Shown here piece after piece: positions 1 to 62,309 of a stretch of DNA of 62,309 nucleotides. The notes beneath the pieces are model-generated. The model ran no database searches. It worked only from the letters and a program-made list of their open reading frames with translations, and had not been told where the DNA came from. Both the position numbers and the translations under genes were made by a program. The stretch is from NCBI GenBank assembly GCA_003697105.1, contig RFFQ01000131.1, positions 1 to 62,309 of the forward strand, read 5' to 3'. How positions within the stretch are numbered: position 1 is the stretch's first letter; each line of letters opens with the position of its first letter. This stretch comes from Gemmatimonadota bacterium (GTDB lineage: Bacteria; 4572-55; J002).

Positions 1-103
1 CAAGTTGCATTAGAAATCCTCTCCTGAGTTAAACGTGGAGAGAAAATCTATCATAATAAATCATTTTTTTCAAGAGCTCTGTTGCTCAATGTGGGTTTAT
101 CAC

Positions 104-745
104 TTAATGCACAATAATGCTCAACCCTTGTGTAACCCCAATACTAAGATTGCTTTCATCCGTGAGTTTGATAGTGAAGTTAAATGTTCCTGCGGTAGTG
201 GGTGTACCGGCAAGCCGTCCCGCCGTCGAGATGAGCTGAATGCCCGGTGGTAAATTGCCGCTAACCAGAATCCAAATATCACCGTCCAGACAGTCTATAG
301 ACCCCTTTTCTAATTGCGCCGTGTAATATTCACCCACTGTTGCCGGTGGTAATGTTTGCGTGAGTACCATCCGGGGACATTCGTTAATATGGATGGTAAA
401 ACTCTTGGATGCATATACCCGAAACGTGTCATCCGAGTCATCAATCAAACCGACCGTAAAGGTATAGTACCCCGCTTTTTCAGGTATGCCCCGAAAGTCC
501 CCATCATCTTCAAAATGAATACCCGGGGGTAATGTTCCCCCCAATAACACCCATTCCTCACCCGAACAAAATTCTTTGCTGTGAAGATCGTCAAAATAGT
601 ATTCTCCAACGACACCATCGACTAAGGCATCATCTAGAATTCGATTCCGGCAATCTTCGCAACTCAGTGTTGTCAGTGATAGTAACAGTGCTACACTGAA
701 TAGCACCATCTGACTTCCTAAAAATGCCATCAAATACTGCTTCAT
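104..745 (-). CDS. Exported protein with two putative Ig-like (He_PIG-type) domains
   Basis: Hydrophobic N-terminus with LTTLSC. Two repeats of G.LPPGI...G.P..AG...FT. Start moved to ATG 745, which has GGAG upstream. Confidence 0.7.
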   Translation of the reverse strand: MKQYLMAFLGSQMVLFSVALLLSLTTLSCEDCRNRILDDALVDGVVGEYYFDDLHSKEFCSGEEWVLLGGTLPPGIHFEDDGDFRGIPEKAGYYTFTVGLIDDSDDTFRVYASKSFTIHINECPRMVLTQTLPPATVGEYYTAQLEKGSIDCLDGDIWILVSGNLPPGIQLISTAGRLAGTPTTAGTFNFTIKLTDESNLSIGVTQGLSIIVH

Positions 746-830
746 GATTGGACTCCATCTAAAAGTGTGAAAATGAAACCGGATCAACGCCCCTCAAATA
801 TGAACTTAGACGCAGATTACGGGATTGCCT

Positions 831-847
831 TGCAGTAAACCCGCCGG
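831..847 (-). promoter_or_regulatory. Candidate sigma-54 (-24/-12) promoter for the Ig-domain gene
   Basis: Minus strand reads CCGGCGGGTTTACTGCA, i.e. GG-N10-GC. It lies beside a divergent operon encoding a sigma-54 activator. Confidence 0.4.
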
Positions 848-930
848 CGTTGTCGAAAAAACCTTGACAATTTCTTAAAAGCGTGTTGATTCTGTGCATC
901 TACCCAAACATCTTTTCATGGAGAAGACCC

Positions 931-1497
931 GTGAGAATCGTAATCTTACTTAGCCTTAGCTGGTTCGTGATCGGACAATCTTGTAGTGTGCTATCGCCCC
1001 AACAGAAACCGATGACTGATGACCGCTACATTGAATATGTGTGCCAATATACCGAACTGAAGCGCCAGCAGGAAATGGCAGTTATTGCCAATGATATAGA
1101 CCGGTTGAAAAAAATCCAAACCGAAATTGACCGTTTGAACGCAAAATACCCGCGAGCGGCACTTTATCCCTTGCTCCTCAGCGAACCGGAACAAGTCCGG
1201 TTGTATCAGAAATTGCGAAATGATGCCTCCGCTACTCCCCCGCCGCCCCCGATTACAGAAGAACGGTACATCGAGTACATTACCCAATATAATACCCTCC
1301 GGTGGGAACAGGGCGCGGCGGCGATTGCCAATGATACAGAACGGGTTAAAGCCATTCAGAAAAAAATCGACCAACTCAATAAAAAATATCCGCGAGCATC
1401 TGAATATCCGGCACACCTCAACGAAGCCGAAAAAGAACGGCTCAACCAAAAACTACAAGAGCTTCAGACGTTAGAGAAGTCCAATGACCCGCAATAA
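931..1497 (+). CDS. Hypothetical lipoprotein with two ~70-aa internal repeats
   Basis: GGAG then GTG at 931. Signal peptide ending ..GQSC. Repeat RYIEY..QY..L..........IAND..R.K.IQ..ID.LN.KYPRA..YP..L occurs twice, linked by PPPPP. Confidence 0.7.
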
Positions 1498-4024
1498 GTA
1501 CCAATGGAAAACAATGCTCTTGTCGCGTCTGCTGATTATCGTCGGGGTATTGATTTTTACCGTCTTGACCTCCCGAACACCCTTGATGGATTCCTTCAAT
1601 AATCAGGTCTATGATGAATTAATGCGGTGGCGGGGTAACATTCCGGTGCATCCCGATATAGTGCTGGTATTTATCGGAGATGATGCGACCGAAACTCTTG
1701 GTGAGTGGCCCCTGACCCGTGATTTTTACGCTCTTTTTTTGGATGCGATGCGAACCGCTGGCGCCAAAACCGTTGTGTTCGACCTGCTCATGTCCAACCC
1801 CAGTCCGTTTCCGGAATATGATCAGGAACTGATTCGCTATACCCAAGAGATGGGGAATGTTTATTACCCCTACTTTTTTCAAAATGTAAATGTGATTGCT
1901 CCCAATACTGATGATCTATCTCCTCCGAATCTGATGACCTTTGCTAAACCGTTCAACTTCCCCGATAGTGACCGCTTTTATACCGCTTCTTCTGTGATTT
2001 TTCCGTTACCGGCATTAGCTGAACATGCTAAAGGATTAGGGCATGTCAATGTCGTCCCCGATGCGGATGGGGTAACCCGGCAACTCCCCCTCTTTATCAA
2101 TTATCAAGGGCAAAGTTACCCCTCGTTAGCACTTGTGGTGGCTCTGGATTACAAACAACAAACATGGGCGGAGGCGAATATCCCCCTGGACCCAGAGGGG
2201 ATGTTGGCAATCAATTATTGTGGTGGTTTGGATACGATCCCCAATTATTCGTTTCTACAAGTTTTGGGATCTTACCGGCAAGTGATTGAAGGGGAAACTC
2301 CACTGATCCCGCTGGATACGTTTCGTGATAAATTGGTATTGGTGGGGATGACGGCGACCGGAGCGACAGACCTCAACCCGACCCCCTTTTCCCCCAATTA
2401 CCCATTGGTTGGCACCCTCGCAAATGTTATTAACAGCATTTTGCAGGATGATTATTTGTATCCGGTACCGTGGGGGGTACATCTCGTCTTGATTGGACTC
2501 ATCGGGGTCTTTTTTTTCTTTGGGATTCCGCATATACGCGAACTTTGGATTTTCCTCATTCCTTTCGGGTTGTTGGCTGGATTTGTGGGAATTGCGTGGC
2601 TCAGTTTTAAACTTTTTAATTTGTATTGGCATTATATGGTAATGACCAACGGCATCGTGTTCAATGCTATTGCGCTTTGGGTCTGGACGGTGCGGAATGT
2701 GGAAGTGGAACGTCGCCGAATTCATGGGGAATTACTGCAGCGTACCGAAAAATTGTTACTAAGTGAACAGCGGTTACAGGGGTTAACCACCGAGATCCAA
2801 ACCCTAGAAGAAACCATCGAGACCCTGCATGACTACCAAGTAGAAGCTGAAGAATATCACCGTCTTTTGGAAAAAACAGAAGCCGAACGAATGTCCCTCC
2901 TAGCAGAGCGCGACCGGTTACTATCAGAGAAACAGAAACTGGAAGCCGAACGAAAATCCCTACATGAAAAAATACAACCGCACCCGACCCCCAAACGTAC
3001 CTCGCTTACTGCCAACATCAAAAAACGGGCAGAACTCAAGGGGGACTATCATGCGATCATCGGACAAAGTCCAGCCATGCTGGAGATCCTCTATAAGCTG
3101 GATAAAGTGGCGCAGAGTGATGCCAGTGTGCTTCTGTTTGGTGAGAGTGGAACAGGGAAGGAACTCATCGCACGTGCCATCCATGAAAACAGCCCGCGCC
3201 GCGATAAAAATTATGTCACTGTAAATTGTGCCGCGATTCCCCGTGAATTGATTGAAAGCGAACTTTTCGGCCATGAGAAAGGCGCATTTACCGGGGCGAT
3301 TAACCGCCGTCTGGGCAAATTTGAACTTGCTCATCAAGGAACGATCTTCCTAGATGAAATTGGAGATATGGATGTGCGAATGCAGGCAAAACTTCTCCGG
3401 GCCATTCAAGAACGTGAATTTATGCGCGTGGGTGGCTCTGAATTGATTCAAGTGGATGTGCGGATTATTGCCGCCACCAATCGTGACCTGCCGGCGGAAA
3501 TTGAAAAAGGCAATTTTCGGGAAGATTTATATCACCGGTTGAATGTTGTCCCGTTTTATCTGCCGCCATTGCGTGCCCGCCGCGAAGACATTCCCTTGTT
3601 GATCGACCATTTCCTGACCCTGAAAGGCTTCCCGCAAGTAAAAATCACGCCGGAAGCGATGCAAGCTCTACAACGGTATTCGTGGAAAGGCAATATTCGG
3701 GAATTGGGACAAGTGATCGAGCGAATGCTGGTCTTGAAGGAAAGTGATACTCTGACACTTGATGATGTACCCGTCCTGATCCGGGATTACCAACCTTCTA
3801 CCGAAGAGTGGATCCCCTCGTCCCCAAAATCAGAGTTGCCGGAAATGGAAGCCGGGCAATCGCTAAAAGAATTGGTAGAAGCGTATGAACGAAAGGTAAT
3901 TGTAAAAGCCTTACATAAACATAACTGGAACAAATCGCGCACGGCTGAATTTTTAGGTATCGGGCGACGAAATCTACATCAAAAAATCAATAAATACAAC
4001 ATCATTGATGGTGAAACTCCCTGA
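1484..4024 (+). CDS. CHASE2-domain, membrane-anchored sigma-54-dependent transcriptional activator (CHASE2-3TM-coiled coil-AAA+-Fis HTH)
   Basis: CHASE2 motifs (IVLVFI.D, G.WP..R, DADGVTR). Walker [15 protein letters not shown] loop, [15 protein letters not shown] and a C-terminal Fis-type HTH. Confidence 0.9.
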
Positions 4025-4121
4025 AAAAACCATTGACGAAGTTATTGGGATCAACTAAGGTTGGTATTCCGCATTTGTTTATTTCTCATTACTTATTCTT
4101 CATTATTCCGGGTTCATAGCT

Positions 4122-5324
4122 ATGTCTTCTGGAACAGGCAAAAAAGCAGACCGCATTCGCAAGATACAGGAAAAACAGACCGAACAGTTTAGCCGTTACT
4201 TTTTGTTAGCGTTGCTGATCGGGGTGATGGTTATCTTTTTTAATATGGTCAAGATTTTTCTTGTGCCGGTATTGCTCGCGGCGGTTTTTTGTACCCTCTT
4301 TTTTCCACTTTACACGTGGCTTTTGGAACGGACTAAAGGGAATAAAGCGTTTAGTTCCTTGTTGTGTTGTCTGATTTTATTGTTAGGGCTACTCGTGCCG
4401 ATTTATCTGGTGGCGGATTCGGTCTCACGCGAGGCGGTTGTTTTTTACCAGTCTGCTGAGCAGGAAATCCGGGAGATTATCAAAAAAGGTGATGAAGGAT
4501 TGCTCGGTAAAATTAAAGATAATCGCTGGGTGCAACGGTTCAATCTGGACAAAATGGATTGGCAGAGTACCCTGAAAGATGTGGCATCTACCGGCGGAAA
4601 ATTGCTGGCAACGGTGATTAACAAGACATCCAAAGGGACGTTTCAAGTGGTGGCAATCCTTTTCATCACATTATTTACCATGTTTTATTTTTTCATGGAT
4701 GGAGAGGCTCTCATTGCTCGTGTGATGTATCTCAGCCCGTTGAATGATGATTATGAACGGGAGATCATTGCCCGGTTTGTTTCGATTTCCCGTGCCACCA
4801 TTAAAGGGACGCTTCTGATTGGCTTAACCCAAGGCGGGTTGGGGGGTATCACGCTGTGGGTGTTAGGAGTTGGCTCACCGATTTTGTGGGGAGTGGTGAT
4901 GGTCATCCTTTCGATCATCCCGATGGTGGGCCCGGCGGTGGTCATGATCCCGGCGGCAATTATCCAAATTGTTTTAGGGAACATCTGGCAAGGTGTGGTG
5001 ATTTTGTTTGTAACCTTAGTGATCATTAGCAATATTGATAATCTTATGCGCCCGCGTTTAGTGGGTCAAGAAAGTGGTATGCACGACCTGATGATTTTCT
5101 TTTCCACATTGGGTGGTATTAGCATGTTTGGGGCAATGGGTTTTATTGTCGGACCGGTTGTCGCCGCTTTATTTTTGGCAATTTTAGATATTTATAGTAA
5201 AGAGTTTCAAATCCATCTGAATATGGCGCAAACGTTTGACGCTGTATCTGGCGAGGAATCCCCTTCTTTACCGCCGGAACCTCGTCCCGCAGAGGATGAT
5301 GACGTCTCGTCCCCCACTTCTTAA
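4122..5324 (+). CDS. AI-2E family transporter
   Basis: Multi-TM protein with IP.VG and DNL.RP motifs and C-terminal GG...FG..GFIVGP. Confidence 0.9.
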   Translation: MSSGTGKKADRIRKIQEKQTEQFSRYFLLALLIGVMVIFFNMVKIFLVPVLLAAVFCTLFFPLYTWLLERTKGNKAFSSLLCCLILLLGLLVPIYLVADSVSREAVVFYQSAEQEIREIIKKGDEGLLGKIKDNRWVQRFNLDKMDWQSTLKDVASTGGKLLATVINKTSKGTFQVVAILFITLFTMFYFFMDGEALIARVMYLSPLNDDYEREIIARFVSISRATIKGTLLIGLTQGGLGGITLWVLGVGSPILWGVVMVILSIIPMVGPAVVMIPAAIIQIVLGNIWQGVVILFVTLVIISNIDNLMRPRLVGQESGMHDLMIFFSTLGGISMFGAMGFIVGPVVAALFLAILDIYSKEFQIHLNMAQTFDAVSGEESPSLPPEPRPAEDDDVSSPTS

Positions 5325-5348
5325 ACGTTTTCATAAATGAGGTTGATT

Positions 5349-7496
5349 ATGAACGGACTAAAATATATTCTATTAATGGGTGTGATAATTAGCGGTTTCT
5401 CCTTTCCGGCAACAGCGCAGGATGAGGCGGATGATTACGAGTTTGCCCCAGAAGACCTCTTCTTTTTTGAAGACGAAATTGTTTATACGGCGTCGCGGCA
5501 AGAGCAAAAAATTAAGGATGCCCCCTCCACGATCACGGTGATCTCCGGGGAAGAACTGAAAGCTTTTGGTATTTTCTGGTTACCGGATCTGTTTCGCCAA
5601 ATTCCCGGACTGGATGTCTCTGGAGCGACCTTAGCTGAAACGGAAGTCTCGACACGAGGACGCGGGTTAGTGGTTTTACCCAGTGACTCCAGTGCCGCTC
5701 CGGGGTTTGGCAATAGTGTTTCCGTTGGTTCGAGCCGAATGTTGGTGATGATCGATGGACGTTCCGTTTATGAAGACTTTTGGGGAAAGACCTACTGGGC
5801 GACATTGGGTGTCACCATTGATGAGATCGAACGGATCGAGATCATTCGGGGTCCCGGTTCGGCGTTGTACGGCGCGAATGCGTTTGATGGGGTGATCAAC
5901 ATCATCACTAAACCGGTGGAGACTTTGAATGGCACCCTGTTTTCTGTTACCGGTGGTGAGCGAGGGACACTTTTTGCCAGTGCTCTGAGTGCGCACCAGT
6001 TTGAAAAATGGGGCTATAAAATATCATTGAATCACCAGCAAATGGATGATTGGAATGTGGTATATCAAGACGAACTCTCAGACCCCGACTCGGAACCTGA
6101 AATTCACCACATCAAAGACCGCGAAAGTTTCAATATCCATCAAGTAAATGCTCAAACGATGTACCGGTTGACCCCAGACCAGCAGTTGAAAGTTTATGCT
6201 AGCTATACTGGGGGATTGATGAACGTGGACAGTGGTGACCCCGTCAACCCCTTTGAAATGGAGATCAATGCCGGTACGGCATGGTTGCAGTACCAAACCC
6301 CAGTATTGAGCCTGAATCTGAGTTGGGACGGACGGTATCATGTGGCCACCAATGCTGATTATGCCCAGTTTAATCCAAATTTTGATGGTGATTTTGATAT
6401 CCAGACGCAAACCTTCCATAGTGATTTACAATATACTATTCAATCCCAAGAGCACCATAATATGATTTTCGGGGCTTCGTACCGCTTTAACCGTTTCAAA
6501 TCGGACTTGTTGAATAGTGTTGACCCGCGTACGATTGAACAATTCGGCGAGTTGGATGTCAATGATACTCAACAGGAACATTTGGCGTCCATGTACGGGC
6601 AAGACCGGGTGCAAATTCATCCCAAAATCGCCTTTACGGCAGGTTTACGGTATGATTACCACTCGCTGACCGGTAATAACCTCAGCCCTCGGGGAAGTTT
6701 GATTTTATCTCCCACCGATAAAGATGTGTTGCGAGTATCGGTAGGTTATGCCTTTCGGAATCCCACCGCTTACGAATCGTATGTTTTGCTGGATAGCTTT
6801 GTTGAATCCGAAATTGAGGTTGATGGGCAAACAATCCCCTTTATTTACATCTTTCGCCTGCGGGGGAATGACCAGTTGAATCCCGAAAAAGTGCGCTCTA
6901 TCGAATTGGCATACAGCCATTATCGCAAAGGTTTGATGGTGCGTCTGGAAGGATTTCATAACCAAATTGAAGATTTTATCATTTCCAATGTGGATGTTCG
7001 GGTACAGCCCTTTCCGCCCGATGACCCCCGGGAAATTCACCAGCGCGAACGGGAACGGTATGTCAATTATGATGGCACGGCAACTGGGATTGGCGGAGAA
7101 TTGACTTTGGAATATCGACCGTACACGTGGTTATATACCTTCTTCAATTGGAGTTACCAAGAATGGAAAGACGATGAGACTGGTCAGAAAATTTCATTTG
7201 TACCCCAGCATCGTGGCAATGTGGGTATTCGCTATATGCCACAGGTGGGTCCCGCTTTTAGTACGGTAATTCATTATGTCGGTGACATCCATTATCCGGA
7301 AACCACCCCTTCCGAAAAGAACGATGCGGTAAATGCTTACGCTTTTGTCGAACTTTCAGCGGGATACTCCTTTTTAGAAAATGTTCGGGCCTCCGTGAGT
7401 GTGTTTAATCTGTTTGATGAGGATTTTCGGGGAACGCCGACTGGTGAAATCTTACTAGGACGACGAATTGTCGGACAAATGTCAATCTCTTTTTAG
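5349..7496 (+). CDS. TonB-dependent outer membrane receptor
   Basis: Signal peptide, plug motifs (TASR.EQ, LVMIDGR, IERIEIIRGPGSALYGANA.GVINIITK), NLFD near the end and a terminal Phe. Alternative start at 5337. Confidence 0.9.
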   Translation: MNGLKYILLMGVIISGFSFPATAQDEADDYEFAPEDLFFFEDEIVYTASRQEQKIKDAPSTITVISGEELKAFGIFWLPDLFRQIPGLDVSGATLAETEVSTRGRGLVVLPSDSSAAPGFGNSVSVGSSRMLVMIDGRSVYEDFWGKTYWATLGVTIDEIERIEIIRGPGSALYGANAFDGVINIITKPVETLNGTLFSVTGGERGTLFASALSAHQFEKWGYKISLNHQQMDDWNVVYQDELSDPDSEPEIHHIKDRESFNIHQVNAQTMYRLTPDQQLKVYASYTGGLMNVDSGDPVNPFEMEINAGTAWLQYQTPVLSLNLSWDGRYHVATNADYAQFNPNFDGDFDIQTQTFHSDLQYTIQSQEHHNMIFGASYRFNRFKSDLLNSVDPRTIEQFGELDVNDTQQEHLASMYGQDRVQIHPKIAFTAGLRYDYHSLTGNNLSPRGSLILSPTDKDVLRVSVGYAFRNPTAYESYVLLDSFVESEIEVDGQTIPFIYIFRLRGNDQLNPEKVRSIELAYSHYRKGLMVRLEGFHNQIEDFIISNVDVRVQPFPPDDPREIHQRERERYVNYDGTATGIGGELTLEYRPYTWLYTFFNWSYQEWKDDETGQKISFVPQHRGNVGIRYMPQVGPAFSTVIHYVGDIHYPETTPSEKNDAVNAYAFVELSAGYSFLENVRASVSVFNLFDEDFRGTPTGEILLGRRIVGQMSISF

Positions 7497-7509
7497 GAGG
7501 ATGCCGTGC

Positions 7510-7929
7510 ATGAACCGCCCAAATCATCTGATCGGTTGGGGGATACTATTGACCGTTCTGGTTGTTTTCTCAGAGCCTTATGCGACGGAAACCGAACCCA
7601 ATTTGCTGGATAAGGCAAAAGCGTTTTACGACAGCGCGAAAGCCAAAACCAGTGATGCCGTCGCCGGAATGAGAGAATCCGCTGAAAATTTACTCGATCA
7701 GGCTCAAGCTATCATTGCTGTGGAGAGTGAAGTGATCCGCATGCGCGCCGAACTGAATCAGGCACAAGAAACCATCACCGCTTTAGAAGCAAAGTTGGCG
7801 CAAACTCGTGCAGAAGTGCAAATATTACGAATGATCGTCATTGGCGCTGTAGTGATTGTATTGTTGCTGTTCGGTTTTACGCTAAAGGTGGTCGTTGAAA
7901 TGCAACAATTGAAAGGATCGCATGGCTAA
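7510..7929 (+). CDS. Hypothetical protein with signal peptide, coiled coil and C-terminal TM
   Basis: AGGAGG before ATG 7510. Overlaps the next start. Confidence 0.65.
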   Translation: MNRPNHLIGWGILLTVLVVFSEPYATETEPNLLDKAKAFYDSAKAKTSDAVAGMRESAENLLDQAQAIIAVESEVIRMRAELNQAQETITALEAKLAQTRAEVQILRMIVIGAVVIVLLLFGFTLKVVVEMQQLKGSHG

Positions 7930-8518
7930 AGGTTCGTTTCGCAAAAAGATGCGTCGGGAACGCCAACAGCACCAACACCAACCGATCCCCCCCATGCCCG
8001 ATTTGGATGACCCGATTTACGATAAATTGGATGAATTATACCGGAATCACAAGGATCGACCCCCCAACGCCCCTGAATTTTTTATTTTTTTGGTCGATGG
8101 GCATAATTGCATCCATAAGTTGATGGCAAAAGAACAGTTGGAGTGGGAAGACGCCCGGAATAAATTCTTGCGTGACATTGTGGATTACCGGTTGATGATG
8201 TGGAACTACTACCAGTTGATGGTCGAGTTCAAAATTTATCTGGACGACTACAAATCCCGCTGGTCATCACAAGAATTTGAAGAAGGCGTGACACTCTTTA
8301 ACTCTGCAGTGAGCGGTCGTCGGGATGCCGCCGATATTGAGATTGTGGAAATGGTGCGTCTAGCCGTCAATCCGGCGGAATTGGTCGTCGCTAGCTCCGA
8401 CCGGTACTGCCGCCAAGTAGAACATTACGGGGCAAAACTCTTCAAAGCCGATGTTTTTCTGCAAATGTTGCGCATCCAACTTCCCCCGGACTATATCGGA
8501 GATTATCATTTTGCGTAA
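7922..8518 (+). CDS. NYN/PIN-like (YacP-type) domain protein
   Basis: LVDGHN, ADIEI and VASSDR acidic motifs. Confidence 0.6.
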   Translation: MAKGSFRKKMRRERQQHQHQPIPPMPDLDDPIYDKLDELYRNHKDRPPNAPEFFIFLVDGHNCIHKLMAKEQLEWEDARNKFLRDIVDYRLMMWNYYQLMVEFKIYLDDYKSRWSSQEFEEGVTLFNSAVSGRRDAADIEIVEMVRLAVNPAELVVASSDRYCRQVEHYGAKLFKADVFLQMLRIQLPPDYIGDYHFA

Positions 8519-9575
8519 GCTCTTATTTTTCAACTCATTACTGCTTATTTTTCTGTTAAGCCGCCCCCTTCCTCTGTTTTCTACAGAAATCGATTCATCA
8601 CACACCCTGACCATTATTGCCGTGGGCGATATTATGATGGGCACGGATTTCCCGAAAGATAAATTGCCTCCCAACAATGGGAGCAGTCTGTTATCTGAGG
8701 TGGCGCCGATCCTACGGGGTGGTGACCTCACTTTTGGGAATCTGGAAGGTGTGTTGCTCGATGGGGGTGAGCCGGAAAAAACGTGTAATGATACCTCCCT
8801 CTGCTATCTCTTTCGGACGCCAAGCTCTTACGTAGAACATCTGAAAAACGCCGGGTTTGATGTCCTGAGCCTTGCCAATAATCACGCCCGTGATTTCGGG
8901 GAAGCGGGACGAACCGCAACCATGCAAACCCTGTCGAATGCCGGAATCCAACACGCCGGACGTCTCGGCGATATTGCCACCGGCGTCATTGATTCCGTGC
9001 GGTGGGCGCTGATTGCTTTTGCACCAAACCCCGGCTCATATTCCAATCTTGACCAGAATCGCGCGGTGAGGGAAATCAAAAAACTGGATCAAACTTATGA
9101 TCTGGTGTTGGTCTCTGTTCATGGCGGTGCCGAAGGTAAAGATGCCATACATGTTGTGGATAGTATGGAAGTGTACTACGGCGAGGAGCGGGGGAATATG
9201 GTGGAATTTGCTCATGCGGTGATTGATGCCGGTGCCGACCTTGTCCTCGGGCATGGTCCTCATGTGCCTCGTGCCCTTGAACTGTACCGGGACCGGTTGA
9301 TTGCCTATAGTTTGGGCAACTTTTGTACCTATCGTGGCGTCAATATTGCAGGTATTAACGGGTATGCGCCGATTTTGGTAGTTACATTGCACACCAGCGG
9401 TGCTTTCGTGACCGGAAATATTATTTCGGCGCGGCAATATCGCCCCCAAGGCACGCGCTTGGATGCCTATCACCGTGCCGCCAAATTGATGCAACAACTC
9501 ACTTTGGAAGACTTTCCTCAAACCGCGATTTCTATTGATGCTCAGGGATTGATTTCCCGTAAAAAAGCCAAATAA
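8511..9575 (+). CDS. CapA/PGA_cap family metallophosphoesterase
   Basis: AVGDIM, GNLEG, LANNH..DFG, VHGG, GHGPHV and YSLGNF. Start chosen at TTG 8511 with GGAG upstream. Confidence 0.9.
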   Translation: MRKLLFFNSLLLIFLLSRPLPLFSTEIDSSHTLTIIAVGDIMMGTDFPKDKLPPNNGSSLLSEVAPILRGGDLTFGNLEGVLLDGGEPEKTCNDTSLCYLFRTPSSYVEHLKNAGFDVLSLANNHARDFGEAGRTATMQTLSNAGIQHAGRLGDIATGVIDSVRWALIAFAPNPGSYSNLDQNRAVREIKKLDQTYDLVLVSVHGGAEGKDAIHVVDSMEVYYGEERGNMVEFAHAVIDAGADLVLGHGPHVPRALELYRDRLIAYSLGNFCTYRGVNIAGINGYAPILVVTLHTSGAFVTGNIISARQYRPQGTRLDAYHRAAKLMQQLTLEDFPQTAISIDAQGLISRKKAK

Positions 9576-9591
9576 GTCTATAAAAAAGTGC

Positions 9592-9620
9592 TTGACAGAA
9601 TTATGGGGATATGATATTCT
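9592..9620 (+). promoter_or_regulatory. Sigma-70-type promoter upstream of the M23 peptidase
   Basis: TTGACA-N17-TATTCT with extended TG. Confidence 0.55.
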
Positions 9621-9740
9621 CTCCAAGAATTGCTGTAAGAATGAGGGAGTATTAATCTATAACATTTACTTAGGAGGTGGAACTTACCTGATTGTGTTGA
9701 TCAGGACAAGTGCGAGAACTATGGGAAGGAGTCATTACGT

Positions 9741-10688
9741 ATGTCAGACCTGTTAAAGGAAGAGAAGAAGACGCGTATTGTTTTGGTACCGCACAATACG
9801 GCGCGCGCGTGGAGTTGGGTCGTTCCAAATGTATTCTTTCGGGTTTGTGTTGGAATATTAATTACTATTTTTGTCGGCATCGCTGTTTTTGGTTGGGAAT
9901 ATACCCAGAAAGTTGTAAATGAGCAGAAATTAGCTCGATTAAAGTTACAAAATGAGTATTTGAAAGATAAGATTAGACACTATAGTCAAAATGTTGCGCT
10001 CCTTCAACACCAAATGGAACGCTACCGGAAGTTTGACACTGATATTCGCATCATTAGTGATTTAGAGATGCTCGACGCGGACGTGGCGAATGTGGGTGTC
10101 GGGGGAGCACCGGAAGTTTATCCGAAAATTGAAGAAATTCGTAAGTTAGACCCCGAATCGGCGAAGCTCATTGAAAATATCAAAATTAAACTCGATGAAC
10201 TGGAACGAAAAAGTCGCTTCCAAAAAGAAAGTTTTGAAGATATTGTGACCTCATTGACAAATCAGCAAGACTTTTGGAACCACACCCCGTCTATTTTACC
10301 GTGTAAAACAGGGTTGATTGGCTCCGGATTTGGTATGCGACGAGACCCCATCACGGGTAAATACCGGATGCATGAAGGTCAAGATATTCGGGCAAAAAAA
10401 GGAACACCGATTTATGCAACCGCGAATGGGACGGTTATCTTTGCGGGGCGAAAAGCCGGATATGGGTTGACGGTTGATATTGATCATGGTTACGGAATTC
10501 AAACCCGTTATGCCCATTGCTCCTTATTGAAAGTAAAGAAAGGGGATAGCGTTATTCGGGGTCAAGAGATCGCTTTAGTCGGGAGTACCGGACGTTCTAC
10601 TGGGGCACACCTTCACTATGAAATTCGAGTTGGAGTCAATAAAGTAAACCCCCTGAAGTATATCTTGCCCGATTCAATGACTCGGTAA
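9741..10688 (+). CDS. M23 family peptidoglycan metallopeptidase
   Basis: N-terminal TM and coiled coil. HEGQD (HxxxD), YAH and STGAHLHYE (HxH). Confidence 0.92.
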   Translation: MSDLLKEEKKTRIVLVPHNTARAWSWVVPNVFFRVCVGILITIFVGIAVFGWEYTQKVVNEQKLARLKLQNEYLKDKIRHYSQNVALLQHQMERYRKFDTDIRIISDLEMLDADVANVGVGGAPEVYPKIEEIRKLDPESAKLIENIKIKLDELERKSRFQKESFEDIVTSLTNQQDFWNHTPSILPCKTGLIGSGFGMRRDPITGKYRMHEGQDIRAKKGTPIYATANGTVIFAGRKAGYGLTVDIDHGYGIQTRYAHCSLLKVKKGDSVIRGQEIALVGSTGRSTGAHLHYEIRVGVNKVNPLKYILPDSMTR

Positions 10689-10716
10689 TCGCAAACTGCA
10701 CTGAATGCAATGAATG

Positions 10717-10750
10717 CAAAAGCTGAATCCTTTTTAGGATTCAGCTTTTG
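10717..10750. terminator. Bidirectional intrinsic terminator
   Basis: CAAAAGCTGAATCCT..AGGATTCAGCTTTTG hairpin between convergent genes. Confidence 0.8.
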
Positions 10751-10783
10751 GCGTTTAATAGAGACCTTTTTGAAATTTGATTT

Positions 10784-12295
10784 CTAGTCAATGCGCATTG
10801 TCCGGCGAACCAGTTCCAGAAACTCTACATCCCGGTCATCTCCGCCGGAGACGGCATTTTCCACAATAGCTTCCACATCCGCAAACCGGGTATTCACATA
10901 GGGACTTTCCCGTAGAATCTCGGCAAATTCCGCCACACCAGCTGTAAATTGAAACCGTCGCGAGGCTTGATCGAACTCGGCTGTGACCGCGTGACGAGGT
11001 ATCACCACATCCAGTGGAATGTCCGTGTGGCCACTGGGCTGTTTGTATCGTAAATGTACTGTACCCACATCACCCGAGACACCATCGACCAACTCAATCT
11101 CGTATAGGGCAGTCACCCGGTGCCCGGCGCCTATTTCCCCGGCATCGGTTGTTTCATCCTTGAAATCATCATCGTGAATTGCCCGATTTTCATACCCAAT
11201 GAGCCGGTAGCGACGCACCGCCTCTGGATTGAACTCAACCTGAACTTTCACATCCTTGGCAATGACTTCCATCACGCCGACCAATTCTTCGGTAAAAAGG
11301 CGTGCCGCTTCTGTTAAAGAATCAATGTAGTAATAATTGCCGTTCCCCATATCGGCTAATTGTTCCATGCCGTAATCGTTGTAGTTGCCTTGCCCAAAGC
11401 CCAGAGTGGAAAGGGTGATGCCTTCTTCCACATAGCTCCGGATCAGTTCAAACATTTCATCATGACTGGTGGGTCCTACATTGGCATCCCCATCGGAGCA
11501 GACTAAAATCCGATTCACACCATCCGGCAAAAATCCCTCTCGATTGATCTGGTAGGCATTTTGTAGTCCCGATGCCATTGCCGTACTTCCTCCCGCTTGT
11601 AGATCGCCAATCATTCCTTTGATAGACTCTCGATCCGCGTCCGAGAGAGAGGTGGGGGGTAAAATGGTACGGACACCGCCCGCATACGTACATACCGAAA
11701 TTAAATCACCTTCCCGCATTTCATCAATCAAAATGTACAAACTTTGTTTGACTAAATCCAGACGAGAGGTCATCGACCCCGAAATATCGATCAGGAAGGT
11801 TAAATTCCAAGGTTTGGTATTATCGATGACATTTCGCGCTTGTAAGCCAATCCGTAGCAAATGAAATTCATCGCCTCGAAATGGTGACCGCGCGCCATCC
11901 ACATATACCGCAAAAGGGTTATCATCCGGTGGGGGATAATCTTGCCGGAAATAATTGATGTACTCCTCCACCCGAACAGAGGCAGGCGGTGGCAGTTGAC
12001 CTTCATTGATTTTTTTGCGTCCAAAAGTGTACGATCCAGTGTCCACATCAATGCCAAATGTGGAAAGATTATCTTCATTTGTGTTTACAAAATTGTTATA
12101 GACCAAATCACCAAATTGTTCTTCGCCGGGGTAATAATCTCCTTCACTACCGCTATATGATCCGTCCCGGCCGAAATCACCCGCGGCGAGTTCGGGACTG
12201 CCAATATTGCGGTTCCTAGTGTCACAGCCGCTTAACGTGAGTCCCACGGCAAAAAACAGGCTTAAAAACAGGGTGAGTCGTCTAAAATAAAACAT
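10784..12295 (-). CDS. YfbK-like VWA domain lipoprotein
   Basis: Lipobox LSGC, STFGIDVDTGSY, VRVEEYINYF, MIDAS DISGSM, SDGDANVG, YRLIGYENR and DAGEIGAGH. Confidence 0.9.
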   Translation of the reverse strand: MFYFRRLTLFLSLFFAVGLTLSGCDTRNRNIGSPELAAGDFGRDGSYSGSEGDYYPGEEQFGDLVYNNFVNTNEDNLSTFGIDVDTGSYTFGRKKINEGQLPPPASVRVEEYINYFRQDYPPPDDNPFAVYVDGARSPFRGDEFHLLRIGLQARNVIDNTKPWNLTFLIDISGSMTSRLDLVKQSLYILIDEMREGDLISVCTYAGGVRTILPPTSLSDADRESIKGMIGDLQAGGSTAMASGLQNAYQINREGFLPDGVNRILVCSDGDANVGPTSHDEMFELIRSYVEEGITLSTLGFGQGNYNDYGMEQLADMGNGNYYYIDSLTEAARLFTEELVGVMEVIAKDVKVQVEFNPEAVRRYRLIGYENRAIHDDDFKDETTDAGEIGAGHRVTALYEIELVDGVSGDVGTVHLRYKQPSGHTDIPLDVVIPRHAVTAEFDQASRRFQFTAGVAEFAEILRESPYVNTRFADVEAIVENAVSGGDDRDVEFLELVRRTMRID

Positions 12296-12307
12296 GGTAT
12301 TACCTCC

Positions 12308-12742
12308 TTAATATGATGATAGCTCGGAAACGACTAAAACCGCCCGGTAGCGTGAGGGCTTGATTGTTGTTTCAAATTTTTGGGGATAGGGGTGGACGTT
12401 TAGGAGTTCAATTGTGTATTCCCCCACGGTTTGAACGGCGGATTCGGGATGACCGGCACGAAGCGTCAGTTCAATCTCTTGCGGGGGGTTGTTGGAAGCT
12501 TGTAGTTTCAGCTTGATGACAACCTGCCCTTCCCATACACATTCAACCTGCTGAGGGCAGCGGGAATCTTCAACCACTTCGGCAAACGTGAGGGAAAGAC
12601 CGGTATCCTTTAAATGAACGGTCTGGTGCCATCCCAGCACAAACTGTTCACCCAAAGGGGACGTGGTGGTGGGCAGTGCAGAGGGTTGGCAACTGATGGC
12701 ACTCAGAACCCATCCAATGAGTAAAACATTGATTTTTTTCAT
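12308..12742 (-). CDS. Conserved hypothetical lipoprotein (DSRCP...CVWEG motif)
   Basis: Lipobox AISC, motif EDSRCPQQVECVWEG, AGGAGG RBS. Confidence 0.75.
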   Translation of the reverse strand: MKKINVLLIGWVLSAISCQPSALPTTTSPLGEQFVLGWHQTVHLKDTGLSLTFAEVVEDSRCPQQVECVWEGQVVIKLKLQASNNPPQEIELTLRAGHPESAVQTVGEYTIELLNVHPYPQKFETTIKPSRYRAVLVVSELSSY

Positions 12743-12799
12743 GAGTTGACCTCCTCCTGATATGGTTTGAACAGCCCGGATCGCGAAGCTGTTTTCCTT

Positions 12800-14065
12800 T
12801 TATCCTTCCCAAACCGGATTCATCAGGCGACCCAGAAATAGAATCGCGCCGGATTGCCGCTCGCGGATGAGGTAAATAAACGGACGGTTCGCGAAAAATG
12901 TGAGTGGGAGAGAGACGGTTCCTACTTCTACGGCGGTTGCCGCGCCGGCAGTCGTGCCGCTTTCATCGACTTGTATAAACGCCTTATGCTTGACATCACT
13001 GATAAACAACGGATCATCTGCCGAAATCCCCCTGAAATCAGCTTGCATCGGGTCAAATGCGACACCCATGCCCAGCGCCGTTAATGCCGCTTTCAAGGAA
13101 AGATCATGGCTGAGACGGAATTTGGGTAGCGAAATTAGCAACTCGGTATCGTGTAATTCGTTCAACCATGCCGTCCACATCTCTACCGATAATTCCGCCA
13201 GAAGATCATCAACCGTGACATTATGATTTGGCAAGATAAGAGTCATGCTATATTGCCGGTTGCCATAAAGCAGATCGAGTATCTGTGCCTGCGCCGTATA
13301 TAGATGGGGCATGATAACCGGTTCCACAATATGCATCATCTGGCAAGGCACTGTGGAACCCTCTTCTAAATAAAACACGTCTGTTTGAGTCAGATTTTTA
13401 TTGAAGCGATAACGCCATTCCCCTTGAAAATAGATGGCGTTGATCAGGTACATCACCGCCTCCGGCGGAATGTGATCGATGACCGTCGGAATGGTGCCGT
13501 TTGTGCGTTGATTGACCCAATCATTGACCCGCCCTACGGTTTGGGGATCGGTAAAATCCGCGTCACGAATATCGGCTTGATAGTACGTTTGGTTACGGTG
13601 TAAAAAGTCCGGCAACACGGAAAATCCCTGTCGATACCAGATCGAATTTGCTAAACGAAAAGTGACATTCGGATCCAGAGATTGCAGAAGATCGATTAAA
13701 TCATGATAAGCGATGTTCATCTCCGCCAACGATAGTCCGTTGAGTTCAAGTGCAGATTGCATTGCCGCTTGTGTTTCACCGCTGGCGCCGTTATAGGTCA
13801 TTGCCAGTGCCATCGAGATACTCAGCGGCGAGATCAGGATATTTCCCGCATGTTCTGTTGCTAATTCCCGAAAAAGGGTAAAACTAAATTGGGTGTTACC
13901 GCTTAAAAGCGTCTGTTCAGGAGTCGTCAAGGTGCGGGGAAGTTCAGGGGCGGCGGTGGAAATCTCCACCGGAGGCTCGGTGATACTACCCGGAGAGCAA
14001 TTCCAAAATAAAAGGGTAGCACTCACCACTAAGATTAGGTTCAATTTAATCAATATGTTACACAT
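12800..14065 (-). CDS. Serpin family protease inhibitor (probable lipoprotein)
   Basis: NILISPLSI, NAIYFQGEW, LPKF, hinge ESGTTAGAAT and FFANRPFIYLI. Start at ATG 14065 with GGAGG. Confidence 0.93.
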   Translation of the reverse strand: MCNILIKLNLILVVSATLLFWNCSPGSITEPPVEISTAAPELPRTLTTPEQTLLSGNTQFSFTLFRELATEHAGNILISPLSISMALAMTYNGASGETQAAMQSALELNGLSLAEMNIAYHDLIDLLQSLDPNVTFRLANSIWYRQGFSVLPDFLHRNQTYYQADIRDADFTDPQTVGRVNDWVNQRTNGTIPTVIDHIPPEAVMYLINAIYFQGEWRYRFNKNLTQTDVFYLEEGSTVPCQMMHIVEPVIMPHLYTAQAQILDLLYGNRQYSMTLILPNHNVTVDDLLAELSVEMWTAWLNELHDTELLISLPKFRLSHDLSLKAALTALGMGVAFDPMQADFRGISADDPLFISDVKHKAFIQVDESGTTAGAATAVEVGTVSLPLTFFANRPFIYLIRERQSGAILFLGRLMNPVWEG

Positions 14066-14264
14066 AATCACCTCCATCGGGTAGGGGGTCATGGTGGTCT
14101 CACGTGTCGGTAGATTTGGTGCTCTTAATGGCACATGTTCTACTTGTAAGATGGAAAATACTGGCGTCCTTGCTGATTTTCTAAAGGAAAGGGGAGAAAA
14201 TGAGAAAAACCGGCAAGTGATAAGCTTGCCGGTTCATTTGTTAGGGTTCGTTTTTCAGTGGTTG

Positions 14265-16652
14265 TTAGCGCAATAGTACCATGGACTTGGTCTGGGTAAC
14301 GTCTGGCGTTTGTAACTGGTACAGATACATCCCGGATTTTACCGCCTCGCCGTGATCATTCGTACCATCCCAAACCAATGCCTGTTGACCGGCTTCAAAC
14401 CATGTATCCCGAAAAGCCCGTACCAACCTGCCCTGAACATCATAGATCTGGAGGTTGGCTACAGTGGCGACCGGTAAATCAAACCGGATTGTCGTGACCG
14501 GATTGAACGGATTGGGGTAGTTTTGGTACAAACGATAGGATTGGGGTACTTGGGTTTCAGCCGTGACCGGCTCAACATCTACAATATTAATATCCGCTTG
14601 CCCTTTCACCACTAGGTGATCCACAAACCAGCCCATGTTTCCATCATTGCGGTAGGCTCCCAGCCAAAAGCGGAACATAACATTTTCACCCGCATACTCG
14701 CTGAGGTCAAATTGAGCCAGTTGCCAGCCGTCACTCTGCCCAGTATAGCCGGGTGTTTGCCCCAAACCGACACACCGGTCAAAATCATAGCCGGTATTTG
14801 GTGTGATTAGCTCCCAATTTTCCCCGTGATCGGTAGAGATTTGCACTTGCCCGCCATCCCAATTCTGCCGGATGTCATACCAGTGGTAAAAACTAAGTTC
14901 GTAAGGGGGATCGGTTGCTCCGAGTGGATATTCCGGGCTGATCAGAAACATATCCCCAGGTCCGCTGTAAGCACCATCCAGATTGGTACCCCAGCTAAAA
15001 ATTCCGTGATAGGCGCCGTCGGGTCCCCCGCTCGATTGGGGTTCGCCCCATTCCCAGTCACCATCGCCGCTGAAGTTCCCATTATCTTCTTCAAAACTGT
15101 AGATCGGTATCAGCTCGAAATTGCGGGTTGCCGTCCCATTTGGCGGAATCGTCACCTGATACTCCGCGGGGAGGTGGTAAAGCCCGGTGGCACGCACTGT
15201 GTACGTTCCGATGGGAATATCGGTCATCACATAATTGCCGTTTTCGTCCGTAAAAACGGGAAAGAGCGGGGTATCCAGTAGTTCGATAAAGGCGGCAGGG
15301 ATGGGCACGTCACCGTCGTTATAGGCTTCTGCTACATGCCCGTCCAACGATCCGGTTGGTAAGAGCGGCATCACAAGGTCGTAAGTAACTTCCTGATCGA
15401 CCTCAATCGTGAACAGTCCGGTTGACCCCTCTTCATAGCCAAACTGGTAGGCATAGACGGAATACGTACCGGGGATCACAATTGGAAAATCATAAAAGCC
15501 GGAATCATTCGTTGTGGTCTCGTAAGGCAATGTACCAATGAGTTGTACGGGGATATTTGCCAGCGGGAGGCCCTCGCCATCGGTAATGGTTCCACTGACA
15601 CGCCCGCCGGGGGTTAAACGGTAAAAGAATAACTGCGTTTGGATGGCATAGACCGGTGGGGTGTGTCCGGTGTTGTTCCAGTTGCAATCTGTACAGGTGA
15701 TGCCATCCACGCAGTCGGGATTCGTCGGGCGGCACTCATTAAAATAGGGTTCGATGTTGTAATCCAGGACGTATTCTTCCCCCGGGGTGACCGCAGGTGT
15801 CAAATCGACATCCCACGGGATGACGCTTGCCCCGGGGCACCAACCGGCGCGGGGGTAAATCCAGGTGCCACCTTGGGGGCTACATGGGTTTTGCGGGCAA
15901 TCTGTCCGCCAGAGGTCTTGGAAGAAGCGGGTTGTATCCTCACCATCAATCACGTTGATGTCGTGCCACAGGATCGAGAACTCCGCGGCGTTTAGGGTAT
16001 TGCCTTGTCCGTGACCGGTGGTGATCATCCGGTATTTGAGCGAGTCAATATCCGCATCAATGGCAACGGTGATGGGGGTTAATGTCTCTTCCACCGGGTC
16101 TGCCGGATCACCGATCAGGGCGGAATCATCCTGCCACAAGTTTTGCACCCGGTATGCTACCATCCGGGGTTGTCCAACTTCAAACTCGAAGGTTGCCGTG
16201 ATCTGCCAACCCCGGTCGCCCCCAATCCATGATTCGATATAGCTTCGTAGGGTCACACTATCGCGCAAGACGGATTGGTAATCCGTGACATCATACACCC
16301 AATCACATGAGCCCGGATAGCCGGGTCCCACAATATTGTAAGGTGTGATGTAGCGGGCAATTTCCACATAGGTGGTGTCACTGGTCATCACCCGCAAGTG
16401 CCCGATCCGGTCCCACGGGTCGCAACCCGCGTCCGGGCAGTCAATGGTGATATAAAGCATGATGCGCTTCACCATCACACTGCTATCGGGAAAGGCAAAG
16501 GTTCCGTAGTGCGGAGTCGCCCAATTATGATTCAACTGGACGAAAGTGGGCACGGTGATAATATCACCGGGTTCGGGTTGTGCCTGTGCAGGGAACATGG
16601 TAAACACAAGGAGTACCATTAACGATAATTGAAAGATATGTATTTTAGGCAT
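14265..16652 (-). CDS. Secreted peptide-N-glycosidase F-like protein with carboxypeptidase-regulatory-like repeats and a FlgD-Ig/sorting C-terminal domain
   Basis: CDPWDR, EIARYITPY, TTGHG, AAEF and GTWIYPRAGWCPG. C-terminal QNYPNPFNP...WDG..D..G..V.SG.YLY. AGGAGG before ATG 16652. Confidence 0.8.
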   Translation of the reverse strand: MPKIHIFQLSLMVLLVFTMFPAQAQPEPGDIITVPTFVQLNHNWATPHYGTFAFPDSSVMVKRIMLYITIDCPDAGCDPWDRIGHLRVMTSDTTYVEIARYITPYNIVGPGYPGSCDWVYDVTDYQSVLRDSVTLRSYIESWIGGDRGWQITATFEFEVGQPRMVAYRVQNLWQDDSALIGDPADPVEETLTPITVAIDADIDSLKYRMITTGHGQGNTLNAAEFSILWHDINVIDGEDTTRFFQDLWRTDCPQNPCSPQGGTWIYPRAGWCPGASVIPWDVDLTPAVTPGEEYVLDYNIEPYFNECRPTNPDCVDGITCTDCNWNNTGHTPPVYAIQTQLFFYRLTPGGRVSGTITDGEGLPLANIPVQLIGTLPYETTTNDSGFYDFPIVIPGTYSVYAYQFGYEEGSTGLFTIEVDQEVTYDLVMPLLPTGSLDGHVAEAYNDGDVPIPAAFIELLDTPLFPVFTDENGNYVMTDIPIGTYTVRATGLYHLPAEYQVTIPPNGTATRNFELIPIYSFEEDNGNFSGDGDWEWGEPQSSGGPDGAYHGIFSWGTNLDGAYSGPGDMFLISPEYPLGATDPPYELSFYHWYDIRQNWDGGQVQISTDHGENWELITPNTGYDFDRCVGLGQTPGYTGQSDGWQLAQFDLSEYAGENVMFRFWLGAYRNDGNMGWFVDHLVVKGQADINIVDVEPVTAETQVPQSYRLYQNYPNPFNPVTTIRFDLPVATVANLQIYDVQGRLVRAFRDTWFEAGQQALVWDGTNDHGEAVKSGMYLYQLQTPDVTQTKSMVLLR

Positions 16653-16766
16653 CAAACACCTCCTGTTAAGAGCTGAAGAAAGAGCCGTTGGGAGGGGTAT
16701 TCCCAAATGGCTCGTAGTTTCGTTAAAAATTTAAAAAATAAAAATAAGAAGGCTATCATGGTCAAG

Positions 16767-16892
16767 GTTTCAATGCGCTTTCGCGCTTATCTGGATTCGG
16801 TAGGATACCCCCGTAGAGACGTTGCAATGCAACGTCTCTACTCTACGAATAATATGTTTCAATGCGCCTCCACGAGCCATTCGTGAATGCGA
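16767..16892 (-). repeat. Two degenerate CRISPR-repeat-like 37-mers (no cas genes)
   Basis: GTTTCAATGCGC occurs at 16767 and 16856. On the minus strand both units end in GCGCATTGAAAC. Confidence 0.35.
16813..16841. repeat. REP-like perfect palindrome (GTAG class)
   Basis: GTAGAGACGTTGCA-A-TGCAACGTCTCTAC with 14-bp arms. Confidence 0.7.
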
Positions 16893-17280
16893 AAACCCCT
16901 GCCATAATGCGGATTTGGGGGCTAACGGTGGGTTGCTTCAAGTGCGTCGCACCTGAATTGTAAAAGCACTATAGCATTGTCCACACCGGGTTGTCAAGAC
17001 CCCAGTTATCTTTTCAGCCCTGAAGGATACTATTTGATCCGAAATCGCTTATATTAAGGGCAAAAGATCAAAATAGCGCGAAAACATTTTTTTCATACCT
17101 GCGTGAAACACTTGATATAGCACAAGTTTCATAAGTATTCTTCAGAGCTGGGGCAGTTGTTTGCTGAATGGCGGTAATTTTTTCAATCAAGCGATTGACA
17201 AACGATTTTCATGGTGTAAATTATAAAAGTTCGCCAACACATCCACTAGAAACACCCAATGTCTGCCGGGGGGATATCTC

Positions 17281-17532
17281 ATGAAAATTTCAATGAAACG
17301 CCTAAAACAGATCATCCTGAAAAATAAAGACTTAACGCCGGAAGAACTCCGTGCTGAACTGGAAAATGCAGAGCAGGAAGAAGCCGGTGAATTTGAATTT
17401 GATGAGACCTCGGTCGAGCTATCCTTGGATGACCTGCTGAACTCGACCGAAACGATGAGCGACGATTTAACTGTAGAACTCAATCTGAATGAGCGAGGAG
17501 AAGTGAAAATGCAGGCAAAAGCAAAAGTGTGA
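17281..17532 (+). CDS. Small acidic hypothetical protein
   Basis: 83-aa ORF with a G-rich RBS and upstream TTGACA-N16-TAAATT (17195-17222). Confidence 0.6.
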   Translation: MKISMKRLKQIILKNKDLTPEELRAELENAEQEEAGEFEFDETSVELSLDDLLNSTETMSDDLTVELNLNERGEVKMQAKAKV

Positions 17533-17631
17533 GCCGGTTTAAACCTTTGCCGCTGGAGGGGGTCTATCTCTACGAATCGCGATTCAAGAACCACTGAATG
17601 TATTTACCCTCATAAGAAAGGAGATAGACCC

Positions 17632-18054
17632 ATGACACGCAAATTCAAGCTTAGCCTCGCATTTGCCGTGCTGATGATCGGCACGTTAGTTCTCGCTCAA
17701 GGTGCTCTGGCAAACGCAACAAAACAAGCTCCACCGGCGCAAGACCGGGAACGGCTCGGGGAAAAGCGCCTTGAAATCCTCAAGGAGAAATTATCGCTGA
17801 CAGATGAGCAAGCCGAAGCAATTAAAACTGCCATGGCAGAACATCGCGCGAAAATGGAAGAAGTGCGAAACCGTACCAACCGCGACCCAGAAGCCATGAA
17901 AGAAGCACGGGAAGAAATCCGTGCGGCGATGGAAGAAACCATGAAATCCATTTTGACCAAAGAACAATACGCGGATTGGGAAATCCTGAAAGCCGAGTGG
18001 CAAAAACGGCGCGATGAACGGCGCCAACATCGTCCGCGAAGAGGGCACCGGTAA
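17632..18054 (+). CDS. Spy/CpxP-like periplasmic protein (LTxxQ motifs)
   Basis: Signal peptide, LSLTDEQ and ILTKEQ, AAGGAG RBS. Confidence 0.75.
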   Translation: MTRKFKLSLAFAVLMIGTLVLAQGALANATKQAPPAQDRERLGEKRLEILKEKLSLTDEQAEAIKTAMAEHRAKMEEVRNRTNRDPEAMKEAREEIRAAMEETMKSILTKEQYADWEILKAEWQKRRDERRQHRPRRGHR

Positions 18055-18082
18055 TATGAAAAGGTTTCCCCTACCCCAAATC

Positions 18083-18120
18083 AAAACACCCGACCTAATA
18101 TTTAAGTCGGGTGTTTTTTT
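18083..18120. terminator. Intrinsic terminator
   Basis: AAAACACCCGAC...GTCGGGTGTTTTTTT between convergent genes. Confidence 0.8.
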
Positions 18121-18175
18121 GTTGATCATGGGGCGGTAACTTGCCATTTTGTGTGCCGCGTTGGCTTGATGTCCA

Positions 18176-19390
18176 TCACCATGTTTTAACCACCTGCCGG
18201 TTGCCAATTGTCAGAGGTTCTGTCTGGTTGGGATCCAGTGCCCACCGGATACGGCGGATGCCTTCCCGAATGTCCGCTTCCGAGCCACAAAAACTGAGCC
18301 GCAGATACCCATCCATCCCAAAATCCACACCGGGCACGGCGAGTACCAGGACGTTCTCAATCAGAAAATCCGATAGCTGGCGGGAATCCGCCTCATACGC
18401 CCGAAAATCGACAAACGAGTAGAAGGTTCCTTCCGGTTTTTGAACTTTCAAATTTGGAATCTCCGCCAATTCTGCCAGCAGGATATCCCGATGGGTTTCC
18501 AGTGTGGAACGTAATGCCCTCACACAAGATTGATCACCGGTTAGGGCGCCAATCGCCCCTTTTTGTGCCAAAATTGAACTGCCAGAGGTTTGATGTGCCT
18601 GAATCCGGGTCATGGCGGCGATCAACTCGCGGTTGCCAATCGCCCAACCCAGCCGGAAGCCGGTCATCGCATACAGTTTGGAAACCCCGTTGATTACCAG
18701 TAACTTCGACTCATCCACCGATTTTTTCGTAAATTCATAACCCGACGGTGCTTTTTGCCCGTCAAAAACCAATTGGTGATAAATATCGTCCATGATGAGG
18801 AAAATCTCGCGTTTTTCGCAAAAATCGACAAGATCGGCGATAACACCGGTGGGGTACACGACTCCAGAGGGGTTGTTGGGGCTGTTAATCAGGATCACTT
18901 TGGTGTTGGCGGTGACCTTTTTTTCAATATCCTGAATGGTGGGGTAAAGTGAACCGCCGGCAGGGGTTACTGGCACGGGTACACCGTAGGCTAACTTCAC
19001 CATCTCCGGGTAACTGACCCAGTAGGGTACGGGAAAAATGACCTCATCTTGGGGATTCAGAATTGCTTGCAAGCCGACCATCAATGCCTGTTTGGCTCCG
19101 CTGGAGGCAATGACATTCGCCGGTTCTACTAGACGGTGATAGTGCTGTTCGGTGTAATCTATAATTGCCTGTTTAAGTTCTGGGATACCGCCTACCGCCG
19201 CGTAACGAATTTCTCCGGTTTCCAGATGAGCAATTGTAGCATTAATGGCATCCGGCGAGGCTTTGCTTTTGGGTTCACCTCCTCCGAGATGAATCACCGG
19301 TTCACCCGCTTGTCGTAATACCGCCGCTTTCGCGTTGAGCTTTAATGTGGGGGAGGGGTTAATCTGTTGGGCAATTTGGCTCAGAATCAT
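18176..19390 (-). CDS. Class I/II PLP-dependent (aspartate-type) aminotransferase
   Basis: GAKQAL, PYWVSY, NSPNNPSG, DDIY and GVSKLYAMTGFRLGW. Confidence 0.93.
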   Translation of the reverse strand: MILSQIAQQINPSPTLKLNAKAAVLRQAGEPVIHLGGGEPKSKASPDAINATIAHLETGEIRYAAVGGIPELKQAIIDYTEQHYHRLVEPANVIASSGAKQALMVGLQAILNPQDEVIFPVPYWVSYPEMVKLAYGVPVPVTPAGGSLYPTIQDIEKKVTANTKVILINSPNNPSGVVYPTGVIADLVDFCEKREIFLIMDDIYHQLVFDGQKAPSGYEFTKKSVDESKLLVINGVSKLYAMTGFRLGWAIGNRELIAAMTRIQAHQTSGSSILAQKGAIGALTGDQSCVRALRSTLETHRDILLAELAEIPNLKVQKPEGTFYSFVDFRAYEADSRQLSDFLIENVLVLAVPGVDFGMDGYLRLSFCGSEADIREGIRRIRWALDPNQTEPLTIGNRQVVKTW

Positions 19391-19489
19391 GAAGGTACCT
19401 TTCTAAAATAATTCCGATAAGATGTTGGTAATAAAGGAATATACCGTTACGATTTATGGTGACCGGTAACACCTGCCACCGGCAATCAT

Positions 19490-22400
19490 TCAGAGGGTTT
19501 CCAGTTGGTTTTCGATAGATTGACCCGGTTTCAGGATAACCCCCCAACTCTGTTTACCGTCCAGATAGGTTGGGCAGGCTTCCGGGAAGGAAATCCAGCG
19601 TAAGTAGGTGGTTTCTTTTTTCGCCGGTTGTTGGTCGAGCCAATCCCACGCCACGTAATCAATTGGGTGGTTGTAATTCACAGAAAAATAACCGATACCG
19701 AGGGAGGTAATGTTTTGGAAAAAATGGGTCCCTTGCGAAGGTTCAATGTTATAGTTGCTGAGTCCAGCTTCCACCAATACCCGTGCCCCGGAAATTTGAG
19801 ACCATTCCACCGGAATCCCCAACGAATGATCGGAAGATCCCCAGCGACCGGGTCCGATTAAAATATAATGTCGGTTCTGTTTCAGGCATTCCGCATTGAT
19901 CATCCCGATTTCGGTGGCAATGTCCCTCGTTTTGAGTGAGGAAAACGTGTTGGGCTTCACGTAAATCAGGTCATGAATCGTGGTAATCCGTCCATTGCCG
20001 AGGGCTTGGCGGCTCCGGCAGATGGTATCTTCTTGGGGCAGGCTATCAAAATCCACATTAATACTTTCCAGAGTAGCAACCATGGGGCGGATTTGCAACA
20101 GCGCCATCTCACTTTTTTCGTTAGGGTTTGCCGGTAAATTAACGGCAAATTCTATCTCCACGGGACCTCCGAAACTTCTCTTACCGATCTCCAGCAATTT
20201 TTCCAGAATTTCCGCCAATGGAAAGGTTTTGTACTTCAACATTTGAGCAAACGTGACCACCCGGATTCCTTTCCGGTACACCGAATCATACAGTCGCTCA
20301 TTTTCATAGGAATAGACACTGCCTACCGGATGTAGCGTTCCATCGACTTCGGCATCACTCAGATTCAGTTTAACGAGGGTTTCATCCTCATTCGCCGTCA
20401 AATTCGGGGTTGGATTCTTCAGATCGAGGGCGTAGAATATCGTCTGGGACGTTTGGAGGATGTTCTCGATGGTACCAAACTGATGAATCACCTCTGGATA
20501 TTTGGGCGAAAAGCTGAGGACGTGTCCCCCCTCCACAATCAATTTACCTAAGCCTAATGCTACAAATGCCAGTCCATCATGTGCGGTTTGGGGTTCAATG
20601 GGATAAAAATTATAGGATTGGGCGACACCGGAAAAATTGGGGTAAAAGCGTTGGTTATAAGCTCTGCCGACCAATTTTTGGAGGACAATTCCCATTTTTT
20701 CCTCTTCGATGCGGAACGGAGTGCCCTCTAAATACGCTTTGGTACTCGAAAAATACGTTGAGGCATAAATATGCTTAATGGCACTGGCTAATTGTTGGTA
20801 ACGGACTTCGCTATCGGGGTGATTGTTCGGCAACATGTAGGTTGTATAAATGCCGGCAAAGGGTTGGTAGCGTGAATCTTCCAACAAACTGGATGAGCGC
20901 ACTGCCAGCGGTTTGTTAATTTGTTCAATGACAATACGGAGTGCTTTTTCGAGGTCTTCAGGTAATTTTGCATCTTCAAAACGGGCTAAGATCAGGTTAT
21001 TGCTGTTCTCTTCGATAGCAAACGTTTTGAGTTTATTTTCTTCTAAAAATTTATCAAACTGGTCGGTGGCAATCACGACGGTGGCGGGCACAAAAATATG
21101 GACGTTTTCAAACAATTGTTGCATTCGCTGGCGGTTAAAGATCGCCGACAAATAGGCAAGGCTACGGGCTTTCCCCCCAATGGAACCGTTACCGATCTTG
21201 AAGAATCCGCGTTCGGTATCAAAACGATCTTTTATAAACGCACTAATGGCGGCATCGTGCTTTTCAGACCGGGTTTGGCGCATGAGTTTTAATAGATATT
21301 GGCGCATTTCTTCAATATCATCAAAATCTTCCATACGCTGGGGACGGAGTTGTTCCGCTAATGTAAATTCCCCCCGAGCGAAGAACCAGTGAGAAAAGTG
21401 GTTATGGCGTGCATGGTATTCAATGGACTCGAGCGGCATCTCGGCAAACGTTTTAATCATGCTGTCCATATCTTCGGCACGGCCAACCTCCTCCCCTCGT
21501 GGAGAACGGAAAACAAAATCCCCAAACCCGAAGTTCTGTTGTAAAAAGCGGCTGATTTTTTTGAGCAACTCCGGTGAATTTTTGTTGATAAATGCCACGT
21601 TCAGCCGTCGGGCATGGGTTTCATTATCCGGTTCGGCGGATTGGAGTGCCACTGGAATATAGGGGTTTACCCGGCGAATTTCTTCAATTAATTTTAGACC
21701 GGCTTCCGGGTGTTTTTTACCATTCTTCGGGAAATTGATGTCCGAGATGACCCCCAACAGATTAAATTCGTATTTTTGAAAAAGCTCGATGGCTTCTTCA
21801 TACGTTTTTGCCAGCAGAATTTTGGGACGAACTCGCATTTGGAGCAATTTTTCCAATTCATTCGCTCCCGATTGGATCAACGCCCGGGTTTGTTTAAACA
21901 CTTCATTATAGATCATGGGGAGAAACAGCGAATAGTACCGTACCGAGTCTTCCACAACGATGATAACCCGAACTTTTCCTTTTTCGAGGTCGTTATCAAT
22001 ATTCTGGCGATCTTCAAAGTGCTTGAAAACAGTTAAAAAGATTGCGGAGTCCCCCGACCAAAAAAATACCTGATCGACCTTCTGCAACCCTCCAGACTTG
22101 TGGTAACGGTCATATTCCGCGATGGTGGAAATCATCATCACAATCGGTAATTTCGGATATTTTTCCTTCAATTTTTGGCTGAATGTGCCGGGGTCCACGT
22201 CTTCGACTTGTCCCATCATGATAACCAAATCGAACTGTTGGCGGGTGTCGTCATGGTGGTGCAACTTATGGAAGGCTTCTTTACCACTACCGGCGTGGAT
22301 GATACGGGGTACGGCAAAGCGGAAATTCATATTGAGGTAAACCGCCATGATCCGCTCATTCAGTTGCCCATCTTCCTCCAGCACAAAATAGTCATAAGGG

Positions 22401-22876
22401 CTGGAGACCAGTAGGATCGTCTGAATGCGGTTTGGCATTAAATCGTGAACGATTTGAAAAGGCGGTTGGTAGGTGAGGTTGTGCCTTTGCTGGCGTTGGA
22501 TATTCTGAAGGATATTTTGCCGGACACTATCGATCAATTTTCGGATGTTGAGCGGCTTTTGGAGTATGTCATCGACTAGCCCGTACAGATTTTCTTTAGC
22601 CTCTTGTACTTTGTGCTCTGTCGCAATGCAGATCGTAGCTATCGTTTTTTTGAAGCGGCGTTGAACAATCTCAAATAGTTCCCGGCCGGTCATATCCGGG
22701 AGTAGATAATCTGCAATAATGAGGTCATATTTCGTTGTATCAAGATAATCGAATCCATCTTTTCCGGTAGTAACTAGCGTTATATCAAACCCGCCGCCTG
22801 CCAGTGTTCGCTTCAGGAGTTCGCCGGCTTCGTGGTCGTCTTCAATGATGAGCAATTTTGCCGAAATCGGATGCAT
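19490..22876 (-). CDS. Multi-receiver protein fused to a PEP-synthase/PPDK-type nucleotide-binding domain
   Basis: REC1 (IIEDD..IIADYLLP..KP), degenerate REC2 and REC3 (VVEDS..ISDINFP). GGKARSL, AVRSSSLLED..FAG.Y, LQIRP and PSQGTHFFQN. Confidence 0.85.
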   Translation of the reverse strand: MHPISAKLLIIEDDHEAGELLKRTLAGGGFDITLVTTGKDGFDYLDTTKYDLIIADYLLPDMTGRELFEIVQRRFKKTIATICIATEHKVQEAKENLYGLVDDILQKPLNIRKLIDSVRQNILQNIQRQQRHNLTYQPPFQIVHDLMPNRIQTILLVSSPYDYFVLEEDGQLNERIMAVYLNMNFRFAVPRIIHAGSGKEAFHKLHHHDDTRQQFDLVIMMGQVEDVDPGTFSQKLKEKYPKLPIVMMISTIAEYDRYHKSGGLQKVDQVFFWSGDSAIFLTVFKHFEDRQNIDNDLEKGKVRVIIVVEDSVRYYSLFLPMIYNEVFKQTRALIQSGANELEKLLQMRVRPKILLAKTYEEAIELFQKYEFNLLGVISDINFPKNGKKHPEAGLKLIEEIRRVNPYIPVALQSAEPDNETHARRLNVAFINKNSPELLKKISRFLQQNFGFGDFVFRSPRGEEVGRAEDMDSMIKTFAEMPLESIEYHARHNHFSHWFFARGEFTLAEQLRPQRMEDFDDIEEMRQYLLKLMRQTRSEKHDAAISAFIKDRFDTERGFFKIGNGSIGGKARSLAYLSAIFNRQRMQQLFENVHIFVPATVVIATDQFDKFLEENKLKTFAIEENSNNLILARFEDAKLPEDLEKALRIVIEQINKPLAVRSSSLLEDSRYQPFAGIYTTYMLPNNHPDSEVRYQQLASAIKHIYASTYFSSTKAYLEGTPFRIEEEKMGIVLQKLVGRAYNQRFYPNFSGVAQSYNFYPIEPQTAHDGLAFVALGLGKLIVEGGHVLSFSPKYPEVIHQFGTIENILQTSQTIFYALDLKNPTPNLTANEDETLVKLNLSDAEVDGTLHPVGSVYSYENERLYDSVYRKGIRVVTFAQMLKYKTFPLAEILEKLLEIGKRSFGGPVEIEFAVNLPANPNEKSEMALLQIRPMVATLESINVDFDSLPQEDTICRSRQALGNGRITTIHDLIYVKPNTFSSLKTRDIATEIGMINAECLKQNRHYILIGPGRWGSSDHSLGIPVEWSQISGARVLVEAGLSNYNIEPSQGTHFFQNITSLGIGYFSVNYNHPIDYVAWDWLDQQPAKKETTYLRWISFPEACPTYLDGKQSWGVILKPGQSIENQLETL

Positions 22877-22897
22877 ACGGTTGCCTTTTTCTACCGG

Positions 22898-25036
22898 TTA
22901 GTATGCCCAATCCAGCCCTACGGTCACCCGAAAGCGCTCTTGAGGCAATTCCGGTGATCCGGATCGACTGGTGGTTTTGATGTCTGCCCATTGGGTATCA
23001 AACAGGTTATCGATTCTTAGATTTGCTCCGATCTGGTGCCAAATATTTTCGGCACGAAAATAAAAATTAGCAATGAACACGTCATCCATTTTGCCATCGG
23101 GATAAAGTACATTACCCGTGTTCGTTTTTCGGTCGAGCAAGCCAAAACCTTGCACATCCAGATAGTACCGTTCCCGGAACTTGGCGCTCACACCGAAAGT
23201 TGTCTTGATATGGGATAAAAAGACCAAATCAGCTTTTTCGGCAGCATCATTGGCTTTGGTATATCCATCCAGATACGCGAAGGTCGCGTAAGCATCCCAA
23301 TTCTGACCTAACGCAAATTTTGCCAGTACTTCAGTGCCATAATATTGGGCACTGCCTACGTTCTGATATTGCCGGACATTCACGGTATCCGTTCCGGAAA
23401 TGTATTTATCACCGGTGTTCACAAAAACAATATTGTTTTCCACTTGGGTGATAAAACCTCGTGCCTCAAAGGTGGTACGGGATAACGGTTGGAAATTCAA
23501 GACCACCTCGTAATTGTCGTAGGTTTGGGGGTCTAAGTTGGTATTGGGGATTTGGTAGCGACTGCCCGGAACGTATGTCGTACGGAACATGGTGTTGGGG
23601 GCTGGGGTAAAATAGGCACTACCATAAATCAGGCGGGCACTAAACCTCGGTAGTATTTTCGCGTAAATGCTGGCACGCGGGTTGACCGTCCAGCCAAAGG
23701 TAGTGAAGTAATCGACACGAGTGCCCAAATTGAGTTTAATCCGGTTTTCAAAATGACTGGTTTCCAGTTGCAGAAACCCTCCCCCGTTACGAATTTGATA
23801 ATAGGTGAGTGCCTCATTATTACTAATGGGGTCGCCTAAAATTTCAATGCCCTCTTCATTGTATTCCGATTTATAATCTTTGGGAACCGTTCCCAGATTT
23901 TGGGCTTCCAAGCCCATCAGAACCAGCGTGTTTTCGCTAGGTGCGTAGCTGAGTTCTTCGACAAAGTGAATGCGATCCCCACTTTCGCGATAATGTTTAG
24001 ATGTATTGTAGCGGGGAGACGCGGGGTCTGCATCCGAGGTATAATAAAAATTATAGCGATTTTGGTAATAATGATACGATAACCGGGTCGTTAAGCTGAT
24101 CTGGTTACTAAATGGAAATTTATTCTCTACATAGACGAGTAATTCGTCATTGGAGGTACCGGCATGTTCGTTAGCCGCGAAGTTTGCCGGGTCAAGTCGC
24201 AAACCACCTTTACTATCCCGCGTCCAGACATTTAACCCCAGCGTATTGTTTTCCGCTTGAATTTTGCTCGAAAAACTATAGCTGGTGAGCGGGTTGGTGT
24301 ATTCCGGTTTGTAAGCATCGGCCACACCGGGGGGATAGATCAATTCATTGGTGTATTGGTCATTCAAATAGTCCCACCAATCGCGATCATCATCATTTTG
24401 GTGGTAGGCGGAAAAGGCGAAATTGATTGCCAAATCATTGATGTGCCGTTGTCCGAAAACTTGTGTCCCGATGGTTTCCTGAGAGCCACCAAACATCGAT
24501 ATTTGGTACATGTTCAGGCTGTTGATCGGACTTTTGGTGATAATATTGATGATCCCCGCCGCGGCATCTGCCCCGTAAAGTGCCGAACTGGGACCCATCA
24601 ACACTTCGATCCGTTCCACATGTTTCAGGGGATACGCATAACCGAAATGCGGGTCTTCTGATGTCGCCGGATTGGCACGAATTCCATCGATTAGCAAGAT
24701 AAAGTTATCCAGACCCCGTAACTCTGCTTGAAGGTAGTACTGGGGACCACCCGCCACATGGAGCTCCATTCCGGGGATAAAACGCAATACTTCACTTAAA
24801 AAGCGGTAACCATGCTGTTGAATTTCATCGTAGGTGATGACAAAAACAGATGCCGGGGTTTCACTAAGCTTTTGCATCCGTTTGGAAGCGGTGCTAACCA
24901 ACTCGTCTGTAAAGAACATATCTTCGGTCATCAATAATTCATCGTCAAGGTTTCCCCATTCCTCTTGTGCTTCACCAGCGACAACCAGCAAAGCCATTAA
25001 GATCATACCAACCAAAATGGTCTGTTTTGTAATCAT
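22898..25036 (-). CDS. TonB-dependent outer membrane receptor
   Basis: STASKRMQKL..TPAS, LLIDG, VERIEVLMGPSSALYGADA..GIINIITK, DNLFD and an aromatic C-terminus. Start at ATG 25036. Confidence 0.9.
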   Translation of the reverse strand: MITKQTILVGMILMALLVVAGEAQEEWGNLDDELLMTEDMFFTDELVSTASKRMQKLSETPASVFVITYDEIQQHGYRFLSEVLRFIPGMELHVAGGPQYYLQAELRGLDNFILLIDGIRANPATSEDPHFGYAYPLKHVERIEVLMGPSSALYGADAAAGIINIITKSPINSLNMYQISMFGGSQETIGTQVFGQRHINDLAINFAFSAYHQNDDDRDWWDYLNDQYTNELIYPPGVADAYKPEYTNPLTSYSFSSKIQAENNTLGLNVWTRDSKGGLRLDPANFAANEHAGTSNDELLVYVENKFPFSNQISLTTRLSYHYYQNRYNFYYTSDADPASPRYNTSKHYRESGDRIHFVEELSYAPSENTLVLMGLEAQNLGTVPKDYKSEYNEEGIEILGDPISNNEALTYYQIRNGGGFLQLETSHFENRIKLNLGTRVDYFTTFGWTVNPRASIYAKILPRFSARLIYGSAYFTPAPNTMFRTTYVPGSRYQIPNTNLDPQTYDNYEVVLNFQPLSRTTFEARGFITQVENNIVFVNTGDKYISGTDTVNVRQYQNVGSAQYYGTEVLAKFALGQNWDAYATFAYLDGYTKANDAAEKADLVFLSHIKTTFGVSAKFRERYYLDVQGFGLLDRKTNTGNVLYPDGKMDDVFIANFYFRAENIWHQIGANLRIDNLFDTQWADIKTTSRSGSPELPQERFRVTVGLDWAY

Positions 25037-25218
25037 GCGACCCCCTATAGCATTATGGTGTGAAATGAAGGCATTTCTTCCGGCATTCGCGGTCTCTCCG
25101 TACTTGTGCCCGTCTTGAATGCGCTTAAACCTGAATAACATAAAAAAAGAAAAATGTCAATCCATTTTATCAGATGGATAGCACCGGGTTGCCGTGCTAC
25201 CCGGATTCAATAAAAAGC

Positions 25219-25247
25219 TTGAATCCATCCCGTTTTTGACGTATAAT
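25219..25247 (+). promoter_or_regulatory. Sigma-70-type promoter for the 25.3-33.2 kb gene run
   Basis: TTGAAT-N17-TATAAT. Confidence 0.6.
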
Positions 25248-25347
25248 ACAAGTCTATCTAAACGAAAGACATGAAATTCAATCTGAATAGACGCCCTTTT
25301 GGTTTGCCAGAGGCACTATTTTTCATTTTAGAAGTTAGGTGATATTT

Positions 25348-26433
25348 ATGACGACGCGCTTTTCAGAAGTGAGAGTCGATCCGGTACCATGGCTTTTGGA
25401 GAATGCCGGACCGGTCATCCGGTATCGGACACTGGTTGATATTTTGGAAAAACCGCTGGATGACCCAGAAGTCCAGAAAGCCCGTCAGGCGATCTTAAAA
25501 ACGAAACATGCCAAGGAAGTCTTGGATAATATTGGTGATGATGGGAGTTGGTTCGGCCGGTTGGTGGAAGGGAGTTCGCATAACGGTGCATGTACGGAGA
25601 CGATGTTTCCCCGAATGTTGGAATTGGGATTTCTGCCCGGTGATGAGGTGGTGGAACGTGCCGCAACATTCCAGTGGCATCTTTTGGAACAGGGTATGGA
25701 AGCAGATACCAAAGAATTTAACCATCATGACCAACAAACCTACGCCTATAAGCACATCACATTTTTACCGGCATCGTATTTAGCCCGAATTGGGTATCAG
25801 GATGACCCCCGGGTAACCGAAGTGTTTGATAAGCTACATGCGGGATTGGTAGAATTTTTCGAGAATGATTTGCAACATAATTTATGGGAACGAAAAAAAA
25901 ATGTCCTGCTGATTAAAGAAGATAGCCTCTGGTTGCACGATTCCTTTATCCTACCAGATTTATACTACTTGGAAACCTTTGCCTACCATCCCACGCTGAA
26001 AACCACCCCCAAATGGAAACCCATTTTCAAAAAATGTATGGAGTGGTGGCTGGAAGGTGGTCGTCCACAAGGTTTAGGCTCGTTTGTGTGGGAACGAACG
26101 AATATTGTGCATGGGAATAACGTCAATTTTCATACGTTAGAGGTGGCGCAATCCTACCAAATGACCCGCCATTACTTGATCAAAATGGAACAAGCCCTGC
26201 GGACAGGCTTTGCCGCCGAGTTTGATTATTTCCAGACGGAAATCTTAAAGCTCGCCGCTTTACAACATCCGGAAGGGTTTTGGGAATTGAATGGGATGAC
26301 CAATAGCCCGCAACAACTGGAATATCAATATATCCCATTGGAAGATAAGTGGAAAGGCTCTGCCCGAGAAGTGGATGTGACCTTTCGGGTCGTGCAGATT
26401 CTGAAGCACTTTGAACGCTCGATCACCGCTTGA
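25348..26433 (+). CDS. Hypothetical protein, probable (alpha/alpha)-toroid / prenyltransferase-repeat-like fold
   Basis: PVPWLLE..P.IRYRTL.D.L, DDGSW, LQHPEGFW and C-terminal TFRV..IL patterns. Alternative GTG at 25339. Confidence 0.55.
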   Translation: MTTRFSEVRVDPVPWLLENAGPVIRYRTLVDILEKPLDDPEVQKARQAILKTKHAKEVLDNIGDDGSWFGRLVEGSSHNGACTETMFPRMLELGFLPGDEVVERAATFQWHLLEQGMEADTKEFNHHDQQTYAYKHITFLPASYLARIGYQDDPRVTEVFDKLHAGLVEFFENDLQHNLWERKKNVLLIKEDSLWLHDSFILPDLYYLETFAYHPTLKTTPKWKPIFKKCMEWWLEGGRPQGLGSFVWERTNIVHGNNVNFHTLEVAQSYQMTRHYLIKMEQALRTGFAAEFDYFQTEILKLAALQHPEGFWELNGMTNSPQQLEYQYIPLEDKWKGSAREVDVTFRVVQILKHFERSITA

Positions 26434-27905
26434 TTTGTCACGAAATGGATCTTTCGACGCTTCGTCAGCAAAACATCCATATCGTGGGGGCAACCAGTGC
26501 CGAAGGTAGCGCCATTTTGGATTTTTTACTCGATCACGGCTGTGAATGCCTTACCGCGCACGATGTCTGTGCTCCGCGTGAAATCCATCGCCATTACCGC
26601 CTGACCCACCTCACACAACCGGTTAAAGCGGTCAATGCAACTATCCGGCGATGGAAATCTGCAGTTACGCTCTGTCATGCGGATGATTATCTGAAGGGAA
26701 TCGAACATGCAGACCTGATTTTTGTGACGCAGGCATGGTTCAAATATCCACCGAATTTCCCGAAATTACCCGAAGTGCGGCAACAAGGTATCCCTTTTCG
26801 AACGATTACCCAACTCTATTTTGAATTGTTTCCCGGCACCATCATCGGCATTACCGGTACCAACGGTAAATCCACGACCACGGCTCTGGTCGCCCAGATA
26901 CTGGAACAGGAAGCCCGTCTTACCGGGACGTTTCGGGTATTGCATAGTGGTAACGAGCGCCATGTTTCCCAAGTACTGGATCAGTTGGAGCACTGCTCAC
27001 CAGCAGATGTACTGGTCTTGGAAATCAGTAACCGGCAATTGATCGAACTGGATCGCGCTCCCCATATTGCCACCATCACCAACATCACTCCCGATCATCT
27101 GGATGACCACCCCTCGTTTGCGGATTATGTCCAGATCAAGACCAAGATGTTCCGCCTGCAAACCCCAGATGATGTGGCAATTTTGAATCGAGACCATGAA
27201 TTGACCCGACAAATACAATCCGTGGTAACTGCCAAACGGGTGTTGACGTACAGTTTTAAGGGCGATCCCGCCGCAGAAGCGATATATCGGGATGACCACT
27301 TGTGGTGGCGCCAACCGGATGGCGACTTTCAACCGATCTGTCACCGCTCGGAATTCCCGTTGCGAGGTAATCATAATATTGAAAATGCACTGGCGGCAAT
27401 ATTGACGACAAAAGCGTTTGGTGCTCGGTCGGAAGCGATTCAGTCGGCATTGCAATCCTTTCGAGGATTGCCCTATCGCACGGAAGTGGTCGCTACATTG
27501 GATGGAGTGGAATACATCAATGATGTGAAAAGTACCACACCTGCCGCCACGATTGCGGCACTTCAATCCCTCTCCCAACCCGTTATTTTGATTGCCGGCG
27601 GAGGAGGTAAAGGGGATTTAGATTATCAGCCCTTAGCACATCAGATTTCCCAACACGTTAAAGCACTTATTTTGCTGTCAGGTGAGGGTGCTACTGCCAT
27701 TGCGGCGGCTATGGCAGGTCTTGATACCCCGCTGTATTACCAACAGACGCTAGAACAAGCCATTTTGCAGGCAAAAACCTTGGCTGTGGCGGGTGATGTG
27801 GTACTTCTCTCACCAGCATGTCCTTATTTTTCCAGCACTTTTGGTGCATCACCCCGCGGCGGTTTCACCCAACTGATCGAGGAGTTACAACAAAACCATG
27901 CATGA
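26430..27905 (+). CDS. murD: MurD-like ATP-dependent amino acid ligase (divergent)
   Basis: GITGTNGKSTT, VLEIS, NITPDHLD.H, HNIEN, GLPYRTE, YIND.K.T, LIAGG and LLSPAC. Confidence 0.75.
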   Translation: MICHEMDLSTLRQQNIHIVGATSAEGSAILDFLLDHGCECLTAHDVCAPREIHRHYRLTHLTQPVKAVNATIRRWKSAVTLCHADDYLKGIEHADLIFVTQAWFKYPPNFPKLPEVRQQGIPFRTITQLYFELFPGTIIGITGTNGKSTTTALVAQILEQEARLTGTFRVLHSGNERHVSQVLDQLEHCSPADVLVLEISNRQLIELDRAPHIATITNITPDHLDDHPSFADYVQIKTKMFRLQTPDDVAILNRDHELTRQIQSVVTAKRVLTYSFKGDPAAEAIYRDDHLWWRQPDGDFQPICHRSEFPLRGNHNIENALAAILTTKAFGARSEAIQSALQSFRGLPYRTEVVATLDGVEYINDVKSTTPAATIAALQSLSQPVILIAGGGGKGDLDYQPLAHQISQHVKALILLSGEGATAIAAAMAGLDTPLYYQQTLEQAILQAKTLAVAGDVVLLSPACPYFSSTFGASPRGGFTQLIEELQQNHA

Positions 27906-28065
27906 ATTTTTAACAGCACGTTGCCCGCTATGTGGGGCGGAAATCGAAATTCCACAAGATACGGATTTTGGCGAACTTTATGAGTGTGACGTATGTGGTG
28001 CTGAAGTTGAAGTGGTTGAACTAGACCCCCTAGAACTCCAACCGGTGACTGAAATTGAAAAATGA
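27898..28065 (+). CDS. LysW-like zinc-ribbon small protein (55 aa, absent from the ORF track)
   Basis: MHEFLTARCPLCGAEIEIPQDTDFGELYECDVCGAEVEVVELDPLELQPVTEIEK. GAGGAG upstream. Overlaps the MurD-like stop and the next start (ATGA). Confidence 0.85.
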   Translation: MHEFLTARCPLCGAEIEIPQDTDFGELYECDVCGAEVEVVELDPLELQPVTEIEK

Positions 28066-29150
28066 GGGATTCTTCTCCCACTCCGGAACTGCCGCACGTG
28101 GCAAGTTGCCATACGGTATGGCGGTATGCGCCATTGTACCGAAAACCTCCGGCTTCAAACTATCACTTAACATTAGCAGAAGGAAATACGCCGTGTCTGG
28201 AAATGCCGTTACTGGCGGATCGGCTAGGTTTAACGGCTTTATTTTTTAAACGTGAAGACCTGAATCCAACCGGCTCGCATAAAGATCGTAGTTTGGCGTT
28301 TCAGGTATCGACCTATTGGGAGCAAGGCTGTTCCCGTTTGCTAATTTCATCCAGTGGAAATGCGGGTGTTTCGGCTTCGGCGTATGCCGCACTGGCAGGG
28401 ATTTCCATGTATGTGTTTGTCTCTCCCCAAACGCCCCGTCACAAACTGGAACGGATTCACCGCTATGGTGGTCACATAATTGCATCGTCGAGAGCGATCA
28501 GCTTTGCCAAGCATATTTCCCGGCAATTGGAGATTCCAAATCTTCGTCCATCGACCAATCCACGCTCTATTGAGGGTTTTCAGTCGATTGGATGGGAACT
28601 TTTTGAACAATTGGGCACCGTAGATTCTATTTTTACGTATGTCAGTAGCGCCAGTTCGTTAATCGGGATCGGGCGTGCATTTCAACGCTTAAAAGATGAG
28701 TTTCATCTACTGGAGAGCGTGCCGCAGCTACATGCGGTCCAATCCGGTTTGGGAACCAGCATTGCCGCCCATTTTGTACCCCAAAAGCAAGATTTACCGA
28801 TGCAGCGGAGTGTGGTCGGTGATTTAGGGGCAAAAAAAACAGCATTAGCCGATGAGGCGATCCGGTTGATTACGGCTACCGGCGGGTCGGGGTGGATTGT
28901 CTCCGATGCCGATATTTTAGCCGCCCGCCACGTGTTGGGGAGGCAATACGGGATTGAAACTTCCAGCGAAGGGTGCGCGGCTTTTGCCGCCCTACAACAC
29001 GCGAGCCAAACACGCCAGTTAGGGCGTGTGGTGGTCCTCCTCACCGGACATGGTTCGCAATGGGAGATGACCTCCCCAGAACTGGATCAATTACCCGTTT
29101 TAAATACGTTTTCCGAAATTGCCACTTATATTGAACGCCACCCCGCCTAG
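28062..29150 (+). CDS. PLP-dependent fold-type II enzyme, threonine-synthase-like (divergent)
   Basis: LAEGNTP, KREDLNPTGSHKDR, SSSGNAG and LLTGHG. Confidence 0.85.
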   Translation: MRDSSPTPELPHVASCHTVWRYAPLYRKPPASNYHLTLAEGNTPCLEMPLLADRLGLTALFFKREDLNPTGSHKDRSLAFQVSTYWEQGCSRLLISSSGNAGVSASAYAALAGISMYVFVSPQTPRHKLERIHRYGGHIIASSRAISFAKHISRQLEIPNLRPSTNPRSIEGFQSIGWELFEQLGTVDSIFTYVSSASSLIGIGRAFQRLKDEFHLLESVPQLHAVQSGLGTSIAAHFVPQKQDLPMQRSVVGDLGAKKTALADEAIRLITATGGSGWIVSDADILAARHVLGRQYGIETSSEGCAAFAALQHASQTRQLGRVVVLLTGHGSQWEMTSPELDQLPVLNTFSEIATYIERHPA

Positions 29151-29162
29151 AATGTGATCTGT

Positions 29163-30062
29163 ATGGATAACCCGTTTACCGATTATCTCCGCCGTTTCAA
29201 AGACTACATCAGCATTGAAAAAGGTCTTGCCGATAATAGTATTGAAGCCTATGATCGAGACCTGACACGTTATTTACATCACTTAGATGACCTTAACCTT
29301 ACCCATTTGGAACAGATTACCCATGATCACATCACCCAATTGCTGATGCAACTGCATGAAATGGGGTTATCTCATGCCAGTATTGCCCGGAATATTTCCG
29401 CCCTGCGCCAATTTCATCAATTTTTGGTTGCCGAGGGCGAGACCGAAAATGACCCCACGGAACTGCTGCGCAATCCACAAATTGGGCGAAAAATTCCGGT
29501 AGTTCTTACGATGGAAGAGGTCGAACGGTTGCTTTCTAGCCCCGATACCCGTACCACCCTAGGGATGCGAGACCAAGCGATGCTGGAATTTATGTATGCG
29601 ACCGGTGTCCGGGTTTCCGAATTGATTGCCTTTAATATTCGTGATTTTTATCCAGATGATGGGTTTGTTCGTGTTTTTGGAAAGGGGTCTAAAGAGCGGA
29701 TTATCCCGATTGGTTCCAAAGCGATAGAAAGTACCCAAACCTACATCGCCGTCGCACGAGAGGTTCTCCGCCGGAGTAAACCCACGGAAACGCTTTTTTT
29801 GAATTGGCACGGGCGCCCCCTCAGCCGGATGGGCTTTTGGAAAATCCTGCAAAAACATGTGGAAGGGGCAAATATTAAAAAAGATATTAGCCCGCATACC
29901 TTGCGCCATACCTTCGCAACCCATCTATTGGAAGGTGGGGCGGACTTACGCGCCGTGCAGGAGATGCTGGGACACCGAACGATTGTAACCACCCAAATTT
30001 ACACTAAAATTGACCGTCAATTTTTGCTGGAAACCCACCGTCACTACCACCCACGGGGATGA
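29163..30062 (+). CDS. xerD: Tyrosine recombinase XerD
   Basis: EKGLADNSI.AY..DL, YATG.RVSEL, GKGSKER, SPHTLRHTFATHLL.GGADLRAVQEMLGH, TTQIYT and C-terminal HPRG. Confidence 0.93.
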   Translation: MDNPFTDYLRRFKDYISIEKGLADNSIEAYDRDLTRYLHHLDDLNLTHLEQITHDHITQLLMQLHEMGLSHASIARNISALRQFHQFLVAEGETENDPTELLRNPQIGRKIPVVLTMEEVERLLSSPDTRTTLGMRDQAMLEFMYATGVRVSELIAFNIRDFYPDDGFVRVFGKGSKERIIPIGSKAIESTQTYIAVAREVLRRSKPTETLFLNWHGRPLSRMGFWKILQKHVEGANIKKDISPHTLRHTFATHLLEGGADLRAVQEMLGHRTIVTTQIYTKIDRQFLLETHRHYHPRG

Positions 30063-30089
30063 ATTCACCCCGCCACTTTCAGGTGAATT

Positions 30090-32132
30090 ATGCAGTATCG
30101 TTTCAAGGACATTCCCATGCGGATCAAATTATTGCTCGCGTTTGGGATGATCGTGTTACTGCCAGTACTGATTGTAACTTGGTTTGCCATCGGTCAGATT
30201 ACCAGCAAAATTGAAGATAGCCTCCAAAATCGGGTCAATGAATCTCTCGATGTCGCCCTCAACGCGTACACGCAATTTCGGGATCGGGCGTTGGAAAACG
30301 CCAAAATTCTGGCAGAGTTGCGTACCCTCCAAAATTATATCAATCATTATGATACGGAAGCAATGAATCTTATCCAATTGGTGGAAATTAAACGCGACCA
30401 GTTTGATGCGATTACCCTCGAAATCGCCGATGCAAGAGGGGATATTCTCTATCGGAGTTACGAAGCTATTCCGGACCGGCGCGAGTATTTATATGACTCC
30501 CAAGACCCAACGATTTTGCGTGCCATACAATATTCAGAAGGCATCTCGGTGCGAGCCTCCGAACATGGGATTTCGGTCAAAGGGGTGGTACCGGTACGAA
30601 CATATGCAGACCCGTTTGGTGTGATTTTGTTGGGGTATCTGCTGGATGATACCTTTGCCGACCAAATTCACCAAATTACAGGCACGGATGTCGGCATTCG
30701 GATTTATCTCAACTCGCGGGTGATCGCCGCAGCATTTGCCGCTACGGCAGCAGGGAGCCGGGAACAGATTCTTAAAGAGGTAAAATCACAAGCGGCACGA
30801 CCTGAAATTACCCAACATGTTATTAAAGACGGTATTCGGAATTGGAGTTACCGCGAAACCATTCGAGGAAATGAATATCAAACAGCTTTTGCCCCTATCA
30901 GCGGTGATAATGGCGAGATTATCGGCATGATTTCCGTGGCGATTCAACGCGATAATATTGATGCCATCAAACGCCTGTCAGCGATATTCTTATTTGTCGC
31001 CGCCATTGTGGCGTTGATTCTTGCCACACTCACTGCCTTTTTTATCTCGCGAGAAATTACAGTCCCGCTCCAACGCTTTGTGGAAGGCTCCCGCGCCATC
31101 TCCGCCGGAGATTTTACCCAACGGATCAACCTCCATTCCCGCGATGAAATTGGGGTTCTGGCAAACACTTTCAACCAGATGACCCAAGATTTATTTGACC
31201 AACGAGAACAATTGCGGAAGGCAAATCAACAATTGACCGAGTATGCCGCCCAATTAGAACAAACCAATTTAGAATTGACGGCCGCCAAACAACGCATCGA
31301 ACGGTGGAATGAAGAATTAGAACAAACCGTTAAAGAACGTACCGAACAGTTAGAAATTTCCAACCGCGAATTGAAAAAACTGCATGAAATGCGCACCGAA
31401 TTTTTAAACATGGCAACCCATGAACTGCGCACCCCCATTACCGCGATTAAAGGATATTCCGATTTTATGCTGATGGGAATGATGGGCGAAATTAACGATA
31501 AACAGCGCAAAGCCATTTCTGCCATCCGCGAAAGTGGAGAACGGCAACTCGCCCTCATCAACGATATGCTAGACCTCGCTAAAATTGAGGCAGGGCGAAT
31601 CCAACTGGAAGTCGAACCGACGCCCCTGTGGGTGATCGCCGCCAATAATCTGCACATGATCCGCCCCTTAGCAGAAGAAAAGGGCATTACGCTGGAAAAC
31701 CAAATCCCCCGTGATTTTCCAGACGTTTATGTGGATAAAGATAAACTAACACAGGTGTTTACCAACTTGCTCAGCAATGCCATCAAATATACGGATGATG
31801 GGGGGCGAGTGACCATCACCGCCAGTGTTATTTCGGAAGAGCATGTGCAAGTTTCTGTCTCGGATACGGGTGTCGGTATCCCACCGGAAGATTTACCGAA
31901 AGTGTTTGAAAAGTTTACCAAAATTTCCAACCAACCCACCCGCAATGAAAAAGGCACCGGTTTGGGTCTGCCGATTGTCAAATTGATCGTAGAGGCACAC
32001 GGGGGCGAAATTTGGGTTGAAAGTGAACTCAACAAAGGAACATCCTTCTCTTTTACCATTCCTATCTTTCAATATGAAGCGCAATTGAAAGAACAAGCCC
32101 AACGTATCGAACGATCATTAACTTCCACATGA
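30090..32132 (+). CDS. Sensor histidine kinase (Cache-like periplasmic domain, HAMP, HisKA, HATPase)
   Basis: Two TMs, DEIG.LA..FN.M, THELRTP, NLLSNAIKY, DTGVGI and GTGLGL. Confidence 0.92.
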   Translation: MQYRFKDIPMRIKLLLAFGMIVLLPVLIVTWFAIGQITSKIEDSLQNRVNESLDVALNAYTQFRDRALENAKILAELRTLQNYINHYDTEAMNLIQLVEIKRDQFDAITLEIADARGDILYRSYEAIPDRREYLYDSQDPTILRAIQYSEGISVRASEHGISVKGVVPVRTYADPFGVILLGYLLDDTFADQIHQITGTDVGIRIYLNSRVIAAAFAATAAGSREQILKEVKSQAARPEITQHVIKDGIRNWSYRETIRGNEYQTAFAPISGDNGEIIGMISVAIQRDNIDAIKRLSAIFLFVAAIVALILATLTAFFISREITVPLQRFVEGSRAISAGDFTQRINLHSRDEIGVLANTFNQMTQDLFDQREQLRKANQQLTEYAAQLEQTNLELTAAKQRIERWNEELEQTVKERTEQLEISNRELKKLHEMRTEFLNMATHELRTPITAIKGYSDFMLMGMMGEINDKQRKAISAIRESGERQLALINDMLDLAKIEAGRIQLEVEPTPLWVIAANNLHMIRPLAEEKGITLENQIPRDFPDVYVDKDKLTQVFTNLLSNAIKYTDDGGRVTITASVISEEHVQVSVSDTGVGIPPEDLPKVFEKFTKISNQPTRNEKGTGLGLPIVKLIVEAHGGEIWVESELNKGTSFSFTIPIFQYEAQLKEQAQRIERSLTST

Positions 32133-33250
32133 TGCCCACTTCCGCATTTCTTCAATCTCTGGGGATTACGCGACCCACTGCCATACTGGATGCCGTTCAA
32201 GCCCGGCAAAATATCCGGCACATGGCACAAAAAGCCGCTCAAGCAAACATCCGGTTCCGCCCCCATTTCAAAACCCACCAGTCCGCTGAGATCGGGCAAT
32301 GGTTTCAAACCGAAGGCGTTACGACGATCACGGTCTCATCGTTTTCAATGGCGCATTATTTTGTGGAGCACGGCTGGCAGGATATTACCGTCGCCTTTCC
32401 GGTCAATGTGCGGGAGATGGATGCGATCAACCGGTTGGCTTCCCAGATTCAATTAGGCGTGTTGGTGGAATCCCTCGCCACGATAGATGCGTTGCAACGA
32501 GGCATCCAGCATCCGGTACAGGTCTGGTTGGAAATTGATACCGGTTATCATCGAACCGGTCTGGTGTGGGATGATGGAGACCGGATTTTGTCTCTTGTGC
32601 GGCATCTGGATTCGGTGGAACATCTTGAGTTTACCGGAATTTTAACCCATACGGGACAGACGTATTATGCGCGTTCCCGTGCCGAAATCCAGTATCTTTA
32701 TCAGGAAACTACCGGGCGGATGCAGTCCATTCAGGATCGACTCCAACAAGCCGGTTTTTCTTGCCAAATTTCCATTGGAGATACCCCTTCATGTGCTGTT
32801 GCCGGCTCATTCGCCGGAATAGATGAAATTCGACCGGGAAATTTTGTGTTTTACGACCAGATGATGTACCAAATTGGTGCTTGCCGTCCCGATCAATTGG
32901 CTTTAGCGGTGGCGTGTCCGGTGGTGGGGGTGTATCCTGAGCGAGGTCAGATAGTGGTGTATGGGGGTGCCGTCCATCTTTCCAAAGAGGCTCTGGTAGA
33001 AACCAGTGGACGGGCCGTGTTCGGATATTTGCAGGAGATTGAAAACGGTCGTTTGGGGCGGATCGCCTATGATGCGCCGGTGATTTCGCTCTCACAAGAA
33101 CATGGAATCATCGACGTACCCCCGGCTATGGAGCGAAAGGTCACGGTCGGGGATATTGTTTTGATTTCGCCGGTGCATTCCTGCTTGACCGCCAACCTGT
33201 ACCCCTTTTATTTGACCTTAACGGGGGAAAACATTAGCCGAATACGGTAA
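32129..33250 (+). CDS. Alanine-racemase-fold PLP enzyme (D-serine dehydratase / D-threonine aldolase-like)
   Basis: RPHFKTH, EIDTGYHRTG, HTGQ, GDTPS, EIRPGNFVFYD, SQEHG and PVHSC. Confidence 0.85.
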   Translation: MMPTSAFLQSLGITRPTAILDAVQARQNIRHMAQKAAQANIRFRPHFKTHQSAEIGQWFQTEGVTTITVSSFSMAHYFVEHGWQDITVAFPVNVREMDAINRLASQIQLGVLVESLATIDALQRGIQHPVQVWLEIDTGYHRTGLVWDDGDRILSLVRHLDSVEHLEFTGILTHTGQTYYARSRAEIQYLYQETTGRMQSIQDRLQQAGFSCQISIGDTPSCAVAGSFAGIDEIRPGNFVFYDQMMYQIGACRPDQLALAVACPVVGVYPERGQIVVYGGAVHLSKEALVETSGRAVFGYLQEIENGRLGRIAYDAPVISLSQEHGIIDVPPAMERKVTVGDIVLISPVHSCLTANLYPFYLTLTGENISRIR

Positions 33251-34166
33251 CTTTGACCACATATATGATGTATAATACCAGTAAAAACAGTGCCTTAGGA
33301 TGGCTCAATCGCCAATTCCACCGGAGTAACGGCAGTAGCAAGAGGCTAAATACCAGCATGACGGGTATGTCCCATACGAGGGACATCTGTTCCACCGGAA
33401 TGGGTTTGATTATGGCGACAGTGCCCATGACAAAGGTTGTGTTGAAAATATTACTCCCCACAATATTCCCAATGCCAATATCGGTTTCCCCCTTGATGAT
33501 GGCGTATAATGACGTCGCCAGTTCGGGTAATGAGGTTCCCACAGCCACTAATGTTAGCCCGATGATCAATTGAGGCACTCCCAACATTTCTGCAATGTTC
33601 ACCGCACCGGTGACCAGCCCCTGTCCTCCCGCGGTTAGTGCCAACAACCCCAAAATTACGATTATGATGTCCCGCAGGATGTTGGTTGAAGCGCCTTCGG
33701 GTACTTCGCCAGTTAAAGCTTTTGGTGGCTCTTTAAAGCAAAAGATGATAAATCCGGTAAAGATCACCAGCAGGATTACACCCGCCCGTAGACCCAAGAT
33801 TCCATTCCATGCCAGTGCCCACATGACCAGCCCAGAGAATAGAATCAGAGGTATATCGATAAAAATCAGGCGACGTTCGACGCCCATGACCCGGATCAGA
33901 CCGGCAAACCCTAGTATCAGTCCAATGTTAGCGATGTTACTGCCTACGACGTTTCCGAGCGTGATCGCCGTTGAACCCCGCAATGCCGCGAGTAAACAGA
34001 CGACTAACTCCGGTGCAGATGTGCCAAATGCCACTAATGTTAAACCAATAACCAGTGGCGAAACGCCAAACCGGATCGCAATGCGGGAAGACCCCCCCAC
34101 AAGCCACTCCGAACCAAAATACAATCCCACCACACCCAATAATACCCATAAAATTGATGTAATCAT
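33234..34166 (-). CDS. Ca2+/Na+ antiporter (YrbG-like, CaCA family)
   Basis: Two alpha repeats: GTSAPEL...GNVVGSNIAN and GTSLPEL...GNIVGSNIFN. Confidence 0.93.
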   Translation of the reverse strand: MITSILWVLLGVVGLYFGSEWLVGGSSRIAIRFGVSPLVIGLTLVAFGTSAPELVVCLLAALRGSTAITLGNVVGSNIANIGLILGFAGLIRVMGVERRLIFIDIPLILFSGLVMWALAWNGILGLRAGVILLVIFTGFIIFCFKEPPKALTGEVPEGASTNILRDIIIVILGLLALTAGGQGLVTGAVNIAEMLGVPQLIIGLTLVAVGTSLPELATSLYAIIKGETDIGIGNIVGSNIFNTTFVMGTVAIIKPIPVEQMSLVWDIPVMLVFSLLLLPLLRWNWRLSHPKALFLLVLYIIYVVKVTVFG

Positions 34167-34272
34167 CGATTTCTCTCTGCGTTTAGAGTTTATATACTCC
34201 GGGAAAAATGAGCCTTCACGTTAAGCGGAATCCGAGTTGCTGTCAATAGCTTTTTGACGGGGGCGAATATGC

Positions 34273-34301
34273 TTGACTTCTATCGATAGAGCCATTAACA
34301 T
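34273..34301 (+). promoter_or_regulatory. Sigma-70-type promoter with a palindrome in the spacer
   Basis: TTGACT-N17-TAACAT. The spacer contains TCTATCGATAGA. Confidence 0.45.
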
Positions 34302-34380
34302 ACGGAACAATACCCTCAGGGTTTGAGGGAAATTGTTCAATACTAACGCACTTATAATAAACAGTTTAAAGGAGGTTATC

Positions 34381-34908
34381 ATGAAAGATCAATTGATCGA
34401 AATTATGCCCGAATTTCTGCAAATTAAAGATGAAGATGTTCGGAATAAAACCCTTGCCGTCTGGGAAGAAGCCCTGACCACCAAAGGGTGGACGATAGAA
34501 ACCTTGCAACGAATGCCATTCACCTTGCTAGCAGATAATGTTCAAGTCAGTTTTATCGAACATGTGCGGGTGGTCTGCCAGATGTGTATCGCCATTAAAG
34601 ATGTGTTGGTTAAAAATTATGATCATGCCGAGATTAATTCAGACCATCTCATCGCCGGAGCCATGCTGGCGGATGTGGGCAAAGTTTGGGAAAATGATGA
34701 GGTTGGTGGCAAATTTGTGAAAAGTTTACACGGAAAATACCTGCGCCACCCGTTTACCGGTGTCATGCTGGCGCACAAACATGGTTTACCCGACCCGGTG
34801 TTGCACGTCATCGCTGTTCACTCCAAAGAGGGGGATGGCTTCAAACGGACGCCGGAAGCGATCATCTTCCACCATGCCGATTTTGTGGATTTCGATTTAG
34901 TTCGGTAA
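34381..34908 (+). CDS. HD-domain (HDIG-like) metal-dependent phosphohydrolase
   Basis: EHVR, LADVGK (HD variant), LRHPF.G, HS.EG and HHAD. GGAGG RBS. Confidence 0.8.
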   Translation: MKDQLIEIMPEFLQIKDEDVRNKTLAVWEEALTTKGWTIETLQRMPFTLLADNVQVSFIEHVRVVCQMCIAIKDVLVKNYDHAEINSDHLIAGAMLADVGKVWENDEVGGKFVKSLHGKYLRHPFTGVMLAHKHGLPDPVLHVIAVHSKEGDGFKRTPEAIIFHHADFVDFDLVR

Positions 34909-34984
34909 GACCCGGAACCCCAAAACCCGAAATTTAACCCGCAACGATAAACGATAGTTTGAGCGAATTTGAGGTCATTTAGCC

Positions 34985-35653
34985 ATGTGTGGACGGTTTG
35001 TGCGGAAAAGCCGGATTGATGAGATTGTGTGGGCATTTGCCGTCGATGAAGTCGCTGCAGATGTAGCTCCCAGCTATAATATCGCTCCGACTCAGGACGT
35101 TGTAGCCCTCATCGCCGCCAACGGTAAGCGGCGTTTGGGCGCGTTGCGGTGGGGATTGATCCCGTTTTGGGCAAAAGAGGTTGCTACGGGTAACAAGATG
35201 ATCAATGCCCGTGCTGAAAGCGTGATGGAAAAAGTCAGTTTTCGGAAGCCGTTCCTCCACCAACGGTGCTTGATTGTTGCCAATGGATTTTATGAGTGGA
35301 AACGGTCTGGAACGACCAAAGTGCCGGTGTATATCCGGCTTAAATCGGATATGCCGTTTGCCTTCGCCGGACTGTACGACACGTGGACCTCTCCGGCAGG
35401 GGAGCGCATTAGCAGTTGCACGATTCTCACAACTGGAGCAAATGAATTGCTCCGGGATGTTCACCACCGGATGCCCGTTATTCTGAATGAGACCGCTCAA
35501 GAAATCTGGTTAGACCGTACCATGAAAGACCCCGCCCCGTTACAATCCGTGCTCCAGCCGTATCCCCCGGATCAAATGGAGTTGTTTGAGGTCTCAACGC
35601 GGGTCAATTCGGTCAAAAATGATGATGCCGGCTTGATTGAACCGGTATCCTAA
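34985..35653 (+). CDS. SOS response-associated peptidase (SRAP/YedK/HMCES family)
   Basis: N-terminal MCGRF, YNIAPTQ, WGLIP.W, INARAE, GFYEW and HHRMPVIL. Confidence 0.93.
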   Translation: MCGRFVRKSRIDEIVWAFAVDEVAADVAPSYNIAPTQDVVALIAANGKRRLGALRWGLIPFWAKEVATGNKMINARAESVMEKVSFRKPFLHQRCLIVANGFYEWKRSGTTKVPVYIRLKSDMPFAFAGLYDTWTSPAGERISSCTILTTGANELLRDVHHRMPVILNETAQEIWLDRTMKDPAPLQSVLQPYPPDQMELFEVSTRVNSVKNDDAGLIEPVS

Positions 35654-35662
35654 AGGGTGCTC

Positions 35663-36703
35663 ATGTCGAAGCTCATAATACCCCTATGGATCTGTTGTTT
35701 TTTAGTGTTTCCAAAGATTACCCCAGCAGAAGTGGTGACATACCGTGATGTCACCGGGGTCGAAGTCGGTTGGTATGATGCCAGCTATGCCCTCGTGATC
35801 ACCCTGAGTGATTATCAATATGCTTGGGGTGACTTGGATTTTTTAAACGAAGATGCCAATCGGGTTGCCGGAGCCCTAATGGAACAGGGGTTTGAGGTCG
35901 TGCGGGTGAATAACCCAGACCATCACGCGCTAACAGCGGAAATTCAGCAGTTTTTTGATATTTACGGGCAACAGCGTTACAGCCGGTTGGTGGTTTACAT
36001 TGCCGGACATGGTTACACTCTAGGTGAAATGGGCTATATTGTGCCGGTAGATACCCCTTTGCCGCAAACAGACCCTACCGGATTTTTAGCAACGGCTCTG
36101 GAAATTAAGCAATTGCAACACATTGCCAACCAAGCTCCTGCCAACCATGTGTTGTGTCTGATTGATGGCGATCTTTCGCCTACACGGCTCGATCTAAATC
36201 CCGGGATGGTGCGCCCGCTCAGTTTTACCACCAGTGAACCCGTACGGCAATTTATCATTTCCGGTAGTGATCATCAAAATCAGTGGAATCGCAGTATGAT
36301 AGCCGACCAATTTGCCAAAATATTGTACGGAAAAGCCGGCGAGATCGGTAAAGACGGGTATCTGACGGGCGCGGAGATTGGGTTTTATTTACAACAACGC
36401 ATCGCGCTGTTTTCCGCAGGTTCGCAACGGCTTATTTTTGGGCAAACCGGTGCGGGTGATGTGGTTTTTACCACGACCCCAAGTCTATCCTACATTTTAG
36501 CCACCCAACGGGCATTGATGCGAAATGAGTTTTATCTAAATCTGATCGATGTGACTCGTACGGATGACCCGTATAGTTGGCAGTTGCTCACCCGGCGCTA
36601 TATGCGGCAACCGTTAGCCCCGCTGAAAGAATCCGAGGAAACGCGGAAAAAGAAAGCAGAACAGACGGGTAAAAGTGTATTTGGTGAGGAATATGATTTT
36701 TAA
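35663..36703 (+). CDS. Exported caspase-like (C14) domain protein, probably catalytically altered
   Basis: YALVI..SDY, DA..VA..L...GFEV and YIAGHG..GYIVPVD. LIDGD stands where DxC is expected. Confidence 0.7.
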   Translation: MSKLIIPLWICCFLVFPKITPAEVVTYRDVTGVEVGWYDASYALVITLSDYQYAWGDLDFLNEDANRVAGALMEQGFEVVRVNNPDHHALTAEIQQFFDIYGQQRYSRLVVYIAGHGYTLGEMGYIVPVDTPLPQTDPTGFLATALEIKQLQHIANQAPANHVLCLIDGDLSPTRLDLNPGMVRPLSFTTSEPVRQFIISGSDHQNQWNRSMIADQFAKILYGKAGEIGKDGYLTGAEIGFYLQQRIALFSAGSQRLIFGQTGAGDVVFTTTPSLSYILATQRALMRNEFYLNLIDVTRTDDPYSWQLLTRRYMRQPLAPLKESEETRKKKAEQTGKSVFGEEYDF

Positions 36704-36719
36704 ATAGTCTGTTTATAGG

Positions 36720-36753
36720 GGGTATCGAAGGACTCTCGATACCCGTTTTGTTT
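36720..36753 (+). terminator. Intrinsic terminator
   Basis: GGGTATCGA-loop-TCGATACCC followed by GTTTTGTTT. Confidence 0.6.
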
Positions 36754-36796
36754 GAGGTTAATGTAACAATATCTAACTTATTTAGGAGGATTTATC

Positions 36797-37912
36797 ATGG
36801 CTCAATATAAAATTGCATGGTTGCCCGGTGATGGCGTGGGGAACGAGGTCATGGAGGCAGCAAAAATCGTACTGGATGCCCTAAAATTCGATGCCGAGTA
36901 TATTCATGGTGACATCGGTTGGGAATTTTGGTGCAATGAGGGCGATCCCCTCCCCCAACGTACAATTGAAGTATTACATAATACCGATTGTGCCCTTTTC
37001 GGCGCGATTACATCCAAACCGAAAGAAGAAGCCGCTAAAGAACTCATTCCGGAATTGCAGGATAAAGGATATGTCTATTTTAGCCCGATTGTACGCCTGC
37101 GTCAGGAATTTAATCTCCACACGAATTTGCGCCCCTGTAAAGCGTATCCCGGCAATCCTTTGAATTACAAGGAAGGTATTGATTTGGTCATCTTCCGTGA
37201 AAATACGGAAGGAATGTATGGCGGGGTTGAGTTTCACCCGATTCCGCAACACGTTTTTGATGCGCTCTGTACCCATCCCAAAATGAAAAAATTTGGCGAA
37301 AAAGGGCTAGAGAATCTGGCACTGAGTACCCGCATTATGTCCCGGCAAGGGTGTGAAAATATCGTGCGGCAAGCGTTTGAATATGCCAAAAAACACAATC
37401 GCAAATCCGTGACGGTGGTCGATAAACCGAATGTGATCCGCGAAACCGGCGGGTTGATGATCCGTACTGCTCGCGAAGTTGCAAAAGATTACCCCGACAT
37501 CCCACTGTGGGAAACCAACATTGATGCCCAATGTATGTGGCTGGTAAAAAACCCGCTGGATTATGATGTGCTGGTTGCCGAGAATATGTTTGGTGATATT
37601 CTTTCTGATTTGGCAGCGCAATTGGTCGGTGGCTTGGGGTTTGCCTGTGCGGGGAATATCGGTGATAATTACGCGGTATTTGAGCCTACACATGGCTCTG
37701 CACCCAAGTATTATGGACAGTACAAAGTCAATCCGATTGCGATGTTATTGACGACACGGCTCATGCTTGATTGGCTCAATGAGTTCGATATGGCAAACCG
37801 GCTGGAAAATGCCATTGCCACTGTGATTGCCGAAGGGAAGGTTCGGACGTACGATATGGGCGGCTCGAATACCACACTGGAAATGGCGGAAGCGGTGGCT
37901 TCCAAATTGTAA
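36797..37912 (+). CDS. Isocitrate/isopropylmalate/homoisocitrate dehydrogenase family protein
   Basis: LPGDGVG.EV, NLRP, FRENTEG.Y, NMFGDILSD and FEPTHGSAP. Confidence 0.92.
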   Translation: MAQYKIAWLPGDGVGNEVMEAAKIVLDALKFDAEYIHGDIGWEFWCNEGDPLPQRTIEVLHNTDCALFGAITSKPKEEAAKELIPELQDKGYVYFSPIVRLRQEFNLHTNLRPCKAYPGNPLNYKEGIDLVIFRENTEGMYGGVEFHPIPQHVFDALCTHPKMKKFGEKGLENLALSTRIMSRQGCENIVRQAFEYAKKHNRKSVTVVDKPNVIRETGGLMIRTAREVAKDYPDIPLWETNIDAQCMWLVKNPLDYDVLVAENMFGDILSDLAAQLVGGLGFACAGNIGDNYAVFEPTHGSAPKYYGQYKVNPIAMLLTTRLMLDWLNEFDMANRLENAIATVIAEGKVRTYDMGGSNTTLEMAEAVASKL

Positions 37913-37928
37913 AAAGGGTCGTTTTTAG

Positions 37929-37968
37929 ACAACACCCGATGAGAAGACTCTTGTCGGGTGTTGTGTTT
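37929..37968 (+). terminator. Stem-loop / probable terminator
   Basis: ACAACACCCGATGAGA..TCTTGTCGGGTGTTGT followed by GTTT. Confidence 0.55.
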
Positions 37969-38010
37969 GCCGTTAATGTATGAATTCACCATTCCTATCG
38001 AAAAACGAAA

Positions 38011-39627
38011 ATGAAAAACGCATATTCCTCGGATAAAATTATATTGGATGGCGAACACCTGACCCTGGAACAGGTCGTCGCGGTGGCTCGCCACTATGCC
38101 CCCGTTGAAATTGCCAAACTCGCCAAAGAACGCGTTCAGCAGTGCCGTAAATGGATTGATCAAATCGTGCAAGGTAAACTCACTGATGAAACCGGTAATG
38201 AACTGACGATCTATGGTATCAATACCGGTTTCGGGATTCTCGCTAAAACGAAGATTTCACGGGATCAACTGCAGCAATTGCAGCACAACCTGATCGTTAG
38301 CCATTGTGCCGGTGTGGGTAATCTTTTGCCGGTGGAAATCGTACGGGCAATGATGGTGCTACGTGCCAACACTTTGCTGAAAGGGCATTCTGGTATTCGG
38401 CTGAGTGTTATCGATTTATTGATCGATATGCTGAATCACCGTATCCACCCAGCAATTCCCGAAAAAGGGTCCGTTGGGGCAAGTGGCGACCTCGCCCCGC
38501 TTTCGCATTTGGCATTGGCACTGATGGGCGTTGAGGGTGGTAACGTCATTTTAGAAGAAGATGATCACGGGCGGATCACCAAAACAGGCGACGCTCGCCA
38601 AGCGTTGGAAAATGCAGGTTTAAAGCCGGTTACGTTGAAGGCAAAAGAAGGACTTGCCCTGAATAATGGCACGCAGATGTCAACGGCAATCGCGGCTTTG
38701 GCGGTGTACGATGCCGAAATGCTGGTCAAGCACGCCGAAATTGCCGGTGCGATGACACTTGAAGCGGTCTGTGGGATGTCACGGGCATTTGATGCGCGCG
38801 TTCATGCCTTGCGCCACTTTGCCGGGCAATCGATCACGGCACAAAATATCCGTAAGTTGACGGATGGGAGTTCCCTAGTGGATTTATACCCGCAAAAGGT
38901 GCAGGATGGCTACTCCATCCGCTGTATGCCGCAAGTCATTGGTGCGGTGCGCGATACGATTGCCCATGTCCGGCGCACACTGGAAGTCGAACTCAATGCC
39001 GCAACGGATAACCCGCTGATCTTTCCAGATGATCCACACTCGAATAAAGCCTTTTCTGCCGGCAATTTTCACGGTGAACCGGTGGCACTGGTCATGGATT
39101 TTTTAGGCATTGCTCTGGCAGAACTCGGTAGTATTTCGGAGCGTCGTATCTTCCGCCTGACCGATGCAAACCTCAATGAAGGCTTATCACAAATGTTAGT
39201 TGAGGATAGTGGGTTGGAAAACGGCTATATGATTGCCCAATACACCGCTGCGGGCTTGGTCTCGGAAAATAAATCTCTGGCTCATCCGGCATCGGTTGAT
39301 TCCGTGCCCACATCTGCCAACCAAGAGGATCATGTGAGTATGAGTGCAATAGCGGCACGTCAGGCATGGTCTATCCTCAAAAACGCGCAAACGATTATCG
39401 CCATTGAGCTTTTATGCGCCACCCAAGCTTTGGATTTACGGTTGCGCTCGATTGCCACCGCCGAGATGGGTAAAGGCACAAAAATTGTCCACCAACTGTT
39501 GCGAGAGCATGTACCATTTTGGGACACGGATCGCATCATGGCATTTGATATTGAAACCGCCCTTAACTTACTAAGAACAAATGCGATCCTAACACGAGTA
39601 TCGGATAAAATAGGAGGCTTAGGCTGA
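38011..39627 (+). CDS. hutH: Histidine ammonia-lyase
   Basis: YGINTGFG, LIVSHCAG (SH specificity), GSVGASGDLAPL (MIO), GNFHG and NQEDHVSM. Confidence 0.92.
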   Translation: MKNAYSSDKIILDGEHLTLEQVVAVARHYAPVEIAKLAKERVQQCRKWIDQIVQGKLTDETGNELTIYGINTGFGILAKTKISRDQLQQLQHNLIVSHCAGVGNLLPVEIVRAMMVLRANTLLKGHSGIRLSVIDLLIDMLNHRIHPAIPEKGSVGASGDLAPLSHLALALMGVEGGNVILEEDDHGRITKTGDARQALENAGLKPVTLKAKEGLALNNGTQMSTAIAALAVYDAEMLVKHAEIAGAMTLEAVCGMSRAFDARVHALRHFAGQSITAQNIRKLTDGSSLVDLYPQKVQDGYSIRCMPQVIGAVRDTIAHVRRTLEVELNAATDNPLIFPDDPHSNKAFSAGNFHGEPVALVMDFLGIALAELGSISERRIFRLTDANLNEGLSQMLVEDSGLENGYMIAQYTAAGLVSENKSLAHPASVDSVPTSANQEDHVSMSAIAARQAWSILKNAQTIIAIELLCATQALDLRLRSIATAEMGKGTKIVHQLLREHVPFWDTDRIMAFDIETALNLLRTNAILTRVSDKIGGLG

Positions 39628-39631
39628 TCCG

Positions 39632-40387
39632 ATGGATGTTGTTGCAATTATTCCTGCTCGGTATGCTTCCACCCGATTTCCGGGCAAGCCCTTAGTGGAA
39701 ATTGCGGGTAAACCGATGATCCAGCATGTGGTAGAGCGTACCCAAGCGTGCCCGTTGATTGAACACGTGATTGTTGCCACGGATGATACCCGAATTGAAT
39801 CGGCGGTGCGTCAATTTGGTGGAGAGGTGATCCGTACCCGTGCCGATCACCCCTCCGGCACGGATCGGGTGGCTGAAGTGGCGGAAAACTGTGAGGCAGA
39901 CATCATCGTTAATGTACAAGGCGATGAGCCGCTGATCGACCCGCAGGCGTTGGAAGCGGCGATTCAGCCGTTGATCGATCATCTACAGGTGATGATGTCC
40001 ACGTTGGCAAGCCCGATTCGTACCGAAACCGAATTGCATAATCCAAATATTGTTAAAGTGGTGCTGGACATCAATCAGTTTGCCTTGTATTTTTCGCGGG
40101 CGCCAGTTCCCTACCCGCGTGATGGTTTTGCACCGGAACTGCAATCGTTTTACCGGCATATCGGGGTTTATGTGTACCGGCGTAAGTTTCTGTTAAATCT
40201 GACAAAATTCAACCCAACACCTCTTGAACAGACCGAAAAACTGGAACAATTGCGGGTGTTGGAAAACGGACACCAGATAAAGGTTGTTTTGACGGATTAT
40301 GTGTCGATTGGTGTGGATACTCCTGAGGATTTAGCCCTAATTCACGCCCGGCTGGCTGGATGTGGAATAAATACCAGCGATAAGTAG
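39632..40387 (+). CDS. kdsB: 3-deoxy-manno-octulosonate cytidylyltransferase
   Basis: IIPARYASTRFPGKPL, SGTDR, NVQGDEP, ALYFSR, HIGVY and LEQLR. Confidence 0.96.
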   Translation: MDVVAIIPARYASTRFPGKPLVEIAGKPMIQHVVERTQACPLIEHVIVATDDTRIESAVRQFGGEVIRTRADHPSGTDRVAEVAENCEADIIVNVQGDEPLIDPQALEAAIQPLIDHLQVMMSTLASPIRTETELHNPNIVKVVLDINQFALYFSRAPVPYPRDGFAPELQSFYRHIGVYVYRRKFLLNLTKFNPTPLEQTEKLEQLRVLENGHQIKVVLTDYVSIGVDTPEDLALIHARLAGCGINTSDK

Positions 40388-40395
40388 CACTCACC

Positions 40396-40478
40396 AACTC
40401 ATAAAACTCAACGAACTCATAAACTCCCAAACTCATAAAACTCAACGAACTCATAAACTCCCAAACTCATAAACTCTC
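40396..40478. repeat. Intergenic tandem repeat, 34-bp period (~2.5 copies) built from AACTC submotifs
   Basis: AACTCATAAAACTCAACGAACTCATAAACTCCCA at 40396 and 40430, with a partial copy at 40464. Confidence 0.85.
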
Positions 40479-40479
40479 C

Positions 40480-41265
40480 ATGCCCTTGATTACACTTACG
40501 ACGGATTTTGGTACACAAGATGCCTATGTTGCTTGCATGAAAGGGGTTATTTATGGCATCCAACCCCAAGCAATGATTGTGGACATCACTCACGAGATTC
40601 GTCCGCAGCACATCCGGGATGCTGCGTTTGTGCTGGTCACCGCAGTTGATTATTTCCCGGCAGGGACGGTGCATGTGGTTGTGGTGGACCCCGGAGTCGG
40701 ATCCGCACGACGGGCAATTATTGCCCAGACAGGCGACGCCTATTTTGTCGCACCGGATAACGGGGTGCTCTCGTTGGTGTTGCAATCTGCACCGGATGCT
40801 CTCCTCTATGAAATTACGAACCCTGCGTATCAATTGCCTCATATCAGCAACACCTTCCACGGACGGGATATTTTTGCGCCGGTGGGAGCGCATCTGGCAT
40901 CGGGAGTTTCTCCTGACATTATTGGCGAACCTATTGATGACCTTGTAACCTTTTTGCCACATTTGCCCCAGTATCAGGGTAATCAGCTCATTGGGGAAAT
41001 CATTTATATTGATCATTTTGGGAATTGTATCAGCAACATTCAAGCGGATCAGCTCGATCCGGATCCGTGTTATCGGGTTATTATTGACGGGCAACTTCTT
41101 GAATTATATGATACTTATGCCGCCGTGAACTCTTTGCAACCGTTAGCGTTGATCGGTAGTAGCGGGTATCTGGAGATCGCGGTGCGAGATGGCAATGCCA
41201 GTAAAATATTATCTTTATCACTTGGCGCAAAAGTTGCCCTGAAGCCGGTCAACTGCACATCATAA
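40480..41265 (+). CDS. SAM hydroxide adenosyltransferase (DUF62, chlorinase/fluorinase superfamily)
   Basis: LTTDFG, VVDPGVGS.R, APDNG, SNTFHGRDIFAP and IDHFGN. Confidence 0.9.
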   Translation: MPLITLTTDFGTQDAYVACMKGVIYGIQPQAMIVDITHEIRPQHIRDAAFVLVTAVDYFPAGTVHVVVVDPGVGSARRAIIAQTGDAYFVAPDNGVLSLVLQSAPDALLYEITNPAYQLPHISNTFHGRDIFAPVGAHLASGVSPDIIGEPIDDLVTFLPHLPQYQGNQLIGEIIYIDHFGNCISNIQADQLDPDPCYRVIIDGQLLELYDTYAAVNSLQPLALIGSSGYLEIAVRDGNASKILSLSLGAKVALKPVNCTS

Positions 41266-41291
41266 ACCGATTTTTTGGAGCGTATTTGGGG

Positions 41292-42737
41292 ATGAAATAT
41301 CATCATGTTTTCGGATTTTTAGCCGGGTTTGTTTTTAGCTTAATCCTGTTCACCGGTTGTGACGATAACGTGCCTTCCACGGGTTTGCCCAGCAACAACG
41401 CCACCGGCGATCCGGTTGTCGGGTGGGAGTTGTATTCTGGACAACGGGCAATTACGAACCCGGCGGCGCCTTATGCCTGCATCACGTGTCACGGTGGGGA
41501 TACCTTACAAGTCTTGCCACCGGCACATTCGCTGAAAAATGTACGAAATCGGGGTATCTGGTGGGTCGGCTTGGACTCCGCAAGTGTGGTATTTTCGCTG
41601 CGGGAAGCCGTCAATGTCTGTTTGACTAATTGGATGCAGAGTGACCCGCTTCAAGCAGAGCAAGAGACGTGGGAGCATCTGGATGCGTATCTGGACTCGA
41701 TCTCCACCGGCACCGGTGGATTTATCATCCATATTGATACGGATTCCATGAATATCGATCCCATTATCGCCGATCCCCATGACGGCGATTTGGCATACCG
41801 CGAAGCGTGTGAGCCGTGTCATGGGGATGTCATCACCGGTAATGGGGGTTATCTTCCGGCACCGCTAACACTAGAGGATTGGCTCCGGCGTGACCTGCTT
41901 ACCGTCGTTCGTACCAGTGGATTGCCCGTAGAATTTGGACGCAGCGAACCCGTTTCTATGCTGAAAATGCCATTCATTGCTAGTAGCCGTCTCTCCAATG
42001 AAACAGTCAATACCATCCAAAGCTATGTGGCGGATACCCTTTACCGGTATGACCCTGACCATTATGAAACGTTGATCATGGAAAATCCGGCAGTGGGTAA
42101 TACCGATCCTCAGACCACCCACAATTATGCCTGTGCTACCTGTCATGATCTAGAACCGCCTCCCAGCCGCGAAGACCCCACCCGGTTCATTTACCCCGGA
42201 GGCAATCTGCATAACGTGGCGGATAGCTCCGGCTGGTGGGTCTCCAATTTGTGGGATTTTGATCAAACTACCTTAAAAGGCGCAATCAATCTCTGTGTAG
42301 AAAAGTGGATGGCGGGCGATCCACTACCCAATTATAAAGCTTATGAAACCTATCTGAGGCATCTGACCAGTGATCTGGAAGCGTCGAATCCCTCCCCAAG
42401 TGAACGCTACTTGACTACGTTTACGGGTGCGGATGCGACCAATGGACGCCATATTTATGATCGATCGTGTGTGGGATGCCACGGAAGTGCGGAAGGGGAC
42501 GCGATCCCGCCGTTACCAAATATACCAACGGCGCTTTTCACCGATTATAACACAATAGAAGCGTATCCGGCACTGGTACAATGGGTGCGTTATGCCGGAA
42601 CGGGTTTAAGTGAGATGGCGGCGGTAAACCAAGCTGACATGCCCTACTATGGCGTACAAGTTCTCCGGGATGACGACTTGCGAGACCTAATTTATTATCT
42701 GGTACATGTCGTGAATGGGGGTCCCGAGCCGGAATAA
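41292..42737 (+). CDS. Tetraheme c-type cytochrome lipoprotein
   Basis: Lipobox LFTGC and four CxxCH motifs: CITCH, CEPCH, CATCH, CVGCH. Confidence 0.85.
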   Translation: MKYHHVFGFLAGFVFSLILFTGCDDNVPSTGLPSNNATGDPVVGWELYSGQRAITNPAAPYACITCHGGDTLQVLPPAHSLKNVRNRGIWWVGLDSASVVFSLREAVNVCLTNWMQSDPLQAEQETWEHLDAYLDSISTGTGGFIIHIDTDSMNIDPIIADPHDGDLAYREACEPCHGDVITGNGGYLPAPLTLEDWLRRDLLTVVRTSGLPVEFGRSEPVSMLKMPFIASSRLSNETVNTIQSYVADTLYRYDPDHYETLIMENPAVGNTDPQTTHNYACATCHDLEPPPSREDPTRFIYPGGNLHNVADSSGWWVSNLWDFDQTTLKGAINLCVEKWMAGDPLPNYKAYETYLRHLTSDLEASNPSPSERYLTTFTGADATNGRHIYDRSCVGCHGSAEGDAIPPLPNIPTALFTDYNTIEAYPALVQWVRYAGTGLSEMAAVNQADMPYYGVQVLRDDDLRDLIYYLVHVVNGGPEPE

Positions 42738-42759
42738 AACACGGAAGATCAAAACCAAT

Positions 42760-42788
42760 AAAAAGGGAGCCTTTTGGCTCCCTTTTTT
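42760..42788. terminator. Bidirectional intrinsic terminator
   Basis: AAAAAGGGAGCC-TTTT-GGCTCCCTTTTTT. Confidence 0.85.
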
Positions 42789-42808
42789 AGTCTGCCTGCC
42801 GTTCATGC

Positions 42809-43792
42809 TCACGGCACCACCACCGCAGACCCCTCAAAATGACCCTGCCGTAAATCTTCCAGAGCTTTGCCCGTTTGATTCAGCGGGTAGGTGGTCACAT
42901 TGGTCTGTACGGGGACTTGAGGGGCAAGTTGTAAAAATTCCACTCCATCTTGACGGGTGAGATTTGCCACAGACCGGATGGAGCGCTCCTGCCACAACAT
43001 TTCATAAGGGAACGCCGGAATGTCGCTCATGTGGATGCCGGCACACACCACAACGCCGCCCGGTTTGATCGCCTGCAACGCTAATGGGACCAAATGACCC
43101 GCTGGGGCGAAGATGATTGCTGCGTCGAGGGAGACCGGGGGTGTCTCATCGGTACCGCCAGCCCACACGGCGCCTAAGGAGCGGGCAAATTTCTGGGATT
43201 TCCGGTCACCGGGACGGGTAAACGCCAACACGTCTTTCCCCTGATATACCGCAATTTGGCATAAAATGTGAGCGGCTGAACCAAAGCCATAAAACCCCAA
43301 TACCTCTGCCGTGCCCGTAAAGCGGTATGCCCGGTACCCGATCAATCCGGCGCAAAGTAGAGGCGCGGCTTGAACATCCGGGTAACCCTCTGGAATGGGA
43401 AAACAAAACTGCTCGTTCGCAGTAGTGTATTCGGCGAATCCCCCCGGCCGGGTATATCCGGTAAAAACCGCATCTTCACATAAATTTTCTTGTCCCCTAC
43501 GGCAAAACGGACAAGTATTACACGTTTTACCCAACCACGGTACCCCAACCCGATCCCCGGGAGAAAATCGGGTGACCGCCCTGCCGGTTTTTTCAACAAT
43601 ACCCACAATCTGGTGTCCTAAAACGAGGGGTAATTTTGGTTGGGTGAGTTCACCATCTAAAATGTGCAAATCTGTACGGCAAATTCCGCACGCCCGCACT
43701 TTTAGTAAAACTTCATTTTCAGCCGGTTCGGGGATTGGTATCTCCTCTAGTTGGAGGGGTTGACCAGCGCCGCGCAAAATTATGGCGTTCAT
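42809..43792 (-). CDS. Zinc-dependent alcohol dehydrogenase (AdhP-like)
   Basis: CGICRTDLH, GHQIVG, C..C.FC..G.ENLC, APLLCAG and GFYGFG. Start at ATG 43792. Confidence 0.92.
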   Translation of the reverse strand: MNAIILRGAGQPLQLEEIPIPEPAENEVLLKVRACGICRTDLHILDGELTQPKLPLVLGHQIVGIVEKTGRAVTRFSPGDRVGVPWLGKTCNTCPFCRRGQENLCEDAVFTGYTRPGGFAEYTTANEQFCFPIPEGYPDVQAAPLLCAGLIGYRAYRFTGTAEVLGFYGFGSAAHILCQIAVYQGKDVLAFTRPGDRKSQKFARSLGAVWAGGTDETPPVSLDAAIIFAPAGHLVPLALQAIKPGGVVVCAGIHMSDIPAFPYEMLWQERSIRSVANLTRQDGVEFLQLAPQVPVQTNVTTYPLNQTGKALEDLRQGHFEGSAVVVP

Positions 43793-43885
43793 GTGAAAAA
43801 ATCCTTGCTTAGGGGTGGGGGATGCTATATACAAAGAACAGCTTTGTTTGTATTGTACCGCAACCCAGTTCATTTGTCAACGTCC

Positions 43886-46198
43886 ATGAAAATCTTGTCC
43901 TCAATTCTGATCAGTGCCGTCTTGATCCATGCCGCGCTGACGCTTTACTATAGTTATCGTCATCCCCGCTTTGACCCCAATGATGCAACCGGCTTATTTT
44001 GGGCAGAATCTGCCTTGCAATACCATTATGCCCATCAAATTGCACAAGGACACGACCTCCCTGCCATCGACAAACGGGCGCAATATCCGGAAGGTTTAAA
44101 TCTACAACAGGATTTGACCATTTTCATGGAATATGTGATCGGGTATGCCTACCGGCTTATTGGCTTCGGTGTACCGTTTCATGTATTTGCGGTCTGGTGG
44201 ATGGCGTTTTTCGCTGCCCTTAACGTCGGGGTATTGGGGTTGTTGGTTTACCATCTAACAGGGAATCGATTGGCAACGGCGGTGGCAGTCTGGTTTTATG
44301 CGCTGAGTCCGGTGGCGTTTGCCCGAACCGTGGGGAATTTTTTGCGGGAAGATTTTGCTCTGCTCTTTTTCTTTGGGGGCGTTTTACTGTTGATGTTGGC
44401 ATTATCCTCTTCCCCTCACCAACGACGGTATGCTGCCGGTGCGGGGGTAAGTTTTTTTATCTTGTTGAGTGCCTGGCATTTTGGACAGTTTGCCTTTTTG
44501 ACCGTCATTGCCGGATTGGCGGGGTTACATTTGCTCAAACCGGGAGCATTACGCCTTTCCACCTTCCTCTGGATTTACGGATTCGCGCTTGCCGCTGGGC
44601 TCTTGATGCCTCCGCTGCGTGCCCGGTGGTTTGCGCTCTCCCTACCAATGGTGATCAGCTTGTCCCTGATCGGGACGTTGATCGCTCACGAAAAGAATCT
44701 AATGAGCCGCCGCCGTTGGACGATCCTTTTTCCCTTTGATTTAGCATTTTGGTTACTCGTCGCCAGTTTCTTTCGTAAAACGGAAGATTATGCCCATGTC
44801 ACGCAATTGGCATGGAACAAACTTCGCTTTTTCCTGCAGAAACCCGCCGATCCTTCCCTGTTGCCCTATCACGCCCGCATTCTCTGGTTGGAGCCCTTCA
44901 ACAGCCCTGTCGTTGGGGAAGCCCTGTACCAGTTCGGGCTGGTGCTCCCCCTGACACTTATGGCGTTGGTTCTGCTGATTCGCAACTGGCGTAACCTACC
45001 CACCTCCCAGCAGGGCATGATTTATTTGAGCCTGATTTATCTTGTCGCCGCGATTTTGATCGAACGGATGAATGTCTTTGCGATTTTCTTTTTCTGTGGG
45101 GGGATCGGCTTAATAGTGTCCCAGATGGGATATACCAAGCGATGGCAACCGGTATTATGGGGTGTCCTGATCTTCGCTTTGGGCTTTCAAAGCTGGGTCG
45201 CGCTGAATTATGACCGTCCGAATCCATTCCGAAACTGGACGACAACGCTAACTCCTCCTCGATTAGAAATCCCCAATTATCAGGCGGATACCCGCGATAT
45301 GCTCCGTTGGATTCGCACGGAAACTCCGCAAACCTCCGTTTTTTTGAGCCGGTTTGCGGTGGGACCCTCGATCTATGTGTACGGTAACCGGGCGATCAAT
45401 TTGCAACCCAAATTTGAGTCCGTCGGCATTCGGGAGAAGGTGCGCCGGTTTACAGAAGCGTTGTACCAGTCGGAAGCCGATTTTTACGCACTTTGCCAAG
45501 CATGGGGCACAACACATTTTATTTATGAAGCCGCTTTTACCTTGGATCGTTCGCCGGAATCGGTGCGTTATCTAGCAGACCGGCTTGATCTGCCCCTCGA
45601 TTCGTTTGCATTTCAATGCCATTTTGCGGATCAAACCTTGACTTACTTTACCCCGGTTTATCAAAACTTTTATTTTAAGATTTTTGCGGTGTCGCCTCCG
45701 GATTCCATTGGCTCACCGCCGTTATTAACGCAACCGCTGTTCGACCCAAACCTATTTCAAATTGATTGGAACCGCCCGTTTTTTGATGATAGTCTCACCG
45801 ATGATGTGATTTTTCGGATTCACCAAGCGACCGCGCACAACAATCGGGGTATGCAGTTCCGCCAACAAGGGCATTATCAGCAAGCACTTCAGGAGTTTCA
45901 AACGGCGATTCAAACACTGCCCACCTTGCCGGCGCCTTATTTTAATCTGATCCAGTTGTTTGCCGAACACCGCCAGACCAACCAGATTCCGCTGGTGTAC
46001 CAGCGATTGATCCGGGGGCATCCTGATTTTGTCCCATTTCGCATTGAATTGGGGCAGTTTTGGCTACAACAGCAACAGTGGGAACAGGCGTTACAGGCAT
46101 TTCAGGTGGCGCAGGCGCTTGATCCTCAAAATCCGTATGTTCAACGTCAGTTACGCTATATTGAAGCCCAACGGAAGGGGAGGTCTTCCGCCGATTAG
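43886..46198 (+). CDS. GT-C fold glycosyltransferase, DPY19/STT3-like, with C-terminal TPRs
   Basis: Many TM helices, ESALQYHY, D..AQYPEG.N, LREDFAL.F, WHFGQF, LRWI...TP..SVF and R.I..QPKFE...IR, followed by TPRs. Start chosen at ATG 43886. Confidence 0.75.
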   Translation: MKILSSILISAVLIHAALTLYYSYRHPRFDPNDATGLFWAESALQYHYAHQIAQGHDLPAIDKRAQYPEGLNLQQDLTIFMEYVIGYAYRLIGFGVPFHVFAVWWMAFFAALNVGVLGLLVYHLTGNRLATAVAVWFYALSPVAFARTVGNFLREDFALLFFFGGVLLLMLALSSSPHQRRYAAGAGVSFFILLSAWHFGQFAFLTVIAGLAGLHLLKPGALRLSTFLWIYGFALAAGLLMPPLRARWFALSLPMVISLSLIGTLIAHEKNLMSRRRWTILFPFDLAFWLLVASFFRKTEDYAHVTQLAWNKLRFFLQKPADPSLLPYHARILWLEPFNSPVVGEALYQFGLVLPLTLMALVLLIRNWRNLPTSQQGMIYLSLIYLVAAILIERMNVFAIFFFCGGIGLIVSQMGYTKRWQPVLWGVLIFALGFQSWVALNYDRPNPFRNWTTTLTPPRLEIPNYQADTRDMLRWIRTETPQTSVFLSRFAVGPSIYVYGNRAINLQPKFESVGIREKVRRFTEALYQSEADFYALCQAWGTTHFIYEAAFTLDRSPESVRYLADRLDLPLDSFAFQCHFADQTLTYFTPVYQNFYFKIFAVSPPDSIGSPPLLTQPLFDPNLFQIDWNRPFFDDSLTDDVIFRIHQATAHNNRGMQFRQQGHYQQALQEFQTAIQTLPTLPAPYFNLIQLFAEHRQTNQIPLVYQRLIRGHPDFVPFRIELGQFWLQQQQWEQALQAFQVAQALDPQNPYVQRQLRYIEAQRKGRSSAD

Positions 46199-46288
46199 AA
46201 TTTTCTTGAAATTTCATCAGGGATCGTGTATAGTTTCAAAAGCATTCCAAATCTGTCCTCCTCTTTACTTTCATGAATTTATAATGTG

Positions 46289-47086
46289 ATGGTCCGACGA
46301 AAAATTAGAATTCAATCCTATTTAAAGATGAAAAAACGCGGTGAAAAGATCAGTATGCTGACGGCATACGATTATCAAACCGCATTACTGCTGGATGCGG
46401 CGGAAATTGATGGTATTCTTATCGGTGATTCTGTCGCCAACGTAGTTTGTGGGGAGAGTACCACCCTGACCGCCACGCTGGATCAGATGATTTATCATGC
46501 CACCGCCGTCTGTAAGGCGGTGAAGTATGCCTTGACCGTCATTGATATGCCGTTTATGTCGTATCAAGTGAGTGTGGAAGAGGCGGTGCGAAATTGCGGG
46601 CGAGCATTGAAGGAAAGTGGGGTAGAGGCGGTCAAAATTGAGGGACCTCGTCCAGAGACTGTTGCCGCTATCACCCAAGCCGGGATTCCAGTCATGGGGC
46701 ATTTGGGGTTTGTGGCACAATCGATTCACCAACTCAGTGGGCCAAAAGTGCAAGCCAAATCGGAAGCGGCAGGTGAACGTCTATTGCAAGATGCCCGTGA
46801 TCTGGAAGCCGCCGGCTGTTTTGCGATTGTGTTGGAAATGGTGCCGGCAAACGTCGCCCGGCATGTCAGTGAAAACTTAACGATCCCGACGATTGGCATC
46901 GGTGCGGGCGTCCATTGCGACGGGCAAATTTTGGTTATTAATGATATTCTGGGGATGTTTGAACAGTTCCAGCCCAAATTTGTCAAACCGTATGCCGACG
47001 TGGGACGGATCGTCCGCGAAGCATGTGCGGCGTATCGTGCGGAGGTTAAAGCGCAATCCTTCCCGACGGATGATCATGCATGGTGA
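46289..47086 (+). CDS. panB: 3-methyl-2-oxobutanoate hydroxymethyltransferase
   Basis: MLTAYD, ILIGDS, DMPFMSY, VKIEG, GHLG and IGIGAG..CDGQILV. Confidence 0.96.
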   Translation: MVRRKIRIQSYLKMKKRGEKISMLTAYDYQTALLLDAAEIDGILIGDSVANVVCGESTTLTATLDQMIYHATAVCKAVKYALTVIDMPFMSYQVSVEEAVRNCGRALKESGVEAVKIEGPRPETVAAITQAGIPVMGHLGFVAQSIHQLSGPKVQAKSEAAGERLLQDARDLEAAGCFAIVLEMVPANVARHVSENLTIPTIGIGAGVHCDGQILVINDILGMFEQFQPKFVKPYADVGRIVREACAAYRAEVKAQSFPTDDHAW

Positions 47087-47092
47087 TATGCT

Positions 47093-47530
47093 ATGTCTGT
47101 TTGGCTCAATAATGCAAAACAAATTCGATTTCCGACACAACTCAAGTACACCAAAACCGCACGGGAGTTTATTCAGGAGGTCATGGTTGAGGTTGGCGTT
47201 CCGCAATCCCTCCATTTGAAAATCATGCTGGCGGTAGATGAAGCCGTGGGGAATGCCATCAATCATGGGGGCAGTAACACTGGTGATACCGAGATCATTT
47301 TAACCTGCCGGATGCGTGGCACGGTGCTCGAAATTTTAGTTGAAGACTTTGGTGGAAAGCCCTTTGACCCCACCTATTTTGAGCGGATTGCAAAAGCAAA
47401 AACATGGGGTAAAGGCGGGCGAGGTATCCTGCTAATCAACCGTATCATGGATGAAGTCATGTATATTTTTGAAGAAGGAAAAAGCACCTTGGTTTATATG
47501 GCAAAAGACATCACACGTGAGGTCAAATGA
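47093..47530 (+). CDS. RsbW-like anti-sigma factor / Ser-Thr kinase (HATPase_c_2)
   Basis: LAVDEAVGNAINHG, VEDFG..FDP and GGRGILLI..IMDEV. Confidence 0.85.
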   Translation: MSVWLNNAKQIRFPTQLKYTKTAREFIQEVMVEVGVPQSLHLKIMLAVDEAVGNAINHGGSNTGDTEIILTCRMRGTVLEILVEDFGGKPFDPTYFERIAKAKTWGKGGRGILLINRIMDEVMYIFEEGKSTLVYMAKDITREVK

Positions 47531-48369
47531 GGCAATTTTATCTCGTCAGTATTATCATGGGGGGGATGGTGCCCGGTATTGGGACTACGGCGCCGTTTGG
47601 GGGTACGGCATCCGGTTCTACGGTGGTTGTGCAGACCGTGACGGCACTTTTTCTATTTTTTGTTGCCTTTGTGTTAAACGGATTGTTGCGCATTACCTTA
47701 GACCGGCTCGTTCAACGGAAATTTGTAACGGCGGATTCCGTATTTGTTCGATACCCGTTATTGCAGGCGGTGCTGTGGGGGGTTGTGCTCACGTTGGTCT
47801 TTTTTTATATTTTACCGCTCCATTGGGAAATCGGTTTGGGGCTGGTTCTGGTTATCGGGCTTGGTGTTGGTTTTGCGTCAAAACAGATGTTTCAGAATGT
47901 TCTCAGCGGGCTTATAATTTTGATGGAACAGACCTTTCAAGCTGGGGACAGCATCCAATTTCAGGATATTTCCGGGAAGGTTATCCGCGTGGGGTTACAT
48001 TCCACCCGGCTTCAAACTGGAGAGGCATTAACGGTCTCCATCCCCAATTCTCGCTTATTGCAATATCCGATTTACCATCGCACGTTGAAAGGAGATCCAA
48101 AAACGACGGCGGTACTCACCACCGTGTTTCCGCCACCGGCGGTTGATCTGGAAACCTACCAGCAGATTGCCTATGAAGCCGCGCTGACCTCCCGTTATGT
48201 CGATTCGACCGAACCCGTACACGTTTATGTGGGATATTCATCTTCAGGCTCCGCATCTCTACAAGTGACGATTCGGGCTGCTGTAATCAATAGTCTGCAC
48301 GTTCTGGCATTTCAAACAGATGTATTACGGCGTATTCAGTTGGCATTAATGGCGAATCCAACGGGTTAA
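47527..48369 (+). CDS. MscS family mechanosensitive channel
   Basis: GLGVGFA...FQN.LSG..I...F..GD.I....G.V...GL.ST...IPNS. Confidence 0.85.
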   Translation: MRQFYLVSIIMGGMVPGIGTTAPFGGTASGSTVVVQTVTALFLFFVAFVLNGLLRITLDRLVQRKFVTADSVFVRYPLLQAVLWGVVLTLVFFYILPLHWEIGLGLVLVIGLGVGFASKQMFQNVLSGLIILMEQTFQAGDSIQFQDISGKVIRVGLHSTRLQTGEALTVSIPNSRLLQYPIYHRTLKGDPKTTAVLTTVFPPPAVDLETYQQIAYEAALTSRYVDSTEPVHVYVGYSSSGSASLQVTIRAAVINSLHVLAFQTDVLRRIQLALMANPTG

Positions 48370-48544
48370 AGCCGGGATTTTTCCTAAAACCGTCTGACTC
48401 TGGTTTGGATTCCGCTCACGAAGGCACACAAGCCGTCAACGAGCATCAACACAACTTATATTCTTTCCGTTATGATCCCCTTCGTGGGAGGCATTAAACC
48501 ATGTCTCTACTTTTCATATCGCTTTAGGCGAAGGACGTTTTATC

Positions 48545-48910
48545 ATGGCAAACCAAAATATTTCGGAACGGCGAAGGTTCCCTCGTTTAAACTCGCTGAA
48601 TTTGGTCTCTTATAAAGTCTATCCGGCGGAAGAAGCGGTTGCCGCCAGTGAAGGTGTGGCTCGCACGCTGGATATGAGTGCGGGTGGTGTCATGATTCAG
48701 ATTAATGAATCGGTCGATGCGCAAGCCATTTTAGATTTGATGATTGCCATTGGTGACGACATTATCCAAGCAAAGGGATTAGTTGTTCATGTGGACCAGA
48801 TTAAATCCGACGTGTACGATCTGGGTATTCAATTTATTGATATTTATCCGGATCAATTAGAGCTATTGATGCGATATATTGAGAAACGTGACCCGAATTC
48901 ATCCGGCTAG
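48545..48910 (+). CDS. PilZ domain (c-di-GMP-binding) protein
   Basis: ERRRFPR (RxxxR) and DMSAGG (DxSxxG). Confidence 0.85.
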   Translation: MANQNISERRRFPRLNSLNLVSYKVYPAEEAVAASEGVARTLDMSAGGVMIQINESVDAQAILDLMIAIGDDIIQAKGLVVHVDQIKSDVYDLGIQFIDIYPDQLELLMRYIEKRDPNSSG

Positions 48911-48948
48911 ATGGGGGTTTTGTAAGGACATTATCCTTTGATTTTATA

Positions 48949-48977
48949 TTGACAATTGATAGGGATTAGTGTAGTTT
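48949..48977 (+). promoter_or_regulatory. Candidate sigma-70 promoter for the che genes
   Basis: TTGACA-N17-TAGTTT just upstream of cheW. Confidence 0.45.
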
Positions 48978-48989
48978 CGCGAGGAATCT

Positions 48990-49454
48990 ATGCGATCAAG
49001 CACCGTTGAGCAAGCACAACAGCGCGACGTTAACGCCAGTCGTTATATTTCGTTTTTGCTGGATAATCAAGAGTTTGGCATACCGATCACACGCGTTCGG
49101 GAAATCAAAGAATTGGTACCGGTGGTTCGGGTGCCTAATGCCCCGCCGTATATAACCGGGGTGATTAACCTCCGAGGCACGATTGTTCCCATTTTGGATC
49201 TGCGCACGCGGTTGGGATTACCGCAGGTTCCCTCCTCACGGGATACCGGTATTATTATTGTTAATGTCGAAAACCGGTTGTGCGGTTTAGTTGTGGACCG
49301 GGTGGAAGATGTGAAAACCATTCGTTCCAGTGATATTGATAAAACACCAGAATTTGTTCTGGAAAAATTAGATGTTTCTTTTATTGATGGTGTAGCACGT
49401 ATAGGTGATATGCTATTGGTATTATTAGATATAGACGCTGTTTTTTCTAAGTAA
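48990..49454 (+). CDS. cheW: Chemotaxis adaptor CheW
   Basis: VPNAP.YI.GVINLRG.IVPILDLR and GLVVD.V. Confidence 0.95.
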   Translation: MRSSTVEQAQQRDVNASRYISFLLDNQEFGIPITRVREIKELVPVVRVPNAPPYITGVINLRGTIVPILDLRTRLGLPQVPSSRDTGIIIVNVENRLCGLVVDRVEDVKTIRSSDIDKTPEFVLEKLDVSFIDGVARIGDMLLVLLDIDAVFSK

Positions 49455-49484
49455 CTCAGTCTTTAAGAAGGCAGGAGGATTCGA

Positions 49485-49850
49485 ATGGGTGCGACCGTTT
49501 TAATTGTGGATGATGCCATTTTTATGCGGACAATGCTGAAAGACATTTTGAAAAAAGAAGGCTACGAAATTGTGGGAGAAGCCAAAACCGGTCGGGAAGC
49601 AATTGAACGCTACAAAGAACTCTCTCCCGATTTGGTCACGATGGATATCGTGATGCCGGATATGGGAGGGATTGATGCCGTGCGAGAGATCATCGCGATG
49701 GATGAAAACGCAAAAATTTTGATGTGTAGCGCGATGGGACAGCAATCGTTGGTGATCGAGGCGATTCAGGCTGGTGCGCGTGACTTTGTGGTCAAACCGT
49801 TCCAACCCTCACGGGTATTGGAAGCGGCAGGTCGTGTGCTCGGCCACTAA
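49485..49850 (+). CDS. cheY: Chemotaxis response regulator CheY
   Basis: LIVDDA.FMR, PDLVTMDIVMP, CSAMGQ and VKPF. Confidence 0.95.
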   Translation: MGATVLIVDDAIFMRTMLKDILKKEGYEIVGEAKTGREAIERYKELSPDLVTMDIVMPDMGGIDAVREIIAMDENAKILMCSAMGQQSLVIEAIQAGARDFVVKPFQPSRVLEAAGRVLGH

Positions 49851-49982
49851 TGGCGGGATGCCTGCCATGTGGTTTTGTTACCCCCGTTTGTGCTTTTTTG
49901 CCGATAAACTGACGTTCGATCTTATGTTCCCCAACACCGGTGTCTTCTGCGTAGTTCCGCCGGAAGATAAACTAGGCGCTCG

Positions 49983-51986
49983 ATGGAAATTTCCGAATAC
50001 AAAGAATTATTTTTGGTTGAAGCGGAAGAACATCTTGCCAGTATTAATCAAGCCATTTTTGCGTTGGAAAAAGACCCCTCGGACGAGGGGCATGTTGGTG
50101 AGATCTTTCGATCCGTACATACCATCAAAGGTATGTCCGCCACAATGGGTTATGACGACATTGCTGAATTATGTCATACCCTGGAAAATGTGCTTGACAA
50201 GTTACGTTCGCAGGTGATCCCCGCATCCACAGCCGTGGTCGATGTCTTGCTGGAAACCATTGATTATCTGGAACAGTTGGTTGAAAGCAAACGGGCTGGT
50301 AACGCGCCCGATGTGGATTTCTCCGACATCCATTCACGCCTGCAACGCCTATCGGAAACGTCAACACCTATTGAACCATCTCCTCGTTTGGAGACCTCCA
50401 CAGGTCACCTCCCACAGTTTTCTACTGAGATTTTAGACCAATTAACCGCCGCTATCGATTCGGAGTTCAAACCCTACTACCTTAAAATCAGCCTCGACCC
50501 CAATTGTGTGATGAAATCGGTGCGCGCATTTATGGTGCTCCGTTTGTTTAAGGAAGATTCACGCTACCGGTACATTGCTTCCGTCCCACCTGAAGATGAG
50601 ATCATGGCAGAAGGGTTTGGAGTCGATTTTGATGTGCTGACGACTGCCTCTATTTCTGAGGCGGAGATTCGCCATGCCGTTGAACGTATCCTTGAAGTCA
50701 AGAAATGTGTAGTCTTCCCTTTGCATATCGGAGAAGGCACCGTTTCCATGGATATGGTCGAACGCCAGCCCGATACACCCAGTGGCAGCGGTTTCAACCA
50801 GTTAGAATCGCGTGTGATGCGAGGCATTCGCGATATCCGGATCAGCATTGAACGGCTTGATAATCTGATGAAATTGGTCGGTGAACTGGTGATCACTCGT
50901 GGACGGTTGCACCAATTAACTCAGGAATACCGCATTGAACCATTGGAAGAAGTCATCACCCAACTTACCCGCTTGACCACTGACCTTCAGGATGAGGTGA
51001 TGCAAGCCCGAATGGTGCCGGTAAAACAAATTTTTGACCGCTTTCCACGCGTCGTGCGAGATATATCTAAAAATTTGAATAAGCCCATCGAATTAGTGGT
51101 GCAAGGGGACGAGATCGAATTGGATCGCTCCATGTTAGAACAAATCGGCGACCCGTTGGTCCACTTGATCCGCAATTCCGCTGATCACGGCATTGAAAGC
51201 CCAGAAGAGCGGTTACGGAAAGGAAAACCGGAAACCGGCACGATTCGATTGGTGGCAGAACGGGATAAAACCAGTGTTATTGTCTATGTGGAAGACGATG
51301 GGAGGGGTATTGATAAAGAGGCAATTGTCAGTACCGCTCTGAAACGGGGACTCATTACCGCGGATCAGATTCCCCAAATGGATGACCGTAGCATCTATAA
51401 TTTGATGACACGACCCGGATTTAGCACCAAAACCACAACAACGGATATTTCGGGACGAGGGGTTGGGTTAGATGTAGTCCGGTCTAAAGTTAAAGCAATG
51501 AATGGCTCTTTGGTGATTGATTCTCAACCCGGCCAAGGTGCACGTTTCACCTTGCGGTTACCCCTGACATTGATCATCGATCAAGCGATGCTGGTTAAAG
51601 TTGAGAACGAAACCTACGCGATTCCCGTTAATCAAGCCACCGAAATTGCGGAATTAACCACAGATTATCTAAAAACAATCCGCCACAAGGAAGTGGTTAT
51701 CTTACGCGACGATATTTTCCCGCTGATCCGGTTAAAAGAGGTTCTCCATGTGCCGGAGGCAAATGGAAATGGCGCTCCAACAGAAAAATCAACCTTATCC
51801 ATTGTGGTGGTGGAGTTGGGAACCAGGCGGTTAGCCATTTTGGTGGATTCATTGATCGAGCAACAAGAAATTGTGGTCAAAAATTTAGACCCCCTCATTG
51901 GGAATCTAGATGGTATTTCTGGGGTGACCATCATTGGAAATGGGCTACCCGCGTTTATTTTGGATATTGCGAGTCTGATTAAATAA
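49983..51986 (+). CDS. cheA: Chemotaxis histidine kinase CheA (with P2)
   Basis: HPt FRSVHTIKGMS, LVHLIRNSADHGIE, SGRGVGLDVV and a CheW domain. Confidence 0.96.
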   Translation: MEISEYKELFLVEAEEHLASINQAIFALEKDPSDEGHVGEIFRSVHTIKGMSATMGYDDIAELCHTLENVLDKLRSQVIPASTAVVDVLLETIDYLEQLVESKRAGNAPDVDFSDIHSRLQRLSETSTPIEPSPRLETSTGHLPQFSTEILDQLTAAIDSEFKPYYLKISLDPNCVMKSVRAFMVLRLFKEDSRYRYIASVPPEDEIMAEGFGVDFDVLTTASISEAEIRHAVERILEVKKCVVFPLHIGEGTVSMDMVERQPDTPSGSGFNQLESRVMRGIRDIRISIERLDNLMKLVGELVITRGRLHQLTQEYRIEPLEEVITQLTRLTTDLQDEVMQARMVPVKQIFDRFPRVVRDISKNLNKPIELVVQGDEIELDRSMLEQIGDPLVHLIRNSADHGIESPEERLRKGKPETGTIRLVAERDKTSVIVYVEDDGRGIDKEAIVSTALKRGLITADQIPQMDDRSIYNLMTRPGFSTKTTTTDISGRGVGLDVVRSKVKAMNGSLVIDSQPGQGARFTLRLPLTLIIDQAMLVKVENETYAIPVNQATEIAELTTDYLKTIRHKEVVILRDDIFPLIRLKEVLHVPEANGNGAPTEKSTLSIVVVELGTRRLAILVDSLIEQQEIVVKNLDPLIGNLDGISGVTIIGNGLPAFILDIASLIK

Positions 51987-52008
51987 CGACATTGTCAGGA
52001 GGTGAGCT

Positions 52009-52635
52009 ATGCGGATTGCTGAACTACAAGACATTCAATTGGATGCGTTAAAAGAAGTGGCAAATATCGGTGCCGGTCATGCCGCGACAGCGCTATCCCA
52101 ATTGATTAGCAAACAAGTGATGTTGAAAGTCCCTTCATTACAGTTAGACCCTCTGGAAAATGTACCCAACTTGCTGGGGAGTCCTGAGCGGGTGGTGGCA
52201 GGGGTTCTGATGCACATTTTGGGAGACATCACCGGACGGATGTTGCTGTTGTTCCCGCGGGAAGCCGCCCTAGTGCTCACCGACCGTCTGCTAGGGAAAG
52301 AACCGGGTACCACCACCAGTTTTACCGAAATGGAGCGCTCTTGTATCTCGGAAACGGGGAATATCTTGGCCGGTTCTTATTTAGGTGCTCTGGGTGAATT
52401 TTTGGGGCTACTGTTACTTCCCTCCGTGCCCAGTATGGTGCTGGATATGTCCGGGGCGGTTCTTACCACAGCGTATCTGGGCTTTGGTGAACCGCAGGAT
52501 TTTGTCATCTGTATCGAGACCTCCTTCCACTTTGTGGAAGATGATAAGCAATTGAAAGGCTTTTTCTTCCTGATTCCCGATATGGACTCGCTGGAAATTA
52601 TCCTGAAATCGATTGATGTTAGCTTCCACATGTAA
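52009..52635 (+). CDS. cheC: CheY-P phosphatase CheC
   Basis: DALKEVANIGAGHAATALS and S.ISETGNI (two ExxN motifs). Confidence 0.93.
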   Translation: MRIAELQDIQLDALKEVANIGAGHAATALSQLISKQVMLKVPSLQLDPLENVPNLLGSPERVVAGVLMHILGDITGRMLLLFPREAALVLTDRLLGKEPGTTTSFTEMERSCISETGNILAGSYLGALGEFLGLLLLPSVPSMVLDMSGAVLTTAYLGFGEPQDFVICIETSFHFVEDDKQLKGFFFLIPDMDSLEIILKSIDVSFHM

Positions 52636-54079
52636 CTACAACGTGGTAATCGGTTTGGAAGTTCATGTTCAATTACGAACGCGAACAAAGTTGTTTTGCG
52701 CCTGCCCGGTTCAATTTGGTGCCAGACCCAATACCCACGTTTGCCCAATTTGCTTGGGATTCCCCGGTGCCTTGCCCGTAACCAATCATCAGGCGGTGAA
52801 TTTGGCACTTCGGGCGGCACTCGCCTTGAACTGCTACATCCACCCCGTTAGCCAATTTGCCCGCAAAAACTACTTCTACCCAGATTTGCCCAAAGGGTAT
52901 CAAATCACCCAGTATGCCTATCCGCTGGCGGAAGCCGGTTTTCTGGAAATTACCCCGCCGGAGCAATCACCCCGCCGGATTCGCATCCAACGATTACATC
53001 TGGAAGAAGATGCTGCCAAATCGGCCCATAACGAACCCTGGTGTGAGCCGGAATGTTCCTACCTAGATTTTAACCGCAGTGGTACTCCTTTAATCGAGAT
53101 CGTCTCTGAACCCGACTTGCGGACACCGGATGAGGCCGGTCTATATCTAAAAAAATTAAAGCAACTCCTTGAATATATTGCGGTTAGTGATTGCAATATG
53201 GAAGAGGGTAGTCTCCGGTGTGATGCCAATGTCTCCCTCCGCATCACTGCCGGCGCACCCCCTGGAACAAAAACGGAAATCAAAAATCTCAATTCGTTTC
53301 GTCACCTTAAAAGAGCACTCGCGGCTGAAATAGACCGTCAAGCAACCGTTTTAAGTGCCGGAAAAACCATTATCCCCCAAACCTTGATGTGGGATGACCA
53401 TCGCCATCAATTAAGACCGATGCGTTCCAAAGAGGATGCCCCTGATTACCGGTATTTCCCCGAACCCGATTTGCCCCCGCTCCAAATCAATGAGGTGTGG
53501 ATCGCGCAAGTCAAAACCCAGTTACCGGAGTTGCCACAAGCAAAACTCGCCCGTTTCCAAACAGATTATGGCTTGCGTGCTTATGATGCAGAAATCCTTT
53601 GCACAGACCCCGATATAGCAAATTATTACGAGGCGGTATTGTTGTCCTTCCCCGCCGATCCCCATCTCGCCGCGAATTGGGTTTTAACCCACGTATTGGC
53701 GCACCTCAAAGCGATACAGTGCTCCATTCGTCACTTTTCGGTGACACCCGCCCGTTTGGCAGAATTGCTGCATCTCATCCACGACCAAACGATCACCAGT
53801 ACTAGCGCGAAGGTTGTTTTTAGGGAGATGACACAGGTTACAACATCTGCCACACAACTTGTCGCGGAGAAAAATCTGCACCAAATTACAGATGAAAACG
53901 AACTGCTTCCAATCATTGAGGATATCAAAGCCAATTTTCCGGATCACGTTGAGCGCTATCGAAACGGGCAAGAAACCCTTCTCGGTTTTTTTGTCGGGCA
54001 AGTCATGGGGCGAACAAAAGGACGCGCAAATCCACAGGTGACTCACCGTTTACTGCACGACCAATTGAAGTTAAACTGA
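52616..54079 (+). CDS. gatB: Asp-tRNA(Asn)/Glu-tRNA(Gln) amidotransferase subunit B
   Basis: VIGLEVHVQL, FARKNYFYPDLPKGYQITQ, EEGSLRCDANVS and DYRYFPEPDL. Exact start uncertain. Confidence 0.95.
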   Translation: MLASTCNYNVVIGLEVHVQLRTRTKLFCACPVQFGARPNTHVCPICLGFPGALPVTNHQAVNLALRAALALNCYIHPVSQFARKNYFYPDLPKGYQITQYAYPLAEAGFLEITPPEQSPRRIRIQRLHLEEDAAKSAHNEPWCEPECSYLDFNRSGTPLIEIVSEPDLRTPDEAGLYLKKLKQLLEYIAVSDCNMEEGSLRCDANVSLRITAGAPPGTKTEIKNLNSFRHLKRALAAEIDRQATVLSAGKTIIPQTLMWDDHRHQLRPMRSKEDAPDYRYFPEPDLPPLQINEVWIAQVKTQLPELPQAKLARFQTDYGLRAYDAEILCTDPDIANYYEAVLLSFPADPHLAANWVLTHVLAHLKAIQCSIRHFSVTPARLAELLHLIHDQTITSTSAKVVFREMTQVTTSATQLVAEKNLHQITDENELLPIIEDIKANFPDHVERYRNGQETLLGFFVGQVMGRTKGRANPQVTHRLLHDQLKLN

Positions 54080-54170
54080 CCGGCATTATCGCCCTACCTT
54101 TCCCCTCGTCCCGACGGGTGTTTTTCATATTCTATTGACAGGCGGTTTGCTTTCATATATTTTGTCACTC

Positions 54171-54593
54171 ATGACACTCCTTAAAAAGACACTTTTGCAA
54201 CTCATTGGCACGTTGTTTCTGGTGATTGGCATTGCCGGGATTGTATTGCCCCTTGTTCCAACAACCGTGCCCCTGCTGGTAGCCTGTGCCTGTTACGTGC
54301 GCAGTTCGGAACGGCTTTATAACTGGTTGATGAATCACCGGTTGCTGGGTAAGTTTATTCGAGACTATCACCTCCATCGAGCGATGCCGTTTCGCGCCAA
54401 AATTAGCGCTATTGTCCTCTTGTGGGCAACTATTCTGTTGTCGGTATTTTTATTTGACCTGCTCTGGTTGCGCCTGTTGTTGCTGGCGATAGCAGTTGGT
54501 GTCACGATTTTCCTCTCGATGTTTGTCAAAACACTCCCCAAAACGTATCCAACAAAAATGGATTCAACCCCGTGCGAAGTTGAATCCATCTAA
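54171..54593 (+). CDS. YbaN/DUF454 inner membrane protein
   Basis: GI.LPL.PTT, RSSERLY.WL..H...G. TTGACA-N17-TATTTT lies upstream. Confidence 0.88.
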   Translation: MTLLKKTLLQLIGTLFLVIGIAGIVLPLVPTTVPLLVACACYVRSSERLYNWLMNHRLLGKFIRDYHLHRAMPFRAKISAIVLLWATILLSVFLFDLLWLRLLLLAIAVGVTIFLSMFVKTLPKTYPTKMDSTPCEVESI

Positions 54594-54620
54594 CGTATCC
54601 CGCCGTGTGTCCGGTTGAGG

Positions 54621-56096
54621 CTACGGCTGGATAACCGGTAGTTCAAACCGGAATGTCGTCCCGACATTGACCCGGCTCTCTACTTCGATTTTACTCTCAT
54701 GCGCTTCAATAATTTTCTTCACAATTGCCAAGCCCAGCCCGGTTCCGGTCTGGTCGGAGCGGGTACGGCTTTTATCCACTCGATAAAATCGCTCAAAAAT
54801 ATGGGGAAGATCGTCCTCCGGGATGCCCTGACCGGAGTCAATTACAGCGATACGAACGGTTTGACCGTGATTCTCAAAATGTATCCGCACTGTGCCGTTG
54901 GGAGGCGTGTAGTTGATCGCATTGCCGATGAGATTGGTCAAGACACGCTCGATCATGGCAATATCCGCATAAACTAAGGGTAGATTCTCCGAGCGTTCCG
55001 TTTCCAGATCGATGTGGCGTTTTTCCGCGACAGGCTGAAACTTCAAGACCACATCTTGAGCAAGTTCGGCAATTGAAAACGGTTCTGGATAAGGTTGTAT
55101 CTGGTGGGCATCAAATTTGGAGAGATCAAACAATTCTTCCACCAGACGTGTCAGGCGAGTGATGTTTTTATAGATTGTCTCTAAAAATCGCCGGCGCTCT
55201 GCCGGATGGAGGTCATCCTCTTTCATCAGCACCGTCTCCAGATAGCCTTGAATGGAGGCAAGGGGAGTGCGAAGATCATGTGAAACATTGGCAATGAGTT
55301 CTCGCCGGAGCTTATCTGTTTGGCGCATCTGTTCCATGCTGGCAACCACCGTATCTGCCATCTGGTTGAAGGCACGCCCTAACCGTCCAATGTCATCATT
55401 GGATTCAAACGGCATTCGTTGTTGATAATCCCCTTGCTCAAATTGCCGTACCACCGTTGTCATCACTCGAAACCGGCGGGTTAGAAAGGCAAAGACAATC
55501 AGGGACATCGTTCCGCTAAACAGAATCGTAAACATGAGGAACATATTGGAGGCATGCATCACATAGCTCTCTTTGACCAATTCGGCTTCGGTTTCGCTTT
55601 CCAACAAGATCATGTAGAGATAGCCGGTCTCACCATTTTCAAGGGTGATCGGAGCGGCAGAAAAAGGGCGTTTTTGTGTTGGGTCTGCGGGGTCTTCCCC
55701 CCAGACCGGCATGGCATGATCTTTTGCCGCAATAAATTCCTGAATGGGTGTCACATTGACTTTCCCGCAGGTCATGTTGGGCTGGTGTTTATGCAGGCAG
55801 GCAAGAATGTTCCCGTTCCGATCCACAATATGAACTCCCAAGCGTGGATTCACCAACATGAAATGGCGCACAATGTTTTGTACCCCTTCCGAAGACAACC
55901 CATATTCGACCATGGGCTGAATTTCATCTGCGAGTTTTGCCGCCAAATCAATGTTGAGTTTTTGTTCGGTTTCATTGACAAAGTCCATAGCGGCTTTGGT
56001 GGCAATCTGCTGGTATATCAGGTAAAAGACGATCAGCAAAATAACGTGTACTGCTACGATCTGCCCGTATAGACTGTGAAAAAAAACGCGTTTCAT
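54621..56096 (-). CDS. Sensor histidine kinase (HAMP-HisKA-HATPase)
   Basis: NVSHDLRTPL, NLIGNAI, DSGQGI, FERFYRVD and GTGLGL. Confidence 0.93.
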   Translation of the reverse strand: MKRVFFHSLYGQIVAVHVILLIVFYLIYQQIATKAAMDFVNETEQKLNIDLAAKLADEIQPMVEYGLSSEGVQNIVRHFMLVNPRLGVHIVDRNGNILACLHKHQPNMTCGKVNVTPIQEFIAAKDHAMPVWGEDPADPTQKRPFSAAPITLENGETGYLYMILLESETEAELVKESYVMHASNMFLMFTILFSGTMSLIVFAFLTRRFRVMTTVVRQFEQGDYQQRMPFESNDDIGRLGRAFNQMADTVVASMEQMRQTDKLRRELIANVSHDLRTPLASIQGYLETVLMKEDDLHPAERRRFLETIYKNITRLTRLVEELFDLSKFDAHQIQPYPEPFSIAELAQDVVLKFQPVAEKRHIDLETERSENLPLVYADIAMIERVLTNLIGNAINYTPPNGTVRIHFENHGQTVRIAVIDSGQGIPEDDLPHIFERFYRVDKSRTRSDQTGTGLGLAIVKKIIEAHESKIEVESRVNVGTTFRFELPVIQP

Positions 56097-56818
56097 TCGG
56101 GTAATTCCTCACGTTCAACAAACCGGTACCCCACTCCCCAGACCGTTTTGATGTATGTCGGCTGGGAGGGATTCTCTTCAATTTTGCTTCGCAGACGGTT
56201 AATGTGCGAATTGACCGTATGGTCGTATCCATCAAATTGGTATCCCCAAACCAGATCAAGTAATTCTTGGCGGGAGTAAGCTCGTCCCGGATGGGACGCA
56301 AACAGTGCGAGCAAATCAAATTCTTTTGCGGTGAGTTCAACAGTTTTTCCGCGAAGTGTCACTTTGCGCTTTTCCACATTGATGGTGAGTTCCCCAAACC
56401 GCATTTCTTCTTTTTGTTTATTTTCGTTGGCAATCTCTGCTTTCACGGTATCCACCCGGCGGATCAGGGCTTTAATTCGTGCCATTACCTCCCGCAGGCT
56501 AAACGGCTTGGTGATGTAATCATCCGCGCCGATTTCCAATCCCAGCACTTTATCAAATTCCTCTGACTTGGCAGTCAACATGATGATTGGCAGGCTCTTT
56601 TTTTCTGCCCGTAATCGCCGGCAGACCTCCAATCCATCCATTTTGGGGATCATCCAGTCGATAATTACCAACAGATAATCCCCATCGATGGCACGTTCCA
56701 AACCGCTCACCCCATTGGGGGCCCAATCGAGTTCATATCCTAAATCTTTAATATGAATATCAATTAAATCAACAATTTCCGCGTCGTCTTCAATAATTAA
56801 AATTTTGCTTTCACTCAT
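56093..56818 (-). CDS. OmpR/PhoB family response regulator
   Basis: IIEDD, IDWMIP, GADDYITKPF, LTAKEFDLL and TVWGVGY. Confidence 0.95.
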   Translation of the reverse strand: MSESKILIIEDDAEIVDLIDIHIKDLGYELDWAPNGVSGLERAIDGDYLLVIIDWMIPKMDGLEVCRRLRAEKKSLPIIMLTAKSEEFDKVLGLEIGADDYITKPFSLREVMARIKALIRRVDTVKAEIANENKQKEEMRFGELTINVEKRKVTLRGKTVELTAKEFDLLALFASHPGRAYSRQELLDLVWGYQFDGYDHTVNSHINRLRSKIEENPSQPTYIKTVWGVGYRFVEREELPE

Positions 56819-56880
56819 GGAACGGCTCCTTTCACATGGTAGATGATAAACCTTTTCGGTGATGATGATCGGGTTTAAGG

Positions 56881-56908
56881 CTCACGAAACCGTCACGGTG
56901 ACCTCATG
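56881..56908. promoter_or_regulatory. Three 11-bp-phased direct repeats, candidate OmpR-family binding site
   Basis: CTCACG (56881), GTCACG (56892) and CTCATG (56903), upstream of the regulator gene. Confidence 0.5.
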
Positions 56909-56933
56909 AGAGCATACCAAACACCACCGCTGA

Positions 56934-56976
56934 AATAAAAATTAGACCTGACAGATGTCCACGTCCGTCAGGTCTA
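56934..56976 (-). terminator. Intrinsic terminator of the 56997-57506 gene
   Basis: TAGACCTGAC...GTCAGGTCTA hairpin with a T-rich tail on the minus strand. Confidence 0.65.
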
Positions 56977-56996
56977 TTCCGGTTATCCGTGCGTTT

Positions 56997-57506
56997 TCAA
57001 ATTTCTTCCGCATTAAATTTATCTTCCCCCAATCCCCGAATTTTATAGACTTTGGTGCCGGTTTCCGCCACTAAAATATCGGCGATACCTTTATGGAGCA
57101 TCTCATCTAATGCGGCTTCCGCCGTTTGAGTTTGGATATCCAATTCCACGGCGGCTTCTGTGGCGGTGATGCGCCCTTCTCGCCGAAGAGCACATTTTAG
57201 AAGACTATTTTCCAGCCAGTGGGCATATTCCAGTTTGAATTTTTGCCGGTTTTGATGTATAATGTACCAAATCGTGGCACATAGTCCTAGGGGGACAAGT
57301 CCGCCAAAGACCAACAAGAGCAGGGTTTGGGTGTAATTGACACCCGCCGCAAACAGTAAATGATACAAACCAGAGACCGTGAACGACCCGCCAAGAATCC
57401 CACTGATGACCGCCACCGTACCCAGACAACCCTGACGGGGCTCTTTCGGCGGTTTGTTGATATTTTTATCAATCAGATCACTAATTTTACGAATCAGATC
57501 AGACAT
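56997..57506 (-). CDS. Hypothetical membrane protein (2 TM plus C-terminal winged-helix-like region)
   Basis: Two hydrophobic segments, then G.ITATEAA..L....AEA.L..M...G.......G..VY. AGAGG RBS. Confidence 0.7.
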   Translation of the reverse strand: MSDLIRKISDLIDKNINKPPKEPRQGCLGTVAVISGILGGSFTVSGLYHLLFAAGVNYTQTLLLLVFGGLVPLGLCATIWYIIHQNRQKFKLEYAHWLENSLLKCALRREGRITATEAAVELDIQTQTAEAALDEMLHKGIADILVAETGTKVYKIRGLGEDKFNAEEI

Positions 57507-57689
57507 AAGACGACCTCTGCATTAAACGGAAAAAAAGAAAAATGGCTGCACAAAACCAACATAATAAAATATCCTTTTTTTTTCAACACCTTCGGCAGAT
57601 TTCCCACGTTGAAAGACCATTTATGATGTCACACCGGTTATGCCGGTGGGCGGAGGTCATGTTTTTCCATCCCATTGGGGGAGAGGCAC

Positions 57690-57941
57690 ATGGCAGTACT
57701 AATTGAAGTGCGCAACAGCAGTGGGGTTATCGGGCGGTGCGACGCAAAATGTTACGACGCGGAAACGCAGGAATGCCATTGCATTTGCGGTGGACAAAAT
57801 CATGGCGCGGGTTTGGAACGTGCCATCCGCAATACCCGTAAATATGCGGATCAATGGCTTACGCGCTATGCTCGCCAACATGGGTTAACCGATTTTCGCA
57901 GTGAAATCGGTCATGAAGTCACTCAACTTAAACTATTTTAA
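57690..57941 (+). CDS. Small Cys/His-rich putative metal-binding protein
   Basis: GRCDAKCYDA...CHCICGGQNHG. GGAGAGG before ATG 57690. Confidence 0.7.
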   Translation: MAVLIEVRNSSGVIGRCDAKCYDAETQECHCICGGQNHGAGLERAIRNTRKYADQWLTRYARQHGLTDFRSEIGHEVTQLKLF

Positions 57942-57952
57942 AGGTATCTACG

Positions 57953-58351
57953 ATGATCAAAATTGAACAACTCGCATTGGAACCCATTCGCATCAACGGC
58001 AAATGGGGCTTTCGGAACCCGGCAGGAGAGATTGCCATCCCGCCGCAGTTTGATGATGTTTGGCTTTTTTCACAAGACCGTGCTCCGGCACAACTCAATG
58101 GCCAATGGGGGTTTATTGACCCTTCCGGAACATGGGTTATCGCGCCTCAATATACGGAAGTCGGTGGTTTTTGCGAAGGACTTGCCGCCGTTTGCGTAGG
58201 CGAAAAATGGGGCTACATCAACACTGAAGGTGAGATGGTGATCGAACCCCAGTTTGATCTAGCGGTCGATTTTGTGAAAGGCGGCGCGAGTGTCGCCAAA
58301 GATGGAATGGCGTTCCGCATCAATCATGATGGAAACCGGTTAGACGACTAA
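57953..58351 (+). CDS. WG (KWG) repeat protein
   Basis: Three [K/Q]WG[F/Y]...G...I.PQ[F/Y] repeats. Confidence 0.9.
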   Translation: MIKIEQLALEPIRINGKWGFRNPAGEIAIPPQFDDVWLFSQDRAPAQLNGQWGFIDPSGTWVIAPQYTEVGGFCEGLAAVCVGEKWGYINTEGEMVIEPQFDLAVDFVKGGASVAKDGMAFRINHDGNRLDD

Positions 58352-58371
58352 ACCCACAGAAAGGAAGATCA

Positions 58372-59424
58372 ATGAAAATTAAACGGACTTTTGCCAGCGA
58401 TAACAATTCTGGAGTACACCCGGCAATGTGGCAAGCGATGCAGGCGATCAACGCCGGCCATGTTGCCGCTTATGGAGACGACCCCTACACCGGGCGGGCA
58501 ATTGCTAAATTTAAGGAACACTTTGGTGACCATGTGGCGGTCTATTTTACGTTTGGGGGTACGGCGGCGAATGTCCTCTCCTTCAAAACCGTCACTCACT
58601 CGTTTAACGCGGTTATTTGTCCCGTTTCGGCGCATATTCACACCTCGGAGTGTGGCGCACCGGAACTGTTCACCGGTTGTAAACTCCTGACCATTCCCAC
58701 AGATGATGGCAAAATCAATGTGGAGATGATTCGCCACCATTTCCCCCATTTGGGGCAATTTGATGACCGGGATCAACACCATGTCCAACCTAAAGTGATT
58801 TCGATCACCAACGCGACAGAAGTCGGCACGGTGTACACCCCTACGGAAATCAAGGCGCTTGCTGATTTTGCCCATGCCCATAAGCTATTGCTCCATGTGG
58901 ATGGGGCACGGATCGCCAATGCCGCGGCGAGCCTTGGGGTCGGCTTCCGGGAGATCACCACCGATGTGGGGGTTGATATTCTCTCGTTTGGTGGCACTAA
59001 AAATGGATTACTCTTTGCGGAGGCAGTTGTTTTTCTGAACGCCAGTTTAGCGGAAAACTTTAAATATTTCCGGAAACAGGGGATGCAGTTGCCCTCTAAA
59101 ATGCGCTATATCTCAATCCAATTTGAAACATATCTTACCAATGATTTTTGGCGAACCTTAGCCAGCCACGCCAACGCGATGGCACGTTTACTCGCCCACC
59201 AATTGGCAGAGATTCCCGAAGTGACCATCAACAAACCCGTCGAAGCAAACGGTGTGTTTGCGACCCTACCCCAATCGATTATCCCTCGCTTGCAACAAGA
59301 ACATTTTTTTTATGTCTGGGATGAAACCACCGCCGAATGCCGTCTAATGTGCTCCTTTGATACCACAGAAGAAGATGTTTCTACATTTGTGGCGGCGGTA
59401 AAACGTTTGATTGCTGAATCCTAA
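58372..59424 (+). CDS. Low-specificity L-threonine aldolase
   Basis: FASDN, YGDDP.T, GTAAN, HVDGARIANA and LSFGGTKNG. Confidence 0.92.
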   Translation: MKIKRTFASDNNSGVHPAMWQAMQAINAGHVAAYGDDPYTGRAIAKFKEHFGDHVAVYFTFGGTAANVLSFKTVTHSFNAVICPVSAHIHTSECGAPELFTGCKLLTIPTDDGKINVEMIRHHFPHLGQFDDRDQHHVQPKVISITNATEVGTVYTPTEIKALADFAHAHKLLLHVDGARIANAAASLGVGFREITTDVGVDILSFGGTKNGLLFAEAVVFLNASLAENFKYFRKQGMQLPSKMRYISIQFETYLTNDFWRTLASHANAMARLLAHQLAEIPEVTINKPVEANGVFATLPQSIIPRLQQEHFFYVWDETTAECRLMCSFDTTEEDVSTFVAAVKRLIAES

Positions 59425-59439
59425 AAAATACGAGGCTAC

Positions 59440-59781
59440 GTGGATAACATCCAATGTCTTAAAATTCCCGTGAAACCGGGTCAAACGGAACGCCTTGCTC
59501 AGTGGATTGTCTCCCTGCCGGATCGCTTACCGGAAGTCCGCGCCGCGATGGCGCAGGAAGGTATTCTATATGAAGCTATTATGCTAGAATATGGTACCGA
59601 GAGTGACCCGGATTACCTGATTTTGTACCTTCAGGCGGAAAATCTCCAGCAAGCAAATGTCGCTTTTCAAGCGTCACAAGTGGCGGTTGATCTGGAATTC
59701 AAACAACTGATGCTCGAAACCCTTGATTTTACGGCAGCTATCCCGTTAAGTGTCCTCTTTGCCACTACAACAACCCCTTAG
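59440..59781 (+). CDS. Conserved hypothetical protein (DUF6176-like dimeric alpha-beta barrel)
   Basis: 113-aa ORF with GAGG RBS and pattern EV...M..EG...E..........YL..Y......S...D..FK. Confidence 0.6.
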   Translation: MDNIQCLKIPVKPGQTERLAQWIVSLPDRLPEVRAAMAQEGILYEAIMLEYGTESDPDYLILYLQAENLQQANVAFQASQVAVDLEFKQLMLETLDFTAAIPLSVLFATTTTP

Positions 59782-59797
59782 TTAAGGACAAATTATT

Positions 59798-61048
59798 GTG
59801 CCGGTTCATCATCTTCTAAAAGTTTTTGAAAGCCGCAAAATGGCGGCGTTACTCCTGCTGGGTTTTTCTTCCGGCTTGCCCTTACTCCTCACCAACAAAA
59901 CTGTGCAAGCCTGGATGACATTTGAAGGGGTTGATTTGGGCACGGTGGGGCTGTTTAGCCTTGTCGGATTGCCATACTCTCTCAAATTCATCTGGGCACC
60001 CCTGCTAGACCGGTATGTTCCCCCCTTTTTAGGACGTCGGCGCGGCTGGCTGGCAATCACCCAAGTGGGGTTGATGATAGCCCTCGCCACGATGGCGCTC
60101 CATGACCCAACGGTTGCCTTACAAATGCTGGCACTCAACACGGTGATTATCGCGTTTCTGAGTGCCTCGCAAGACATCGCTGTGGATGCCTACCGTACCG
60201 ATGTGTTGGAAGAACGGGAGATGGGCGCCGGAGTTTCGGTCTGGGTGCTGGGCTATCGCGTGGGGATGCTTATCGCCGGGTCTCTCACCTTTGTCATGGC
60301 AAAATATATGTCGTGGCAGATGGTCTATCTCGCTATGTCCGGTTTGATGTTGATTGGCTTGACCACCTCGTTCTGGTCACCTGCCCCCCAAACGGAAAAT
60401 CAAACTCCGACTTCTCTCTTTGATTCTGTTATCTTTCCCTTTATTGATTTTTTTCGCCGCCTGAATGTGACCCGTGCCAGCCTGATTTTACTGTTTATCA
60501 TCCTATACAAATTGGGCGACGGTATTTTGGGCAATATGGCGACACCCTTTTTGATCAAAACCGGTTTTGATGAGATCGACATTGGCTTGATGCAAGGTGT
60601 GGTCGGGCTTCTCGCAACCATGATTGGTGTAGTCGCCGGTGGCGTGATTCTCAGCCGGATCGGCATCAACCGTTCCATGTGGGTGTTTGGGGGGTTGCAG
60701 GCGGTCAGTAACCTGATGTACCTGATCTTGGCAATTGTTGGTAAAAATGATGTAGTAGCGGTGCTGGCGATCAGTGTGGAAAATTTTTGTGCGGGCTTGG
60801 TGACTTCCGGCTTTGTCGCTTATCTGATGAGCCTATGTAACCCTAAATTTTCTGCAACACAATTTGCTTTGCTAACCAGTTTAATGGCAGTTAGCCGGGA
60901 TATTCTGGTTGCACCGGCGGGTAAGATGGCAGAAGCGACCGGCTGGATTTGGTTTTTTTTGATCAGTATCTTGTTGGCGTTGCCCGGCTTATTGTTGTTA
61001 CCGGTTGCCGCCCCTTGGAATGCCCCCGCTGAACAGGTTGAATCATGA
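59798..61048 (+). CDS. ampG: AmpG muropeptide MFS transporter
   Basis: LGFSSGLP, PYSLKFIWAPLLD, GRRRGW, SASQDIAVDAYR and SATQFALLTS. Confidence 0.93.
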   Translation: MPVHHLLKVFESRKMAALLLLGFSSGLPLLLTNKTVQAWMTFEGVDLGTVGLFSLVGLPYSLKFIWAPLLDRYVPPFLGRRRGWLAITQVGLMIALATMALHDPTVALQMLALNTVIIAFLSASQDIAVDAYRTDVLEEREMGAGVSVWVLGYRVGMLIAGSLTFVMAKYMSWQMVYLAMSGLMLIGLTTSFWSPAPQTENQTPTSLFDSVIFPFIDFFRRLNVTRASLILLFIILYKLGDGILGNMATPFLIKTGFDEIDIGLMQGVVGLLATMIGVVAGGVILSRIGINRSMWVFGGLQAVSNLMYLILAIVGKNDVVAVLAISVENFCAGLVTSGFVAYLMSLCNPKFSATQFALLTSLMAVSRDILVAPAGKMAEATGWIWFFLISILLALPGLLLLPVAAPWNAPAEQVES

Positions 61049-62163
61049 TGAATCACCTCCGCTGCCGCACCTGCGGCCAAACCTACAACCCGAATGAGCC
61101 GGTCTGGAGATGTACCTGCGGCGGTCTGCTGGATTTGCACTTTCAGGCAGAATTTCCACTAGACCGGATTCAAGCTCGCCCGCCGGATTTGTGGCGCTAC
61201 CGCGAAGCACTCCCATTGGAGTCCGATGACCACATCATTATCATTGCGCTGGGAGAAGGATTTACCCCGCTATTACCAGTGTGGATCGGTGATAAATCGA
61301 TCTGGATCAAGCAAGAACACCTCTTTCCCACCGGATCGTACAAGGATCGCGGGGCGGCGATGTTGATCAGCAAAAGCGCGGAATTGGGTATCTCACGCGT
61401 GGTGGAGGATTCCTCCGGCAATGCGGGGTGTGCTGTGGCGGCGTACTGTGCCCGCGCCGGTATGGAATGCGATATTTACGTTCCAGCGGATACGTCCGCC
61501 GCTAAACTCGCTCAAATTCAGATGTACGGTGCCACGTTGCACAAAATAGCCGGTTCCCGGGAGGATACCGCTCGAGCCGTGCTGATGGCGGCAGAACAGT
61601 ACTATTATGCCAGCCACTCGTGGAATCCGTTTTTCTTTCACGGTACCAAAACGTTTGCCTATGAAGTCTGCGAACAATTGGGCTGGACTGCCCCGGATAC
61701 AATTATCTTACCGGTGGGCAATGGCACCCTGTTACTGGGGGTTGACATCGGTATGAGCGAGCTACGGAACGCCGGAATCATCCCCCAAAAACCAAAATTG
61801 ATCGCAGTACAAGCGGCACATTGTTCTCCCTTGGCACAACGGTTTTTTAAACCAGATTCCGAGATCACGTCCCCCCAACCCACCATTGCTGAAGGGATTG
61901 CTATCGCGGAACCAATCCGGGGGGAACAAATCCTTGACGCCGTGCGTAATAGTGGCGGTACGTTCATCACCGTTAGCGAGGACGAGATCAAAACCGCCTT
62001 GATCCAGATGGGAACACAAGGGTTTTATATTGAACCCACAGCTGCCGCGACCATTGCCGGTATCCAGCGCTATCTCGCAACAGCCCCCCCAGATGAGGTG
62101 ATCGTGTCCGTTTTTACCGGACATGGGCTTAAAGCCACTGAAAAAATACTAAAATTCCTATAA
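61045..62163 (+). CDS. thrC: Threonine synthase
   Basis: N-terminal C..CG...C.CGG, LGEGFTP, PTGSYKDRG, DSSGNAG, PVGNG and EPT. Confidence 0.85.
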   Translation: MMNHLRCRTCGQTYNPNEPVWRCTCGGLLDLHFQAEFPLDRIQARPPDLWRYREALPLESDDHIIIIALGEGFTPLLPVWIGDKSIWIKQEHLFPTGSYKDRGAAMLISKSAELGISRVVEDSSGNAGCAVAAYCARAGMECDIYVPADTSAAKLAQIQMYGATLHKIAGSREDTARAVLMAAEQYYYASHSWNPFFFHGTKTFAYEVCEQLGWTAPDTIILPVGNGTLLLGVDIGMSELRNAGIIPQKPKLIAVQAAHCSPLAQRFFKPDSEITSPQPTIAEGIAIAEPIRGEQILDAVRNSGGTFITVSEDEIKTALIQMGTQGFYIEPTAAATIAGIQRYLATAPPDEVIVSVFTGHGLKATEKILKFL

Positions 62164-62193
62164 AATGCGATAAACAACCTAAAACCGCCGTAG

Positions 62194-62239
62194 CCACTTT
62201 TCAGTTTCAATCCTGAAAACTCTGGAAAAGTGGTTTTTT
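62194..62239 (+). terminator. Intrinsic terminator
   Basis: CCACTTTTCAG...CTGGAAAAGTGG followed by TTTTTT. Confidence 0.65.
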
Positions 62240-62309
62240 ATTGATTTATGGTGTCCTTTTGAGTATGAACCCTATTTTGTATTTTTGATGAGGATGTTGA
62301 TTATGATGC

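Follow-up and report, generated by a model that had tools for sequence, protein, structure and literature searches.

A conserved five-gene module is a probable substitute for glutamate racemase and ordinary MurD

Three overlapping genes in a 62,309-nucleotide stretch of DNA from a Gemmatimonadota bacterium (hereafter the window, meaning that whole stretch) form the core of a five-protein module that appears to replace both glutamate racemase and ordinary MurD, delivering D-glutamate to position 2 of the stem peptide. The module comprises a cytoplasmic NlpC/P60 amidase, a special MurD, a putative carrier protein with the LysW fold, a PLP enzyme and an ATP-grasp ligase. It is likely to substitute for MurI in the supply of D-Glu, and we place at roughly 50% the probability that D-Glu reaches MurD through a covalent carrier pathway of this general kind, in which the substrate is loaded, modified and unloaded. 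A literature search yielded no paper describing the five-gene module, which may be an undescribed D-glutamate route into the cell wall for many uncultured bacteria.

The three genes in the window lie on the plus strand. The MurD-type ligase has an open reading frame at 26430-27905 (491 amino acids from a TTG start), although the ATG at 26445 is more likely than the TTG at 26430 to be the true start because the resulting N-terminus matches those of homologues. This choice gives a module-type MurD (UDP-MurNAc-L-Ala--glutamate ligase) at 26445-27905. A LysW-fold zinc-ribbon protein of 55 amino acids, the proposed carrier, is encoded from an ATG at 27898-28065, and a threonine-synthase-like, fold-type II PLP enzyme of 362 amino acids, the proposed epimerase or racemase, is encoded from an ATG at 28062-29150. 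The open reading frame listing confirms the end-to-start overlap of all three genes described in an earlier, sequence-only reading of this DNA (8 nt between murD and the small gene, and 4 nt between the small gene and the PLP gene). That reading also took the trio to be a functional unit, which is supported by recurrence of the neighborhood in 81 loci of many phyla, an arrangement far beyond chance. All five module parts are present in this genome, three of them encoded in the window and the remaining two on other contigs.

Members of the PLP enzyme family occur in 517 stretches of species genomes, and the gene context was examined in 81 loci, drawn from Patescibacteria, Chloroflexota, Dormibacterota and other phyla. 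Of these, 58 have the module murD upstream, the small gene is detected by HMM in 70, and an ATP-grasp gene is present in 69. An NlpC/P60 gene is found in 47 loci, and 18 more carry an NlpC/P60-like gene that is divergent and encodes a GIDCSGF motif, for a total of 65. Seven of the 12 loci lacking an ATP-grasp gene stop less than 350 bases past the PLP gene, and the gene is still missing from five loci whose downstream sequence extends for 5.3 kb or more. When the small gene is absent from a PLP locus, it is located elsewhere in five of five genomes, directly after murD in two of them. The small gene runs against the direction of murD and the PLP gene in 55 of the 70 loci, and therefore it is usually not cotranscribed with them. 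Patescibacteria carry the module set between mraY and ftsW/murG, with the module murD at the usual murD position between mraY and ftsW, and the PLP gene is also found within cell-wall gene clusters of Patescibacteria genomes of ~1 Mb. A search for natural fusions of the zinc ribbon to any module enzyme found none, and no conserved oxidoreductase or other tailoring gene was found in the module loci.

Evidence regarding the product comes from the distribution of murI. This genome, which is 96.85% complete, has no match to the MurI model (TIGR00067) and no D-amino-acid transaminase, IlvE being its only class-IV aminotransferase. None of the window's three proteins has the Asp/Glu racemase fold, and no MurL-like gene was found in the genome with a Rhodanobacter query. 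MurI scores over its cut-off in 0 of 50 module genomes compared to 27 of 40 relatives, counts that come from related genomes and so are not independent samples. Both genomes of the same class carry MurI and canonical MurD and lack both the PLP orthologue and the small protein. In Chloroflexota, MurI is present in 0 of 4 module genomes and 97 of 147 others, and in Patescibacteria in 0 of 14 and 43 of 107, respectively, so that its absence is not specific to the module, being seen also in 50 of 147 and 64 of 107 genomes without it. The complementary distribution of the module and murI points to ordinary D-Glu supply rather than to the non-standard amino acid originally proposed for these genes, with a lesser chance of an unusual residue at position 2.

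The ligase matches Mur_ligase_M (113.5 bits) and Mur_ligase_C (51.8 bits) in Pfam and the NCBIfam murD model TIGR01087 (264.4, cut-off 211.95). It aligns only to positions 75-422 of the 441 in this last profile, leaving the N-terminal UDP-binding domain not fully matched, whereas the canonical MurDs of relatives cover positions 1-440. The ligase had been described as a Mur ligase outside any dcw cluster. Rather than an additional paralogue, it is the genome's only MurD: no other protein exceeds the TIGR01087 cut-off, there is no separate canonical murD in a dcw cluster, and the rest of the Mur ligases were identified as MurC, Mpl, MurF and MurE. A canonical full-length MurD match was found in 0 of 40 module genomes, with all 34 matches beginning at profile positions 34-97. 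Among 40 relatives, a module-type MurD is encoded only by one genome (G024) that also has the module; MurD type co-varies with module presence. In a phylogenetic tree, 55 module MurDs split from 30 canonical MurDs and a single MurD2 sequence, from Rhodanobacter, with an SH-aLRT value of 100.

The window ligase is a member of this separate clade, whose glutamate site is remodelled as judged from aligned residues. According to the available text of PMC8788868, the residues adjoining D-Glu in E. coli MurD are D182, K348, A414 and L416. Among the 55 module MurDs, 48 have Asn where E. coli has D182, only 9 have Lys at the position of K348, and 51 carry Phe in place of L416. The window MurD itself retains the Asp of D182 and the Lys of K348 and has Pro and Phe in place of A414 and L416, such that the E. 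coli A414-S415-L416 loop reads P-Y-F. Because the Asp and Lys are kept, the window MurD might bind free D-Glu.

The small protein matches the Zn_ribbon_LysW family PF21344 (55.8 bits, cut-off 27), falls just below the cut-off of the lysW model TIGR01206 (52.6 versus 53.2), and scores 48.4 with NF041070 (cut-off 75). Its zinc cysteines C9, C12, C30 and C33 do not vary among 50 homologues, it is acidic (pI 4.05, with 15 Asp plus Glu and 2 Lys plus Arg), and a genome-wide search that included an HMM scan found the PF21344-type gene in single copy. The LysW fold, the acidity and a conserved tail make it look like a carrier of the LysW kind, as had been suggested from its sequence. LysW has an EDWGE-type tail, in which the gamma-carboxyl of the terminal Glu takes the substrate amine. 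The earlier observation that EDWGE is absent was correct, but the protein is not tail-less, since its family has a nearly invariant C-terminal Glu-Glu-Lys. The window protein ends in TEIEK, EEK ends the protein in 67 of 70 loci, and an EK terminus is shared by 112 of the 120 best database hits, among which true LysW proteins ending in WGE number 5. The terminal Lys suggests tethering through the substrate carboxyl rather than the amine.

The PLP enzyme matches PALP (PF00291) with 178.5 bits and falls below the cut-off of every threonine-synthase model, the best score being 142.8 against 303 and that of TIGR00260 being 65.7 against 167.1. Its PLP-binding Lys74 (GSHKDR motif) and SSSGN loop are invariant among 44 homologues. 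In 151 Chloroflexota genomes, the scores of orthologues range over 362-453 bits and no paralogue exceeds 206 bits. The closest solved structures are threonine synthases at about 140-149 bits (6cgq, 2zsj, 2d1f and 1uim); racemases of the same fold, such as 5ybw and 3l6b, are also among the PDB matches, with SbnA-type and CysM-type enzymes more weakly related. Alignment to 6cgq and 2zsj reveals GNA in place of GNT and loss of conservation of the PYR-LEG Arg, two positions that we take to hold the O-phosphohomoserine phosphate in threonine synthase. The enzyme was thus rightly called a non-canonical paralogue, and its assignment as a threonine synthase is rejected on the basis of both the models and the phosphate-binding positions. 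We know of no fold-type II glutamate racemase.

The ligase and release partners that seemed to be missing from the window do exist, adjacent to the trio in most loci and here on two other contigs. The ATP-grasp gene (C132:848-2221) encodes a protein whose best match is the ATP-grasp protein of another module locus, L028 (34% identity, E 5e-93). The predicted model of the module ATP-grasp is confident (pLDDT 93.6) and lies nearest to PurK, PurT, biotin carboxylase and L-amino-acid ligase, enzymes in which a small acid is activated and the amine is on the larger partner. The statement that the window has no lysX holds for RimK-type ligases: no RimK/LysX-type (PF08443) gene is on the window's contig, and the genome's five matches are all on other contigs. 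The NlpC/P60 protein (C73:3005-3919) has no evident signal peptide and finds its best matches among the module amidases. The module amidase joins an NlpC/P60 catalytic domain to an N-terminal SH3_16, a domain of dipeptidyl-peptidase VI and YkfC-type enzymes, and it matches the B. cereus structure 3h41. Enzymes of the YkfC/dipeptidyl-peptidase VI class cleave gamma-D-Glu-Lys or gamma-D-Glu-DAP bonds. The module amidase resembles them in both domains and in the lack of an evident signal peptide, but its gene neighbors murD and is not part of an operon for muropeptide breakdown.

From these parts we infer a cycle whose substrate, attachment point, step order and chemistry are all conjectural. The ATP-grasp enzyme would spend ATP to join a carboxyl of L-Glu, with the gamma-carboxyl favored, to the epsilon-amine of the Lys that ends the carrier, leaving the alpha-amine of the tethered Glu free. 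The PLP enzyme would then form an aldimine with this free amine and invert C-alpha. Module MurD might ligate UDP-MurNAc-L-Ala to the tethered D-Glu, after which the NlpC/P60 amidase would cut the gamma-D-Glu-Lys bond; alternatively, the amidase could free D-Glu first for use by MurD. The most specific version, in which the small protein is a LysW of reversed polarity, a "carboxyl-group carrier protein" whose Lys epsilon-amine holds the gamma-carboxyl of L-Glu during epimerization by the PLP enzyme and until the amidase cuts gamma-D-Glu-Lys, is tentative and has perhaps a minority chance of being right in full. If true, the D-centre of peptidoglycan would be reached in one direction only, at the expense of ATP, by a route that would replace MurI in much of the Candidate Phyla Radiation, in Dormibacterota and in part of Chloroflexota.

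Other explanations must be weighed against a carrier pathway. The PLP enzyme might simply act in soluble form as a glutamate racemase of fold type II, supplying MurD with free D-Glu, with the zinc ribbon serving as a noncovalent subunit, scaffold or regulator, and with the ATP-grasp and NlpC/P60 proteins occupied by other cell-wall work (for example a ligase step or muropeptide recycling). The murI complementarity fits this too, as do the retained D182 and K348 equivalents in the window MurD, the placement of the small gene mostly on the opposite strand, and the same-fold racemases 5ybw and 3l6b among the structural matches. Also, a Ser stands immediately before the Gly of the SSSGN loop, and in serine and aspartate racemases a Ser directly precedes the Gly of the corresponding motif. 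Against the carrier reading itself stand the nearest solved relatives, which are threonine synthases rather than racemases, the usual opposite-strand placement of the small gene, the lack of any zinc-ribbon fusion in the search, the five loci with long downstream sequence but no ATP-grasp gene, and the many genomes that have neither the module nor murI. However, a free-substrate racemase leaves unexplained why a separate MurD clade, and never canonical MurD, always accompanies the set, why a LysW-fold protein would have a nearly invariant Glu-Lys terminus, and why the ATP-grasp ligase (69 of 81 loci) and the amidase (65 of 81) keep it company. We regard this alternative as rather unlikely.

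The product first proposed for the PLP enzyme, a non-standard amino acid made by beta- or gamma-replacement (possibly on the carrier Lys amine) and placed by a divergent MurD at position 2 of the stem or onto the small protein, would imply an unusual peptidoglycan without D-Glu. In its favor, threonine synthase, the nearest relative, is a gamma-elimination and beta-addition enzyme, SbnA and CysM types are more distantly related, the glutamate site of MurD has changed, and murI would be equally dispensable if D-Glu were unused. Nevertheless, the substrate-phosphate residues of threonine synthase are lost (Ala replaces the Thr of GNT, and the PYR-LEG Arg is not conserved), and the loci hold no conserved oxidoreductase or tailoring gene. 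Normal MurC, MurE and MurF are encoded here, and MurE requires a gamma-carboxyl at position 2. Furthermore, D-Glu at position 2 is strictly conserved among bacteria according to the available text of PMC5885031. We regard this proposal as improbable. Far less credible still is the database annotation, by which the small protein is the LysW of an alpha-aminoadipate lysine or arginine pathway beside incidental neighbors. The PF21344 match and several sources that label family members "lysine biosynthesis protein LysW" speak for it; the scores below the TIGR01206 and NF041070 cut-offs, the lack of a RimK/LysX-type gene on the window's contig, the rarity of WGE-ending LysW among the best hits, and the company of murD, PLP and ATP-grasp genes across phyla including Patescibacteria speak against it. 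Both the EEK tail, found where LysW has EDWGE, and the gene context contradict a role as pathway LysW.

The proposed carrier pathway has parallels in several known systems. Like the LysW/AmCP systems of Thermus, Sulfolobus and Streptomyces (with LysX and LysK), it pairs a small acidic PF21344 zinc ribbon that has a flexible, conserved C-terminal tail with an ATP-grasp ligase, a modifying enzyme and a hydrolase, in the same load-modify-unload logic. It differs in ending its carrier with Glu-Glu-Lys instead of EDWGE, in using a ligase that resembles PurK, PurT and biotin carboxylase rather than RimK/LysX, a fold-type II PLP enzyme for modification and an NlpC/P60-type cysteine amidase instead of a metallohydrolase, and in its linkage to murD and the dcw cluster rather than to lysine or arginine genes. 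The butirosin pathway (BtrI, BtrJ, BtrK and BtrG) follows steps that parallel the proposed module cycle: once an ATP-grasp enzyme has loaded L-Glu by its gamma-carboxyl on a carrier protein, the alpha-centre stays free for a PLP enzyme to act on, and the gamma-glutamyl link is taken off by an enzyme dedicated to that task. However, butirosin synthesis uses a phosphopantetheinyl ACP as carrier and attaches the substrate to it as a thioester, its PLP enzyme is a decarboxylase, and its product is an antibiotic side chain. The CysO-CysM-Mec+ system of Mycobacterium and sulfur-carrier/ThrC-like pairs similarly set a PALP-fold enzyme to work on or with the C-terminus of a small carrier, from which a protease releases the amino acid, but with a ubiquitin-like carrier bearing a Gly-Gly thiocarboxylate, beta-replacement chemistry and no Mur ligase. 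Threonine synthase shares with the module PLP enzyme its fold, its PLP-lysine motif and the closest solved structures, whereas the module gene sits in cell-wall gene clusters.

MurD2/MurL of Xanthomonas, as described in the available text of PMC8788868, likewise combines the absence of MurI and D-amino-acid transaminase with a variant MurD beside genes that create the D-centre, and MurD2 shares Pro and Phe with module MurD at the A414 and L416 loop positions. Its partner genes are unrelated to those of the module, MurL being a single protein whose Rhodanobacter homologue has a GGGKDS motif, and the MurD2 stereo-determinants Glu197 and Arg358 are missing from module MurDs, which carry Asp or Asn in place of the former and variable residues in place of the latter. 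Identity of the window MurD with MurD2 is rejected on this ground, on the lack of a MurL-like gene by the Rhodanobacter query, and on the tree, where the one MurD2 sequence included, from Rhodanobacter, falls on the canonical side, apart from the module clade. PLP chemistry requires a free amine, and therefore inversion by the module would have to precede MurD ligation, unlike in MurD2/MurL, where inversion comes after.

D-glutamate is found almost universally at position 2 of peptidoglycan, and many uncultured bacteria have Mur ligases with no recognisable source of this amino acid, a point reportedly made for the Candidate Phyla Radiation (CPR) by Penalver et al. 2024. To our knowledge, the established routes to D-Glu are few: MurI, D-amino-acid transaminase, bifunctional DapF (PMC5885031), and MurD2/MurL (PMC8788868). 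A conserved set of five genes that occurs in genomes without murI and includes a MurD of its own would offer a concrete and directly testable answer to the problem of the missing source. This set, or module, consists of the trio in the window (murD, a small zinc-ribbon gene, and a gene for a PLP enzyme) together with genes for an ATP-grasp ligase and an NlpC/P60 amidase. No prior description of it was found in the literature searched, which included few subscription journals.

The three genes in the window do overlap end to start, as had been noticed in the sequence-only reading. The ligase ORF (26430-27905, plus strand, 491 aa; Pfam Mur_ligase_M and Mur_ligase_C) shares 8 bases with the small zinc-ribbon ORF (27898-28065, plus strand, 55 aa; Pfam Zn_ribbon_LysW, 55.8 bits, cut-off 27), which in turn shares 4 bases with the PLP ORF (28062-29150, plus strand, 362 aa; Pfam PALP). 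The ligase is named murD by NCBIfam (264.4 bits, cut-off 211.95), with the match restricted to profile positions 75-422 of 441. The small protein falls just below the NCBIfam lysW cut-off (52.6, cut-off 53.2), and the PLP enzyme falls below all threonine-synthase cut-offs (top score 142.8 versus 303). An alternative murD start at the ATG at 26445 gives an N-terminus resembling that of homologues, and thus the overlap of murD with the upstream ORF is probably not real. That ORF (25339-26433, 364 aa) was rejected as a module member because it belongs to no Pfam or NCBIfam family and has a homologue in none of the 81 loci compared.

The neighbourhood recurs well beyond this genome. Of 8000 database candidates scored, 239 are related to the PLP protein at E <= 0.001, and scanning a single genome from each species yielded 517 stretches with a gene for a relative. 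The top 80 of these stretches plus L012, a further locus, make up the 81 loci, in which genes were counted by targeted BLAST and HMM searches because all-against-all ORF clustering was blurred by spurious high-GC ORFs. A module-type murD lies upstream on the same strand in 58 of the 81 loci, and the small zinc-ribbon gene was recovered in 61 by BLAST and in 70 by an HMM of 50 members. The murD-like/LysW-like/thrC-like neighbourhood is conserved across phyla. In 69 loci there is an ATP-grasp gene, which as a rule follows the PLP gene immediately. An NlpC/P60 gene is present in 47, and 18 other loci encode a second, divergent NlpC/P60-like family (GIDCSGF motif), so that 65 of the 81 carry an amidase of NlpC/P60 type. 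The loci span Anaerolineae and other Chloroflexota, many Patescibacteria lineages, Dormibacterota, Myxococcota, Armatimonadota, Acidobacteriota, and others. In Patescibacteria, the module is located between mraY and ftsW/murG, which is the normal position of murD.

Of the 12 loci that show no ATP-grasp gene, seven end less than 350 bases past the PLP gene; the other five extend 5.3 kb or more beyond it. Where a PLP locus has no small gene, this gene was found elsewhere in the genome (5/5 genomes); in the genomes G042 and G043, it stands immediately after murD. In the window genome, the ATP-grasp gene is on another contig (C132:848-2221), and its top match is the ATP-grasp protein of locus L028 (34% identity, E 5e-93), whose PLP gene is one of the two closest to that of the window among the 81 loci. 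The NlpC/P60 gene of the window genome, likewise on a different contig (C73:3005-3919), has module amidases as its top full-length matches, and no signal peptide is evident in its protein. The co-directional, overlapping layout of the window is the minority form among the 70 loci with a small gene. In 55 of these, the small gene is antisense to both murD and the PLP gene (e.g., L058:5790-5942 and L102:5774-5947). There it occupies a tight gap between the two, tail to tail with murD and head to head with the PLP gene, and leaves only tens of bases free.

Several individual loci are unusual. In each of two genomes the module occurs twice, on separate contigs (L034 and L039 in G049; L067 and L074 in G081). 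In a Saccharibacteria locus (L073:4458-6566), the MurD and PLP matches share one open frame of 703 aa, in which the MurD match stops at profile position 337; a fusion, a deletion, or a fault in the assembly might account for this. The PLP profile matches of six Patescibacteria genomes (G260, G301, G346, G277, G325, and G290) contain one or two stop codons in frame (TAA in most cases, TGA once), which could reflect matches that overrun the gene, disrupted genes, or a different genetic code. A PLP match in the genome G017 (32% identity) was not accepted as an orthologue, given that this genome has a canonical MurD and lacks the small protein.

The presence of the module coincides with the absence of murI. 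The window genome has no murI match, and none of 50 module genomes has one over the cut-off (there are three weak matches below it), compared with 27 of the 40 nearest relatives. Even samples gave 0 of 4 module genomes versus 97 of 147 others among 151 Chloroflexota, and 0 of 14 versus 43 of 107 others at E <= 1e-20 (34 over the cut-off) among 121 Patescibacteria. The four Chloroflexota PLP orthologues score 362.9-452.8 bits, and the next-best match scores 206 bits. Both same-class genomes (G001 and G002) have murI and canonical MurD, and have neither the PLP orthologue nor the small protein. The sole module-bearing genome among the 40 relatives, G024, carries the small gene, module murD, PLP gene, and ATP-grasp gene on its contig C60, and murI was not found in it. 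For all of these counts, related genomes are not independent samples, MAGs are incomplete, and murI is also missing from many genomes without the module. The Chloroflexota counts take in the unpublished genome G116, and the murI count for 50 module genomes and the MurD count for 40 take in the unpublished G086 and G089; no conclusion rests on these three.

Other D-Glu sources were also sought in the window genome. Its only class-IV aminotransferase is IlvE (387.9 bits), and no MurL-like gene was found there using the protein beside Rhodanobacter MurD2 as the query, a search with no positive control. Penalver et al. 2024 reportedly characterised a MurI homologue of one Saccharibacteria species, and are said to have noted that racemases for D-Glu and D-Ala are absent from most CPR genomes, which would fit a gap that the module could fill.

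The ligase itself differs from canonical MurD. A separate canonical murD in a dcw cluster, which the sequence-only reading had suggested looking for, is not seen in the window-genome assembly (96.85% complete, 199 contigs): The window murD is the single match over the TIGR01087 cut-off. Genes for MurC (C61, 559.9 bits), Mpl (C43, 464.4 bits), MurF (C76, adjoining alr, 445.9 bits), and MurE (C101, 593.9 bits) are scattered over contigs, and thus there is no classical dcw cluster for this murD to be outside of. MurD matches at E <= 1e-40 occur in 32 of 40 module genomes; all 34 such matches start at profile positions 34-97, and none is a canonical full-length match. Canonical MurDs in the 40 relatives span positions 1-3 to 438-441 (304-467 bits), with starts at positions 75 and 78 only in the window genome and G024. 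A quick maximum-likelihood tree of 55 module MurDs, 30 canonical MurDs, and one MurD2 (no rows dropped, no bootstrap) splits off the module MurDs as a whole at a branch with an SH-aLRT of 100; Rhodanobacter MurD2, itself on a long branch, falls with the canonical proteins.

Four residues are described in PMC8788868 as adjoining D-Glu in E. coli MurD (D182, K348, A414, and L416). Among the 55 module MurDs, the D182 equivalent is Asn in 48 and Asp in 7 (D in the window MurD), and the K348 equivalent is N in 18, S in 14, K in 9, A in 6, and Q in 5 (K in the window MurD). The A414 equivalent is Pro in 32 and Ala in 18 (P in the window MurD), and that of L416 is Phe in 51 (F in the window MurD). 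As judged from these comparisons, the module MurD is a third MurD type. A module that supplied only free D-Glu would need no MurD of its own, and it is chiefly the co-variation of MurD with the module that argues for a mechanistic coupling of the two. A MurD mechanistically coupled to its partner gene or genes would parallel MurD2/MurL.

The small protein is the only PF21344 member encoded in the window genome. It had been regarded as a tail-less LysW, but the family instead has a conserved Glu-Lys tail. C-terminal Glu-Lys is present in 59 of 60 members from the loci, mostly as EEEK or DEEK, with one EEKG; by HMM, tails in the 70 loci are EEK (67), QEK (1), AEK (1), and EKG (1), and the window protein ends in EIEK. 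Among the best 120 of 598 database matches, 112 end in EK and five are true LysW proteins ending in EEDWGE. The protein is strongly acidic (pI 4.05), its four Cys residues are invariant, and Patescibacteria members are labelled 'LysW' by several sources. Its sequence identifies it as a LysW sister family with a different conserved, putatively reactive end. A fusion search recovered four longer zinc-ribbon proteins carrying PF21344 alone and no enzyme fused to the zinc ribbon, which is weak evidence. A predicted complex of the PLP enzyme and the small protein, with a separate alignment for each, gave a score of 0.01 (mark 0.32), which speaks neither for nor against binding.

The nearest solved structures to the PLP enzyme are threonine synthases (~149 bits), followed by dehydratases and serine/aspartate racemases, and a protein atlas places it only in 'threonine synthase family' clusters. 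Conserved features include Lys74 (GSHKDR), an SSSGN loop, and an NLRPS motif. The positions that hold the substrate phosphate in threonine synthase are not kept in the alignment. The confidently predicted fold of the ATP-grasp protein (pLDDT 93.6, pTM 0.93) is closest to PurK, PurT, biotin carboxylase, and an L-amino-acid ligase (TM 0.55-0.62), and the protein is not of the RimK/LysX type. Assignment as Ddl was rejected, as there is no Dala_Dala_lig match and only ATP-grasp_3 and a weak 'PRK06524' match. The amidase has NlpC/P60 and SH3_16 domains and matches 3h41 and MepS.

PLP chemistry requires a free alpha-amine, so a substrate carried on a protein must be held through a carboxyl group. 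A C-terminal Lys on the carrier, in place of the Glu at the end of LysW, would be accounted for in this way. The most economical scheme from our analysis would load, invert, ligate, and hydrolyse. L-Glu would be joined in an ATP-dependent step to the epsilon-amine of the carrier Lys, and C-alpha would then be inverted in a PLP-dependent step. The module MurD would join UDP-MurNAc-L-Ala to the product, and the NlpC/P60 enzyme would hydrolyse the gamma-D-Glu-Lys bond, a type normally cut by this family. In a variant, D-Glu would be released ahead of MurD action. The butirosin pathway offers a precedent: there, an ATP-grasp enzyme attaches Glu through its gamma-carboxyl to a carrier, and the tethered residue is then the substrate of a PLP enzyme. 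The original idea of a carrier-protein pathway is supported in outline, with four details changed: the small protein has a tail, an ATP-grasp partner exists, the ligase is the only MurD of the genome, and the likely product is D-Glu.

If this scheme is true, the LysW carrier principle would extend from amino-acid biosynthesis to the synthesis of cell-wall precursors, and widespread 'LysW' and 'threonine synthase' annotations would be corrected. It would also define a pathway-specific set of targets that is absent from hosts and most cultured bacteria.

Other genes near the trio merit brief description. XerD starts at 29154, directly after the trio (TIGR02225, 367 bits), and is flanked by a 680-aa ORF (30090-32132) that looks from its translation like a sensor histidine kinase; a TonB-dependent receptor-like ORF, judged from sequence, lies on the minus strand at 22898-25141. 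None of the three is conserved near the module. The last 4 bases of an AmpG muropeptide permease gene (59798-61048; TIGR00901, 485.4 bits) overlap a second threonine-synthase-like PALP gene (61045-62163; 281.7 for the best ThrC model, cut-off 303), a pairing (59798-62163) that may or may not be meaningful. Elsewhere in the genome, the alr gene beside murF (G000:C76:37283-39211; L010:9284-11212, minus strand) encodes 642 aa, of which the Alr model spans only residues 8-373, leaving ~270 C-terminal residues unexplained. Chimeric Alr/MurF-like proteins are the subject of a 2026 paper (PMC13726279).

Follow-up and report, generated by a model that had tools for sequence, protein, structure and literature searches.

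A LysW-like gene lies between an atypical murD and a threonine-synthase-like gene

The window, the whole 62,309-nt stretch of DNA that was analysed, carries three overlapping genes on the forward (+) strand: an atypical murD (26445..27905), a gene of 55 codons (27898..28065) and the gene of a threonine-synthase-like fold-type-II PLP enzyme (28062..29150). The middle gene had been flagged in a first-pass annotation as a hidden but real ORF for an acidic, LysW-like protein with two CxxC pairs, a GAGGAG ribosome binding site and overlaps on both sides, and all of these points were confirmed. The Shine-Dalgarno-like hexamer GAGGAG was read directly at 27879..27884, 13 nt 5' of the ATG, a spacer on the long side. 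The start of the gene overlaps the end of murD (stop codon 27903..27905) by 8 nt, and its TGA shares an ATGA at 28062..28065 with the start of the PLP-enzyme gene, a 4-nt overlap. The four putative zinc-ligand Cys codons fall within 27922..27996 (C9, 27922-27924; C12, 27931-27933; C30, 27985-27987; C33, 27994-27996) and form the pairs C9/C12 and C30/C33. The protein has 15 acidic versus 2 basic residues (R8 and K55), plus His2, and ends in the tail E-I-E-K (28051..28062) followed by TGA, with Lys55 as the proposed attachment site.

The 55-aa protein matched Pfam Zn_ribbon_LysW (PF21344) with 55.8 bits (cut-off 27, E 3.5e-15) and was the only match to this model in its own genome. Exhaustive phmmer searching of 1.84 billion representatives was needed to find homologues and gave 262 matches at E<=1e-3, as a word-indexed homologue search returned only the protein itself. 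The Pfam score and the phmmer matches place the gene far beyond chance and we conclude that it is real. The equivalog level was not reached with TIGR01206 lysW (52.6 versus a cut-off of 53.2), nor was the cut-off of NF041070 (48.4 versus 75). Thermus thermophilus LysW (3wwl) was matched with 43 bits, at 48-50% identity over the globular domain. The AlphaFold2 model (pLDDT 87.3) has the LysW fold, as the top six Foldseek matches in the PDB were all LysW chains with TM scores of 0.71-0.80, including 0.80 to 3wwn_B. Residues 51-55 were modelled with low confidence, from which the tail is probably flexible.

Canonical LysW ends in EDWGE, and the first-pass annotation had stressed the absence of this Glu-ended tail while naming a frameshift error that restores EDWGE as grounds for refutation. 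Reading the sequence just past the carrier stop revealed no EDWGE in any frame. Contigs of two public runs, which may be the source DNA rather than independent of it, differed across 26400..29200 by 0 and 2 substitutions and showed no indel. A frameshift artefact was rejected on the missing EDWGE and on the conservation of the tail type across phyla described below; the EIEK end is not an error.

The terminal lysine is conserved in a widespread family

Related loci from other phyla were fetched with a profile of the PLP enzyme, giving 80 loci. A LysW-like ORF was found in 67 of them, and comparison of the C-termini bore out the suggestion that the terminal Lys would be conserved: 66 of the 67 end in Lys and 65 in EEK. 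EEK-ended singletons were also common among the phmmer matches. The EIEK of the window's own genome departs from the family EEK. All four Cys columns were invariant in an alignment of 55 sequences. One genome (G386) encodes an EEK-type carrier beside MurD and, separately, an EDWGE-type LysW, and the two are therefore distinct carriers. The 55-aa protein belongs to a widespread family of Lys-ended LysW-like zinc-ribbon proteins linked to cell-wall enzymes. A literature search, with supplementary files outside its reach, found no paper describing a Lys-ended carrier module and none joining LysW with a Mur ligase.

The carrier belongs to a five-part cell-wall-linked module

Across the related loci the carrier recurs in a conserved module of five parts, namely an NlpC/P60-like peptidase, an atypical MurD, the LysW-(E)EK protein, the ThrC-like PLP enzyme and an ATP-grasp ligase. 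The ThrC-like gene was present in 78 of the 80 loci, an ATP-grasp gene lay directly downstream in 64, and MurD was found at >=120 bits in 54. An HMM built from the NlpC/P60 genes of CPR type missed the Chloroflexota type and a second seed was added, after which NlpC/P60-like genes of the two types were found in 62 loci (20 and 42). Pfam searches of module loci confirmed ATP-grasp_3 and NlpC/P60. The NlpC/P60 proteins of the module seem cytoplasmic and are fused to MurD in 5 loci, some of them from Chloroflexota (in L029 the NlpC/P60 domain scores 71 bits). The module is often embedded in the cell-wall (dcw) operon of ultra-small bacteria, and dcw neighbours among the 80 loci included FtsW (17), MraY (14) and MurG (13). 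We consider it very probable that the 55-aa protein is a real member of this conserved, cell-wall-linked module.

The module is not always contiguous. The window's own genome encodes a module-family ATP-grasp (285 bits, contig C132) and an NlpC/P60-like protein (86.9 bits; Pfam, 74.8 bits; contig C73), so that both parts are present yet unlinked to the carrier. In two loci (L102 and L103) the carrier lies beside MurD and the PLP enzyme is encoded on another contig, and in five Microgenomates-type genomes (G336-G340) the module occupies the slot of murD and no gene reaches the MurD cut-off. The carrier thus persists without MurD or without an adjacent PLP enzyme and is tied to neither partner alone. 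The 364-aa ORF upstream of murD (25339..26433) matched no Pfam or NCBIfam family, lacked homologues across all 80 loci and was rejected as a module part.

The ATP-grasp of the module matched RimK with 17 bits, below the cut-off of 21, and the copy in the window's own genome had no RimK match. A profile search gave 55 PDB matches at E<=0.01, with no LysX or ArgX chain among them; the PDB relatives were carbamoyl phosphate synthetase (CPSase) and biotin carboxylase, with BesA a weak match at 37.6 bits.

The neighbouring MurD and PLP enzyme are atypical

The murD gene starts at its first ATG at 26445 (the ORF list starts it at a TTG at 26430). TIGR01087 murD gave 264.4 bits against a cut-off of 211.95, with the match confined to model positions 75-422. 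As the match starts only at position 75, the N-terminal domain of this MurD has diverged. It is the sole MurD-scoring gene of its genome, in which the other four Mur-ligase matches resemble MurC, MurF, Mpl and MurE as judged by eye. The module MurD was likewise the sole MurD-scoring gene in four other module genomes (G061-G064), and in all five genomes the HMM match to the first ~75 positions was lost. Two relatives of the same class (G001 and G002) have a full-length canonical MurD (467 and 432 bits). D, K and K occupy the positions in the window's MurD that correspond to E. coli D182, K319 and K348. Of 55 aligned MurDs (the window's and 54 from the loci), 48 have N and 7 have D at the D182 position; 54 have K at the K348 position.

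The PLP enzyme is a protein of 362 aa with a PALP domain (PF00291, 178.5 bits), a PLP Lys in an SHK motif and an SSSGN loop. All ThrC NCBIfam models stayed below their cut-offs (best 142.8 versus 303), and the enzyme falls in a distinct family whose homologues are named 'PLP-dependent lyase/thiolase' in their source records. Its nearest PDB entry was the threonine synthase 6cgq (148 bits); serine and aspartate racemases scored only 58-71 bits and SbnA-family matches were weak (48.8 bits). In a profile alignment the columns of the phosphate-binding residues Asn154 and Arg160 of T. thermophilus ThrC hold Pro and a variable residue in this family. Homoserine kinase (ThrB) was above cut-off in 0 of 5 module-bearing Patescibacteria, which makes the normal ThrC substrate unlikely there.

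The first-pass annotation had observed that this enzyme lacks the N-terminal zinc ribbon carried by the ThrC at 61045, and this held: its match to the ThrC models leaves about 55 positions uncovered at the N-terminal end, whereas the ThrC at 61045 starts with CxxC...CxC. It had also suggested that the 55-aa protein could supply this ribbon in trans, which the results did not bear out. The protein matches LysW and not the ThrC ribbon, as BLASTP against residues 1-60 of the ThrC at 61045 gave E 0.19 over the CxxC knuckle only, and a detached ThrC ribbon was rejected. Moreover, the PLP-enzyme gene of other genomes can lie on another contig (L102, L103) or on the strand opposite to the carrier gene. 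A complex prediction of the PLP enzyme with PLP and the LysW-like protein, using custom alignments, scored 0.01 against a mark of 0.32 and gave no answer either way.

Carrier-bearing genomes lack glutamate racemase

D-glutamate is found in essentially every peptidoglycan, and its supply by glutamate racemase (MurI), D-amino-acid aminotransferase or MurD2/MurL is a textbook step and a classic antibiotic target. Glutamate racemase (TIGR00067) was above cut-off in 0 of 58 carrier-bearing genomes (0/5, 0/50 and 0/3 in the three sets), with two of the 50 showing weak matches of 99.7 and 43 bits. The window's own genome (G000, 96.85% complete) had no TIGR00067 match at E<=0.001. In the comparison sets MurI was found in 79 of 121 sampled Chloroflexota, 45 of 151 sampled Patescibacteria and 8 of 14 control genomes. 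The genomes behind this anticorrelation are related to one another and include MAGs whose completeness is unknown. Neither MurI nor the module was found in 36 of the 121 Chloroflexota and at least 63 of the 151 Patescibacteria. Taking the ATP-grasp alone as the mark of the module left 5 of 34 Patescibacteria with MurI as well; these five lacked the carrier, and the ATP-grasp alone was rejected as a module marker. D-amino-acid aminotransferase was above cut-off in 0 of 5 genomes, with no match at all in the complete 1.1-Mb genome G061.

The same pattern was seen within the class. The two relatives G001 and G002 encode MurI (258 and 229 bits) and no carrier was found in them, so that module, missing MurI and atypical MurD in G000 stand against MurI, missing carrier and canonical MurD in its relatives. 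Cell-wall synthesis, MurD and the missing racemase are context that the first-pass annotation did not contain.

A proposed carrier-mediated route to D-glutamate

Our preferred reading is that the module stands in for glutamate racemase, with the carrier as the small-protein part of a peptidoglycan-precursor module, and that it supplies the D-Glu position of peptidoglycan; we give each of these two statements a probability of about 0.5. For the chemistry we tentatively propose three steps. The ATP-grasp would use ATP to join the gamma-carboxyl of L-Glu to the epsilon-amine of the C-terminal Lys, with the alpha-amino and alpha-carboxyl groups of the glutamate staying free and the polarity of LysW reversed. 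The PLP enzyme would then form an aldimine with the free alpha-amine and invert C-alpha. [quoted passage not shown] Overall, L-Glu and ATP would yield D-Glu in a cell-wall precursor, in one direction only. That the tether is precisely a gamma-Glu on the Lys epsilon-amine, epimerised in this manner, is a possibility that we regard as doubtful in its details.

A reversed chemistry on the Lys amine had already been suggested in the first-pass annotation. This idea fits the gene company: the ligase is an ATP-grasp, the PLP enzyme requires the alpha-amine of its substrate to be free, and the NlpC/P60 peptidase is of gamma-glutamyl type. It is from this company that we infer the chemistry itself. 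The window's MurD keeps the D-Glu-type residues (the equivalents of D182, K348 and K319) that differ in the L-Glu-adding MurD2. Put more broadly, the module could be a third, carrier-mediated D-Glu route that combines a reversed LysW, a ThrC-derived inversion, NlpC/P60 and a co-evolved MurD and that has repeatedly taken the place of both MurI and canonical MurD in Patescibacteria, Chloroflexota, Dormibacterota and this hot-spring lineage, to which we give somewhat less than even odds. In some Microgenomates the module may replace MurD itself.

Several observations count against the proposed route. ThrC-like enzymes are known for beta/gamma-replacement and not for racemisation, and the racemases of this fold type form another branch. 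The ATP-grasp is not of LysX/RimK type and loading of the carrier is assumed from context. No gene at MurD level was found in G336-G340 despite the module, and in the window's own genome the tail is EIEK rather than EEK and the ATP-grasp and NlpC/P60 genes are unlinked. The MurI anticorrelation is also weakened by the relatedness of the genomes counted and by the many that have neither MurI nor the module.

The conserved Lys could act instead as a nucleophile, its epsilon-amine attacking a PLP-bound aminoacrylate or vinylglycine in the ThrC-like enzyme, so that a non-proteinogenic amino acid is built on the carrier. After further ligation by the ATP-grasp, the product would be cut free to enter the cell-wall peptide, where it might for instance serve as the diamino acid of position 3. 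Comparable cases are CysO-CysM and MetO-MetM, in which the nucleophile is a small-protein C-terminus, and SbnA, in which it is an amine. The closeness of the PLP enzyme to true ThrC in the PDB, its weak SbnA-family matches and the conserved Lys tail speak for such a reaction, and a ThrC homologue working with a small carrier, MetM with MetO, is documented in the GapMind preprint (10.1101/2024.10.14.618325). However, the resulting C-N amine bond could not be cleaved by NlpC/P60, yet this gene accompanies most of the loci and is MurD-fused in five. The lack of homoserine kinase above cut-off in the five Patescibacteria also argues against it, as may the replaced Asn154 and Arg160 columns, and it leaves the missing MurI of the 58 carrier-bearing genomes unexplained. 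We consider this reading unlikely.

A non-covalent role appears slightly more improbable still. In this reading the protein would bind, as a zinc-ribbon subunit, adaptor or regulator, to the diverged N-terminal domain of MurD, to the PLP enzyme as the in-trans ribbon of the first-pass annotation, or to both, with the acidic tail as a binding peptide. This would suit the 8-nt and 4-nt overlaps with both neighbours, the loss of the first ~75 HMM positions in module MurDs when the MurD of carrier-less relatives matches at full length, and a PLP enzyme without the N-terminal ribbon found in some ThrCs. Against it, an almost invariant last Lys (66/67) preceded by an invariant Glu is what one expects of a reactive terminus, comparable to the terminal Glu of LysW, and the 55-aa protein has no similarity to the ThrC ribbon. 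The carrier also persists without MurD in G336-G340 and with the PLP enzyme elsewhere in L102 and L103, and the frequent ATP-grasp ligase (64/80 loci) recalls the covalent LysW systems.

The PF21344 score, the near miss with TIGR01206 and the identity to T. thermophilus LysW would point to a standard LysW/ArgW carrier for making lysine or arginine, its tail having degenerated or been mis-assembled. This reading was rejected for practical purposes, as the terminal Glu is missing with EDWGE in no frame, the Lys tail is conserved across phyla, the neighbours are MurD and a PLP enzyme rather than LysX, LysZ, LysY, LysJ and LysK, G386 carries both types separately, and the contigs of the two runs, possibly from the same source DNA, show no indel.

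Relation to known systems and implications

The proposed carrier shares with the LysW/ArgW amino-group carrier proteins of Thermus, Sulfolobus, Thermococcus and Streptomyces secondary metabolism a four-Cys zinc-ribbon fold, a very acidic character, a flexible tail and an ATP-grasp partner, and likely the logic of handing a substrate from enzyme to enzyme while a small protein holds it tethered. It differs in its Glu-Lys end in place of EDWGE, which would put an amine where LysW has its reactive gamma-carboxyl, in an ATP-grasp outside the LysX/RimK type, in having MurD, a fold-type-II PLP enzyme and NlpC/P60 as partners rather than LysZ, LysY, LysJ and LysK (absent among the window neighbours), and in a setting of cell-wall synthesis instead of lysine or arginine synthesis. 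NlpC/P60 enzymes of the YkfC and LytF type are gamma-D-glutamyl-diamino-acid endopeptidases that cut the bond from gamma-D-Glu to Lys or DAP. The module contains members of the same family (PF00877), and this substrate bond resembles the proposed gamma-Glu-Lys tether; unlike the YkfC/LytF type, the module members seem cytoplasmic and some in Chloroflexota are fused to MurD. The module also resembles CysO-CysM and MetO-MetM in that a small-protein C-terminus would enter a fold-type-II PLP active site and that a ThrC-like enzyme is mis-named threonine synthase. CysO and MetO are beta-grasp proteins with a Gly-Gly thiocarboxylate that deliver sulfur, whereas the protein described here is a zinc ribbon with an EIEK end and the module has no sulfur-activating enzyme.

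MurD2/MurL is an alternative route to peptidoglycan D-Glu in Xanthomonas, in which MurD2 adds L-Glu and carries Glu and Arg at the positions of E. coli MurD D182 and K348 (PMC8788868). The module is similar in placing a variant MurD beside one or more enzymes for the D-configuration in the absence of glutamate racemase, with ATP making the inversion one-way in MurD2/MurL and also in the scheme proposed here, and differs in that the window's MurD has D and K rather than the Glu and Arg of MurD2.

MurI, D-amino-acid aminotransferase and MurD2/MurL are all missing from many ultra-small (CPR) bacteria, from some Chloroflexota and from further uncultured lineages, and the module, if the proposed role is true, would fill this gap in their cell-wall pathway. 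A routinely mis-annotated threonine-synthase-like enzyme would then gain a new function, and the amino-group-carrier principle would extend, with reversed polarity, from amino-acid biosynthesis to the cell wall.

A Lys-ended LysW-type protein is encoded between murD and a ThrC-like gene

The sequence reading placed a 55-aa LysW-like ORF ending in EIEK at 27898..28065 (+). The EIEK end is followed by TGA, and the ORF lies between an atypical murD (26445..27905) and a ThrC-like PLP-enzyme gene (28062..29150). A GAGGAG motif lies 13 nt 5' of its ATG. The start of the ORF and the end of the upstream gene overlap by 8 nt, and the stop of the ORF shares ATGA with the ATG of the downstream gene, which suggests translational coupling of all three genes. 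Upstream, a 364-aa ORF (25339..26433, +) ends 11 nt before the murD ATG; it matched no Pfam or NCBIfam family, and the 80 related loci described below contain no homologue of it. Further away, a 1128-aa protein (19490..22876, -) carries a response-regulator receiver domain fused to PPDK_N (PEP-utilising, ATP-binding).

The 55-aa protein contains two CxxC pairs, and its 15 acidic residues outnumber 2 basic ones and a single His. It was matched by PF21344 (Pfam) at 55.8 bits (cut-off 27), by the lysW model TIGR01206 at 52.6 bits, slightly below the cut-off of 53.2, and aligned to T. thermophilus LysW (3wwl) at 43 bits. An AlphaFold2 model built with 55 homologues in the alignment had a pLDDT of 87.3, with residues 51-55 forming a low-confidence tail, and the best six matches of a PDB fold search with this model were all LysW chains (TM 0.71-0.80). 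The protein is a LysW-type zinc ribbon, in agreement with the first-pass annotation, and is the sole PF21344 match in its own genome (96.85% complete, 199 contigs). A frameshift error hiding the canonical EDWGE end had also been considered and was not borne out: EDWGE was not encoded in any frame 3' of the carrier stop, and contigs from two public runs covered 26400..29200 without an indel, although the support from these runs is weak as they are possibly the source of the assembly itself.

The terminal lysine is a family trait

A phmmer search with the 55-aa protein against 1.84 billion representatives returned 262 matches at E<=1e-3, none of them a close orthologue. Single-domain matches included one group with EDWGE-like tails and another ending in EEEK, EEK or IEK. 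Many of the database proteins carried tandem LysW-like ribbons, 2 to 18 per protein and up to 1625 aa (P0002-P0018, P0003, P0013, P0068), with two-ribbon forms of about 120-140 aa being common.

Relatives of the downstream PLP enzyme form a distinct family, named 'pyridoxal-phosphate dependent enzyme' or 'PLP-dependent lyase/thiolase' at source. Searching with a profile of 24 of these relatives (A1) yielded 80 loci from species genomes, which by record title belong to Chloroflexota/Anaerolineae, many Patescibacteria, Dormibacterota, Armatimonadota, Myxococcota-labelled MAGs and others. Using phmmer with the window's proteins, a LysW-like ORF was detected in 67 of the 80 loci. The first-pass annotation had suggested that the amine of the terminal Lys would suit reversed chemistry, and this residue proved to be conserved: once the ORFs were trimmed to plausible starts, 66 of the 67 ended in Lys and 65 in EEK, with one AEK and one EEKG. 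The EEKG tail (L066:4713-4871, -), the lone case not ending in Lys, may be genuine or may stem from a faulty assembly. Across a 55-sequence carrier alignment (A3) the four Cys were invariant and the penultimate Glu nearly so. The Lys tail is thus a family trait, not an accident, and the EIEK of the window is a variant of the family EEK. In one Anaerolineae genome (G386; loci L102 and L105) an EEK-ended carrier is encoded next to MurD, and a canonical LysW with an EEDWGE end is encoded separately; the two carrier types are therefore distinct.

The carrier belongs to a module with MurD, ATP-grasp and NlpC/P60 genes

Gene maps of the 80 loci showed a ThrC-like gene in 78, an ATP-grasp gene immediately 3' of the PLP enzyme in 64 and a MurD scoring at least 120 bits immediately upstream in 54, along with FtsW (17 loci), MraY (14) and MurG (13). 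Profile searches added an NlpC/P60-like gene of two sequence types (20 + 42 loci) in 62/80. Pfam assigned the ligase to ATP-grasp_3 and this other recurrent gene to NlpC/P60. In Patescibacteria the module is often housed in the dcw operon. Three arrangements were seen: murD > lysW > thrC-like on a single strand, as in the window; murD > < lysW thrC-like >, the commonest; and lysW > nlpC/P60 > murD > thrC-like. In five Chloroflexota or Armatimonadota loci MurD carries an N-terminal NlpC/P60 fusion; in one of these (L029) the NlpC/P60 domain scored 71 bits and precedes Mur_ligase_M/C (Pfam). Three genomes without a carrier at the PLP/ATP-grasp locus, G386 among them, encode it elsewhere, adjoining MurD in two of the three. 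The module is split in the window's own genome, with the ATP-grasp gene (C132, 285 bits) and the NlpC/P60-like gene (C73, 86.9 bits; Pfam 74.8 bits) on contigs other than the window's. In the literature outside subscription journals we found no link of LysW-like proteins to Mur ligases, D-glutamate or the dcw operon, and a printed description may exist.

The MurD of the module is atypical

The upstream gene scored 264 bits against the murD equivalog model (cut-off 212) and matched only model positions 75-422. It is the sole MurD-scoring gene of its genome; the other four Mur-ligase matches resembled, by eye, MurC, MurF, Mpl and MurE. In four other module genomes (G061-G064), one a complete 1.1-Mb chromosome, the module MurD was likewise the top match, began at about position 75 and was not accompanied by a second MurD. 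Two other genomes of the same class (G001 and G002) encode a canonical MurD matched over positions 1-440 (467 and 432 bits). In alignment with E. coli MurD (2jff), the window MurD retained the equivalents of D182, K319 and K348, whereas in MurD2, which adds L-Glu, the D182 and K348 positions are Glu and Arg (PMC8788868). In an alignment of 55 MurDs (that of the window and 54 from loci L022-L097 scoring above 180 bits) the D182 position held Asn in 48 sequences and Asp in the other 7, the window's among them; K348 was Lys in 54, H183 was retained in all 55 and the K319 equivalent was variable. The Asn for Asp182 together with the variable K319 could reflect an altered substrate.

Carrier-bearing genomes lack glutamate racemase

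Glutamate racemase (MurI, TIGR00067) had no match in the window's genome or G061-G064 (0/5) or in the three split-locus genomes (0/3). Another 50 genomes with a carrier gave no match above cut-off, two of them having weak matches (99.7 and 43 bits). The total is 0/58 above cut-off for all carrier-bearing genomes searched. The 50 genomes were drawn from the 67 carrier loci; L029, L035, L040 and L053 were already covered in the set of five, L033 and L072 were left out as the same MAGs as L028 and L065, and the genomes of L038, L042, L048, L055, L061, L087, L090, L091, L093, L094 and L097 lie outside these counts. As background, MurI was matched at E<=1e-10 in 81/121 sampled Chloroflexota genomes (79 above cut-off; 80/120 without the MurI-positive G091, which is flagged unpublished). 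It was matched in 61/151 sampled Patescibacteria (45 above cut-off) and was above cut-off in 8 of 14 named control genomes.

The ATP-grasp ligase (profile A2) was found in 4 of the 121 Chloroflexota, all without MurI (Fisher p 0.011), and in 34 of the 151 Patescibacteria, where MurI was matched in 7 of the 34 (5 above cut-off) as compared to 54 of the 117 others (p 0.009); neither test corrects for relatedness or for incomplete MAGs, and both are indicative only. None of the 5 Patescibacteria with ATP-grasp and a genuine MurI encoded a Lys-ended carrier, and these five are therefore not module genomes. The clearest contrast comes from the window's own class, which only two other genomes share: G001 (99% complete) and G002 (93% complete) have MurI (258 and 229 bits), a canonical MurD and no carrier, whereas the window's genome has the carrier and atypical MurD and no MurI. 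D-amino-acid aminotransferase was not found above cut-off in the five module genomes, and the complete genome, G061, had no match of any strength. Located 3 kb 3' of the module, a fold-III PLP enzyme of 373 aa (32129..33250, +), of a kind that acts on D-amino acids, matched Ala_racemase_N at 67.5 bits and a D-serine-dehydratase-type domain at 64.2 bits.

A possible route to D-glutamate on the carrier

From the enzyme families we infer a favoured mechanism. ATP-grasp enzymes join a carboxylate and an amine into an amide, which here would form on the sole free amine of the carrier tail, the epsilon-amine of Lys55. In the PLP enzyme the PLP-Lys (SHK) is intact and an SSSGN carboxylate loop is present by profile alignment. 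A gamma-linked glutamate on the carrier would be a fitting substrate because fold-II PLP enzymes require a free alpha-amine and alpha-carboxylate. The bond classically cleaved by NlpC/P60 enzymes is that of gamma-D-Glu to a diamino-acid, and the fusion of this peptidase to MurD suggests that its product passes directly to MurD. Homoserine kinase (ThrB) was absent above cut-off from five module-bearing Patescibacteria (0/5), so threonine synthase is an unlikely role for the ThrC-like enzyme there. In the window, a second ThrC-type PLP enzyme (61045..62163, +; PALP 246 bits, N-terminal CxxC...CxC knuckle) is probably the genuine threonine synthase of this genome.

Several points count against this mechanism. 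We know of no ThrC-type enzyme that acts as a racemase, and a PDB profile search returned no close characterised relative of the module ATP-grasp. Five Microgenomates-type genomes (G336-G340) do not fit, having no MurD gene above cut-off. In these genomes the order is FtsI, MurE, an arginyltransferase-like gene, MurC, MurB, MurA, MurF, MraY, NlpC/P60, < LysW, ThrC-like, ATP-grasp, FtsW, MurG, so that the four module genes fill the usual murD slot between mraY and ftsW (L101, G336:C1:166000-185500). A purely non-covalent adaptor role of the carrier is possible. The main rival, in which the Lys amine would be the nucleophile of a replacement reaction analogous to those of MetO-MetM, CysO-CysM or SbnA (10.1101/2024.10.14.618325), is weakened by the peptidase in the module, the missing ThrB and the pattern of MurI absence.

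Under the favoured carrier-bound mechanism the net reaction would be the one-way conversion of L-Glu + ATP to D-Glu, similar to the MurD2/MurL route, which is likewise one-way overall (PMC8788868). The evidence as a whole links this small protein to either the supply or the insertion of D-Glu, position 2 of the peptidoglycan stem peptide.

Follow-up and report, generated by a model that had tools for sequence, protein, structure and literature searches.

The window, i.e., the whole stretch of DNA that was analysed, comprises 62,309 nucleotides of contig RFFQ01000131.1 from the assembly GCA_003697105.1 of a Gemmatimonadota bacterium. An open reading frame on its plus strand (43886-46198) starts with ATG, contains no internal stops and encodes a protein of 770 amino acids. 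An alternative TTG start upstream, at 43751, would lengthen the ORF; homologues begin near the ATG. A promoter and terminator scan at the ORF gave no signal exceeding that of shuffled sequences. The stretch is present in DNA runs labelled as hot springs metagenome, and no RNA runs containing it were listed. The following features were identified:

43886..46198, plus strand: whole ORF, a DPY19-family GT-C glycosyltransferase with a C-terminal tetratricopeptide repeat (TPR) tail (770 amino acids plus stop; AlphaFold2 model).
43886..45205, plus strand: membrane core, residues 1-440 (secondary structure of the model, positions 33-337 of the Pfam Dpy19 HMM, collinear alignment with C. elegans DPY-19).
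44006..44008, plus strand: Glu41, proposed catalytic acid/base, counterpart of DPY-19 Glu71 (alignment).
44324..44350, plus strand: EL2 segment from Arg147 to Glu155, the counterparts of DPY-19 Arg211 and Glu220 (alignments).
44474..44482, plus strand: Trp197-His198-Phe199, with the counterparts of DPY-19 Trp262 (phosphate contact) and Phe264 (lipid groove) (alignment).
44885..44899, plus strand: EL5 aromatic residues Trp334 and Phe338, the latter being the counterpart of DPY-19 Phe401 (alignment).
45065..45076, plus strand: Arg394 and Val397, counterparts of DPY-19 Arg471 (leaving-group phosphate) and Leu474 (floor of the +3 pocket) (alignments).
45206..45745, plus strand: alpha/beta domain, predicted to be periplasmic, residues 441-620 (positions 433-652 of the Pfam Dpy19 HMM, DPY-19 alignments).
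45788..46192, plus strand: C-terminal TPR tail, residues ~635-769, seven helices (matches to TPR_2, TPR_11, TPR_19 and TPR_1; helices of the model).

The AlphaFold2 model of the complete protein has a pLDDT of 94.9 and a pTM of 0.92. As read from the secondary-structure string of this model, the membrane core would consist of 13 transmembrane helices with two long outward loops, EL1 (residues ~25-97) and EL5 (~297-352). A TPR tail had been proposed from the sequence beforehand, and it is borne out by the TPR matches at about 648-753 and by the resemblance of the tail to consensus TPR structures in the PDB. A periplasmic location is predicted for the tail from its place after transmembrane helix 13 and after the outward domain.

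The encoded protein belongs, in a bacterium, to the DPY19 branch of the GT-C enzymes (membrane glycosyltransferases that depend on lipid-linked sugars), with a TPR tail attached. It matched the Pfam Dpy19 model with 100.4 bits (E=1e-28, cut-off 27.2) in two collinear stretches, HMM positions 33-337 and 433-652 of 653, the first of which covers ORF residues 38-313; the same model matched none of 14 control genomes. At the sequence level, the likeness to DPY19 exceeds chance by far. The Pfam search returned no matches of the ORF to STT3, PMT, PMT_2, TMTC or any further GT-C model at E<=10, so that the profile comparison of Dpy19 with STT3 and PMT came out on the side of Dpy19. Among 58 relatives, Pfam matches were recorded to Dpy19 in 57, to STT3 in five and to PMT_2 in two.

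Single-sequence searches of the PDB detected almost nothing: the full protein found 7zlg at E 0.15 and residues 1-620 matched no entry, so that profiles were required. With the family profile, C. elegans DPY-19 was the top match (E 9.7e-28) and STT3 the second (2.6e-19); across three family-profile searches of the PDB, DPY-19 and STT3 scored 56.5 vs 33.6, 81 vs 67 and 100 vs 72 bits. The profile of residues 1-140 left DPY-19 unmatched and gave a weak match to STT3 (E 0.079), and EL1, considered in isolation, looks slightly closer to STT3 than to DPY-19. Using Foldseek, the top three matches of the ORF model were DPY-19 entries (TM 0.71-0.74), the best being 7zli_A with E 1.9e-17, TM 0.74 and rmsd 4.7 over 696 aligned columns. 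STT3 came second to DPY-19, with TM 0.46-0.70 depending on the target, and ArnT and Pmt4 reached TM 0.38-0.47, likewise by target. DPY19 is thus preferred over STT3 by a moderate margin, with STT3 a close second throughout. Pfam, the PDB profiles and Foldseek all rank DPY-19 first; since both profile and fold comparisons prefer DPY19, the sequence-only reading of the ORF as DPY19-like is supported.

With the known DPY19 proteins (C. elegans DPY-19, 7ZLG/7ZLH/7ZLI/7ZLJ; human DPY19L1-L4; PF10034; GT98) the ORF shares the 13-helix GT-C core, as predicted from the model, the outward alpha/beta domain and the lack of an STT3-type metal site, and it keeps the counterparts of Glu71, Arg211, Glu220, Trp262, Phe264, Phe401, Arg471 and Glu579. 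Identity is only ~17-18%. The ORF differs from DPY-19 by a shorter EL1 (~58 residues from Glu41 to His99 vs ~91, counted on the alignment), by Phe in place of Tyr578 and by the added TPR tail. All five motifs named by the sequence-only reading were located, starting at residues 38, 62, 153, 197 and 473 (the second part of the last one at 502-516), and four of the DPY-19 counterparts it had cited, namely LRE, W-Q-F, the C-terminal block and the Glu71 motif, are visible in the alignments with C. elegans DPY-19.

In DPY-19, Glu71 is the catalytic carboxylate of EL1, where Asp is tolerated, whereas Arg211, Glu220 and Arg471 are essential by mutagenesis and bind the leaving phosphate. We counted conservation in alignments of 58 and of 162 relatives. 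Counterparts of DPY-19 Glu71, Arg211, Glu220, Trp262, Phe401, Arg471 and Tyr578 are conserved in ~83-99% of the 162. The pairing of Glu41 with Glu71 falls in a sub-threshold N-terminal stretch that is collinear with the significant alignment; the position is occupied by Glu or Asp in all 58 relatives and in 156 of the 162, the remainder being five gaps and one Val. Gln is found there at one related locus, L010. Arg147 is conserved in 143, Glu155 in 151 and Trp197 in 160 of the 162 relatives, and the position of Arg394 holds Arg in 158 and Lys in three.

Passages in two studies (PMC10154233, PMC6801728) state that mutating DPY-19 Glu71, Arg211, Glu220, Arg471, Phe264 or Phe401 abolishes or reduces activity. 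Of the aligned ORF residues, Glu41, Arg147, Glu155, Arg394 and Phe338 are conserved in 142-161 of 162 relatives, and position 199 is variable (F, L, V or M). Of the three aromatic residues of DPY-19 that line the Trp groove, Phe401 aligns with Phe338 and Tyr578 with Phe510; an aromatic residue (F, Y or W) occupies position 338 in 142 relatives, and position 510 is aromatic in 153. In the alpha/beta domain, Phe510-Glu511 correspond to DPY-19 Tyr578-Glu579, Arg516 lies there as well, and position 511 is Glu or Asp in 160 of the 162. Trp334 is invariant (162/162). The third groove residue, the ‘peptide sensor’ Tyr395 of DPY-19, aligns with Leu333, which adjoins this Trp, so that by this alignment its counterpart is either Leu333 or Trp334.

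The oligosaccharyltransferases STT3/AglB/PglB (PF02516, GT66) have the same overall fold as the ORF and share with it the EL1 motif D-x4-[YH]-P-x-G as well as the Arg, Glu, Trp and Arg of EL2, TM6 and EL6. By contrast, their EL2 carries Asp-x-Glu where the ORF has Leu-Arg-Glu: residue 153 is Leu at the position aligned to the metal-binding Asp of STT3, and in the 162 relatives the seven residues found most often at this position do not include Asp. The WWDYG motif, which had been noted as missing on inspection of the sequence, is indeed absent, the STT3 motif aligning to residues 488-494 without a match. The lack of both the metal-binding Asp and WWDYG is consistent with the metal-independent chemistry of DPY19.

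The family to which the ORF belongs is large: clustering at 50% identity gives no fewer than 810 clusters, distributed across many uncultured bacterial phyla, and about three-quarters of its members possess C-terminal TPRs. The gene was not found in the two other genomes of the same class by the Pfam model and protein queries. Public sources call family members only ‘tetratricopeptide repeat protein’. The Dpy19 domain tag is already present in protein databases, so the fold is not new, and any novelty comes from recognising the family and putting it to the test. By the prevailing view, tryptophan C-mannosylation is restricted to animals and some protists (metazoans and alveolates). No bacterial DPY19 was described among the literature matches listed, judged by title and abstract. 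The relevant passages of two reviews (PMC8724618, PMC12990085) agree with the earlier statement that no bacterial enzyme has been characterised, and one review suggests lateral transfer as the origin of the eukaryotic C-mannosyltransferase.

A candidate route to the sugar donor is encoded elsewhere in the genome. The search for a polyprenyl-phosphate-mannose synthase, proposed on the basis of the sequence, yielded six GT2 genes resembling polyprenyl-phosphate-sugar synthases (ArnC/GtrB/DPM1-like) and a ManC-like gene (302 bits), which together make a lipid-linked mannose donor plausible; none of the six GT2 candidates reached an NCBIfam cut-off. The same genome also contains a separate ORF of the STT3 family. 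On the acceptor side, the profile search of the genome found no TSP_1 domain (the model matched no control genome either), and its proteins contain 304 WxxW motifs vs 217 predicted by Trp frequency alone, none of the proteins being strikingly rich in them; both results carry little information. The neighbourhood of 33 related loci, taken as at most three flanking ORFs per side (147 ORFs), held no GT2 or GtrA genes, and no conserved operon or neighbourhood was common to clades. Glycan-related neighbours were GH94 at four loci, GT4 at two, and GH88 and PMT_2 at one each.

We consider it possible, somewhat short of an even chance, that the enzyme transfers mannose in the periplasm from polyprenyl phosphate to Trp of exported proteins. 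As the organism is bacterial, the sugar would come from a bacterial polyprenyl phosphate sugar rather than from dolichyl-P-mannose, and the active site would open towards the periplasm. One of the ArnC/GtrB/DPM1-like GT2 enzymes of the genome would build a polyprenyl-phosphate hexose on the cytoplasmic side, mannose being the likeliest sugar, and the product would then be flipped. The donor lipid may enter a groove lined by Trp197 and Phe199, with its leaving phosphate held by Arg147 and Arg394, and Glu41 would act as the acid/base with no metal involved. An unfolded exported protein would sit in a pocket formed by Trp334, Phe338 and Phe510 and receive the sugar on an aromatic side chain, the likeliest site being C2 of a Trp, and the TPRs might dock the substrate or a partner.

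Arg147, Glu155, Trp197 and Arg394 are common to DPY19 and STT3, and the acceptor is therefore not fixed by them. A precedent for periplasm-facing GT-C enzymes exists in bacteria: actinobacterial Pmt, supplied by the polyprenyl-phosphate-mannose synthase Ppm1, takes one mannose from polyprenyl phosphate and attaches it to exported proteins. Pmt is a GT39 enzyme that forms O-linkages and carries no TPR tail, whereas the ORF has one and lacks a PMT Pfam match. The same family, using the same type of donor, could instead attach a single sugar to Ser/Thr/Tyr (O-linked) or in N-linkage on exported proteins, in the manner of bacterial Pmt or eukaryotic TMTC and with its TPRs selecting the substrates, a reading that we regard as rather unlikely but worth weighing. 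Like the ORF, TMTC1-4 combine a GT-C membrane core with outward TPRs, and TMTC-like proteins occur in prokaryotes according to a passage in PMC7801869. That paper places TMTC1-4 in a protein O-mannosylation pathway, with their own transferase activity undemonstrated at publication, gives ArnT as the most similar homologue of their cores by HHpred, and assigns them by title to the GT-C/PMT clan. TMTCs thus represent a different GT-C branch; the core of the ORF is DPY19/STT3-like, with 13 predicted helices and no PMT_2 or DUF1736-type matches. STT3 lends this O- or N-linked alternative further weight, being the close second in both profile and fold searches, matched in Pfam by five of the 58 relatives and aligned to the EL1 segment around D62-P68-G70; against it, the WWDYG motif and EL2 Asp of STT3 are missing, the ORF has no PMT, PMT_2 or TMTC matches, and the aromatic pocket residues specific to DPY-19 are conserved.

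Many bacterial GT-C enzymes use glycans or lipids as acceptors. An envelope glycan or lipid as the acceptor (cf. ArnT, AftA/AftD, Emb), where the TPRs would couple the enzyme to machinery for envelope assembly, seems improbable to us. AftA, AftD and ArnT do appear among the Foldseek matches and glycan-related genes adjoin some of the 33 loci, but fold matches of the AftA/AftD/ArnT type are far weaker (TM 0.22-0.42 by target), the neighbours vary among these loci, and DPY19 and STT3, which are the closest relatives that have been characterised, both modify unfolded polypeptides. Loss of catalysis, leaving a scaffold or chaperone-like membrane protein, is very improbable: DPY19L2 and DPY19L4 have no demonstrated activity in animals, according to a passage in PMC12990085, and the locus L010 has Gln for the Glu at position 41, but all known essential residues are present in the ORF and strongly conserved in the family.

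Returning to tryptophan mannosylation by the ORF family, we propose tentatively, and with less assurance than the enzyme mechanism itself, that bacteria perform Trp C-glycosylation and that this family is the prokaryotic counterpart of eukaryotic DPY19, which may even have arisen from it through gene transfer. If true, the modification would not be confined to metazoans and alveolates, and the accepted view would be overturned. The ORF family makes bacterial Trp C-glycosylation directly testable and presents itself as a candidate origin of eukaryotic DPY19. An enzyme derived from a hot spring is also on offer for structural and biocatalytic use, and, if the proposal holds, thermostable TPR-guided C-glycosyltransferases would become available.

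The ORF at window positions 43886-46198 (+) runs for 770 codons from an ATG without interruption, and its product is almost certainly a member of the DPY19 family. Dpy19 was the sole non-TPR Pfam family over its cut-off (E=1e-28, 100.4 bits vs 27.2), matching in two collinear stretches (HMM positions 33-337 and 433-652 of 653) from Phe38 onwards. Of the other 15 families at E<=10, one is an ARM-repeat model whose match falls in the TPR region, one is DUF6798 with a weak, sub-cut-off match, and the rest are TPR-type models; none of the STT3, PMT and PMT_2 models matched the protein at that level. The Dpy19 model had matches in none of 14 control genomes, and NCBIfam recognised the TPRs only. 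An alternative TTG at 43751 would lengthen the ORF, yet the ATG appears the better start, because homologues begin close to it and the extension would also overlap a divergent alcohol-dehydrogenase ORF. As listed, the latter begins just 12 bases from the ATG (window 43792-43886); its real start looks like an internal Met 27 codons downstream, which would leave an upstream region of about 93 bases common to both genes. No clear Shine-Dalgarno sequence was found ahead of the ATG at 43886.

PDB searches with the single sequence were nearly blind. Profiles of relatives that excluded the TPR tail all ranked DPY-19, the tryptophan C-mannosyltransferase of C. elegans, ahead of STT3.

Profile searches of the PDB (profile; sequences; DPY-19, 7zlg; best STT3)
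A1; 5; E 1.7e-14, 56.5 bits; E 1.4e-7, 33.6 bits
A3; 28; E 5.8e-22, 81 bits; E 1.1e-17, 67 bits
A6; 24; E 9.7e-28, 100 bits; E 2.6e-19, 72.1 bits

The fold gave the same ranking. An AlphaFold2 model made from 58 relatives (mean pLDDT 94.9, pTM 0.92) had DPY-19 entries as its three best Foldseek matches in the PDB (top match E 1.9e-17, TM 0.74 by target, rmsd 4.7 over 696 columns, 18% identity), followed by eukaryotic STT3 (TM 0.63-0.70); AglB and PglB reached TM 0.46-0.53, and AftA, AftD, ArnT, Pmt4 and ALG9/12 were far weaker than DPY-19 and STT3. DPY19 is consistently preferred over STT3 by a moderate margin, as expected for two families described as related (PMC6801728, PMC10154233). The sequence-only reading, which had proposed a DPY19-like enzyme, is borne out by the Pfam score, the profiles and the fold, and its five motifs were all located, at residues 38, 62, 153, 197 and 473 (second part of the last at 502-516).

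Three features separate the protein from STT3. The Asp-Asn-Glu of STT3 external loop (EL) 2 falls over Leu153-Arg154-Glu155, and DPY-19 likewise has Leu-Arg-Glu; the seven commonest residues at position 153 among 162 family proteins are L, G, V, I, E, S and N, Asp not being among these. The WWDYG motif of STT3, already reported as absent, aligns over residues 488-494 without a match. Beyond the conserved Arg502, family members carry an aromatic residue then Glu, as in DPY-19, where STT3 has Trp-Asn. The part of EL1 surrounding Asp62, Pro68 and Gly70 leans the other way, aligning well with STT3; a profile of the N-terminal part alone found STT3 weakly (E 0.079) and no DPY-19 match in the PDB.

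Counted from the helices of the model, the protein is predicted to have 13 membrane helices and the following parts:

Residues ~25-97, long outward loop after helix 1
Residues ~297-352, long outward loop after helix 9
Residues 441-620, alpha/beta domain
Residues 635-769, TPR tail of seven TPR-type helices

The tail, noticed earlier from the sequence, is seen both in the model and in TPR-type Pfam and NCBIfam matches. By analogy with DPY-19 and STT3 topology, and with an odd number of helices behind an N-terminus of just two residues, both long loops, the alpha/beta domain and the TPRs are expected on the periplasmic side.

Passages of two papers on DPY-19 (PMC10154233, PMC6801728) describe Glu71 as the presumed acid/base, with Ala, Gln, Leu and Met replacements dead and Asp retaining ~80% of activity. 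Arg211 and Arg471 bind the leaving phosphate, Trp262 touches it, and the R211A, E220A and R471A mutants have no activity. The lipid groove is lined by Phe264 and Phe401, the acceptor Trp stacks against Tyr395, Phe401 and Tyr578, and Leu474 makes up the floor of the +3 pocket. Counterparts were taken from HMMER profile alignments and conservation was counted in a MAFFT alignment of 162 family proteins, with which a 58-sequence alignment agrees.

Counterparts of DPY-19 residues (DPY-19; this protein; conservation, n=162)
Glu71; Glu41; E 147, D 9, remaining six being 5 gaps and 1 Val
Arg211; Arg147; 143
Glu220; Glu155; 151
Trp262; Trp197; 160
Phe264; Phe199; variable, F 62, L 46, V 24, M 18
Tyr395; Leu333, adjoining Trp334; Trp334 in 162
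Phe401; Phe338; F 135, Y 5, W 2
Arg471; Arg394; R 158, K 3
Leu474; Val397; not strictly conserved, V 85, I 22
Tyr578; Phe510; aromatic in 153
Glu579; Glu511; E 156, D 4

The pairing of Glu41 with Glu71 lies in an N-terminal stretch scoring -0.6 bits alone in HMMER; we accept it because that stretch is collinear with the 100-bit one, the run around the Glu is identical or similar, and the Pfam match starts at Phe38. Tyr395 aligns one residue ahead of the invariant Trp334, so that its counterpart is either Leu333 or Trp334.

When 1.84 billion cluster representatives were searched exhaustively with HMMER, 810 proteins had E<=1e-3, of which 656 reached <=1e-10 and 292 reached <=1e-30. Pfam Dpy19 was present in 57 and TPR_2 in 45 of 58 sampled members, and 126 of 162 were at least 720 aa long. 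Relatives carry the public name "tetratricopeptide repeat protein"; one Atlas cluster has been named automatically after the Pfam family. In the species-representative genome collection there were 33 homologue loci, labelled Elusimicrobiota, Armatimonadota, Gemmatimonadota, Glassbacteria, Thermodesulfobacteriota, Verrucomicrobiota, Planctomycetota, Kiritimatiellia, WOR-3, Eisenbacteria and Omnitrophota; 32 are from metagenome-assembled genomes, the exception (L020) being the genome assembly of a worm-associated deltaproteobacterium. One Pirellulales metagenome-assembled genome has two copies: that at L010:5929-6348 has Gln at the Glu41 position (Glu to Gln abolishes DPY-19 activity), and that at L025:5929-6348 keeps the Glu. 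A quick tree built from 28 of the locus sequences groups the taxon labels only in part and places our protein close to Elusimicrobiota, at the end of a long branch (SH-aLRT 92, no bootstrap). The nearest relative found in searches is 56% identical and all others <=37%. The gene was not found in two other same-class genomes, and just two of 40 other kin-sample genomes had Dpy19 matches, both sub-threshold. The source assembly (4.18 Mb, 199 contigs, 48.5% G+C) has merely two same-class relatives in the collection, all others sharing only its domain, so its lineage is sparsely sampled. The stretch occurs in DNA runs that carry the label hot springs metagenome, with no RNA run among those listed.

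Genes near window 43886-46198 encode the divergent zinc alcohol dehydrogenase, a cytochrome c protein, ketopantoate hydroxymethyltransferase, an anti-sigma-type kinase and an MscS-like channel, and have no functional link to the DPY19-like ORF. Across the 33 loci, GT2 and GtrA genes were absent from the 147 ORFs closest to the homologues. Recurring neighbours (MFS and GH94 at 4 loci each; MsrAB, HD_5 and nitroreductase at 2 each) follow close kinship. At L029, L030, L033 and L035 the gene immediately upstream of the homologue encodes a GH94 glycoside phosphorylase; L029 and L030, the two aligned, are close kin, and at L029 a PMT_2 gene follows the homologue. MFS transporter genes are among the three nearest ORFs at L006, L007, L020 and L021, directly upstream on the same strand at the first two. 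The cytochrome c gene (483 aa, window 41286-42737) is two genes upstream of the DPY19-like ORF, and multihaem cytochrome ORFs adjoin homologues at L026:2867-4762 and L032:8319-10463; this recurrence is probably coincidence. Elsewhere, at window 34985-36703, a caspase-like Peptidase_C14 ORF (348 aa, hydrophobic N-terminus) immediately follows a gene for SRAP (SOS-response-associated peptidase).

The genome encodes 32 GT2 matches. Six of the 30 scanned resemble polyprenyl-phosphate glycosyltransferases (ArnC, PgfS, AglJ, PpgS and Dol-P-hexose types), candidates in the suggested search for a polyprenyl-phosphate-mannose synthase, though none reached a curated cut-off. With a ManC-like gene (302 bits), these six make a lipid-linked mannose donor plausible. 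Seven PMT_2 matches and one separate STT3-family ORF were also found. The latter (C49:36840-40609, 734 aa, 35.5 bits, over cut-off, with a weak PMT_2 match too) has an ArnC-like GT2 gene (315 aa, L045) at a distance of ~1.6 kb, in what looks like a second pair of lipid-sugar synthase and GT-C enzyme.

Judged from residue conservation, the donor would be a polyprenyl-phosphate hexose, probably mannose, with transfer at the periplasmic face; Glu41 would act as acid/base with no metal, Arg147 and Arg394 would hold the phosphate, and the acceptor would be an aromatic residue, probably Trp at C2, in an unfolded exported protein, while the TPRs may dock the substrate or a partner. We put forward this whole chain, from periplasmic hexose transfer to Trp C2 to TPR docking, tentatively. 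The main rival, a different acceptor atom on proteins, is a somewhat less probable but serious possibility: DPY19 and STT3 share most of the conserved residues, and only the lack of a metal site and of WWDYG, together with the predicted aromatic pocket, points specifically to DPY19 chemistry. A non-protein acceptor is unlikelier than either, and loss of catalytic activity is very improbable beside both.

According to passages in two reviews (PMC8724618, PMC12990085), C-mannosyltransferase-like sequences and C-mannosylation are confined to alveolates and to metazoans and their unicellular kin, consistent with the earlier remark that no characterised bacterial enzyme was known. No bacterial DPY19 was described in the titles and abstracts listed by searches of open-access papers and preprints. 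The fold and the Dpy19 domain tag in databases are already known; what is new here is a bacterial, TPR-fused DPY19 relative, predicted to face the periplasm and to retain an intact active site.
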